DNA of 39,428 nucleotides. Source: a virus (Duplodnaviria; Caudoviricetes). Of this stretch, positions 1 through 39,428 are shown piece after piece. Both the position numbers and the translations under genes were made by a program. The notes beneath the pieces are model-generated. The model saw nothing but the letters and a program-made list of their open reading frames with translations. It did not search any database and was not told the DNA's origin. The DNA lies in IMG/VR virus record IMGVR_UViG_3300037047_000288, positions 1 to 39,428 of that record; one strand, 5' to 3'. Each line of letters opens with the position of its first letter. The first letter of the stretch is position 1.

Positions 1-633
1 TTACGCACCCGCCTCCAAATCGCCAAAAACAGCCCAGGTATCCGTGGCGACTTTGATAAGCCCGGCGACAGAGTTCTGCACCCTGGTGGTGTCTTCGCTC
101 TCCGCAAGGTTAAGGGTTACATCCACGTCCACAGGCACGATTGTTACCTGTCCTGCTCCCTTCTGGCGAACCAGGATTTGCGTACCGATGGGGAATGCCA
201 CCACAGAGTTTTTTGGGACAGTCAGCGTGAAGGGGTCGGCGTTGTTGCAGTCAACCAGTTTGCCATCGTCGGTAAGGGTAAGGGTGTAGGATGTACCAGT
301 CTGTTCGTTTATGGGGATGTGCGCGTCGGCAAGCTCCCCATGCGCCTCTGCCGTCAGCCTGTTCTCCACCCTGACCCCGGAATCATGGGTTGTAGCAGTC
401 GTTCCTTCTCTCCCCCGGAGGACATTAGAAAGCACATCCGTAACCTCACTCTTCGCGCCAACTTCCACGATCTCCACAGGGGCGTCACTCTTGGCTGTTC
501 CATCAAGAATGGTCAAACGAAAGGGAACATCAGGCAAAGCAGAGGCGTCCGCGACTTCAAAGGAGTCCTGGACAGCGGTTATTGATTCAGCAAGAAAGGT
601 AAAGCTATTATTCTTAAAGTTAAGACGCGGCAC
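1..633 (-). CDS. Phage tail-associated structural protein
   Basis: Complete 210-aa beta-rich ORF downstream of the tape measure gene. The N-terminal RGREGTTA..H motif and C-terminal YTLTLTDDGK..FPIGTQI region resemble tail/baseplate accessory domains. Confidence 0.6.
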   Translation of the reverse strand: MPRLNFKNNSFTFLAESITAVQDSFEVADASALPDVPFRLTILDGTAKSDAPVEIVEVGAKSEVTDVLSNVLRGREGTTATTHDSGVRVENRLTAEAHGELADAHIPINEQTGTSYTLTLTDDGKLVDCNNADPFTLTVPKNSVVAFPIGTQILVRQKGAGQVTIVPVDVDVTLNLAESEDTTRVQNSVAGLIKVATDTWAVFGDLEAGA

Positions 634-636
634 GGC

Positions 637-1143
637 TTACACCCCTAACATCACGTGGTTGATAAACACGGTCAGCGTATCATCTTCCGTTTTTTCAAAT
701 ATGCTGGCGAATGCAAAGTGGGTCAATACAGGAGAGCCTGCTTCCGGAGTTGCTATCGTGATAACCCCTTCTGTGATGCTCGCAGCATTGAAGTCGGCTT
801 TGGCGTAGTAATACTTATGGGTAACTACGTTTACATCCACGTCTGTGTTGTCCGGGTCGTCGTCATCAGTCTTTGGATACCCGGCAGAAGGAGCTTTGTT
901 TGTGTCGGCAATGGGCGTAATGTCATCGTAATCGCTGCTTTTACTTGGAGTAGGAACGGCTGAGGAGCCCAATACGAGGTTAGCAAAAGCGTTATCCGGT
1001 GTTTCTCCCGCCATCCGCTGGGCATAAAAGATATCTCCTGCGTTGGTGATAATGTTATGTGTCTTATATACCCTTTTTCCCAAAGGGCCATCTAACACGC
1101 AGACGATTTTTCCTCCTACCTGAGACACGTCTCTTTGGTTCAT
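637..1143 (-). CDS. Phage tail structural protein (hypothetical)
   Basis: 168-aa ORF with AGGAG RBS. HNIITNAG...ITEGV...FEKTEDDTLTV pattern is typical of tail-associated proteins; lies in the tail module. Confidence 0.6.
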   Translation of the reverse strand: MNQRDVSQVGGKIVCVLDGPLGKRVYKTHNIITNAGDIFYAQRMAGETPDNAFANLVLGSSAVPTPSKSSDYDDITPIADTNKAPSAGYPKTDDDDPDNTDVDVNVVTHKYYYAKADFNAASITEGVITIATPEAGSPVLTHFAFASIFEKTEDDTLTVFINHVMLGV

Positions 1144-1221
1144 CCTTACTCTCCTTTCCTAACAAAGCTATAACGGACTCTTTCCCTGTAGCCGTGGTTT
1201 TAACCATTGCCACGCCTCATT

Positions 1222-1566
1222 TCATTGTTGTATAAACGAAATTTGCACTTCGTCCCAATACCTTACCCCGCCAATCGTATGCCACAGGCTGGTTGTAATA
1301 TCACCCGAATAACAAATCATGCTCTGTTGGCCACCCACATCAGGATACTCCAGAGTAAAAAACGGCTTATGCGCCGTGATCGTATCAATGATTGTTTTTA
1401 AATCGCTGTCCTTGATCATCTTCCAGGTCACATCTAGCCGCTTCTTGGGAGCAATAATGTCCATGGCCATCTTGCCGGAAGCGGATCGGTTTGATTTCGT
1501 TATGTCGAACCGCCCGATTTTAAGGTCTGATGGTGCCTTTACTGTAACTCCTGCTATTATTAGCAT
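1222..1566 (-). CDS. Distal-tail-like protein (DUF6711-like)
   Basis: 114 aa directly after the tape measure gene; RSASGKMAMDII..KKRLDVTW pattern; GGAGG RBS. Confidence 0.65.
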   Translation of the reverse strand: MLIIAGVTVKAPSDLKIGRFDITKSNRSASGKMAMDIIAPKKRLDVTWKMIKDSDLKTIIDTITAHKPFFTLEYPDVGGQQSMICYSGDITTSLWHTIGGVRYWDEVQISFIQQ

Positions 1567-1582
1567 TGTCCTTTACGCCTCC

Positions 1583-4456
1583 TTATGTACCCTGAGGCCT
1601 GACGACAAAATTCAACCCCTGGCGCTTGCCTTCTTTAATAATGGCGGGCAATTGCAGTCGCGCTAAAACCGTGCTGTCAATTTTTAGTACTAAATCCCTG
1701 TCATCTGCCTGCTGAGAAGCTTGAGATATTCTTATGGCGTCCATGACGGCGCGGTAAACCGCCTGCGCGACAGTGTCGGCAATACTAGCGCTATCAACGA
1801 TCGACGTCGTGGCTGCACTGTGTGTCAATGTAACAGGCTGCTGAACCATCGGTTGTACAAAGCTTGTGAGTTGCTTAGTTATGTCACTAACGGCACTGCG
1901 GATTTCCGGCACACCGCCCGATATCCCTTCCGCGAACATTTTTATCAGGTTCGGCGCCCACTTGTCAGCATAGCGGCCGGGACCCTTTTCTGTGGGAGAA
2001 GAAAAACCAAGAAAACCTTTCACGATGTCCACACCTTCGGAAACCGCTGATTTCAGACTGGAAAACTTTGACTTGATACCGTCGATTATGTTTTGAATCA
2101 GGTTCTTACCCCAAGACATAGCCTCTTTGACGATGCCCAATACAGTCTCTTTAGCCGCCTCCCAGGGTTCTACAATCCTGTTATAAAGCATGTCTTTCAT
2201 ATCTGTGAATTTCTTCAATATCGCATTCCAGACTGCGCCGATGGTAGTCTTAATTTTGTTGCTGATAGTCTCTACGGCTTTTCTGGCTGCCTCAACGGGA
2301 TCTTCGACAGCGCGGCCAATTGATTTCCAGATGCTTGCCGCTTTAAGCAGCCCGTCCCATACTGCCTTCAGGAAAGGAGCTAAAAAGTTCCAAACAACCA
2401 GGGCAGCTTTTTTTATGCCTTCCCAGAGAGTTGAAAAGAAAGGATCCAATACAGACCAAATTGCTGTCGCAGCGGTTACAATAGTGTTCCAAACAGCGGT
2501 GAAGAAAGCTGCCAACCCGTTCCAGATAGCCATAGTAACAGTTTTAATGCCTTCCCAGAGTAAAGAGAAAAACGGCCCTAATACAGACCATATCGTCTTC
2601 GCAATCTCAACGATGCTGAACCAGATAAAAGCCAGAGAAAAGACTATGAGTTTCCATATTGTTTCCGCTACAGACTTTATGCCATCCCAAAGGGTTGAAA
2701 AAAATGGACCAAGGACACCCCATATTGTCGTTGCAGTGGTTACGATGCTTTGCCAAAGCGGGGAAAGGATGCCGGCTATCGGCTCCCAGATCGGTCTTGT
2801 AAGGCTAACAAACCCTTCCCAAATATTTTTTAATGTTCCAGTAATCCAGTTCCAAGCTGTAACGGCACTGTTTTTTATCCCGTCCCACAGCCAGCCGAAA
2901 AATCCTTTTACCCGCTCGCCGAATGAAGGTAGCTCTGTTTCAAAGCCTGCCAGCATCTCTGCCATGTCAGGGATTTCCGGCAGAGTAAAGTCGTCCAGGG
3001 TCGGCGTATCTAAAGACATATCTTCTTGCAACTGGTGGACTTCGTCGAAGGACTGGATGTTGTCCCTGGCAGCTTTACCGGCTTTCTTTAACGCGTCAGC
3101 CTGGTCTTTCGCTGCGTCCGCTGCACCTTCTGTACTGGTGAATACTGCATCCATTTGTTTTGCTATGTCGGCTACAGCTACTGGTTTTTCAAGGGTTTTG
3201 GTATAGCGGTTCCACAGAGCTATACCGCCGCCAACTATTGCTGTTAGGGCTAATACCACCCAGCCAAGTCCGGGTATGGCTGCTAAGACAGAATATATCG
3301 CAACCTTTAACTTAGCCAATACGCCTGTCATAGCAATACCTTGCATGGCCGCTAATGCCATTTGTACCTGATATATACCCACAACCTTGCTAAGAAAAGC
3401 AAAAATATCCCCAATCGCAACTAATTCTCCTTTAAGGGACAGCGTGATAAGTCGTAACATTTCTGTCATTATGGCAGCTGTTTTTAATGAAATGCTGTAA
3501 GTAATTAACATCGCTACAACAGTTTTAATCCATGACCAGTTTTGTGCCATAGCCGCTGTAAACCTCGTAACCCATGTTAATACTGTCTTTACGGTATTAG
3601 CTACAGCTTTACCCCACGATTGCAGAGTAACCTTGTTTACTTCCGCCCAGCTAATAGCTTTTTTAAGTGAATTCGTGATACCGTCCACAATGACACTCAA
3701 TGCAGGCAAGGCCAGCGGCTTCGCGATAGCGTTCTTGAGCGTGTCCCAGTAGCGCGGCAGAGAACTGATCTGCTTCCCGACCACGCCCATAGAAGCCTCG
3801 TAAGTGCCCGCGATCTTCTCACCTTCGGCTAGGATATAATTCAGCATGGCCTGTTTCTTCTCGGCTTCGGTTAGCTGCTTTGTCGTCTTGCCAACCGTTT
3901 TGGCATAATCTTTATAAATTTCGTTCATGTTGCGGGTCATCCCGAAAGCAGAGAGCAGCTCCGGCCGCTGCTTCGCAATAGCTTCCGTCATCTGCTCGGC
4001 AGCCTGGGAGGAGTTGTAGCCGGCGATAACCGCAGCGTCCTGGGCTACCCGGGCCAGCCTGGCCGCATCCGCAGTATCGAGCTGCGCTTGCATAAAACGG
4101 GTTAATATTTGCGTAGCTTCCTGCTCGGCAATACCGAGTTCCATGACGGATTTTCTCTGCTCACGTAGCGCAGTTATAGCGTAGCCGGAGGACTTGGCCA
4201 CAGATTGCATGGCGATGTCCAGAACTTCCGTCCGGGCAGCAGTGTTGACAAAATCAGTGATAGCGCCGCCCAGGGAGCGGAAACCTTGGAGCAGGCCGAT
4301 GCCCAGGGCGAATGAGAAAGCCCCTTTGAAGATGCTACCCAGGGTCATAGCTTTCTTCTGGGTTACACCTTCCATCCGGCCCAGGTCTTTTTCGTATTGT
4401 TTGCTGTCCAGTGCCATGCGGACAAAAAGTTCGCCAGCTAACACTTTATTCACCAC
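1583..4456 (-). CDS. Tail tape measure protein
   Basis: 957 aa, Ala/Ile/Trp-rich and helical, with Trp/Phe repeats about every 11 residues; follows the tail assembly chaperones. Confidence 0.92.
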   Translation of the reverse strand: MVNKVLAGELFVRMALDSKQYEKDLGRMEGVTQKKAMTLGSIFKGAFSFALGIGLLQGFRSLGGAITDFVNTAARTEVLDIAMQSVAKSSGYAITALREQRKSVMELGIAEQEATQILTRFMQAQLDTADAARLARVAQDAAVIAGYNSSQAAEQMTEAIAKQRPELLSAFGMTRNMNEIYKDYAKTVGKTTKQLTEAEKKQAMLNYILAEGEKIAGTYEASMGVVGKQISSLPRYWDTLKNAIAKPLALPALSVIVDGITNSLKKAISWAEVNKVTLQSWGKAVANTVKTVLTWVTRFTAAMAQNWSWIKTVVAMLITYSISLKTAAIMTEMLRLITLSLKGELVAIGDIFAFLSKVVGIYQVQMALAAMQGIAMTGVLAKLKVAIYSVLAAIPGLGWVVLALTAIVGGGIALWNRYTKTLEKPVAVADIAKQMDAVFTSTEGAADAAKDQADALKKAGKAARDNIQSFDEVHQLQEDMSLDTPTLDDFTLPEIPDMAEMLAGFETELPSFGERVKGFFGWLWDGIKNSAVTAWNWITGTLKNIWEGFVSLTRPIWEPIAGILSPLWQSIVTTATTIWGVLGPFFSTLWDGIKSVAETIWKLIVFSLAFIWFSIVEIAKTIWSVLGPFFSLLWEGIKTVTMAIWNGLAAFFTAVWNTIVTAATAIWSVLDPFFSTLWEGIKKAALVVWNFLAPFLKAVWDGLLKAASIWKSIGRAVEDPVEAARKAVETISNKIKTTIGAVWNAILKKFTDMKDMLYNRIVEPWEAAKETVLGIVKEAMSWGKNLIQNIIDGIKSKFSSLKSAVSEGVDIVKGFLGFSSPTEKGPGRYADKWAPNLIKMFAEGISGGVPEIRSAVSDITKQLTSFVQPMVQQPVTLTHSAATTSIVDSASIADTVAQAVYRAVMDAIRISQASQQADDRDLVLKIDSTVLARLQLPAIIKEGKRQGLNFVVRPQGT

Positions 4457-4460
4457 CCTG

Positions 4461-4489
4461 TTTATCAGCTTGCCGCCATATGATACAAT
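4461..4489 (+). promoter_or_regulatory. Putative extended -10 promoter for the antisense moron
   Basis: TGaTACAAT at 4481-4489 with TTTATC 17 bp upstream of the -10 hexamer; precedes the AGGAGG RBS at about 4508. Confidence 0.45.
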
Positions 4490-4520
4490 TAATTAAATAT
4501 TGCCAAAAGGAGGTGCCACC

Positions 4521-4934
4521 TTGGAATTAATTAAACGCGTTCCAAAGCGCCAAATATTGATAGCAAAATGTGAGAAATGTGGCAAAGAACACGATATACT
4601 GTATAAAAATACAATCAAACCACATATGCCGTTTATCGAACTTAGAAGTGTTATTCATTGCGAATGCGGCGAATATCATAACCTAGTCGTAGAACAAAAG
4701 GCTAATCAAACAAAAGCATACACACCGGCACAACAAAATGACGAGCCTCTCGAATGCCCCCGCTGCCACTCAACTCAACTTCATGCCGGAAGTAAAGGCT
4801 TTAGTCTTGGCAAAGCGGCTGCTGGTGGTATTCTTGTTGGCGGAGTGGGCTTGCTTGGTGGATTAATCGGCAGCAAAAAAATAATGATTACCTGCCTCAA
4901 GTGCGGTTATAAGTGGCAAGCTGGCAAAAGATAA
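4521..4934 (+). CDS. Moron: Zn-ribbon / glycine-rich membrane protein
   Basis: TTG start after AAAAGGAGG. CxxC, CxC, CPRC and CLKC motifs flank the hydrophobic segment GFSLGKAAAGGILVGGVGLLGGLIG; AT-richer and antisense to the tail operon. Confidence 0.8.
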   Translation: MELIKRVPKRQILIAKCEKCGKEHDILYKNTIKPHMPFIELRSVIHCECGEYHNLVVEQKANQTKAYTPAQQNDEPLECPRCHSTQLHAGSKGFSLGKAAAGGILVGGVGLLGGLIGSKKIMITCLKCGYKWQAGKR

Positions 4935-5285
4935 TTACCACGGCCCCGCCAGCCCCTTAGCCTTTGCCTCTTCAACATGCCTGTTCCAGTCCGCCTGCTT
5001 CGGCTCATCCTGCTTCAGCAACCGCTGGAGTATTTTCTTTGCATCCTTCGACATGAAATCATCCGGCCCCACTGCCTTTTGCCTGCGCTTACTGAACATG
5101 CCGATAATTCTACCAAAATTGTTGGTCATCACCGCTGCTAGGAAAGCCCAGTGGTTTTTTTGTTCGTTATACTTCTCAATAACTACCTGGTGCTGCAGCT
5201 CGGTTATTATAACGGCCAACTCCCGCGGCGTCAGCCGGCGCATCTCGTCCGGCGTCCAACCGAATTCCCGGGCAAGCAACACCAC
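4935..5285 (-). CDS. Tail assembly chaperone, downstream (gpT-like) frame
   Basis: LAREFGWTPDEMRRLTPRE motif; lies in the -1 frame relative to the upstream chaperone and is open back to a slippery heptamer. Confidence 0.8.
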   Translation of the reverse strand: MVLLAREFGWTPDEMRRLTPRELAVIITELQHQVVIEKYNEQKNHWAFLAAVMTNNFGRIIGMFSKRRQKAVGPDDFMSKDAKKILQRLLKQDEPKQADWNRHVEEAKAKGLAGPW

Positions 5286-5623
5286 TACTTCTGCGGTAAG
5301 CCAGCCTGAATCAAGCCCATCAGCGGCTTCACCAGCCGCTTTATTCCCTGAAAATTTACCTCGACAAACGCCTCCGCTAACTCTTCAAGTTCGCTCATGT
5401 AAGCATTCTTGATGTTGTCTTCGGTTATTTCAGGGAAAATAACGGGTAATTTTTTGTACAGCAAGTCAAAATTCGCGCCTAAGAGCAGCTTGTTGATATC
5501 AACCTTTGAAATGTTTCCCTTGCTCTCGGGAAAAAGGTCAGCCACAAGTTTTTCCAGTTCCCCGATTTTCCTCTCTTCCACCCGAAATTCTTTGCCGGCG
5601 AAAGATACCGGTTTATTTCGCAT
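5285..5623 (-). CDS. Tail assembly chaperone (gpG-like)
   Basis: 112 aa between the tail tube and tape measure genes; GGAGG RBS. Confidence 0.8.
   Translation of the reverse strand: MRNKPVSFAGKEFRVEERKIGELEKLVADLFPESKGNISKVDINKLLLGANFDLLYKKLPVIFPEITEDNIKNAYMSELEELAEAFVEVNFQGIKRLVKPLMGLIQAGLPQK
5351..5357 (-). other. -1 ribosomal frameshift slippery site A AAT TTT
   Basis: GTA AAT TTT CAG gives an in-register X XXY YYZ heptamer; the -1 frame is open from here into 4935..5285. Confidence 0.7.
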
Positions 5624-5635
5624 ACAATATGCCTC

Positions 5636-6250
5636 CTATAATCTCAGATACAGCGGTCCGGTCCCGATAAAATCCACCGTCTCCGGCACAAGGCCGTCCA
5701 CCGGCTGCTCGATGCCGTCCCCGTTTATTACAGCAAAGCCTTCCAGGCAGTCCTGAGCCGGCCCGGAGTCAATAAATAGTTTCATTACAACAGTCTTGCC
5801 CAGTGAATCAAAAAACTGCCGGTCGCCCCAGTAAGCCTCCGCGCTGCCGTTCCACCCGTTCAACGTCCGGACAAACTCTTTCCAACCCTGGCTTTGAAAC
5901 GTGGTCGCCTCGGTATCATCCCCATCTCCATCCACCGACCAGTTAAAAAAGCCCCCAGCCTGGATAAGAGTTAAAGCTTTCCCGGAAACGGTGACTTCGT
6001 CCAGCGGATCAAGCGCCTCGTCAAAAACAACAAAACCGCCGACCCGCTCCACTGTAAAGCCTGTGGTAACGATATCACTATTAACCTTGACAGTAATCGA
6101 TTCATCAAGCGGCCAGTAACGGTAGGCAGGATCTATTACCTGGTAACGCTTCCGCTCTGCATCGCCCATGCACGGTTCATCGGCAAAAGAAACCGGGGCG
6201 GTGTGCACGTCAGAAACGTAGACCGCCCCGACCATTCCAGCTATTGCCAT
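5636..6250 (-). CDS. Tail tube protein paralog with inserted domain
   Basis: MAIAGM start and NWSVD..DD.E.T.F.S.GWKE motif shared with 6265..6648, plus an insert of about 80 aa. Confidence 0.75.
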   Translation of the reverse strand: MAIAGMVGAVYVSDVHTAPVSFADEPCMGDAERKRYQVIDPAYRYWPLDESITVKVNSDIVTTGFTVERVGGFVVFDEALDPLDEVTVSGKALTLIQAGGFFNWSVDGDGDDTEATTFQSQGWKEFVRTLNGWNGSAEAYWGDRQFFDSLGKTVVMKLFIDSGPAQDCLEGFAVINGDGIEQPVDGLVPETVDFIGTGPLYLRL

Positions 6251-6264
6251 TTTGTATCAGCTCC

Positions 6265-6648
6265 TTATGCCGGCAGCGTCAGCTCGCCGGTACCCTGGAT
6301 GTCGCAGCTGAATGCCGCCTTGTCTTCCACCGGCACTTCGATGCTGGGCTTAACGAAAGCCGAGCCGCTGAATGTTATCGTATCGTTAACCTTGAAATCG
6401 AATTCCAGCGCCGTCCCCGCCAGCCATGCCGCAAGAATCGCTTTTTGGCCGTTGGTATCATCAGACTTAAAGTTACCTTCAACAGAGCCGCTCCATTCTT
6501 TCAGGCCGGCCAGGTACTCCTTCCAGCCCTCGCTGTCAAAGCTGGTGATTTCAATGTCGTCAGCGCCCAGGTCTAGGCTCCAGTTCGCTATTTCGGCTAT
6601 TTTGTTTGCTCCAAGATAAACGCCCCCGCCCATACCCGCAATTGCCAT
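6265..6648 (-). CDS. Major tail tube protein
   Basis: NWSLDLGADDIEITSFDSEGWKEYLAGLKEWSGSVEG...FSCDIQGTGEL is a typical tail tube signature. Confidence 0.88.
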   Translation of the reverse strand: MAIAGMGGGVYLGANKIAEIANWSLDLGADDIEITSFDSEGWKEYLAGLKEWSGSVEGNFKSDDTNGQKAILAAWLAGTALEFDFKVNDTITFSGSAFVKPSIEVPVEDKAAFSCDIQGTGELTLPA

Positions 6649-6650
6649 AG

Positions 6651-7028
6651 CTAATCACTCTCCTTAATGATTTCAAAATTGACGAACAACTCAATACGAT
6701 TGTTCGCGTCGCGTTTCAGCACCTCTGGGGTGCCCCTGGCTTTGATAAGTAGATACCGGGTACCACTTAAAGTTGTCTCATGCAACCCGTGCAGTTCCCG
6801 TATCACCTGGCCAATTTTAGCCCGGCCGGAGCCATAACTTTTATTCCTCACACGTACCTGCAGGCCCGGGTATTCGCCGTTCCAGTGCAGGTCCGGAGGA
6901 CTGCCCGTGTACTCAAACAAGGCCACGCAGTTATCCGGCTGGTCCGGCATAAGGCCCAGGAAAATGTCGGCGCCCAGGGTTCCCGCTCCCTGGGCTTGTA
7001 AGTAGCCGCCTATTTCATTCAGCATCAC
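6651..7028 (-). CDS. Tail terminator / 'minor capsid' family protein
   Basis: 125 aa; IFLGLMPDQPDNCVAL..YPGLQVRVR pattern; position just before the tail tube gene. Confidence 0.75.
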   Translation of the reverse strand: MMLNEIGGYLQAQGAGTLGADIFLGLMPDQPDNCVALFEYTGSPPDLHWNGEYPGLQVRVRNKSYGSGRAKIGQVIRELHGLHETTLSGTRYLLIKARGTPEVLKRDANNRIELFVNFEIIKESD

Positions 7029-7043
7029 ACCGGCATCACTCCA

Positions 7044-7475
7044 TTACTCAGCGTCACGTAGGGCTTTTTTTATGCCCAGTTCGGCCAGTTTCTGCACCTT
7101 TTTTTTGTTGCGGTTAAAGGGGTCTTCTAAATATTTTGCCTTGCCGCCCAGCGGATGCTCATAGTCAAGCTCTTCGTGCTGACGTCGTGCATATACGGTG
7201 TTAAAACTAACATAGACAGCCTTTTCCTTCCCCAGCTCTTTGTTAAAGGCATCCTTATGTTCTTTTCCGGCTTCTGCTGCCTCGAATATCTGCATCGAAT
7301 CCGGCAGCGCTCCCATTGTCACCGCACCGCTGCGGCGAAGGGTACCGGATAAAATAGGTGTTTCATCAATGGCTTCAGTCAGAATCATTTCCCCGCCAGT
7401 CATTAAAGCTTCCATCCCGGCTTTTTGTGCTATTTCAATCGCTTCCCTGCTCCGCCACTTGCCCTTACGCGCCAT
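7044..7475 (-). CDS. Neck/tail completion protein (HK97 gp10-like)
   Basis: TPILSGTLRRS and YARRQHE..GKAKYLEDP motifs; probable ATG at 7475 in a TGATG overlap. Confidence 0.8.
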   Translation of the reverse strand: MARKGKWRSREAIEIAQKAGMEALMTGGEMILTEAIDETPILSGTLRRSGAVTMGALPDSMQIFEAAEAGKEHKDAFNKELGKEKAVYVSFNTVYARRQHEELDYEHPLGGKAKYLEDPFNRNKKKVQKLAELGIKKALRDAE

Positions 7476-7771
7476 CACACGGCCACCTCCTGGTGGTTTA
7501 TGGTACCGTCTAGGGCAGGTATGGGAGAGACTACGATCACCGGCCACGCCCGGCCGTTATATTCCAGCAGGTCTCCTTCTTGAACCAGAGCGGTGCACAG
7601 CACCCGGGCCTCGGAAACCACTTCCTGGCCATCTTTGTTTCTCACCAGTCGTCGTTTCCCTTCCCATCGGACTGGAATAGTGACCGGGTCAGCAAAAATC
7701 GGCTCAGCATATTCGTTCTTTTCCGTTACTTGGTGCCAGATAGCGGTTTGGTTAAGATATGAGCTTATCAT
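7475..7771 (-). CDS. Head closure / head-tail joining protein
   Basis: 98 aa; RWEGKRRLVRNKDGQEVVSEA pattern; synteny. Confidence 0.75.
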   Translation of the reverse strand: MISSYLNQTAIWHQVTEKNEYAEPIFADPVTIPVRWEGKRRLVRNKDGQEVVSEARVLCTALVQEGDLLEYNGRAWPVIVVSPIPALDGTINHQEVAV

Positions 7772-8133
7772 CGCAACTGCCCCACCTTCACCCCACTGCC
7801 CCGTAAATACGCCCAGGCCTGGGGAGCAATGGCTGGGTCCCGCCCTTTTGTATTAAATTGTTCCGACATATTTCCTACACTGAAACCTTGCACGCCGGCT
7901 TGCTGCAGCTCCCCGCGTTTATCCCCTAGGAGTAGCCACAGCGCCTGCTCACATACAGCATAAAGAAGCCGGGTACTATTTACCTGGTTGCGATAAGGTT
8001 CAAGTTGTCTTTGTGCTTGCGCCAGGGCCTTAGTCTTTGTGGAGTCGTCCGCGGTATCCCAGGATTCGGTATGAAGGCACCCGTTAAAATATTCGCTTGC
8101 CTGCTGGACGGTCGCATTAGTTGCGGCGGCCAT
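7768..8133 (-). CDS. Head-tail adaptor protein
   Basis: 121 aa after the major capsid gene; AVCEQALWLL..GVQGFSVGNMSEQF pattern. Confidence 0.75.
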   Translation of the reverse strand: MAAATNATVQQASEYFNGCLHTESWDTADDSTKTKALAQAQRQLEPYRNQVNSTRLLYAVCEQALWLLLGDKRGELQQAGVQGFSVGNMSEQFNTKGRDPAIAPQAWAYLRGSGVKVGQLR

Positions 8134-8148
8134 ATTATCACCTACTTT

Positions 8149-8190
8149 AGAATCTAACGGCCCGGCATGGATACCAGGCCGTTAGATTCT
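8149..8190. terminator. Strong hairpin downstream of the major capsid gene
   Basis: AGAATCTAACGGCC ... GGCCGTTAGATTCT forms a 14-bp perfect stem; no U tract on the minus strand. Confidence 0.55.
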
Positions 8191-8216
8191 CTCTTTGTCT
8201 CACTTTGTTCTGCTAC

Positions 8217-9239
8217 TTAGAATATCACCTGTGCCTGGTATACCAGGTCCGCTGCGGGGAAGGTAGGAATTGAAGTCGCAGCTGCTTTAGTCCAAATCAT
8301 CGGCGGCTCATTTTCATGGGTCACGTTGGCATAAATGCCGGCAACGTTTTTAGCCTCGACCTCATCGTCCAGCAGGGCTTCTGCTGTTGGCCCCATGAGA
8401 GTATCGCCCAGCTTACCTTCCGGCATCAGGACAAACCTGTCTGCCGGGAAGTAACGGAACGTATTATATGTCCCGTCCTCGTTCTGGCTGCGGACCCGCT
8501 TATTATAGGTCGCAATCTGGGGAAGGTCCATAGTAGCCAGAAGCCGGTTGATCTCTTGCCAGGTTACAGGGCGGTTGTCTCCTACCGGGCCCCAAATCAT
8601 GTCACGGATAGTCTGATCGGTAAGCATGAGATTGGCAACGGTGTCGCTGGTCAGTGCCCTGGCGGGCCTGACGCCCGTATTTGCTTCCACCAACTGGGCC
8701 CATGCCTGAATATCCGCGATAATAGTACGGTTCGCGGCATCGTCCCAGGAAGCTGCCGGGGGCTGCTGTTGGGCTGCCGGCACACCAAAGTTGACGTTAA
8801 GCTGTACACCGTTTTCCTGCAGCACTAATTGCCCGGCAGCCAGGATCTGCATCCGCAGCCGCTCAATTCGTGCGTAGACGGCGGCCACCATGTTGTCGAT
8901 ATCGTTGTACAGCTCGTTTCTCACCATGTCCACGTCACCGGCGCCCTCGCGCTTCAGAGCCAGCATGTTGCGCTCATCCAGGTAGATCTTCCGCTTGATG
9001 GGCGGGATTTCCCCGGATACTTTCTGGGCACCTTCACGGCTGGCAATCTGCGCCTCGGCGCCATAGGCCTGCAGGCTGGCAGAGACGGGTAGAAGATTCA
9101 GATTCTGCCAGTATTCGAAGGTTAGTTCGTTAACAGGCACAACCGGGAACAGAGTCGGGCCGATGTGCCCTTCCTCGGGGATGTTACGTGCGTACGACAG
9201 CACTTTCTTGCGGGTAAACTCTTTTAAAAGAGGATGCAT
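8217..9239 (-). CDS. Major capsid protein (lambda gpE-like)
   Basis: 340 aa; GEIPPIKRK, ERLRMQILAAGQL, VNFGVP and GDTLMGPTAE motifs; follows scaffold and decoration genes. Confidence 0.9.
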   Translation of the reverse strand: MHPLLKEFTRKKVLSYARNIPEEGHIGPTLFPVVPVNELTFEYWQNLNLLPVSASLQAYGAEAQIASREGAQKVSGEIPPIKRKIYLDERNMLALKREGAGDVDMVRNELYNDIDNMVAAVYARIERLRMQILAAGQLVLQENGVQLNVNFGVPAAQQQPPAASWDDAANRTIIADIQAWAQLVEANTGVRPARALTSDTVANLMLTDQTIRDMIWGPVGDNRPVTWQEINRLLATMDLPQIATYNKRVRSQNEDGTYNTFRYFPADRFVLMPEGKLGDTLMGPTAEALLDDEVEAKNVAGIYANVTHENEPPMIWTKAAATSIPTFPAADLVYQAQVIF

Positions 9240-9278
9240 CTATATCACGCTCCTAAATCATATTTGCAACACATCAGA

Positions 9279-10391
9279 TTACTTGAATATCACGCCGGGA
9301 AGCGCTGCCCGAACCGTTGCATCCGGAGCAAGCGGCAGTCTGGCAGCGATAACACGTCCATGGTCAATGCCGGTAACAATAGCGTTGGCGAGGTTGCCCT
9401 GGTCGTCTTGCAGCTCCACGTCCTCGAACAGGATGCAGGCATACCGTGCCAGGATGTTGGCCACACCGGCGTCCACACCGCCAGCCAGGTTGGTTGGGGC
9501 CATAGCTGAGACAATACCGTTGCCTAGGGCACAACCCAGCTCTGCCGTAACCAACGTTACAGCGCCAAGCAGGATCTGTGCGACGACTTCCGCGACCACT
9601 TCCGCCGCCGTAGAAAGGATGGTCCCCGCCGCATCGGTTTGCAGTGTCACGGTAATGGCGTTCCCGGCTTCACCAACTGCCAGCGCAACTGGCCCGGGAC
9701 CCGGGTCGACATAAGCAATGGTCACCGCGTTGCCGGCCACACCGGGGGCGACCGCACGCCACCTGATAGCGGTCTCCAGATCAGGGATGCCGGCCAGCAG
9801 CCCCGCGACCGCGCCCGCGTTCCCGTCCACGCCGCCGGCCAGGGGAGCCATAGCCGCCGCCGCGACGACGTCCAGACCTGTGCCTGGAGCATCGGCCGTA
9901 ACGTCAGCACCGGCTGCAACGTTTATAGCCGCGAAAACATCGTTGGCAATAGAGGTGATAGCTCCTGCCGGTCCTGTAGCCAGTGACACGATGATGATCC
10001 CGCCGTCGTAGGTTACATGCAACTCCTGATCGAAGGCACCCGGGTCTATGAAGACAACCTGGATGTTATTCCCCGCGGCGCCCGCCACATTCGCTATAAT
10101 CCTGACCGCAGCATCACCGGCCCCGATAATCAACGAAGCCGCCACCGCCGCCACCGCCGGGCAGTACGCTTCGTACAGCCCCGTCCCGGGGTTTTCGCTG
10201 ATATAAGACCCCTGCAGCAGGATGAGCTTATTATCCCGGATGATCGCCTGGCCCTGCGAAGCCGCGCGGTTCGCGTCAACCTGTGTCGCGTCGATGGTCA
10301 GGCCGCCGCGAATAAACCGCTGGTGCGCGCTGTCGATAAACGGCACATGCCCCGCCCATTGTTCGGGGGTAAAAGTTAAATTGTAAGCCAT
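9279..10391 (-). CDS. Head decoration protein with two inserted ~100-aa repeats
   Basis: Lies between scaffold and MCP. Decoration-like ends (GGLTIDA..GLYEAY / CILFEDV..HGRVIAARLP) flank two AxxxGxAGN...LAGGVD repeats. Confidence 0.7.
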   Translation of the reverse strand: MAYNLTFTPEQWAGHVPFIDSAHQRFIRGGLTIDATQVDANRAASQGQAIIRDNKLILLQGSYISENPGTGLYEAYCPAVAAVAASLIIGAGDAAVRIIANVAGAAGNNIQVVFIDPGAFDQELHVTYDGGIIIVSLATGPAGAITSIANDVFAAINVAAGADVTADAPGTGLDVVAAAAMAPLAGGVDGNAGAVAGLLAGIPDLETAIRWRAVAPGVAGNAVTIAYVDPGPGPVALAVGEAGNAITVTLQTDAAGTILSTAAEVVAEVVAQILLGAVTLVTAELGCALGNGIVSAMAPTNLAGGVDAGVANILARYACILFEDVELQDDQGNLANAIVTGIDHGRVIAARLPLAPDATVRAALPGVIFK

Positions 10392-10425
10392 AATTGATCA
10401 CTCTCCTGTACAAATTTACAATCAA

Positions 10426-11208
10426 TTAACTGCTCTTTGCCCAGGGGTCCAACCCGCCTGACGCCTGAGCTTTTTTCGCCTTCATGCGATCTTCGGCCAG
10501 CTTCTTGCCCTCTTCCTCGGGGGTAAGGTTTCCGGCTTCTCCACCGCCGCCGGGGTTCGAAGAACTTCCGACGACGCCGGTTTTACCCAGTAAGTAAGCC
10601 TTCTCCTTCACCAGGGTCTCCGTCAGAGAGTCCAGGCCGGCCACGGGAGCATTGTCTTTCATGATCTGCTTACCATCCTTGTCCACTTGGAACACGGACA
10701 TAGACTCCAAGTCTACTTTCACCGAAGAGAAGTCGGCTAGCTTATAGGCATCTTCCAGGGCCTCTTTACGGATGCCCTGCTTTACAGCTGACGCGATAAA
10801 CGCAGCCTTCCTTAAGGCCTCCTGGGCCTTCTCCACAGTGACATTGCTGTTTGACGTCGCTTCTTTGACTTTGGCTGCAACGTCTTCCGGTTTAGCCTTC
10901 GAGGCATCCAGCCCCAATACACTGCAGACGCTCTCCAGGAACGTCTTGTTTTGACCCTCAAGGTCAGTAACCTTCTTGTTCGCTTCACCCAGCTGCGTCT
11001 TGAGTTTCTCGTTTTCTCCTTCAGCATCACGCAGTTTCGTGCGCCAACTGGCGTTCTCGTTACGAAGGTCCTGGACGTATTCTGCTGAGTACCCGCCGCC
11101 GCTTTTGGGGGGTGGATCGCCGTCAGCAAACAACTGAAGGTTAAAGGTTCTTACGTTTACTCTTTTGATCTCCTGGACCGGGTTTCTTTTCTTGGCCACC
11201 TGGGCCAC
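10426..11208 (-). CDS. Capsid scaffolding protein
   Basis: N-terminal FNLQLFA motif, YVQDLRNENASWR coiled coil and Gly-rich C-terminus. Confidence 0.85.
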   Translation of the reverse strand: MAQVAKKRNPVQEIKRVNVRTFNLQLFADGDPPPKSGGGYSAEYVQDLRNENASWRTKLRDAEGENEKLKTQLGEANKKVTDLEGQNKTFLESVCSVLGLDASKAKPEDVAAKVKEATSNSNVTVEKAQEALRKAAFIASAVKQGIRKEALEDAYKLADFSSVKVDLESMSVFQVDKDGKQIMKDNAPVAGLDSLTETLVKEKAYLLGKTGVVGSSSNPGGGGEAGNLTPEEEGKKLAEDRMKAKKAQASGGLDPWAKSS

Positions 11209-11224
11209 CTCCTAAAATTGATAT

Positions 11225-11253
11225 AAAATAAGCCCTCCTGGGGCTTTATTTTT
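11225..11253. terminator. Bidirectional terminator-like hairpin
   Basis: AAAATAAGCCC-TCCTG-GGGCTTTATTTTT. Confidence 0.55.
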
Positions 11254-11371
11254 CTGAGTCTTCGAGTCGTTCCGGCTCTTTCGTCAATCTCTTTAAGTGT
11301 CTCTCCATCTTCTTTAACCTGTCATCAATAGAATTCAGGGTTTTCAACATCTCTTTAAGAATTTTCTCCAT
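11246..11371 (-). CDS. Small coiled-coil protein (41 aa, not in the ORF track)
   Basis: GGAGGGAG RBS, then MEKILKEMLKTLNSIDDRLKKMERHLKRLTKEPERLEDSEK*. Confidence 0.6.
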   Translation of the reverse strand: MEKILKEMLKTLNSIDDRLKKMERHLKRLTKEPERLEDSEK

Positions 11372-11433
11372 AACTCCCTCCTTGCAGGCAATTTAACATG
11401 TCTGGAGAATTTTACCACCAGAGGTGTGTTTGT

Positions 11434-11766
11434 ATGGAATGGTATATGCCCCAGGACAAACTGGAAATAACTGTAGGCATTAATCACAGACTTTGGATAC
11501 TCAACCAAAAAGGTATGGTCCCTACTCTCATCCGCTTGGGGCGGGAACATACCCGGCTGTTCCTTAAAGAAGCCGGTATGTCACATATCCCCAGTAGCAA
11601 GCCTGAACGAATTATCCACCAAAATCTTTATTGGAGTGATGACCTAAAATGCTTTTGCTACAGCAAACGAATGATCCCCATAAAGTTCAATGACCGAAAA
11701 ATATACGGTATCGCTGCGGAGGGCGTGCCGAAACCGGAAAAGCCTAAAAAGAAAAGCACCGGTTAG
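11434..11766 (+). CDS. Hypothetical moron protein
   Basis: GAGGTG RBS before ATG 11434; about 110 aa, basic; antisense to the head operon; ends in a hairpin. Confidence 0.65.
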   Translation: MEWYMPQDKLEITVGINHRLWILNQKGMVPTLIRLGREHTRLFLKEAGMSHIPSSKPERIIHQNLYWSDDLKCFCYSKRMIPIKFNDRKIYGIAAEGVPKPEKPKKKSTG

Positions 11767-11774
11767 GGTGCTTT
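11753..11774. terminator. Hairpin between convergent genes
   Basis: AAAGCACC-GGTTAG-GGTGCTTT with A/T-rich flanks. Confidence 0.55.
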
Positions 11775-11921
11775 CTACTTTTCTTTTGCAGGCTCAGCCG
11801 GATATTCTCCGTAGACCTTGAAGTATTTCTCCCGATATTCTTGCCAATACTCTTCCCAGCTTTGATTATAAGAGGGAGTGGCATCTACGAGATCGAGGCC
11901 TATTGAATTTTCCTTACTCAC
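11775..11921 (-). CDS. Small acidic/aromatic protein (48 aa), candidate immunity protein
   Basis: GTG start overlaps the minor capsid stop (GTGAGTAA), AGGAG upstream; MSKENSIGLDLVDATPSYNQSWEEYWQEYREKYFKVYGEYPAEPAKEK*. Confidence 0.55.
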   Translation of the reverse strand: MSKENSIGLDLVDATPSYNQSWEEYWQEYREKYFKVYGEYPAEPAKEK

Positions 11922-13323
11922 CTGGCATCACTCTCCTGTACTCCCAACCAAAATTTTTAGATAAATCGCTCACAGCTTGGTGTGTATGCTCTTTCCACGC
12001 TTCGCCCGGCGCCATTTTCCCAGATTGAACCAAGCTGTTGTAGTGATTATAGTATTTCTTGACCATTGCATTTAATGTGCCTTTAATTTCAGCCGGACTT
12101 GGCGTTTGCCCACTCCCTATGCTCACAACATATCTTGTCCCGTCATGGCCAATTACAGCTATGGTTTTTATCGAATCAAACCTTGAAAGTATAATCAAAT
12201 CTTCTGCCGAAAAACTGCTGCTACTTGGATGGTTGTGAATCGACACTATGCTGTTAGCTTTTGCTTGCTCAAGAAAAGTTATCAGCTGCGGAGGAAATTG
12301 GACATAGTCCTTTCCTCCCTCTACTATTGAGTATACTTCATGCCCGGTTTTAGCGTCAACAGTCAGCAGGCATTCCCGCTTATTTATTAAGCCAAAATTA
12401 ATGGCTTTTTCAAAAGCATTTGCCAGTCCCTTTTTCCCTGCTTCATCGAACCCCTGAATTTCCGTGTAATACTGTGGCTTGCTTTCTGCCGGTTCGCCTT
12501 CCAGTTCCTCGATTTCTTTATCCAGGTCAATATGCAACCCGTAAGCATGACGGCAATTTGGATGAAAGAGACCGGCCGCTTTTGCCTCTTCCAGCGTTGG
12601 ATAACCCGGCGTTTTCCCGGTAATACTTAAAATTTTCCCCTGCCATGGCTGGCATAATTTACATGCTCCGGCATGGGTACTCACCTTCACCAGGTCATGA
12701 CCGTGCTCTACCAAACGGTTGGCCGTCCCCTGCAGGTGGGCCTCCATGGTGCTGGTCCTAGCCACCATCTCCGCGTAGGTCCGCATATTCCATTCCCGTT
12801 TAGCTGCGTCCTGGAAGCCTGTTACTCCCCGCTCGGCCAGTTGCTCCCGGTACCGCCTGGCCACCTGCTGCCATGTATCATAACCAGCCACGCTCCCGCG
12901 GATATTCTCCAGTGCCAGGTCACGATAGAGGCCTTCTGTCCGGCGCCCGATCAACTGCGCCACGCTGTCCAGCCGTTGAAATGTGTTCTCCGCCAGCACC
13001 TGGGCCGCCTGCTGGTGGATAGCGCCGAAGCCACCGATGATACTTTGCCCCTGAGCCTTGATCATCATGTCGGCCGTGGCAGCGCCCTTTGTGTAGACCC
13101 TGGAGATTGCTTCCTCTGTCCAGGTTCGGGAGCCGGCTCGTAGATCCGCCAGAATGGCCTCGATATTTTTTTTTGTCTGGGCCAGGTATTCCGTTTTGTT
13201 GCCTCGTAGGAGGGCCCGGTTAAGCCGGTCCAGGATCTCCCGCTCCGCTTCAGTGTAAAACTTCACCAGCCGCTCCGCTTCAGCTTCGCTAAAACGAGTT
13301 AATTCTTTCCTGGGATCGGCCAT
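11914..13323 (-). CDS. Minor capsid (MuF-like) protein with C-terminal JAB/MPN-like domain
   Basis: Follows the portal. YAEMVART, C..C.PWQGK and LFHPNCRH motifs, then an extension of about 190 aa with E...HNHPSSSSFSAED. Confidence 0.85.
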   Translation of the reverse strand: MADPRKELTRFSEAEAERLVKFYTEAEREILDRLNRALLRGNKTEYLAQTKKNIEAILADLRAGSRTWTEEAISRVYTKGAATADMMIKAQGQSIIGGFGAIHQQAAQVLAENTFQRLDSVAQLIGRRTEGLYRDLALENIRGSVAGYDTWQQVARRYREQLAERGVTGFQDAAKREWNMRTYAEMVARTSTMEAHLQGTANRLVEHGHDLVKVSTHAGACKLCQPWQGKILSITGKTPGYPTLEEAKAAGLFHPNCRHAYGLHIDLDKEIEELEGEPAESKPQYYTEIQGFDEAGKKGLANAFEKAINFGLINKRECLLTVDAKTGHEVYSIVEGGKDYVQFPPQLITFLEQAKANSIVSIHNHPSSSSFSAEDLIILSRFDSIKTIAVIGHDGTRYVVSIGSGQTPSPAEIKGTLNAMVKKYYNHYNSLVQSGKMAPGEAWKEHTHQAVSDLSKNFGWEYRRVMPGE

Positions 13324-14798
13324 CAGGCCTCACCTTCTCCCGTGGAGGGAGGCAACGTTATCCGCGGTCCATTTGCCTCGCCAGCCCCGGCGCCCTCATC
13401 CTCTTCGATCTCCGCCAGCTCGTCCTCCAGGTCCTGGCCAGTCAGCCCGTCCAGCCGGCGGACAGCACTCCTGACACTGCTGGTAGCCTTACCGCCGGTA
13501 CGGGTACCTTCAATCTGCGCGGCTTCCAGCGGATCCTCGGGCAAACCGTCTTTCCACTCTATCCGCACATCGTCCGGCTCCGTGCCACGGCCATGGACGG
13601 ACTGCAGGTACTGGGCAGCATACAGGATGTTTCTCAGCGCCTGGTCGAAGTAGAGCTTTTTGCGGTTGATCTTGGCCAGCAGCCGAATTAGGCGGAACTT
13701 AAGGGCACGGCCTGATTCTGCACGGCCGCCTGTTTCCCCCAGCCCAAAGGCATCCGGGCTCGTCTCGCTGATCATGAACGCCAGCTCCAGGAGTTTCTCA
13801 ATCTGCTTGAACGCGGCTTCCAGCTGGGCATCCCAGGTCAGGTACCGTGGCAGGTCACCAATATTCTCCGCGGACGGATCCACTTCCAGCGCTTCCAGAT
13901 CCTCTTTCTCAACATACCAGCGCTGGGTCCGCTCGTCGAACTTCATGATGCCGGGTGGCAGAATCAGCCGCGGGGATTCGTGCTTGTCCAGGACCCGACT
14001 GATCCGGCTCACACGGTTGTTCATCTCATCAAAGATGCCTTCGAGGTCATAGTAATCATTGATGCCCCAGAATTCGTCATCAAGGCGCCAGTTGGGCACA
14101 AATTCAAACAGCAGCCCTGGGTACCCGGTCTCCTGAGCATCCTCCAACTCTGCGTATTCCGGGAACATGCGTAACGGCACCCGCTGGCTAATTTTATTGC
14201 CATCCAGGAGCCAGAGTTCGTTCTCGATCCGGGCGGGCAGCTGCCGCTCAAGGCGTAGGTATTTCTTGTCATCAGGCGCCGTCTTAACCCAGCCGAACAC
14301 ACCACCCTGCAGGCCGCGGACATTGTCATCGTGGAGAATCGGCCAGAAGATGCCGGGGGACGCCGATTCGATGATGGCGTGTTCTTTGTCGGCCCAATCC
14401 CCGAATTTGCCGAAACGGGCTTTGTAGATTGTCTCACCGCGCCAGCTGGATGAAAGCGCCATTTCATAGTTGAGGGACAGCAGGTTATTGTCGGTAACAA
14501 TCGTGTTCAGGTTCTCCTGTTCCTTGCTGTCTTCCTCACCACAGACAAAGCGGGACGCCTCGCCAAAGAGCATATCGGCTGACACTTTGGAAAGCAGGCC
14601 GGCGAAGTTACAAACCACATAAACCAGGGTCTTGTCGGCCTGCCGGTCAAGCCAGGCCTGGACCCGCTCAAAGACTTCGTGATGCTTGCCCTTAAATAAA
14701 AGACGCGCTCTGGAGTAATTTTCCAAGCGCGCTTTTGTAACTGGATCATCCGGGGGCCAGGAGTCGTACTCGTGGCGACCGATTTGGATGTAGGGCAC
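13323..14798 (-). CDS. Portal protein (SPP1-like)
   Basis: 491 aa after the terminase; YLTWDAQLEA and AESGRALKFRL motifs. Confidence 0.9.
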   Translation of the reverse strand: MPYIQIGRHEYDSWPPDDPVTKARLENYSRARLLFKGKHHEVFERVQAWLDRQADKTLVYVVCNFAGLLSKVSADMLFGEASRFVCGEEDSKEQENLNTIVTDNNLLSLNYEMALSSSWRGETIYKARFGKFGDWADKEHAIIESASPGIFWPILHDDNVRGLQGGVFGWVKTAPDDKKYLRLERQLPARIENELWLLDGNKISQRVPLRMFPEYAELEDAQETGYPGLLFEFVPNWRLDDEFWGINDYYDLEGIFDEMNNRVSRISRVLDKHESPRLILPPGIMKFDERTQRWYVEKEDLEALEVDPSAENIGDLPRYLTWDAQLEAAFKQIEKLLELAFMISETSPDAFGLGETGGRAESGRALKFRLIRLLAKINRKKLYFDQALRNILYAAQYLQSVHGRGTEPDDVRIEWKDGLPEDPLEAAQIEGTRTGGKATSSVRSAVRRLDGLTGQDLEDELAEIEEDEGAGAGEANGPRITLPPSTGEGEA

Positions 14799-14840
14799 TG
14801 CTCTGCCTCCTCTTTACTCCCCATCTGCGACCGATATAAA

Positions 14841-16136
14841 CTAAAAACCCCAGGGCTTTGGGCCCAGGGTGCGGGCTGCGGGGCCTCTGCCAAACCTGGT
14901 ATAAATCATATACCGATTCCGGTCCATCGCGTGATCGTTCTGCTTGAGCGGTTTATCCTCGCCGCGGTCCTGTGCTTTCGGGTCCCAGACATAGGATGTG
15001 ATTTCCTGCTGTGTGGCCGTGCAGCTGCGGTCAATAAAGAATCTCTGGTTACTTAAGAAGCTGGCCACGAGACGAATGCCGTTGATCACGTCGTTGTCCG
15101 CATCGTGAACCTGACTGTAGCCTCTTTTACGCAATTCAGTCTTGAAGCTGGCCGCTGACGGGTCCAAATAAATATTCCTGGGGTGAATATCATCCAGGAA
15201 CTTTTTAAATTCATCAGCAAACTCGCTGTCCGTTTTTTGCCGTCCTTTTTTCTTGGCATCGTAGTAATATTCACGCAGCAGATAGACCACGCCATTCGTT
15301 ATCCCGTACAGCCCGAATGTCATGACGGTGGCCGTCGCGTAGTCGATTGCGACATCGTATTCCCTGTGTCTGTCCGGACAATCTATGGCATGGACGTTCT
15401 CGTCAAACATGTCATAGATGATGCCCTCGGCCATCACCCAAAGGCCGAGGATGAACCGCTTATAAAAAACCCCACTGTACAGCCGGCGGTACCGGGCTCT
15501 GACCTTTTCGGACAGGCTCGGGTTATCGTCCATCGTAAAATGGAGATGGAACGCATTCTTCTGCGCGAGTTGCTCCAGCCATTCCAACTTAAACCAGTGG
15601 AACGGGCCTTCCGGGTTGCAGTTGAACCAGAGCTTGGCCCCCTCGACAGAGCAGCGGGCAGTAGCCTGACTTACAAACGACTGCGGCATCAACGCTACTT
15701 CGTCGAAGAGCATCCCGGCGAGAGTGACGCCCTGGATCAGGTCCTGTGAGCGCTCGTCTTTGCCGCCGAACAGGTAAAACGTATTGGTACGACCTTTGTA
15801 CGTAACAGTCAGGTAGTTGTCTGCCCGGTGATCCTGGAACGCGATCCCGCGGCCGCGCAGGATTCGCTTCAGCGGCTGCACCACATTCCGGCGCAGTGCG
15901 CCGATGGTTTTCCCCGACATGCCGAGGTTCTCGCCGTCGAAGGTGGCCATCGCCCACATGACATAAGAGAAGGCCATGATTACGGTCTTGCCGGCGCGGA
16001 CTGAGCCGTCACAGATGATAGCGTCTTTATCACAGACCGGCGACTTCGGCATCCACCAGGTGAGGACTCGCAGCTGCTTCCGGGTAAACGGCGCCCACTT
16101 GAACGGTGCCAGCTTAAGCTTCGGCATCGTCATCAC
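14841..16136 (-). CDS. terL: Terminase large subunit (PBSX-type)
   Basis: Walker A DGSVRAGKT, Walker B LFDEV, NCNP, DPSAASF and DHAMD motifs. Confidence 0.95.
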   Translation of the reverse strand: MMTMPKLKLAPFKWAPFTRKQLRVLTWWMPKSPVCDKDAIICDGSVRAGKTVIMAFSYVMWAMATFDGENLGMSGKTIGALRRNVVQPLKRILRGRGIAFQDHRADNYLTVTYKGRTNTFYLFGGKDERSQDLIQGVTLAGMLFDEVALMPQSFVSQATARCSVEGAKLWFNCNPEGPFHWFKLEWLEQLAQKNAFHLHFTMDDNPSLSEKVRARYRRLYSGVFYKRFILGLWVMAEGIIYDMFDENVHAIDCPDRHREYDVAIDYATATVMTFGLYGITNGVVYLLREYYYDAKKKGRQKTDSEFADEFKKFLDDIHPRNIYLDPSAASFKTELRKRGYSQVHDADNDVINGIRLVASFLSNQRFFIDRSCTATQQEITSYVWDPKAQDRGEDKPLKQNDHAMDRNRYMIYTRFGRGPAARTLGPKPWGF

Positions 16137-17043
16137 CGTCTTCGTAACCGTCCCAGGCGTCTTCTAACTTGCCTTCCAGGGCTTCCATGAAACCGTCATC
16201 CTGGGTATCTTCCGGTTCTCCAACCTTGGCTTTTTCGAGGGAAAGCTTCTCCCGGTCGAGTTTCAGGCGCTCTTCTTCGATCTTTCGTTTCCATTTATCC
16301 GGTAACAGGTCAAAATAGCGCTCCAGCTTCTCCAGTGCCTTCATCTTGTCCGCAAACTTGATCTTAACTCCGTCTTTGCCCTGCGACACTTCGGTTATGA
16401 TGCTGCCGTCGAGGTGGGAGCTGTCCTTGAAGTCCACAAAATTAACGATTTTTGTGACCGGTTTTTTGTTCTTGCCCTTGCCTTCGTAAAGCGGGCCGAA
16501 TGGTCCAACGACATGAACTTCTTTTTGGCCGAATGTCACGAAGTCAGTCGGATCAGAACACGCAATTTTCAGGTAGAGTTGGAGGATGTCCATGGCGTCG
16601 ACGAGAAGTCCCTCGGCCATATGCCCTTTAAGCAGCTTGATATATTCGCGAACCCTAGCATTTCCTAACAGTCTCGGTCCCGTTACGTGAGCACTGTCCT
16701 TCGCATATCCGGCTTTAATCGCCGCCATCGTAGCATTGAAGCACTTTACGTAATAAAGACAAAAGAGCCGCTGTTTCTCGGTTAATTCAGACTCTTCAGC
16801 AGTAATGACCTCTTGCTCCTTTGAGGAGCCCTTATTTGCTTTTTTCTTATTCGGAGCGTTCCGTATTTTCTTTCGGAGCGTTCCGTTTAATTGCCCTTCC
16901 CAATCATCCTTGGCTTTCCACCCGCGGACCGACCCTTCGGGCTGGCCGAGTTGATTAGAAATATCCTTAAGCGGCATCTGTCCGCCGCTTTCTTTCCACA
17001 ACTCAAACGCCTTATCTCGCTCTGGGCTGCGTGCTCTGGCCAC
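16114..17043 (-). CDS. terS: Terminase small subunit
   Basis: N-terminal HTH (VRGWKAKDDW), LTEKQRLFCLYY..NATMAAIKAGY and DKMKALEKL motifs. Confidence 0.9.
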   Translation of the reverse strand: MARARSPERDKAFELWKESGGQMPLKDISNQLGQPEGSVRGWKAKDDWEGQLNGTLRKKIRNAPNKKKANKGSSKEQEVITAEESELTEKQRLFCLYYVKCFNATMAAIKAGYAKDSAHVTGPRLLGNARVREYIKLLKGHMAEGLLVDAMDILQLYLKIACSDPTDFVTFGQKEVHVVGPFGPLYEGKGKNKKPVTKIVNFVDFKDSSHLDGSIITEVSQGKDGVKIKFADKMKALEKLERYFDLLPDKWKRKIEEERLKLDREKLSLEKAKVGEPEDTQDDGFMEALEGKLEDAWDGYEDGDDDAEA

Positions 17044-17095
17044 TACATATCACCCACCTCCACGGCGGTTTTATGGTAAAAAAAAGCCCGGATGC

Positions 17096-17377
17096 TCATG
17101 AAAATTTTAACTTATTATCACTAAGCACTTGGTGTAAAGAAAACCCTAAAACTGTTAACTTATCATGCGGTATTCCCAACTCCAGATATCCATTAAGCGC
17201 TTCAAGTATTTCATGCAACAGTGTCTCAGTCTTTTTACTATCAGGGAGAGATTGATCTATCGTTATTTTTTGCTCCATAAACGAATACTCGCCAAATTTA
17301 TCTCTATTTGAAGCCAAGCTGCTCTTTTCTTTAACCGTTACTGTAAGTCCACCAATTTTTAGAGAATTCGGAATCAA
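17096..17377 (-). CDS. Small phage protein with degenerate HExxH-like motif
   Basis: IPNSLKIGG..ITID..ETLLHEILEAL. Confidence 0.65.
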   Translation of the reverse strand: MIPNSLKIGGLTVTVKEKSSLASNRDKFGEYSFMEQKITIDQSLPDSKKTETLLHEILEALNGYLELGIPHDKLTVLGFSLHQVLSDNKLKFS

Positions 17378-17448
17378 TATTACGCCTCCTGTCGAATTAT
17401 GCTATAATAGAGTTGGCTATTGGCAAAATTTACAAGGAAGTGATTTAC

Positions 17449-17637
17449 ATGAGCAAAGATAAACTCTATAAACCCGGAGAAAAAGTTCCTCGTTCCGGAC
17501 AAACTGAAATCGTGGGACCAAGAGGCGGAAAAACTGGTGAAGGAGAAAGGACCGTAGTCAGAGACGAACGCTTTCCTCCTACACCAAAAACAGGGCAAAA
17601 ACATAAAATCGTTGACCCAACTAAACATAAGAAATAA
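17449..17637 (+). CDS. YjzC-like small protein
   Basis: YKPGEKVPRSG..GPRGG..ERFPPTP signature; AGGAAGTG RBS; antisense moron. Confidence 0.75.
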   Translation: MSKDKLYKPGEKVPRSGQTEIVGPRGGKTGEGERTVVRDERFPPTPKTGQKHKIVDPTKHKK

Positions 17638-17682
17638 ATCAATTGGGGCGCCAATAGCCTTTTTTTATTTTATGGCTAAAAG

Positions 17683-17716
17683 AAAAGAGCCCAGGGGCTC
17701 TTTTAATGTTTTTTTG
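17683..17716. terminator. Bidirectional rho-independent terminator
   Basis: AAAAGAGCCC-AG-GGGCTCTTTT followed by T tracts, between convergent genes. Confidence 0.7.
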
Positions 17717-17917
17717 TTAAACTTGCTGGATCCACTCTTCAATTAAGCGCCAACCTTCATCTCTTGAAACATCGTCCCATACTGTAACGGTATTGCCCAT
17801 AACACTCGCATTGCTTATAGTTGGTATTTCAGTAATAAAAGCACAACCATTTACAAAGTTGCCAATATAGATTTTATCTTTTCCGTATTTTATTACCTTA
17901 ACTTCAGGTTTACTCAT
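17717..17917 (-). CDS. Hypothetical protein
   Basis: GGAGGTG RBS before MSKPEVK. Confidence 0.55.
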   Translation of the reverse strand: MSKPEVKVIKYGKDKIYIGNFVNGCAFITEIPTISNASVMGNTVTVWDDVSRDEGWRLIEEWIQQV

Positions 17918-18008
17918 CCTATCACCTCCCTTCCAGCTTCCATAATTCGCCAAAAGGAAGGTTTTTCCTGCAAAACAAAAACACCGCCCAGGGCGACGCT
18001 GTTTCTTT

Positions 18009-18404
18009 TTAAAATAACATTGATTCTATTTCATCTTTCACAATAGCTACGCATTTATCTGGATCAAACAATATTACTTCATCCTTTAGTCTGACAACAC
18101 GCCAACCGTATTTCCAAAGCAACTCATCACGTTTTTTATCCCGACATTTTTGAATTGTAGTATTATGGTTTTTACCATCACACTCAACAACTATTTTAGC
18201 TTTTGGGAATGCAAAATCAACTGCTATAGTTTTGCCCTTTAATCTGAATTTGTATTGAGGAAACGGCACAAGACCACATAGGATAAAAGCAGCGTAGAGT
18301 TTTTTTTCGGCCGGTGTTCTTGGTCCATCATTATTTAAGAGGTTTTCCGACAACGATCCAATTTCATTATACGTGGTATCGGTAATTTTTGTCAAGTATT
18401 TCAC
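18009..18404 (-). CDS. DUF559/Vsr-like PD-(D/E)XK endonuclease
   Basis: TPAEKKL, VDFAF, VVECDG..H and RDELL...GWRVVR motifs; AT-rich. Confidence 0.85.
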   Translation of the reverse strand: MKYLTKITDTTYNEIGSLSENLLNNDGPRTPAEKKLYAAFILCGLVPFPQYKFRLKGKTIAVDFAFPKAKIVVECDGKNHNTTIQKCRDKKRDELLWKYGWRVVRLKDEVILFDPDKCVAIVKDEIESMLF

Positions 18405-18682
18405 ATATCTTCCCTCCCATAACCTCTTTTTTGTTTTGGTTTGTCTTTTTTGCGCCCACCGGAGTTATTCCCGCCCCCAGGCTTAGACATCATCTTTTTA
18501 TAGGCCTGCTCATCCCGCCAGAGAGTAACCACGTCATAATTAGACGGCCCTGGCCACCACTCACCGCCACAGTCCGGGCACTTATAGAAGCCATGTTCCT
18601 CGTTAAAGATCAGCTGCACATCACAGAATATGCATTCCAGCTTTTTTTCGACTTCCGACAAGCAGGCCGCCCCCTTCGCCAT
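18401..18682 (-). CDS. Zn-ribbon protein
   Basis: CIFC...CPDCGGEWW; ATG 18682 after AGGAG. Confidence 0.65.
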   Translation of the reverse strand: MAKGAACLSEVEKKLECIFCDVQLIFNEEHGFYKCPDCGGEWWPGPSNYDVVTLWRDEQAYKKMMSKPGGGNNSGGRKKDKPKQKRGYGREDM

Positions 18683-18689
18683 TAACAGA

Positions 18690-18860
18690 TCAGCGCTCCT
18701 TCCTCCACCGTGGCCACGCTCTACCACATCCTGGCTTTCTCAAACATCCGTAATATTCTAAACCCGAAAGCACCCGAACCCGAATCAAAAGCCAGGCTAC
18801 CAATGACACAGTTAGCGCAGCTGCGACGTAACCGGCGATAAAACTCCCTACGCTAAACAT
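18690..18860 (-). CDS. Small membrane protein (56 aa, not in the ORF track)
   Basis: GGGGTG RBS, TGATG overlap; MFSVGSFIAGYVAAALTVSLVAWLLIRVR has a TM segment. Confidence 0.5.
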   Translation of the reverse strand: MFSVGSFIAGYVAAALTVSLVAWLLIRVRVLSGLEYYGCLRKPGCGRAWPRWRKER

Positions 18861-19072
18861 CACCCCGCCTCCCTGGCATCATGTTTACCGAACTTGCTAG
18901 CCGGCGCTACGTCAAACTGCGGATCATAGCGCCGGCCCTCAAACGGATCCTCCACACCCATCACGCGCAAGAGCGCAAGGCTAACGTGCTTATTAATGGG
19001 AATACCGTTCCGATTGTACCGCAGCCGGTCTTTCTTGGACATCAGATCACACCCTTTAACCTGCCAGTTCAA
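18860..19072 (-). CDS. Hypothetical protein
   Basis: Tightly packed in the operon; start may be the internal MSKKDR. Confidence 0.5.
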   Translation of the reverse strand: MNWQVKGCDLMSKKDRLRYNRNGIPINKHVSLALLRVMGVEDPFEGRRYDPQFDVAPASKFGKHDAREAG

Positions 19073-19478
19073 TTATTGGCACCAACCCATCCAGTTCTGC
19101 ATAATCAGGACATGCGTAGAACTCTACGCGGCCCTCTACACCGCCGCCACCGTATTCCAGAATCAAACGCCCGTTGTCCATATAGGCCCGATGAGTCATA
19201 CGCTTACGGACAGAGGTCAGTACCTTTTTCACGGCATCATAGTTCGCAGTGACATAATCATCACTTCCCCGCGTTGTCATTTGCGCTGGGGTCCCGATAA
19301 TCGGGGCCAGGTTATCCCTGCGTGCTTCCAGTTCGTTTATAATCGATTTTGGCGTATTCCGCGGTAAAGTTTTAAGCTGCTGAGCAATCTCCTGCCGTTT
19401 TGCGGTCCGTAACCGGTTCACCGCATCCTTGGCTTTCTTGATAACCGCTTTCTCCTCCGTGGTTAAAGCCCTCATCAC
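19056..19478 (-). CDS. Hypothetical protein
   Basis: 140-aa ORF in the operon with an RBS-like sequence upstream. Confidence 0.6.
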   Translation of the reverse strand: MMRALTTEEKAVIKKAKDAVNRLRTAKRQEIAQQLKTLPRNTPKSIINELEARRDNLAPIIGTPAQMTTRGSDDYVTANYDAVKKVLTSVRKRMTHRAYMDNGRLILEYGGGGVEGRVEFYACPDYAELDGLVPIIELAG

Positions 19479-19515
19479 CTATTCCCCCGTTCTTTCAGAG
19501 TCAAGTTTTGACAGG

Positions 19516-19782
19516 TTACTGATTTGCTAACAGTTTCACCAAAACGTCTCCATGGCACGGCTTGGGCTTGCAGAAGCACACAAGCGTTTTACCCCGCAAC
19601 TCATGCAGTGACTGCAACAAGTGCGGTTGCTGCTTTATCCACTTTTCGTATTTTGCGATAACCTCTTCCCGAGTTCCGTCCGGACCAATCCTAAACGGAT
19701 TTCCCCACTTGGATCCACGACCTATATACACAGCTTCACAAGGGACCTTCCCGTGATATTTGTTAACAACTACGGTTTTCAC
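19516..19782 (-). CDS. DUF4326 family protein
   Basis: VYIGRGSKWGNPF, LRGKTLVCFCKPKPCHGDVL. Confidence 0.88.
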   Translation of the reverse strand: MKTVVVNKYHGKVPCEAVYIGRGSKWGNPFRIGPDGTREEVIAKYEKWIKQQPHLLQSLHELRGKTLVCFCKPKPCHGDVLVKLLANQ

Positions 19783-19784
19783 GC

Positions 19785-21161
19785 CTACACCGCCTCTTTG
19801 TATTTCTCAATCCTTGCCTTTAGTGCTTGCATCAGGTTATCCTGTGTGGCGCTCTTACTGCCCAGGGCCTTCAGCACATCCTCATCGACACCACCCTCGA
19901 CTACCAGGTGATGCAGGATAACCTTCTCTGTCTGCCCCTGCCGGTGAAGACGCTTATTCGCCTGCTGGTACAGTTCCAGGCTCCAGTTCAACCCAAACCA
20001 GATCACATGGTTACCACCCTGCTGCAGGTTCAGGCCATAGGCGCAGCTGGCCGGATGCGCCAGCAGGATGTCAATCTCCCGGTTGTTCCAGTCTGTCTCA
20101 TCCTGGGGGGCCCGCAACTGACGGACCCGGAGACCTGTCCCCGCCAGGGCCTTCATCAGCCTGGCCAAGTCATGCTGGAAGTTGTAAAACACCAGTGCCG
20201 GTTTCCCGTTGAGACCTTCCACCAGCTCCATAAACGCTTCCAGTTTGCACCGGTGAATCTCCCACACGTTTCGGTCCTCATCGTACACCGCCCCGTTACA
20301 CAGTTGCAGCAGCTTGTTACTCAGCACAGCTGCCGTACCGGCATCAATGGTGGACTCATCCACTTCCAGCAGCGCCTCACACTCCAGCTTGTTGTACGCG
20401 GCCTGCGCCTTCGAATCCAGAATTACCGGCACCGTAACCGGAATACAGTCCGGTAGCTCCAGGTAGTCCTCTGCCTTCATGCTGACGCATATATCTCCGA
20501 TCAGCTGTTGGATCACTTCATTCGCCCCGGGTTTTGGCGCATAACTGAACACTCTTTCCCGGTCCCGCTGATCCGGCTCAAAATATCGTTCACGGAAGTG
20601 GGTAATCTTCTGGCCAAGCCGCTGCCCCTGATCCAGCAGATACACCTGCGCCCACAGGTCCAGCAGCCCGTTAGGTGCCGGCGTACCGGTCAGGCCTACA
20701 AACCGTTTGATGTGTCCGCGTACCCAACTGAGGGCTTTAAACCGTTTCGCCTGGTGATTCTTAAAGCTTGAAAACTCATCCGCCACAACCATGTCAAACG
20801 GCCAGGCGTTACGATAATACTCCACCAGCCAGGGGACGTTCTCCCGGTTAATCACCCAGATGTCACCCGGTGTGTTCAGCGCCCGGACCCGTTTCTGTTG
20901 GGGCCCCAGGACCGGTATCACCCGCAGTAGCTTCAGGTGATCCCACTTGGCGGCTTCTTTGCTCCAAGTAGATTCCGCCACTTTCTTTGGCGCGATTACC
21001 AACACCTTAGACACGGCGAAGCGGTTATACTTCAGGTCGTTTATGGCTGTTAACGTGATAACTGTCTTGCCAAGTCCCATATCAAGAAACAGGCCCAAAG
21101 CAGCATCGGTCAATAACCTGTTGATGCAATATTTTTGATACGAATGCGGTTGTAGTTTCAT
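19785..21161 (-). CDS. SNF2-family helicase
   Basis: DMGLGKT, DEFS, LTGTP and QANKRLHRQGQ motifs. Confidence 0.93.
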   Translation of the reverse strand: MKLQPHSYQKYCINRLLTDAALGLFLDMGLGKTVITLTAINDLKYNRFAVSKVLVIAPKKVAESTWSKEAAKWDHLKLLRVIPVLGPQQKRVRALNTPGDIWVINRENVPWLVEYYRNAWPFDMVVADEFSSFKNHQAKRFKALSWVRGHIKRFVGLTGTPAPNGLLDLWAQVYLLDQGQRLGQKITHFRERYFEPDQRDRERVFSYAPKPGANEVIQQLIGDICVSMKAEDYLELPDCIPVTVPVILDSKAQAAYNKLECEALLEVDESTIDAGTAAVLSNKLLQLCNGAVYDEDRNVWEIHRCKLEAFMELVEGLNGKPALVFYNFQHDLARLMKALAGTGLRVRQLRAPQDETDWNNREIDILLAHPASCAYGLNLQQGGNHVIWFGLNWSLELYQQANKRLHRQGQTEKVILHHLVVEGGVDEDVLKALGSKSATQDNLMQALKARIEKYKEAV

Positions 21162-21165
21162 TGGT

Positions 21166-21447
21166 TCACTTCCCTTGTGCGTAGCGGATTAGCTCTTCCA
21201 CACCTGGCTTACTGTCAATCACGAATACAGGGAATCCTAATTTACGAATGCGATTTTGCTGCCCCGTCTGTAGCGGGGTAGATTTTTTTCCCTTATTCTT
21301 CAACTCCACAAAGAATACCCTGCCTCCAGGAAACAGCACCAACCGATCCGGCACTCCTGCATTGCCCGGCGACACAAATTTATAAGCCCGTCCGCCGGCC
21401 TTTTTTACTTCATCCCTCAAATATTTTTCAATGTTTTTTTCAGTCAC
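21166..21447 (-). CDS. VRR-NUC domain nuclease
   Basis: EKNIE..KFVSPGNAGVPDR..FVELK. Confidence 0.9.
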   Translation of the reverse strand: MTEKNIEKYLRDEVKKAGGRAYKFVSPGNAGVPDRLVLFPGGRVFFVELKNKGKKSTPLQTGQQNRIRKLGFPVFVIDSKPGVEELIRYAQGK

Positions 21448-21654
21448 TTAACACGCCTCCCATTTCCAAAACCAGTTAGGTGTTGCTCCTACTTCGTCAA
21501 ACTGGTGGAACGTCTTAACCCCAAGAGCCTTCCTTGCCTCTTTCAGCTCCTGACGGGTAAATCCAGACTTCTTGGCTTCAGCCCTGACGATATCACAAAG
21601 TGTCCACTCTTCAGCTTTCAAAAATTCCCGTAACCACTCTTCGCATTTCGCCAT
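21448..21654 (-). CDS. Hypothetical small DNA-binding-like protein
   Basis: 68 aa with GAGGAG RBS. Confidence 0.55.
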   Translation of the reverse strand: MAKCEEWLREFLKAEEWTLCDIVRAEAKKSGFTRQELKEARKALGVKTFHQFDEVGATPNWFWKWEAC

Positions 21655-21667
21655 GTTACTCTCTCCT

Positions 21668-21907
21668 CACGTGTATATAGACGTATTACGTGTAAGGCGT
21701 ATATACGTGTATTACGTGTTATATTTTCTTTATTTATTACCTCTATAGAAAAGAATGTAACAAAGTAACAGTAGCTTATGAATCCTTTAACTGCGGGCAT
21801 TTTCACCCATTACATTGAATGTAACTTTTGTAACGTTTGTAACCGGCGCTGTCACATTGAATGTAACAATATTTCGTTTGTAACAGGGCTTTATAACAAA
21901 TGTAACG
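21668..21907. repeat. Putative phage replication origin (iteron-like repeats)
   Basis: AT-rich noncoding gap after the primase with many TGTAAC copies, ACATTGAATGTAAC twice (21812-25, 21854-67), TATTACGTGT twice and ACGT palindromes. Confidence 0.65.
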
Positions 21908-24329
21908 CCCTGGAATAACCCCTTTGCAGGCCGTATGGCTTACCGAATTGGCGGCCGTTTTTATCTTTTACCCAGCCTTTCAACCCGTCCAGTAGCCCGT
22001 TTATTTCAATGACGTCTGCCCTGCGAATATGGCTTAACTCTCTGTGGAAACACTCACACCATATCTCTGCGGCACATATTTTGTCCCTCATTACGGTTTC
22101 AATCTGATCCTTGCCAAACTCACCAGACCAGTACATGCGCCTCTCTGACAGGCTTCTCCACGCCCAGTTAACCGGTACAGGCCGTTCGATAAACTCTTGT
22201 ATGACGCCTTCCTTCGCGCTGCTTTCTCTGTGTGCTTCCTGTTCCAGAATGGATATCCTCTCCGTCTCACCAGTTAAGTACAGCTGCTCTCCCAGCTGCC
22301 AGTAGCAGTAGGCTTCTGCCCAAATCTGCGGAACTTCGTCCTCTAACTGCTGGAAGACGTTTTTTATTACCGGATTCAGCCCTACGGTTATCGGCCAAAA
22401 GCGTCGGTTCCCCGTCCTGTCCCGTAAGAATTCGGTATCGTTTGTGGTTCCAAAGAACACGCAGCGTCTCGGGTATATCCCTGTCCTGCGCCCGTACGGC
22501 TCCCGGTAGATATCATCCGTCCTGCTTAAAAACTGTTTAACTGCGTTTGTCTCTGCCCGGCTCAGGCCGTTTAATTCACCCAGTTCGTTTATCCAGACGC
22601 CCTGAATCATCTCTGCAGCTTCTTTCCCTTCAAACGTTGCCAAACTGTCGGAATACCAACGTTGGCCAAGCAGCCTTAAGAAGGTACTTTTACCGATTCC
22701 CTGCGGCCCCGTCATGATCGGCATGTAGTCGTACTTGCAGCCTGGCGTCATTACTCTGGCCACAGCAGCGGCCAGCGACTTGCGGATCACTGCCCTGGTA
22801 TAAGGCGTGTCCTCTGACCCTAAGTAGTCGATAAGAAGAGTATCAAGCCTCTTAGTACCGTCCCACGCTAAGCCCGTCAGATAGTCTTTAACATCGTTGA
22901 TCGTGTGTTTGTGTGCGGCCAATGTGGCAGCGTCATAGATTCGTTCTTTACCGGTAATACCATAGGTCTTCTCTATGTAGTGCCGTAGGCCGGCATCGTC
23001 TACATCAGTCCACTGACGCCGGCCTAGGCGCCTGTCCCACGGTAGGGATCCCAGCACCAGCCCTCTGTTTGCGAATTCATCATAAGCCAGCTTACCGCGC
23101 AGGAGCGGGTCATTTTCTAAGATAATCAAAACATTGTCGGTTGTCTTCGCCGGTGCCCCGGTGGTGGCGCTGACAGCCAGGAGACTAATCCAGTTCAGGT
23201 CATCGGTAGGAGCCTCTGAAAAGTCCTGTGTGGCTTTCTCGTAGCGCTCCTGGTTCAGTAAAGCGGCAACATATGTATCGGCTACTGCAAGTTCACACAT
23301 GGCCACAAAAGACGGGAGACGGACAGTGGGGGTATCCGGTTTCGCGTCATCATCCCGGTCTCCAAACTTGTGCTGGCGCACCAGGTCGAAGGCGTTTACA
23401 AGCTTACCGCCGGCAGGATCCGTTGCATGGTGGCTGTAGAGAAACTGGCCGTTATCATACACGATGGCACCGCCTGTGGTACTGCCGCCGGTATAAGTAA
23501 AACGTTCTGAGCCATCTTTGCACGGCTCGTACTCACCTGGCAGGAAGGTTTCCATGGCACGATAAATGTCATAAGTCTTACAAAAAGCCCCTACAACACC
23601 GTTTTTTGCCGTGGGATCTCCCTGCTTGGCGGCCAGACGTATATGCGCCTGCTGCACCCCGGGGACCTCCGGCCATTCGGCTACGTTACGCCAATCCGTA
23701 TAGGTAGAGATCAGCCCGTCTGCGTCCAGGAAGGGTTTGTCCCCATACTGGTAAACGTATTGGCTGTCTGAGCAGCAGCTGGGCCAGTACATGAGCCTGG
23801 AGGCCTCGAACGTGGACGGGTCACAAAGTTCAATGCCGATAACACTGGCCAGTTTACGGGCCAGGGGCTCGTATTCGTCCGCCGTGGCTGTCCGGTTGAG
23901 TGGGACCAGGACACGCAGCCTGGGCTTTGCTTCCTCGTGCTTACGGGTAGAGTAGACTGCGTAAGCGCACCCCAGGCTGTCGATGCGGCGTAGGGCGTCC
24001 TGGGCACCGCCAGGTTGAATGTTGTCCAGATCCAGCGTCAGAACATCCCTGCCGGTGACAGCGGAGGCCTTGCGCCGGTGCCCGGCCAGGGAGCCAGCCA
24101 CAAAACCGCCAACGTCCTTCAGTTCGTCCTGCTTCGACTTAGGCAGGCGCAGGTATTCAGCCAGGGTTTCTACCCCCCTGGCCGGCGTTTTAAGGCGCTC
24201 CACCAGCTCAGACCAGTACAAAGTTTGTGTCGGCCATTGGGTTGCCTTACGGCTGCCGGCAGCGCTGATCGTGATTTGCCTGTTGTTTATCAGGGTAATA
24301 TGATTACAGCTTATATGTGGATTGATCAA
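21891..24329 (-). CDS. VapE-family primase/helicase
   Basis: N-terminal LDLD..YSTRKH..RLRVLVP primase-like motifs, GPQGIGKST Walker A, and GTTN..D.TGNRRF. Confidence 0.9.
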   Translation of the reverse strand: MINPHISCNHITLINNRQITISAAGSRKATQWPTQTLYWSELVERLKTPARGVETLAEYLRLPKSKQDELKDVGGFVAGSLAGHRRKASAVTGRDVLTLDLDNIQPGGAQDALRRIDSLGCAYAVYSTRKHEEAKPRLRVLVPLNRTATADEYEPLARKLASVIGIELCDPSTFEASRLMYWPSCCSDSQYVYQYGDKPFLDADGLISTYTDWRNVAEWPEVPGVQQAHIRLAAKQGDPTAKNGVVGAFCKTYDIYRAMETFLPGEYEPCKDGSERFTYTGGSTTGGAIVYDNGQFLYSHHATDPAGGKLVNAFDLVRQHKFGDRDDDAKPDTPTVRLPSFVAMCELAVADTYVAALLNQERYEKATQDFSEAPTDDLNWISLLAVSATTGAPAKTTDNVLIILENDPLLRGKLAYDEFANRGLVLGSLPWDRRLGRRQWTDVDDAGLRHYIEKTYGITGKERIYDAATLAAHKHTINDVKDYLTGLAWDGTKRLDTLLIDYLGSEDTPYTRAVIRKSLAAAVARVMTPGCKYDYMPIMTGPQGIGKSTFLRLLGQRWYSDSLATFEGKEAAEMIQGVWINELGELNGLSRAETNAVKQFLSRTDDIYREPYGRRTGIYPRRCVFFGTTNDTEFLRDRTGNRRFWPITVGLNPVIKNVFQQLEDEVPQIWAEAYCYWQLGEQLYLTGETERISILEQEAHRESSAKEGVIQEFIERPVPVNWAWRSLSERRMYWSGEFGKDQIETVMRDKICAAEIWCECFHRELSHIRRADVIEINGLLDGLKGWVKDKNGRQFGKPYGLQRGYSRALHLL

Positions 24330-25312
24330 AGTGCCTCACCTGCTCCCCGGTTCTCTGGTCCGTATATCTCCGCATAAACATTCAAAAAGTTCCCCACATC
24401 AAGATTGCAGTTTTGTTTTTTAGCTATGCCTGCGTAATAAGATAATTCGCCCAAAAACCGGCGTATGTCAGGCCAGACTTCTTCCGGAAGCGCTTTTTTG
24501 TAACTGACACCGGCTTTGGCCAAGTGCAGCCTGGTCTCCCCTTGCACCGGATCCACCCTCTTTACGCTGAGTTCTCCATCTTTCACCATCCGTTCAATTT
24601 TTCCATTTATGGCCAATGCCGACCGTGGTATTCTTTCCGCCATGACTTCTGAGGCATAGCCCTTGTAATACAGATCCACCAGAATTTCCGTCTCTTCTTC
24701 CGTCCACGGATTGTGATTGTCGGCCCGGAGCGGGCGCTGTTTCAATCCTAGGTCTTTCATCCGGCGCTTTAGGGCACCCTCAGTCCGCTTCAGGCATATT
24801 GATATTTCTCGGTAGCTGTACCGGTAAGCATTTAACATTTGAATCAACAGGGCATCTTCCGTCGATGTCCAGGGCGTCTTTTTGTATTGGCCGGCCAGGA
24901 AGTCGGCCTTGCGTTTCTCCTCTACCCAGGTCGGCTCCGGGCCCAGTATGTGACGTTCCACCTTGGAGAAGTCAATCAGCATTTTGTTTGGTTCCGCCCA
25001 CTTCCAGAAGTCATTGATGTAAATAACTCTAAAGGAGTTGTTGATTACTTTTTTCTTTTTAACCGGCAGGCCGTTTATCGACCAACGGTTAAAATTTTCG
25101 GTATACGACTGTCCCAGGCCCAGGGCTTTGCAAAGTTGATTGAGAGTGATATATTCTCCGCCATCAAGATATCGGCCTAAACCAAGGCTTTGAGCTTTAA
25201 GCTTTACCGCATTTACGGATCTGTTCAGGTTCTTTGCAATGGCGGGGATACTGATGGATCCCCACTTGTCATCCAGATATTCAACCTGTTCTTTTGGCCA
25301 TGCCGCCGGCAT
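24326..25312 (-). CDS. DNA-binding protein with three Myb/HTH-like repeats
   Basis: WPKEQVEYL, WTSTEDALL and WTEEETEIL, each followed by an IAxxLxRS-type helix. Confidence 0.65.
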   Translation of the reverse strand: MPAAWPKEQVEYLDDKWGSISIPAIAKNLNRSVNAVKLKAQSLGLGRYLDGGEYITLNQLCKALGLGQSYTENFNRWSINGLPVKKKKVINNSFRVIYINDFWKWAEPNKMLIDFSKVERHILGPEPTWVEEKRKADFLAGQYKKTPWTSTEDALLIQMLNAYRYSYREISICLKRTEGALKRRMKDLGLKQRPLRADNHNPWTEEETEILVDLYYKGYASEVMAERIPRSALAINGKIERMVKDGELSVKRVDPVQGETRLHLAKAGVSYKKALPEEVWPDIRRFLGELSYYAGIAKKQNCNLDVGNFLNVYAEIYGPENRGAGEAL

Positions 25313-25384
25313 CCTATGCTCACCGACCTTCCTGTAGCGTAACGGGATTAAAATACTAAGGCCAGTATCTCAATTCGTGGCCTT

Positions 25385-25723
25385 TCACTCTCCGTCACCG
25401 TCCAGGGCACCCCCATCCTCATCATCCGGCACAACCTTATACGGCCTGCTCAGGTCAAAAAGCACGTCCAAGAAATCATTGACTACCTTTTCCACTGTCT
25501 CGTAAACCAGCTTTCTGCCGTTACGAGCAGCAACCATGGAAACAATCATGTTGTAAAGAATCCGGTCACTTTTTACTACATCACGCAGACGTTCAGCACC
25601 GGATTTGGATCCTACCAGCATCTTAACAAGCTCCGGTCCTGAATCCAGTTGCGCAATGGTCTCCAGTCCTTCCCGGATCTGCTCCAAACCGTTAACCAAC
25701 ATATCTCCTTTAGTTCGGTTCAC
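25385..25723 (-). CDS. Hypothetical protein
   Basis: ORF with GGAGG RBS in the operon. Confidence 0.55.
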   Translation of the reverse strand: MNRTKGDMLVNGLEQIREGLETIAQLDSGPELVKMLVGSKSGAERLRDVVKSDRILYNMIVSMVAARNGRKLVYETVEKVVNDFLDVLFDLSRPYKVVPDDEDGGALDGDGE

Positions 25724-25734
25724 AGCTCTACCTC

Positions 25735-26781
25735 CTAAGTTGGTCCACCGTTAGGCCCACCATAAGCGCCGTTCGGTAGTATCCAGTTTGTAGTAAAAAC
25801 GTCTTCTGGTTTGAAATCACACCGTAGTGCTTTTGCCACCCATTCTGATGCATCGGGATACCTATCCAGAAAACTTCTACCCTTTGCAGCCATCTGTTCC
25901 AGAGTTAGTTTAACGTCTACAGTGTGGTTCAGTTCCTTCTCCATTTCCACCAGCTCCAGGAAACGGATCGAATCTATATCGCGAATTGTCGCCCAGTGGT
26001 CAGGTCCGCTGAAAATACAAGTCATACAGGAAACGCGACTAAACCCAAGGTAATAAGCGGGGTGAGGCTGCACCCTAAACTCGTCAAAAGTTTCCCACAC
26101 CAGTTCCTCTGGCCAGTCTATTACAGGCCGCCATCGGTGAACCAAGCGGTTCTTTGTATTGCCATGGTCAAGCTCTGTTTCTAAATATCGGGAACGGGCT
26201 GGTGATTCCTCACGGCGTTCCCCTGACAATACCAGGTACTTGCCCTGCTTAAACTCCGGCTCATTACACAGTACCCTACGGAAAACATCAATTTTAACTA
26301 CACCTGAACACCATCGTGTCAACAGACTTACAGATTTTGCTGGCCATTTTCTACGTGTGGACAGGCTACCAGCTACTGTTGGTAGGTATTCATGGGAACC
26401 GGCTCTGACGTATTCAACACCCTTTGATTTATCGTTCTCCCTTAAGAGTTCCCCGCGTATCCCGCCCCGGCGCCACATAAACTCTACTCGTATTCCAAGA
26501 GCCTGGGCAAAAGCTTTAACGTAAGCTTCTGTAACCGGCCAATCCATAAAAGGTCTTGCACCAGGTCCACCGTCAACTGACTGATGCCAAAGTTCAATGC
26601 GTTTCTTCGGGATGCCCATTTTAAGGAGAAATAGCACCATTGCACCAGAATCCTTACCACCAGAGCTTTGTACTAGGATTTTGTCGTATCTGTCTAAATC
26701 GAATAGCGCTATTGGTTGTCTATTTGGTGGCTGATCAAGCTCCTCAAAAAATACCGACTGTTTCATTTCACCGGTACCCAC
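25735..26781 (-). CDS. PAPS reductase / PP-loop family protein
   Basis: SGGKDS PP-loop, WCS..K, GERREES..R and RVSC..C motifs; start may be MKQSV at 26766. Confidence 0.85.
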   Translation of the reverse strand: MGTGEMKQSVFFEELDQPPNRQPIALFDLDRYDKILVQSSGGKDSGAMVLFLLKMGIPKKRIELWHQSVDGGPGARPFMDWPVTEAYVKAFAQALGIRVEFMWRRGGIRGELLRENDKSKGVEYVRAGSHEYLPTVAGSLSTRRKWPAKSVSLLTRWCSGVVKIDVFRRVLCNEPEFKQGKYLVLSGERREESPARSRYLETELDHGNTKNRLVHRWRPVIDWPEELVWETFDEFRVQPHPAYYLGFSRVSCMTCIFSGPDHWATIRDIDSIRFLELVEMEKELNHTVDVKLTLEQMAAKGRSFLDRYPDASEWVAKALRCDFKPEDVFTTNWILPNGAYGGPNGGPT

Positions 26782-27071
26782 AGCACCTGGCCCGGGTGAA
26801 TCATCGGGGTGATCCCGTTAACCTCTCGGAGTTCCCACACCACATCCCGTATATCTCGTCGGCCACGGTACTCCCGGGCGATGCTCCAAAGCGTGTCCCC
26901 GGGCTGAACCACGTACTCTGTGTATTCGTCTGCAAAGATAGTAACTTGTCCTGCAGAAGGATGTTGCATTAGTACATAGAAAATGGATATAATACAGAGT
27001 AGGATAATTGTGGCCACCAGCTGGTGGTTATTTTTTTTATACGTGTAGGGTTGGGTTTCCCAGCGTAACAT
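26763..27071 (-). CDS. Membrane-anchored LysM protein (YneA-like)
   Basis: N-terminal TM followed by YVVQPGDTLWSIA...NGI..IHPGQVLWVP. Confidence 0.82.
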   Translation of the reverse strand: MLRWETQPYTYKKNNHQLVATIILLCIISIFYVLMQHPSAGQVTIFADEYTEYVVQPGDTLWSIAREYRGRRDIRDVVWELREVNGITPMIHPGQVLWVPVK

Positions 27072-27169
27072 CCGGAATCACCTTCCTCTATCTCCAAAAT
27101 TTTCACGGCTTCGCGTAGAAAAAAGACAGTCCATTAAGCTAACAATAGTTACTTTGAGGCTACTCCCAG

Positions 27170-30049
27170 TTAATCTTTTTTATAAAACTTTGTAGTAAAA
27201 CCGTCTGCTTTTAGTAAAAGACCAGGCGCCCAATGAATTGGCCGGCTCATGATTTCGCACACCTGGTTGAGATCCGCCAGGCTCTCTGACACGTCCAGTA
27301 CAATCTCATCATGGACGTGCATCACAATTAGGTATCCGGCAGTGGCCACCCGGGAAAGACTTTCGGCCAAACAGTCCCGGGCGATGGCCTGTACACAGTT
27401 ATGGACGATAAACGGGCCATCGTCGCCCATTACTGTGAAACGGTTTCTTGGGCCCGTGTTTAAGATGTCATAAATCGATTCGTAACGTCCGGAGGAGAGA
27501 ATAAAAGGTTTTCTGGGCAGTTGTTTTGTACGCGATAGGATAGAGTTGTAACCCCTATTCCGGACTTCTCTGCTGCTTCCGCCAAAGTCACTCTCCCCCA
27601 AGGAGTATTGATTAGTAAGTTGTTGCGTTTGTTTCTTCCTTGGGTTTTGTCTGATACCCAACGGCAGTTTTCCGGGCAGTAATTGCCATCTACATCTTTT
27701 CGATCGATTGACAGTCCCTGTTTGTAAGTGGGGTTCATATCCTCCCAAAACGCTTCGAAACTGTTTAGCCACCGATCGCACACTTTGATACCGCGTCCGC
27801 CGTAATTCTCCCATGCCTGGTGTGTCAGAAGAGTACAGCGGTCTTTCATGGACCGCCAAACTGCATAAGCAGGATGTTTTGACATTCCATGGGTAGTTCG
27901 TGCTTTTGAGATAGCCGCAGATCTTTGGCAACCACAAGATCTTTGTTTTCCCTTTAGAAATTCGGCGGCAGGCATGACGAATTCTTTTCCACAGTCGCAA
28001 CGGAAGGTCCAAAAAGACTTTTTCCCGTCTGATCCCGCGTAAGCTACTGCCGTTAGGCAGTGTAACTTCATGCCGGTAATATCCCTCGCACGATGATGCA
28101 TCACGCCACCCCTTTTCGGTTAAAATCAAATGTTCTGGTGTTAGCCGCACACCATTAACGCTAATCGTATTTTGCTGACCTTTACAAACAAGCCCTTCAT
28201 GTGTAACCCATTCGTTTCCATCCCAAAGTAAATCATCAGATTGGATTTTGTGCATTTGTACCCAGCCTCGGTGAGTGAGCACTTCCGTGTCCTCGGCGAG
28301 GCAGTTTTCAACGAGCTTCCCACCATACGTAGGGATGATCTCCCATTTCCGGGTCTGCTGGTTCACACCGCGGTAGTATAACGCTTCCCTGTTTCGTTCG
28401 TTTATTTCCAGAAAGGGTTTCGCGTAAAAAAGTTTTCGACCACTGGGCAGCGTTATGGTCAAGAAATCCTGATCCGTTGCGTAGTCACCTTCACGGGCTA
28501 TCAGCAATCCTTTAATACCTGTGGGTAGGCCCGTGCGCATAACATTTAATACGGCGTTCTCCAGGCTGTACCAGAGGTCTACAATCCTCTTGTTTGCGCT
28601 GCGCCACCGCTGTACAATCTCGGGTAATTCTTCTTCGGTGAGGCCCATATTCAACGCGCCCATGGAAATCAGCGCTCCCGCTGCCCCTTGGTAGCCAAGG
28701 GCTAATTCCGCCACTTTTCCTTTTTGCCGCAGTTCATATTCTGGATTCCCTTTTACGATTTTTTCTAACGGCACTCCGAACATCTGACTGGCAGAGGCCT
28801 CGTAGATCTTACCGTGAGTGGCGAAAACATCAAGCCGCCACTGCTCCCCGGCTAACCAGGCGATAATCCTTGCCTCAATGGCTGAAAAGTCCGCCACAAG
28901 CAGTGTGTTCCCAGGGGACGGTACAAACGCTGTCCTGGTGAGCTGAGAGAGCGTGTCCGGGACGTTTCCGTAGATGAGCTTAAGCGCGTCAATCTTTTTT
29001 AACCTGGTACACTCACGGGCATGGCCAAGGGTCTCAAGATAATTGCGGGGTAGGTTCTGCACCTGGACCAGTCTGCCTGCCCAGCGGCCTGTCCTGTTGG
29101 CACCGTAGAACTGAAGTAAGCCTCTAATTCTGCCGTCCGCACAGACCGCGGCATCCATGGCCGTATATTTTTTAACACTGGTTTTGGACAACTCCTGCCG
29201 GATCTCAAGCATCCGTTTTGCAGTCCCATCATTAGTAGCCTTGATGAGTTCTTTCACAGTATCCTTACGTAAATTTGTGATCTCTTCGCCCATTTCCTCA
29301 GTTAGCCACTTGGACAGTTGCTGAACGCTTTTAGGATTATCCAATCCGGACAGATGCACGGCCTCAGTCATAAGCTCGTTCGTGATGACCTCGTCACAGT
29401 AGAGGGCACCCGCAATTAATTCCTGATTCACGGCAACACCGTAAGCATTGATGCGCTGATCCAGTTCCCATAGTGTCTGCTCAGCAGCCGGCACCGGAAA
29501 CGCCGATAGCCTACGCTCGATTTCCATTTCCGTCACAACGTCCTGCCGGCAGTACTCTTTAAACAGCTGCCATTTATCCGGTTCGTGATGCGGAAGCGTC
29601 CTTGTACGGTGGCCGTTACTCTTTGTCGGTTTGCACGGCAGACAGAACGTACGAATGAGCGCTGATCCGGTACTTATTTTTCGTTTATTTTCCGGTAAGC
29701 CTAGCGCTACGGCTGTGGCTGCCAGGCCGGCTGTATAACCGCAATAGAGCCCGTGTAACATTGTACAGTGCCATTGCTCCAGCGGAGAAAGATAGAACTC
29801 ATTAAGGCAATACCACTCAAAAGGGGCATTGTAGGCGTGTTTAACTACGTCGGAATTATGCAGGGCTGATATAACCTCGTCCGGTAGGCATTCGCCCTGA
29901 GCTAGGTCTATAACCCGTACAGGCTCACCATCAAAGCTGTAAGCGAATAAGAGGATTTGGAAGTCAGGGGCCTGTACGTACTTATACAGGCCCGCTTTCT
30001 TCAGATCAACACTTGAAAATGTTTCGATATCTATGGAGAGGTGTGTCAT
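27170..30049 (-). CDS. polA: Phage family A DNA polymerase with intein
   Basis: ExoI DIETFS, motif A DFSAIEAR, motif B RQKGKVAELALGY and motif C HVHDE; interrupted at KLVEN|CVQAIARD. Confidence 0.95.
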   Translation of the reverse strand: MTHLSIDIETFSSVDLKKAGLYKYVQAPDFQILLFAYSFDGEPVRVIDLAQGECLPDEVISALHNSDVVKHAYNAPFEWYCLNEFYLSPLEQWHCTMLHGLYCGYTAGLAATAVALGLPENKRKISTGSALIRTFCLPCKPTKSNGHRTRTLPHHEPDKWQLFKEYCRQDVVTEMEIERRLSAFPVPAAEQTLWELDQRINAYGVAVNQELIAGALYCDEVITNELMTEAVHLSGLDNPKSVQQLSKWLTEEMGEEITNLRKDTVKELIKATNDGTAKRMLEIRQELSKTSVKKYTAMDAAVCADGRIRGLLQFYGANRTGRWAGRLVQVQNLPRNYLETLGHARECTRLKKIDALKLIYGNVPDTLSQLTRTAFVPSPGNTLLVADFSAIEARIIAWLAGEQWRLDVFATHGKIYEASASQMFGVPLEKIVKGNPEYELRQKGKVAELALGYQGAAGALISMGALNMGLTEEELPEIVQRWRSANKRIVDLWYSLENAVLNVMRTGLPTGIKGLLIAREGDYATDQDFLTITLPSGRKLFYAKPFLEINERNREALYYRGVNQQTRKWEIIPTYGGKLVENCLAEDTEVLTHRGWVQMHKIQSDDLLWDGNEWVTHEGLVCKGQQNTISVNGVRLTPEHLILTEKGWRDASSCEGYYRHEVTLPNGSSLRGIRREKVFLDLPLRLWKRIRHACRRISKGKTKILWLPKICGYLKSTNYPWNVKTSCLCSLAVHERPLYSSDTPGMGELRRTRYQSVRSVAKQFRSVLGGYEPHLQTGTVNRSKRCRWQLLPGKLPLGIRQNPRKKQTQQLTNQYSLGESDFGGSSREVRNRGYNSILSRTKQLPRKPFILSSGRYESIYDILNTGPRNRFTVMGDDGPFIVHNCVQAIARDCLAESLSRVATAGYLIVMHVHDEIVLDVSESLADLNQVCEIMSRPIHWAPGLLLKADGFTTKFYKKD
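27398..28303 (-). mobile_element. Intein (302 aa) in DNA polymerase
   Basis: Block A CLAEDTEVLT (Cys583), block B LTPEH, block F YDIL..., block G IVHN followed by extein Cys. Removal restores KLVENCVQAIARD. Confidence 0.92.
27460..28104 (-). CDS. HNH-type homing endonuclease overprinted in the +1 frame of the intein
   Basis: CDCG..SCGC, HGMS, W..M..RC, YGGRGIKVCDRW and SIDRKDVDGNYCPENCRW..QGRNKR motifs; own RBS AAAAGGGGTGG before GTG-ATG. Confidence 0.88.
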   Translation of the reverse strand: MMHHRARDITGMKLHCLTAVAYAGSDGKKSFWTFRCDCGKEFVMPAAEFLKGKQRSCGCQRSAAISKARTTHGMSKHPAYAVWRSMKDRCTLLTHQAWENYGGRGIKVCDRWLNSFEAFWEDMNPTYKQGLSIDRKDVDGNYCPENCRWVSDKTQGRNKRNNLLINTPWGRVTLAEAAEKSGIGVTTLSYRVQNNCPENLLFSPPDVTNRFMTS

Positions 30050-30063
30050 AACTGCATCCTCCG

Positions 30064-30999
30064 TTACTCCGATCTATCGATCCAGCTAAAATTGTTTGCG
30101 TCTAAATATGCTTCCAGTGCTAATAACTGCTCTTCCGTACCTGTAATTTCATATAGGCTGGTTATTTGTTTAGCCACCATTACGGGTGTGGAGATTCGAG
30201 TCAGAATCTGTTTTGGAGTTTCTGTAGACTCCGGATGCATAACTTCAATCTTGGGGGCTTCAGTTGCTTTAGCGACAAGAGCTTCTGCCGCTTTCTTTTC
30301 CCGCTCTTCTATTTGTTGTGCGTCAGAGATTATTAGCAGTTCGATTTCAGCAACTGACTGGTAGCTTAAAAGTCTTACGTATTGGTCAGGCATTAATACG
30401 TTTGATAATTGATATTGTGCATTGGCCAATTCTACTTTTGTTTTAATCAGATCAATATCCTGTGCCTCTTTTTCCTGCTGAGTTTTTAAAGTGTTTGCGA
30501 GGGCAGTTAGCTCGGTTTTGATAGTTTTGATGGGCTTCCCCTTGTTCAAATAGTCTTCTAAGATAATAAGCTGAACAGCATATTTTTCAGTTAGGTTATG
30601 GTCCAAAATCAGGGTGTTAATGATGCTTTTGACCTCTGCACGCTTTTTCTCTCTACGGTCGAGCTCAAACTGATCATGCTGTTTCGTTAGGGGCTGAATA
30701 ACGTCTTCAAATTTTCCGTAGAGTGATTTACATTGATTTTCAAAAAACGTCACGGATTCTGTGAGTTGCTTTTTCGTGGTTTTCCGAAATTCGTCAAGGG
30801 ACTTCTGCCCTTTTCGGAGTTCTGCAATAGTCTTTTTACAGTCTGCGACTGTGCTTTCAGTAAAGACTAAGCCTCTGTATTTGGTTAAAACTGAATCAAG
30901 ATGATCAGATATCTCTTGATAGTTGAAGTTGACGACAGCGGGCTTTATTTCAAGTATTCTTACGACTATTTCAGTAGATACCGTCTCTATTTTGCTCAT
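30064..30999 (-). CDS. DUF1351-like coiled-coil protein
   Basis: FNYQEI..KYRGLVFT..KKTIAELRK pattern; AT-richer. Confidence 0.7.
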   Translation of the reverse strand: MSKIETVSTEIVVRILEIKPAVVNFNYQEISDHLDSVLTKYRGLVFTESTVADCKKTIAELRKGQKSLDEFRKTTKKQLTESVTFFENQCKSLYGKFEDVIQPLTKQHDQFELDRREKKRAEVKSIINTLILDHNLTEKYAVQLIILEDYLNKGKPIKTIKTELTALANTLKTQQEKEAQDIDLIKTKVELANAQYQLSNVLMPDQYVRLLSYQSVAEIELLIISDAQQIEEREKKAAEALVAKATEAPKIEVMHPESTETPKQILTRISTPVMVAKQITSLYEITGTEEQLLALEAYLDANNFSWIDRSE

Positions 31000-31730
31000 A
31001 ACCCCATTACGCCCCCAGGCGGTATCGGTGCCCCGGTGATCGGGTCATATTGTTGGGGCTGTTGTGGTTGCACGGGTGCGTATTGCGGTTGCTGGGGCTG
31101 AACGGGTGCGTACGTTGGCTGTTGTGGGTAATTAGGTTGTTGTGGATAGGCTGGCTGTGCGTAAGCTGGCGGAGCTGCAGGATATCCCGGAGCGCCGCCG
31201 AAGTCATCGGCAGCCGTTGTACGTCCGCCAAGCGGTTCTCCGTCCTCCATCTTCTGAACGTTTCGAAGGCCGCAGCCGATACCTTTCTTGCCGCCGGTCG
31301 CGTAGGGAAAGAAGGTAAGTGATACGCGGGCATAGATACCGCTGTAAACATCCGTTTGCTGAATAATGGGGTTCAGGTTCAGGTCTACTACCTGCGGGGC
31401 CTGTTTCGATGACGCGGTAAACACCCAACGGCCTTTACATTCGTCGCTAAAAGGCATGCCGTCACTGGGACGGACCCCGTCTCCATCATGGATAGGGATG
31501 GCCACTTGCGGGGGACGCATACTATTCCACCGGGAAGAAACACCGGCCTGAATGGCCGCCTGAATAGCGGCATCGATTCTCTGTTTCGTTGCTATGTCTG
31601 ATTTAGGGAGCAAGATAGTGACACTATACTTCGGTTCTCCGCCGTTCTGGTTTACACGTGGCTGAAACAAGTGTACATATGACAGTCTTACTCTTCCGGT
31701 TACAACGTGTTGCGGGTTCGGATTAGTCAT
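30996..31730 (-). CDS. ssDNA-binding protein (DUF2815 / T7 gp2.5-like)
   Basis: VRLSYVHLF, KYSVTILLPK, YSGIYARV and NVQKMEDGEPLGG motifs; ATG after GGAGG; P/Q-rich tail. Confidence 0.88.
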   Translation of the reverse strand: MTNPNPQHVVTGRVRLSYVHLFQPRVNQNGGEPKYSVTILLPKSDIATKQRIDAAIQAAIQAGVSSRWNSMRPPQVAIPIHDGDGVRPSDGMPFSDECKGRWVFTASSKQAPQVVDLNLNPIIQQTDVYSGIYARVSLTFFPYATGGKKGIGCGLRNVQKMEDGEPLGGRTTAADDFGGAPGYPAAPPAYAQPAYPQQPNYPQQPTYAPVQPQQPQYAPVQPQQPQQYDPITGAPIPPGGVMGL

Positions 31731-31731
31731 T

Positions 31732-32907
31732 TTAGTTACCTCCAGTTTCGTTTTTAAAATCCTCTTCGGCACTTGTCCGTACGATCGCTTCGCGTTTGTC
31801 GCTTGCTACCACCAGTGTCGGTTTACCTGGCGGTGTGTTTACAAGTTCGACTAACAATTCCTTGAATTTTACTTTACCGATTAACTTTTCAGTGGCGGCC
31901 AATGTGATAGGTCTGTTTTCGTATAACAGGGCTTTTTCATAACCGTTTTCAAGTAGCACATTGAACGCCTGGTCGTGGTCTATGAATTGTCTGACGCTCC
32001 TCCCCTCTACGGCCTTCCAGCCTGGAATTTCATTACCGGCCAGGCATTCAGTAAGGGCGTATTCCTCTAGGTCAGAAATCCACTTAGCAAGATTCCGCGC
32101 CTTAACAAGGATCTGGCCAACTTCCTCGTTGCTTATGAGCGGGGGCAGCATCAGTTGATGTTCAGCCTCTATTGCAACGTGGAAGTCTGTTCTCGCCCTG
32201 CATAGTGCTTTAGCTCGACAAAAGCGACAGTGGTCTCCGGAAACAAATTCCCCTTCTCCCTTAAACGCTTTTTCGGCTGCCGGCACCACCGTGCTTGTTG
32301 CCCAGTACAACAGGTCGTGAATCGCGATCTCGTATTCGGATATGCTATCCAGCCTGGGCTGTACGATGGCGATTTTTACCGTGTCAATGGCGTACAGGAT
32401 GGAGTATTCAGACAGTGCACCCAGTGCGTATAGCATCATTTGAGAATTTTCCTCTGCGCCCACCGGCACGCCCTTACCGTATTTGAAGTCAATAACATGG
32501 AGGGTGCATCCGCTTATGATGATACAGTCTCCCGTACCAAAGCCTTCGGGTACATAGGTGCTGTAGTCCAGCCGTTTTTCCACAGCGATGTAAGGGGTGG
32601 CGGAGAATCCATGTACAATACCAGACACATAATCTAAATAGGCATCAGTGTGTGTGAGCATTTCAGGATGGTACAGCGGGTTTTCTTGAAACTTTTTTAA
32701 CTGGTTGTTGAACTTACGCGGGCCCATGGGTTCAGTAAAGGCTTTGCGCAGTTTCAGTTCCGCAATGTCGTGTGCCAGCCGGCCCTCTTCGGCGTATTCG
32801 CTAGTTGTTTCCGGAATCGTCTCTTCTAGCCGTGCCGACGGTGTGCATGGTAACCACCGATGCGCCCCGCTGGCAGAGAGCAGGGCATGCTCCCTTTCTC
32901 CGCTCAT
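31732..32907 (-). CDS. DUF2800 Cas4-like PD-(D/E)XK nuclease
   Basis: HALLSASGAHRW, FGTGDC, DFKYGKG, Q..LYA and HCRFCRAKALC motifs. Confidence 0.9.
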   Translation of the reverse strand: MSGEREHALLSASGAHRWLPCTPSARLEETIPETTSEYAEEGRLAHDIAELKLRKAFTEPMGPRKFNNQLKKFQENPLYHPEMLTHTDAYLDYVSGIVHGFSATPYIAVEKRLDYSTYVPEGFGTGDCIIISGCTLHVIDFKYGKGVPVGAEENSQMMLYALGALSEYSILYAIDTVKIAIVQPRLDSISEYEIAIHDLLYWATSTVVPAAEKAFKGEGEFVSGDHCRFCRAKALCRARTDFHVAIEAEHQLMLPPLISNEEVGQILVKARNLAKWISDLEEYALTECLAGNEIPGWKAVEGRSVRQFIDHDQAFNVLLENGYEKALLYENRPITLAATEKLIGKVKFKELLVELVNTPPGKPTLVVASDKREAIVRTSAEEDFKNETGGN

Positions 32908-33314
32908 ATTCTCGCCCCCAGGGCACGTAGTTCTGTTGCAAACGTCCCGTACTGTTCCTTGGGTAGCAAGGTCAACGCTTGTACTCCGAACTTGGCCAAT
33001 AGTGAGACCAGGTCTGTTCTCTTCCCCGCGTCCATCAGCTGTGTGGCCGCCACGGCCAGTTGCTCCAGGGTGTAGGATTGTGCCGTAATAGGAACACCAG
33101 CGGATGCCGGTGCCGGCTCAGCTGCGGGCACCGGTCCGGTAACTGGTACAGCAACCGGCTGCGGCGGCACCAGTGTAAGGTTTGGTCCAGGTGCAGACGC
33201 TGGCGGGGACGCAGCGGTCCCTGTGGTTGTTGCTTGTCCGCTCATGGCCCACGCCAAAGTACTAATTGATGCCGCCAATTCGGATAACCCCGGGATGTTA
33301 ACAATGATTTCCAT
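32904..33314 (-). CDS. Conserved replication-module protein
   Basis: Pro/Ala linker and C-terminal helical domain (YTLEQL..LLAKFG..L..EQY); usual position before DUF2800. Confidence 0.7.
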   Translation of the reverse strand: MEIIVNIPGLSELAASISTLAWAMSGQATTTGTAASPPASAPGPNLTLVPPQPVAVPVTGPVPAAEPAPASAGVPITAQSYTLEQLAVAATQLMDAGKRTDLVSLLAKFGVQALTLLPKEQYGTFATELRALGARI

Positions 33315-33344
33315 ATTGTTTTTCTCCTCTCATTTTGAGTAGTA

Positions 33345-33445
33345 GGGGCGGACAGGGAATCGAACCCTGCAAGGCACTTTTTCAGCCTGCGGTACCTGGG
33401 AACTACCCAGGGGATGCATGCGTTTACTCATTCCGCCACCCGCCA
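33345..33445 (-). ncRNA. tRNA-like element with aberrant anticodon arm
   Basis: Acceptor TGGCGGG/TCCGCCC, D arm GCG-GAATGAGTAAA-CGC, T arm CAGGG-TTCGATT-CCCTG and a long variable arm; no encoded CCA. Confidence 0.65.
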
Positions 33446-33532
33446 CATATCATTATCCGCTCCACGGCCTGGCCAAAGCCCCTCACCACAACCTACCCCA
33501 TCCGGTGCCGGTGGACGCAGACAATACTTGCG

Positions 33533-33730
33533 TTATGCTATTGAATCGGGTATACTGAAATTGAAAATTTTACAAGCTGTTTTGGTTGGGATCGTCTTTG
33601 TTGAGACGGTCTTTTTCTTTTTATACTGTTTCAAGCTGATCACTTTCCCCGGATATAACCGCTCCGCCAAGTATGCAGACAGGTCACAAACCTTTCCGCT
33701 GAAAAGCAACATATTTTTTCTCCTTTCCAA
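33533..33730 (-). CDS. Small hypothetical early protein
   Basis: Probable start MLLFSGK after AGGAG. Confidence 0.45.
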   Translation of the reverse strand: MERRKNMLLFSGKVCDLSAYLAERLYPGKVISLKQYKKKKTVSTKTIPTKTACKIFNFSIPDSIA

Positions 33731-33747
33731 CCCGGCTTGTCTAACTA

Positions 33748-33915
33748 TCAGCCGGCATTTTTCACTGTGCCCGTTTCATCCACTACCTTCATCAGTGCTA
33801 GAAGCCTAATGTCTACTGCAACCTGTACTGCAGTAGGGGCTGCGTCATATCCTGGAGTACGTTTCCAGGCACGAATCTGGTCAATCTGATGGTGGTAGTA
33901 CTCAATTGTGTCCAC
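33748..33915 (-). CDS. Small hypothetical protein (55 aa, not in the ORF track)
   Basis: AGGAG RBS and GTG; MDTIEYYHHQIDQIRAWKRTPGY... Confidence 0.5.
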   Translation of the reverse strand: MDTIEYYHHQIDQIRAWKRTPGYDAAPTAVQVAVDIRLLALMKVVDETGTVKNAG

Positions 33916-34063
33916 GGCTTTCTCCTTCCGCCCTAACCATGGCCCTGGCTCGGCTTATAAAGCACACAAGACAGGCGATAGTGCCGTCAAGATACTGTTT
34001 AAAACGTCCGCGCTTTGCTTGATCCTCGGTTATCAGGGCACCACAGTAGTCACATTTTTTCAA
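33902..34063 (-). CDS. Small Zn-finger protein (53 aa, not in the ORF track)
   Basis: AAGGAG RBS and TTG; MKKCDYC...CLVC. Confidence 0.55.
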   Translation of the reverse strand: MKKCDYCGALITEDQAKRGRFKQYLDGTIACLVCFISRARAMVRAEGESRGHN

Positions 34064-34135
34064 CTTCCGTACTCCTTTCTCCCCGGTTAACGGTGACCTT
34101 CCACCTGTGATGTAACGCCATACGTGACGAGCTCA

Positions 34136-34294
34136 TCACCTCACGCAACTGTCTCCCTCCTTCCAGCTTGGGATAAAATACGGATTTTCAAATTCTTTCT
34201 GACAATGGATGCAAGCTACCATAGGCTTATCTCTGTCATCCCAGGCGCTGTACATGGATTGTTCGCAATGGGGACAACTCCAGCGGACCGCCAT
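34136..34294 (-). CDS. Small Zn-ribbon protein (52 aa, not in the ORF track)
   Basis: GAGGAG RBS; MAVRWSCPHC...CIHCQKEFENPY. Confidence 0.6.
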   Translation of the reverse strand: MAVRWSCPHCEQSMYSAWDDRDKPMVACIHCQKEFENPYFIPSWKEGDSCVR

Positions 34295-34300
34295 TAAAGA

Positions 34301-34525
34301 TCAACTCCTCTCAAACGGAAAATACGGCTTTCTGTCTCCGGTCTCATGATGTAAAGCGTAGGTAACCAGCGGTATAACATCAGTGCGACCGTCTTCTATG
34401 TGTTTCTTAATCCAGTTCATTAAAGCGTTTTCGTATTCGTCACTGTGCACATACCCTGGGAGATCAATCCACGTACTACGTATATAATCCAGTTGGTCTT
34501 TGGCCGTGATGATTAATTCATCCAT
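34301..34525 (-). CDS. Hypothetical protein
   Basis: 74 aa with a strong RBS. Confidence 0.55.
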   Translation of the reverse strand: MDELIITAKDQLDYIRSTWIDLPGYVHSDEYENALMNWIKKHIEDGRTDVIPLVTYALHHETGDRKPYFPFERS

Positions 34526-34542
34526 CGAACACCACCCCTCCC

Positions 34543-35088
34543 TTACCCGGCCAACTGCAGGTCGGGCTTTTTTGGATCGTAATAGTGCTTATCAACTACC
34601 TTCCGGTTGTGATCCCGGACCAACTCTTCCACGTCCATAAAATCCCACAGGCGCATCTTCAGCGTTTCGACCACGTGCTCAATATCCAACATTTCCAGTG
34701 CCCAGTGGTAGAGCTCCCGCAGTTCGGCGTCCGTGCAGTCCGCGGCGCCCTTTTTGTTAAGAAAGAGCAGCGCCATGTTCTCCAAGGCTTCGTGTGCTTC
34801 GCGCTCTTCCTGCCGGTACTTGGTCAGGATGGCCGTTGGGTTCAGGTCGACGTTATTCAAGATTTCAAAGCAGTACAGCCTTCCAATATCGCAGCCTTTA
34901 CGGCACCAGACCATGGTAAGCGTCGGGCGGTTCAGGATCCTGGAGAGCTTAACCACCAGATCCGTGTTCAACGGCAGAACGCCATTCTCATAGCGCTGAT
35001 AGTTTGATATACTCATATGCACCGCCCTGGCCACCGTGGCCTGGGTGAGACCTGCGCGCTCCCTGGCGCCCTTGATCAGTTCGTGCAT
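34543..35088 (-). CDS. XRE-family HTH regulator
   Basis: ARERAGLTQATVARAVHMSISNYQRYENG. Confidence 0.85.
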   Translation of the reverse strand: MHELIKGARERAGLTQATVARAVHMSISNYQRYENGVLPLNTDLVVKLSRILNRPTLTMVWCRKGCDIGRLYCFEILNNVDLNPTAILTKYRQEEREAHEALENMALLFLNKKGAADCTDAELRELYHWALEMLDIEHVVETLKMRLWDFMDVEELVRDHNRKVVDKHYYDPKKPDLQLAG

Positions 35089-35163
35089 CCATGTTCCCTC
35101 CTTTCATTCAAAATTTGGTGTGCCGGTCGGGTTGAATACCCGGCGGGTTGTTATAAGATATTG

Positions 35164-35514
35164 TCAATACCGCGGGTGGTCAGGTATCTTCCAGTGTGCG
35201 TGCAGCTCCCTCACGGCCGCCGCCAGCGTTGCTGCGTCCACTTCATTTTCCAGGCCGATGTAGTTCATGACGTCAAAACGGTTGCAGCAGGATGGGACAA
35301 TACCGGCTCGCTGCCAATTGGGCAGAGATACCAGGATGCCGCCGGGGACGCGGGATAGAAAAGTATCCAGGCTGGTGTCACGACCGGTAATTGTATAGCC
35401 GCCGCAGTTAAAACCGTGCATAGGCTTGATGTTGACCGGCCAGGTTGTTTTGTTATTGGTAGCTGTGATGGCAATGGCGTTGCCTTGAGTTTGGTATGGG
35501 GCTTGGGCTTCCAA
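35164..35514 (-). CDS. Hypothetical protein
   Basis: GGAGGTG RBS; 116 aa. Confidence 0.6.
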   Translation of the reverse strand: MEAQAPYQTQGNAIAITATNNKTTWPVNIKPMHGFNCGGYTITGRDTSLDTFLSRVPGGILVSLPNWQRAGIVPSCCNRFDVMNYIGLENEVDAATLAAAVRELHAHWKIPDHPRY

Positions 35515-35543
35515 TTAGTTCACCTCCTCGTAAAATGGTAATA

Positions 35544-35642
35544 TTAACTAAATGCTACATAGCTTACGATAGCCAGCGCCACGACGACCACCATCCAGGC
35601 ATTCCGGTCGTCCTGCAGCCAGGCTATCAGTTTAGCGTACAC
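35544..35642 (-). CDS. Small membrane peptide (32 aa, not in the ORF track)
   Basis: GGAGGTG RBS and GTG; MYAKLIAWLQDDRNAWMVVVVALAIVSYVAFS*. Confidence 0.45.
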   Translation of the reverse strand: MYAKLIAWLQDDRNAWMVVVVALAIVSYVAFS

Positions 35643-35932
35643 GGCTCCACCTCCCTGATCGTAATATCCGCCGTCCTAGACTCCACGAAATGAGCCAGGT
35701 GGTCTTCATCCCGGAAGATCAACCCTGTCCCCAGCAGGATCACTGCCTGGCGGTCAATCCTTACGCCACATCCACACGAACAGATTCCCGGAAACTGTTC
35801 GCCGCGGAACTCGATGGTCTCCCGGCCTTTCTGCAGCAGCTGAATCACCTTGGCCAAAACTTTTCTCACCTCCGGGTATTCGGTTTTGTCGTACACATCT
35901 TGTGCCGCTTGCAGGATCTTGTCGTCTGACAC
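35627..35932 (-). CDS. Hypothetical protein
   Basis: 101 aa with a CSCGCG motif; GGAGG RBS. Confidence 0.55.
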   Translation of the reverse strand: MSDDKILQAAQDVYDKTEYPEVRKVLAKVIQLLQKGRETIEFRGEQFPGICSCGCGVRIDRQAVILLGTGLIFRDEDHLAHFVESRTADITIREVEPCTLN

Positions 35933-36178
35933 TTAACCGACCTCCTTGCCGGCCCTATTTCTCTCAACATACCTCTGCAGATCGTCCGCTGAGACACGAA
36001 TCCGGCTCCTGATCCGGATGTGCGGAATTTCCCCCTTGCGAATCATTTCGCGGACTACTGTTTGGCCAAGGCCGAGATAGGCGCAGACCTCGGGGATTGA
36101 CAGCAGCGGGGGAAGATGATTGGTACACTGCAACTCGGTGGCCTCGTCAACGGCATAGCAGTCTCTGTCTTCTGGCAT
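35933..36178 (-). CDS. Excisionase-like HTH DNA-binding protein
   Basis: LLSIPEVCAYLGLGQTVVREMIRKGEIPHIRI..RIRV. Confidence 0.8.
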   Translation of the reverse strand: MPEDRDCYAVDEATELQCTNHLPPLLSIPEVCAYLGLGQTVVREMIRKGEIPHIRIRSRIRVSADDLQRYVERNRAGKEVG

Positions 36179-36238
36179 GGGACTCCCTCCTCTCTAATCC
36201 ACAGCACGGAGATTGTTCGCACACTAATACCAACAGAA

Positions 36239-36490
36239 TTAGCTGGCGGATGTGGTTTTCTTTAAAGTTTCCAATACGGTAATTTTTTCTTCAAAAAAAA
36301 GCTCATCCGGATTAATTTCATAAAGAGCCGCAAGTGTAAAAATGTGCTCAGCATTCGGTTTGCATCGGCCAGTTTCAATATAATGGTAGCCCAAAGCACT
36401 TTTATACCCTAACTTCTTTGATATTTCTTCTTGACTGAATCCTGTCTGTTCACGCAGTTTTTTAAGTTTAATTAAATTTAGCTTCTTCAA
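36239..36490 (-). CDS. Cro-like XRE regulator
   Basis: LKKLREQTGFSQEEISKKLGY...IETG; TTG after GGAGG; divergent from the repressor. Confidence 0.85.
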   Translation of the reverse strand: MKKLNLIKLKKLREQTGFSQEEISKKLGYKSALGYHYIETGRCKPNAEHIFTLAALYEINPDELFFEEKITVLETLKKTTSAS

Positions 36491-36507
36491 TGTATATCGC
36501 CTCCAAA

Positions 36508-36638
36508 TTACCATATCGGTAACCGTTAATCATAGTATATATTACCGCTATGGTAATGTCAATAATATATTTACCTTATCGGTAATTATATTTTTTTTCT
36601 TGTTTAGTTGTGATATTCTGTAATTACCAAATTGGGAA
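36508..36638. promoter_or_regulatory. Repressor operators TTACC-N5-GGTAA
   Basis: Perfect copies at 36508-22, 36542-56 and 36571-85; 1-mismatch copies at 36624-38 and 36268-82. Confidence 0.85.
36534..36562 (-). promoter_or_regulatory. Early lytic sigmaA promoter
   Basis: TTGACA-17 bp-TATACT with an operator filling the spacer. Confidence 0.85.
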
Positions 36639-36644
36639 TTTAGG

Positions 36645-37097
36645 TTGGTGGATCAAATGTCAGTAGGGAAAAGATTAATACTACTTCGCGAAAAGAAAAA
36701 GTTAAAACAAAATGAAGCTGCCAAGGTTTTGGGTATTAGTAACGTTGTATTAAATAGATATGAGAACGATGAACGCACACCAGATAAAGACATGCTAAAA
36801 ACTCTTGCCAATTTTTACAACAGCACTACTGATTACATTCTCGGTCGCACTGATACCCAGGATCCTACTAGCTTTTATGAAAATGAATTAAATTACAAAA
36901 ATAATAATGACGCAATATTTATGACCAAAGAAGCTCTCACCGACGATCCCGAACTAGCATCTTTTTGGAATGAAATGCTCCGTCGCGACGACCTCCAGAT
37001 CATGCTGAAGCAGGTCAAAGACCTCTCTCCCGAGGCCATACGCCGTATCATCAAATACATTAAAATGGTTGAAGACGAAGAGTCGCAGGAAAGCTAA
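36645..37097 (+). CDS. CI/ImmR-like repressor
   Basis: XRE HTH LREKKKLKQNEAAKVLGIS..RYEN..TDYILGRT; probable start MSVGK at 36657. Confidence 0.9.
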   Translation: MVDQMSVGKRLILLREKKKLKQNEAAKVLGISNVVLNRYENDERTPDKDMLKTLANFYNSTTDYILGRTDTQDPTSFYENELNYKNNNDAIFMTKEALTDDPELASFWNEMLRRDDLQIMLKQVKDLSPEAIRRIIKYIKMVEDEESQES

Positions 37098-37130
37098 AAA
37101 CCCGCCAGAACGGCGGGTTTCGTACTTTTT
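37098..37130 (+). terminator. Terminator-like hairpin after the repressor
   Basis: AAACCCGCC-AGAAC-GGCGGGTTT followed by CGTACTTTTT. Confidence 0.6.
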
Positions 37131-37174
37131 AAAACACTCGACAAATTTATACAATTATAGACAGGGGCGCGGCC

Positions 37175-37462
37175 ATGGAGAGAGAGATCAGACGATTAGT
37201 AAACAGCGGGCTGCTAATGTACCACATAGTGCCCATTGGACAGGGGATAAGCGGGTTTGTATATCAATCAAGGAAAGGCAGATATCATGTTTTTATTTGC
37301 AGTTCTCTTTCCCCGCAGGCGCAAAAACGTGTGTTCTTCCACGAGGCTTGGCATATCATCCGGGACATGCCCCGGCAATTATTTATTGTCGGGATTGATA
37401 TGCAGAATGAAGTGTTTGAAATTGATGCAGAGAGGTTTGCATCGGCGATGTGTCATGAATAA
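37175..37462 (+). CDS. ImmA/IrrE-family metallopeptidase (anti-repressor)
   Basis: FFHEAWH (HExxH) and E.DAERFA motifs; directly after the repressor. Confidence 0.85.
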   Translation: MEREIRRLVNSGLLMYHIVPIGQGISGFVYQSRKGRYHVFICSSLSPQAQKRVFFHEAWHIIRDMPRQLFIVGIDMQNEVFEIDAERFASAMCHE

Positions 37463-37477
37463 AAAGGGAGGTGCCTT

Positions 37478-38473
37478 ATGTTTAGTAGGATCAAAAATGT
37501 TTTAAAGTTTGTTGCCCTTGGATTTTTGGGTCTTTTTATATTTCTGCTTGTTCTTGGATCAATAATTAATAAAAACGAAGCGAATAAGAAGTTCCCCGAG
37601 TTGGCTGCCCAAGGTATCGCATTTTTTGAAGAAGGTAAATATGAAGACGCAGTTACCGTTCTTTCGGAAGCTCTGACTTATAAAAAAGACGATGAACTGA
37701 AAGGGAAATTAGATCAAGCTAAAGCACTTATCAGTTCCGCCCAGGCTTTTGAGGAAGGAATGGCTGCCTTTAACGAAAATAACTTATCTCTAGCGAAAAT
37801 GAATTTCGGCAAAGTTATTCCCACAGATGTAGAGAACTATTCAAATGCTCAAGAACGGCTTGTGGAAATACCCGCGCTTATCGCTAATGACTGCTTGGCC
37901 AAAGCAAAGGAGCTCTATACCCAAAAAGAATACATAAAGGCATTCGACGAACTAAATAACGCCCTAAAACATAATCTTGACCTTTCAGAAGCCTCAACCT
38001 TGTTGCCTACTTACGAAAAGCAAAAAAATGCCCAAGAAGAACAGGAGAAGAAAGCGGCTGCCGCCCAGGAGAAACAAGCGGCCATTGAGGCGATGAAAAA
38101 ATATGAATCTGGTACCGGCCCTATAGCAATCGCCGCCGAAGTTAAAATTACCGAAACCTTTAATGATGGGTACACCACCTATTACTCAAAAGATAAAAAG
38201 AGTTGGTATGTGAGAATTCATGTCAGTGCCGCTAATAATGGAAACCGCACCGAGCATGTGAATCCTCATCATTTCACCCTTATTACCCCTGGCGGATACA
38301 CGATAAATGTGGACGACAACACATATTCACTTTCAAATTATTTCGACGCGACAGATTTACAGCCTAATACATATACCAGCGGTTGGTTAGTGTTTTTTGC
38401 TCCAAAAGCTGATTACTACAGACTTCAATTTGAAAGCATGACAAGTAAAGTAAGTAAAAAGATTATTTATTAA
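37478..38473 (+). CDS. Membrane-anchored TPR + DUF4352-like protein
   Basis: N-terminal TM, TPR-like helices and C-terminal N.G..HVNPHHFTL..DLQPN..SGWLVF. Confidence 0.7.
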   Translation: MFSRIKNVLKFVALGFLGLFIFLLVLGSIINKNEANKKFPELAAQGIAFFEEGKYEDAVTVLSEALTYKKDDELKGKLDQAKALISSAQAFEEGMAAFNENNLSLAKMNFGKVIPTDVENYSNAQERLVEIPALIANDCLAKAKELYTQKEYIKAFDELNNALKHNLDLSEASTLLPTYEKQKNAQEEQEKKAAAAQEKQAAIEAMKKYESGTGPIAIAAEVKITETFNDGYTTYYSKDKKSWYVRIHVSAANNGNRTEHVNPHHFTLITPGGYTINVDDNTYSLSNYFDATDLQPNTYTSGWLVFFAPKADYYRLQFESMTSKVSKKIIY

Positions 38474-38546
38474 TGCTTTCCTTTTTACACCTATTCACGA
38501 TAGCGAAGTAACTTATTAGACAAGAAAATAATAGGGAGGTTTTAGC

Positions 38547-39428
38547 GTGAAAAAACACTTAGTTTTCTTTTCCTTGATAATTGTGTTTTTGTTAGCGTCA
38601 ACTACTTTGGCGGCAGGCATCAGTGTTTCTGTAAATGGAAACCCGCTTTCGTTTGATGTACCACCGAGGGTTGAAGGTGGCCGAACGCTGGTTCCATTGC
38701 GTGCAATTTTTGAGGCCCTGGGAGCGTCTGTACAGTTTGATAGTGTAACTCAGAAAATTACCGCCATAAAGAATGGAACAACTGTTATCCTTACCTTAAA
38801 TTCAACAGTTTCTTATATCAGTGGAAGGGCCGTTATCCTGGACATACCCGCTAAAACAGTACAAGGGCGGACAATGGTCCCCTTACGGTTTGTAAGCGAA
38901 GCTCTCGGCGCCTCTGTGGTTTGGGACGGCGCTGCCCAAAGGATCACCATAGTATCAGAACTCAAGCTTGGATCATCACGCAGTAATCCCGCGCCTTTAG
39001 GTACAACAGTAGAAATAGTTACTGAAAATATTTTTGAAAAAATTAAGACGCGGATTATAATAAGGGAAGTAATTCGTGGAGCGAGTGCATGGCAGCTAAT
39101 TCAAGAGGCAAATATGTTTAACGATGCACCACCTTCTGGATTTGAATATGTACTTGCTAGAATTAAGTTTGATTTAATTGACATCGGAGACACCGATGCC
39201 GCTTATAATCTATCGCAATATGATTTTAAAGCGGTTTCATCATCTGGCAAAGAATATAATTCTCCTTCTATGGTAACCCCTGATCCACAACTCAGTACCA
39301 ACTTATACAAAGGCAGTTCGCACGAAGGATGGGCAGCGTTTATGGTCGCAATTGATGATTCGGCACCTGTAATTACATTTGGTCGCGATTACCAAGGCCG
39401 TGGTGGTGCATGGTTTTCAATAAGATAA
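38547..39428 (+). CDS. Secreted protein with copper amine oxidase N-terminal (stalk) domain and DUF4352-like domain
   Basis: Signal peptide, GRTLVPLRAIFEALGA and GRTMVPLRFVSEALGA repeats, C-terminal LYKG..EGW..F.V. Confidence 0.8.
   Translation: MKKHLVFFSLIIVFLLASTTLAAGISVSVNGNPLSFDVPPRVEGGRTLVPLRAIFEALGASVQFDSVTQKITAIKNGTTVILTLNSTVSYISGRAVILDIPAKTVQGRTMVPLRFVSEALGASVVWDGAAQRITIVSELKLGSSRSNPAPLGTTVEIVTENIFEKIKTRIIIREVIRGASAWQLIQEANMFNDAPPSGFEYVLARIKFDLIDIGDTDAAYNLSQYDFKAVSSSGKEYNSPSMVTPDPQLSTNLYKGSSHEGWAAFMVAIDDSAPVITFGRDYQGRGGAWFSIR

Follow-up and report, generated by a model that had tools for sequence, protein, structure and literature searches.

A predicted PacI-like nuclease nested in the +1 frame of a contiguous phage polA intein

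The polA gene of a tailed phage (record IMGVR_UViG_3300037047_000288; the 39,428 nucleotides analysed are referred to as the window) is interrupted by a contiguous intein whose middle 640 bases encode a predicted PacI-like nuclease in the +1 frame. This nuclease is probably translated separately and probably drives homing of the element, with splicing likely dropping a meaningless in-frame peptide. The features concerned are as follows.

27170..30049, minus strand: polA, precursor of a phage family-A DNA polymerase, 959 amino acids (657 without the intein)
28304..30049, minus strand: N-extein, 582 amino acids, ending in YGGKLVEN
27398..28303, minus strand: intein, 302 amino acids, contiguous, no stops
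28094..28303, minus strand: N-terminal splicing region (Cys1, 28301-28303; block B T55-x-x-H58, 28130-28141; G65-W66, 28106-28111)
28106..28116, minus strand: Shine-Dalgarno-like site of the nested ORF, made by the intein K-G-W codons; putative function
27460..28101, minus strand: nested nuclease ORF, +1 frame, 213 amino acids from ATG (GTG at 28104, alternative start)
27631..27705, minus strand: predicted active-site segment D133-R134...Y141...N145...N157, with Arg in place of the HNH His and an invariant Tyr
27398..27475, minus strand: C-terminal splicing region (block F D279; terminal H301-N302)
27395..27397, minus strand: +1 Cys codon of the C-extein
27170..27397, minus strand: C-extein, 75 amino acids

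The host gene was identified by matches to Pfam DNA_pol_A (E = 9e-19) and PHROG 17 (E = 3e-129). A preliminary description of this DNA had reported a 906-nt in-frame polA insertion with splicing blocks, and we confirmed both the insertion and its position; the strand, left unstated there, is minus. The frame from 28303 to 27398 reads C1...TPEH...YDILNTG...HN, followed by Cys. Without the intein, the protein has 657 amino acids, equal to the median for 79 homologues that lack it; relative to these, the insertion is precise and in frame. The element possesses Cys1, block B TxxH, the block F Asp, the terminal His-Asn, and the +1 Cys of class 1 inteins; C1, T55, H58, D279, and N302 are invariant among 95 aligned inteins, and H301 is present in at least 90%. 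The match of a family profile to solved inteins (E = 1e-5) covered just the N-terminal part, the PHROG match of the intein frame was confined to the N-terminal 70 residues, and single-sequence searches of Pfam (both frames) and NCBIfam yielded no significant intein or HNH match. Assignment of the Hint fold rests on the motifs and the sequence profile, and the element is likely a class-1-type intein for which splicing is predicted. In a canonical bifunctional intein, blocks B and F would flank an in-frame endonuclease, whereas here the nuclease is in the +1 frame. The intein frame contains neither the stop nor the separate C-half start of a split intein, and the third reading frame of the insert has many stops.

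Two alternatives dispense with protein splicing. The insert might be tolerated unspliced as a loop in the style of the ShiLan methylase, given that an out-of-frame HNH insertion without splicing has been proposed (PMC11855218); the invariant splicing residues, purifying selection on the splicing ends, the profile match to solved inteins, and the retention of both halves in split derivatives render this highly improbable. Excision of a group I intron from the RNA, according to a GenBank note on gp38/gp39 of Sodalis phage SO-1, has a precedent in the HNH-ORF group I introns known in phage polymerase genes, but no Rfam match that would indicate a conserved ribozyme core was found at E<=1 in 26500-30500, and an intron would need neither an open frame 0 nor intein residues. 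We regard its probability as negligible.

The nested ORF matched PHROG 374 'HNH endonuclease' (E = 1.6e-62), and its TAA stop (27460-27462) is formed by the intein L281-N282 codons. It had been described as a complete HNH-type endonuclease of 214 amino acids at 27460-28104. The frame is indeed open, but the start that aligns across the family is the ATG at 28101, which gives 213 amino acids, and the HNH designation stands for the PHROG match but not for the catalytic residue, as described below. The earlier estimate of chance openness (1e-4 to 1e-5) was of the right order or conservative: the probability of an open intein frame is 1.1e-6, given the nuclease protein and the codon usage of this phage, and that of an open +1 frame is 2e-4, given the intein peptide. 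Contigs of all four groundwater runs, one of which may be the window's own source and the other three of which cover the element piecemeal, showed no other letters, indels, or joints over it. Window depth was low, at approximately 9x in the best run, and might point to an assembly error or to compensating indels in an ordinary in-frame HNH intein; this notion is refuted by family data, with the same phase recurring in 107 clusters that include cultured phages, and by the lack of indels in the four runs, and it retains almost no probability.

A single-sequence search with the intein-frame peptide retrieved no viral loci, and a profile was required to obtain relatives. Most viral and metagenome loci came from rankings by similarity to the intein-frame peptide of the window (the best 80 of at least 375 and of at least 412 matches), and the census is therefore tilted to same-phase forms. 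A full nuclease in phase +1 was present in 154 of 193 complete viral, metagenome, and phage inteins (the best 80 of the longer match lists), corresponding to 107 clusters at 95% identity. Among 176 inteins with a nuclease HMM match, from the best-ranked loci, the nuclease was intact in +1 in 160 and in +2 in seven, broken in nine, and in frame in none. Prokaryote genomes yielded 86 intein N-halves, with 43 contiguous +1 forms, five contiguous +2 forms, none in frame, and 14 for which the C-end was not located. Frame-blind searches that started from the nuclease gave 17 complete inteins, all 17 of which were +1 and stop-free. Homologues with an in-frame HNH, which the preliminary description had named as evidence against its reading, were thus sought and not found (0/176 and 0/86), and both frames are open in the same phase in relatives.

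The 106 nested nucleases and one split form constitute a single clade with no free-standing members (support, 0.97). Hosts of the intein family include phage PolA, helicases, and probable terminases. Mini-inteins, partial deletions, and split derivatives also occur, the first two at the same site, and how inteins capture a nuclease can therefore be followed step by step. Split derivatives keep both intein halves, and one such relative, L148, nests inside the contiguous clade, which suggests a contiguous-to-split direction for this case. Use of an alternative genetic code by L148 was considered and rejected, its stops being TAG, TAA, and TGA and its C-half having its own ATG.

Codons that would create stops are avoided in the nested nucleases. 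A third-position T before AA, AG, or GA was found at 0 of 3,582 sites in 106 nested clusters (mostly best-ranked loci), compared with 3,478 of 12,617 safe sites in the same clusters, whereas free-standing relatives have T at 1,813 of 4,932 (37%) such sites and at 4,283 of 10,848 safe sites. For 15 pairs, two of which are near duplicates, dN/dS in the centre was 0.17 for the nuclease frame versus 1.58 for the intein frame; at the splicing ends, it was 0.16 for the intein frame versus 1.35 for the nuclease frame. The element is a non-canonical intein, with a contiguous intein frame, a same-strand nuclease in another frame, and frame-specific selection. Selection had been anticipated in the preliminary description, and dN/dS crosses over between frames as predicted; together with homologue phase, this supports its reading of a composite element that would undergo splicing and separate translation.

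Both the nuclease start and the Shine-Dalgarno-like site are built from the intein T-x-x-G-W motif. The duplex energy of the site in the window is -10.6 kcal/mol, compared with a control mean of -3.5. Among relatives, the energy was -7.1 after synonymous recoding versus -8.1 as observed, with the observed value lower in 36 of 52; most of the signal comes with the G-W motif itself. In 52 of 106 relatives, a start codon follows the G of G-W by 10 nt, and in 40 of 106 one lies at -5/-2; only three relatives have both (Fisher p = 5e-12, uncorrected for kinship), and 17 have neither. Were the nuclease instead made as a fusion by ribosomes shifting +1 out of the polymerase frame, with no separate initiation, these 17 relatives would be accommodated, as would the opening of the ORF directly after the last N-terminal splicing motif; the interchange of ATG, GTG, and TTG at a fixed position, its mutual exclusivity with the upstream alternative, and, in the window, a +1-frame stop a few codons upstream of the start make such a fusion very unlikely. 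No sigma-70-like promoter or terminator was found in 27100-28700. No RNA dataset was listed among the public runs containing the element, a result that does not bear on expression. A conserved hairpin across the nuclease start was absent (mean z of +0.36, with 0/43 below -2), and T4-style sequestration of the start is therefore unsupported.

To characterize the nested protein, we obtained a structure model (pLDDT of 92.7) with a predicted N-terminal beta domain bearing Cys pairs, a His-Me finger, and a C-terminal helical domain. The best structural match was the restriction enzyme PacI (3m7k), with a Z score of 6.3 (the tool's guide value is 8), an rmsd of 2.6 over 75 residues, and 16% identity over the aligned core. 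Foldseek retrieved nothing from the PDB at E<=0.001 and ranked I-HmuI first (E = 0.49); I-HmuI was also the best sequence match (1u3e, E = 0.014), with D133-R134 aligned to its D-H. Where I-HmuI-type HNH enzymes have their catalytic His, after the metal-binding Asp, all 109 nested and all 112 free-standing relatives have Arg; R134, Y141, N145, and N157 are shared by every one of them, and the residue preceding the invariant Arg is Asp or Glu. The spacing D133-R134...Y141 is presumably that of the PacI residues. Chemistry in which Tyr substitutes for His has been described for PacI (PMC5714182, PMC4081073). The nested protein looks like a PacI-like His-Me nuclease, as predicted from a modest structural match. 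Alternatively, the layout could be real but the protein no active homing nuclease (a DNA-binding or decayed His-less finger), with ordinary recombination spreading the element. The Arg in all 221 relatives, the occurrence of mini-inteins and partly deleted forms at this site, and the moderate structural match are compatible with inactivity, but invariant Tyr141 and Asn157, as in the PacI chemistry, the dN/dS of 0.17, and the sweep-like low diversity with a flanking tract in APSE phages all argue for an active enzyme, and we consider an inactive one improbable. A His-less homing nuclease, if true, would be a new enzyme type.

The distribution of the intein is patchy and incongruent with that of its exteins. 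Of the nearest polymerases, the 79 that could be scored all lack the intein, and 76 carry Ile or Val rather than Cys at +1, so that the +1 Cys probably travels with the element. The window extein nests among empty alleles, the nearest at 82% identity, and the nucleases closest to that of the window (69% and 68%) reside in exteins only 42% and 52% alike. No empty allele or joint was found in the four groundwater runs, whose contigs drop rare variants, and neither the runs nor the homologue set contained a near-identical empty allele of the window. In APSE phages, which differ by presence or absence of a 918-nt intein, filled alleles show a pi of 0.4% in the intein versus 3.3% and 5.8% in distant flanks. 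Fixed differences from four empty alleles cluster at -154 to +3, including TGC versus ATT at +1, and appear to show a co-converted tract that takes in the +1 Cys. This pattern has been termed 'differential loss' (PMC7313666), but clean loss would leave a Cys codon where the empty alleles carry ATT. The distribution fits homing, with cutting by the nuclease as its likely basis.

We propose that ribosomes make the 959-amino acid precursor, whose Hint halves would fold around the spacer, and that class 1 splicing through Cys1, the block B His, the terminal His-Asn pair, and Cys+1 would yield the 657-amino acid polymerase. Other ribosomes would start within the polA message at the Shine-Dalgarno-like T-x-x-G-W site and produce the 213-amino acid nuclease, which would cut or nick intein-free polA near the YGGKxxEN motif during co-infection. 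Repair would then copy the element and flanking bases, converting the +1 Ile or Val codon to the Cys needed for splicing. The family may go back to a single event in which a mini-intein acquired a free-standing nuclease gene, and the +1 phase may persist because every stop there is avoidable through T-to-C changes that are silent for the nuclease. More tentatively, and as a reading that we hold to be evenly balanced at best, the element may be stable rather than transitional in its two frames, with a separately translated PacI-type Tyr homing enzyme; it may import the +1 Cys into Ile/Val alleles, thereby invading sites that could not support splicing before its arrival, and may have shifted between four neighbouring positions within a single polymerase motif. 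Import of the +1 Cys in homing, if it occurs, would make the landing rule that an existing Cys, Ser, or Thr is needed looser than assumed.

The same intein family is represented in cultured phages. Polymerase P45 of the Hamiltonella phage APSE-1 harbours an intein with nested P46 in the same +1 phase and polymerase motif, inserted three codons upstream of the window's site, before CEN. RefSeq annotates P46 as an HNH endonuclease inside P45, from an internal Met (140 amino acids) in a frame open for 222 codons. Shewanella phage SFCi1 and Caulobacter phages RW, RLK, KcrB, and GB2A also belong to the family; together with APSE-1, they show 31-34% identity to the window over the whole intein frame and 46-55% over the nuclease frame. 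The presence of the element in phages of Caulobacter and Shewanella that are in culture makes splicing, internal initiation, and homing directly testable. In the mainly open-access literature searched, we found no paper describing P46 as an out-of-frame homing enzyme of an intein, or the window family; the nested nuclease of the APSE intein may be noted elsewhere, in subscription papers or in InBase.

An intein with an out-of-frame nuclease is an architecture already published for other inteins, and it is common in phage polymerases here. Non-canonical inteins of actinobacteriophages, described in 2025 (10.1101/2025.01.02.630785), are likewise contiguous with a same-strand nuclease in another frame, for which invasion by a free-standing gene was proposed; their nucleases are Endonuclease VII-like and in frame 3, and their hosts differ, the polymerases among them being Pol III alpha and Pol beta-like. 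That study deems such inteins extremely rare and possibly transitional, whereas in the window family the state is common, with no in-frame form found among the best-ranked loci. One phage clade keeps the layout in >100 divergent polymerases across many host phyla, compared with the published view of a rare and possibly short-lived state. Protein-only surveys would take the nuclease of such inteins to be degenerate and would overlook their mobility. A cyanobacterial dnaX intein (10.64898/2026.09.14.751524) shares the out-of-frame homing endonuclease, a putative Shine-Dalgarno site, a disordered in-frame spacer, and frame-dependent dN/dS; its enzyme is of the LAGLIDADG type in a chromosomal gene, whereas that of the window family is a predicted His-Me finger. 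The ShiLan insertion also hides an out-of-frame HNH in a stop-free insert, but it lacks a splicing domain and a Shine-Dalgarno site and resides in a non-essential methylase; its Pacc40 variant was likened to PacI (PMC11855218). In fractured genes, a separate nuclease gene lies between split-intein halves, with the nuclease stop overlapping the C-intein (PMC2677866). L148 and the RWxG|S-site loci are of this kind, whereas the window intein frame is unbroken. In the free-standing relative L218, an overlapping frame is open as well; it was examined as a further intein and rejected, being a high-GC overlap into the next gene.

The polA gene of the window contains an intein with a nested out-of-frame nuclease gene, and translation confirmed the claim of the preliminary description that the intein frame and a complete +1 nuclease frame are both open.

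27170-30049, minus strand: polA, 959 amino acids
28303-27398, minus strand: intein in polA, 302 amino acids, stop-free, with Cys1, TPEH, YDILNTG, and a terminal HN followed by Cys
28101-27460, minus strand: nested nuclease ORF, from ATG at 28101 (alternative GTG at 28104) to TAA at 27460, one base off the intein frame

The window is a single-contig assembly with phage-type replication, packaging, head, and tail genes. Assembly error had been named as a possible source of the layout; four groundwater runs, one of which may be the source, showed no differing letters and no indels, and an artefact is hardly credible. Given the nuclease protein and the codon usage of the phage, the probability of an open intein frame was 1.1e-6, in keeping with the selection proposed from an earlier estimate of 1e-4 to 1e-5. 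The host is probably a member of Bacillota, because the nearest intein-bearing extein is that of an Alicyclobacillus MAG.

Residues C1, T55, H58, D279, and N302 were invariant in 95 inteins, and the family profile matched solved inteins at E 1e-5. Without the intein, the window polymerase comprises 657 amino acids, the median for 79 intein-free homologues. Persistence of the insert as an unspliced loop is highly improbable, and a group I intron, for which an Rfam search yielded no match, is a negligible prospect.

The nested ORF matched PHROG 374 (E 1.6e-62), and its structure was predicted with a pLDDT of 92.7. A Foldseek search with this model gave no significant match; the best structural match, a moderate one, was PacI (Z 6.3, rmsd 2.6, 75 residues), in which Tyr is described as replacing His (PMC5714182, PMC3384342, PMC4081073). 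Whereas I-HmuI has a catalytic His, Arg occupies this position in 221/221 relatives, all of which also retain Tyr141, Asn145, and Asn157. The nested protein is presumed to be an active nuclease, and that it is inactive seems unlikely.

A protein search gave 72 matches, PolA in the majority and SNF2-type helicases in some. Locus searches yielded 193 complete inteins (including the best 80 of 375 and the best 80 of 412 matches, ranked by intein-frame peptide, which favours the phase of the window), of which 154 (107 clusters at 95%) contain a full +1 nuclease; the others comprise 17 mini, 4 partly deleted, and 8 frame-broken inteins and 10 with more distant nucleases. Homologues with the HNH in frame were found neither among the 176 inteins with a nuclease match nor among 86 intein N-halves from prokaryote genomes, 14 of which have no delimited C-end. 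In frame-blind, nuclease-first searches, 17/17 complete inteins were +1 and stop-free. Cultured members are APSE-1, whose nested nuclease P46 is already annotated, SFCi1, and Caulobacter RW-like phages. The same layout was seen in SNF2-like helicases (L172, L173, L175, L304) and probable terminases (L011, L026, L307), and in some cases a single polymerase contains two or three inteins. Related inteins with a more distant nuclease in +2 (L100, L101, L137, L240, L252, L316, L411, L415, L421, L429) mostly occupy a second site in the polymerase, ahead of CGY/CxLxLG, where many Bacillota prophages have a 927-nt version with a +1 ORF. Frame-broken inteins at a third site, RTGRW/RWxG|S (L103, L118, L124, L126, L150; L434, L448, L467, L469), are apparently split, with intervening genes that we take, from their motifs, to be His-Me or GIY-YIG-like.

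In the +1 phase, an intein-frame stop can arise only where T is the last base of a nuclease codon and AA, AG, or GA follows. Homologues bore out the expectation that both frames stay open: in 106 nested clusters (the split L148 being excluded), T occurred at 0/3,582 stop-creating sites compared with 27.6% of other sites, the values for free-standing relatives being 36.8% and 39.5%. Every such stop can be avoided by a silent change in the nuclease, whereas in the other same-strand phase stops are unavoidable for the window nuclease protein (probability 0), and this difference is a possible reason why +1 is preferred; the +2 phase is nonetheless used by a more distant subfamily. Per-frame dN/dS, which had been suggested as a check, was determined for 15 pairs (72-98% identity, two near duplicates) and indicated that constraint acts in the centre on the nuclease frame (0.17; intein frame, 1.58) and at the splicing ends on the intein frame (0.16; nuclease frame, 1.35). 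Given this opposite pattern, the central in-frame peptide is, judging from the sequences, a spacer constrained mainly to be free of stops.

In 52/106 clusters, a start codon lies 10 nt past the G of the G-W motif, and in 40 one lies at -5/-2 (both, 3; neither, 17), these counts being per cluster among related clusters, uncorrected for kinship. Anti-SD pairing of the preceding codons was -10.6 kcal/mol in the window (family mean, -8.1 versus -3.5 at other positions) and remained -7.1 after synonymous recoding; the intein motif itself therefore provides most of the SD-like site. Searches revealed no promoter consensus around the intein and no conserved hairpin at the nuclease start, and the nuclease stop falls inside or close to block F/G. 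Production of the nuclease as a frameshift fusion, rather than from this start, is quite improbable. RefSeq P46 (L315:2703-3352, NC_000935) is annotated from an internal Met; its reading frame extends without a stop from a GTG that occupies the usual start position of the family.

In the nuclease tree, the 106 nested members and split L148 formed one clade (support 0.97) with no free-standing members, and nested/free-standing labels changed 4 times compared with 78 after shuffling (midpoint root), consistent with a single capture. The nucleases of the three probable terminase cases fell outside, with free-standing nucleases, which suggests separate captures in the same phase. L148 (3001-3963), at the EN|C site as in the window, has an N-half stopping at TAG and then a nuclease whose TGA overlaps the C-half ATG; it was placed inside the contiguous-intein clade. 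Mini or partly deleted inteins occur at the window's sites (L119, L144, L281, L127, L155), of which at least L119 and L144 derived by deletion, given that the first nuclease codons remain.

Among the nearest 80 polymerases, the intein was absent from the site in all 79 scorable, the next residue being Ile in 47, Val in 29, and Cys in 3. The window extein was placed among empty polymerases, and its closest nucleases reside in exteins 42-52% alike. In APSE, the +1 codon is TGC in 6 filled and ATT in 4 empty alleles, fixed differences cluster from -154 to +3, and diversity among filled alleles rises from 0.4% within the intein to 3.3-5.8% in distant flanks. This pattern, termed 'differential loss' in PMC7313666, appears to fit recent gain with co-conversion better, although recombination with an unrelated empty allele may also account for it. 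The family uses four adjacent insertion positions in the GGKxxENxx motif (11, 28, 54, and 7 clusters), and Cys was found at the window's +1 position in 0/46 alleles filled elsewhere. Import of the +1 Cys during homing is probable.

The two frames, motifs, selection, and distribution of the element are direct observations. The mechanism that we consider quite likely as a whole is that the precursor would be translated and undergo class 1 splicing to restore the polymerase, while the nuclease, presumably produced by internal initiation, would attack empty alleles, with repair copying the element and its Cys codon. More tentatively, and with slightly less than even confidence, we propose a stable two-frame mobile element with a PacI-type Tyr homing nuclease that imports the +1 Cys into Ile/Val alleles and has slid among the four positions.

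That the element is real and selected is well supported; its layout is of a kind first described in 2025-26. EndoVII-like enzymes encoded in frame 3 of contiguous inteins from actinophages (10.1101/2025.01.02.630785) and a dnaX intein with an out-of-frame LAGLIDADG, examined by a dN/dS test of the same kind (10.64898/2026.09.14.751524), have been described, and split forms are treated in PMC2677866. The alternative-frame HNH mentioned in the preliminary description proved to be ShiLan, described as a non-intein insertion (PMC11855218). We found no account of the PolA family with out-of-frame nucleases in the open-access literature; new here are this family, its His-less nuclease, the intein-encoded start site, and the probable Cys import.

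Elsewhere in the window, a PAPS-reductase-domain gene (PHROG 424, Pfam PF01507; 25735-26781, minus strand) lies downstream of polA in the replication module, and a small DUF559 (Vsr-like) nuclease gene (18009-18404, minus strand) lies between the helicase and terminase modules. At the contig end (37478-39428, plus strand), beside HTH repressor-like genes, one gene encodes a DUF4352/TPR protein and another a protein with a copper amine oxidase N-terminal domain; they may represent a prophage edge or cargo.
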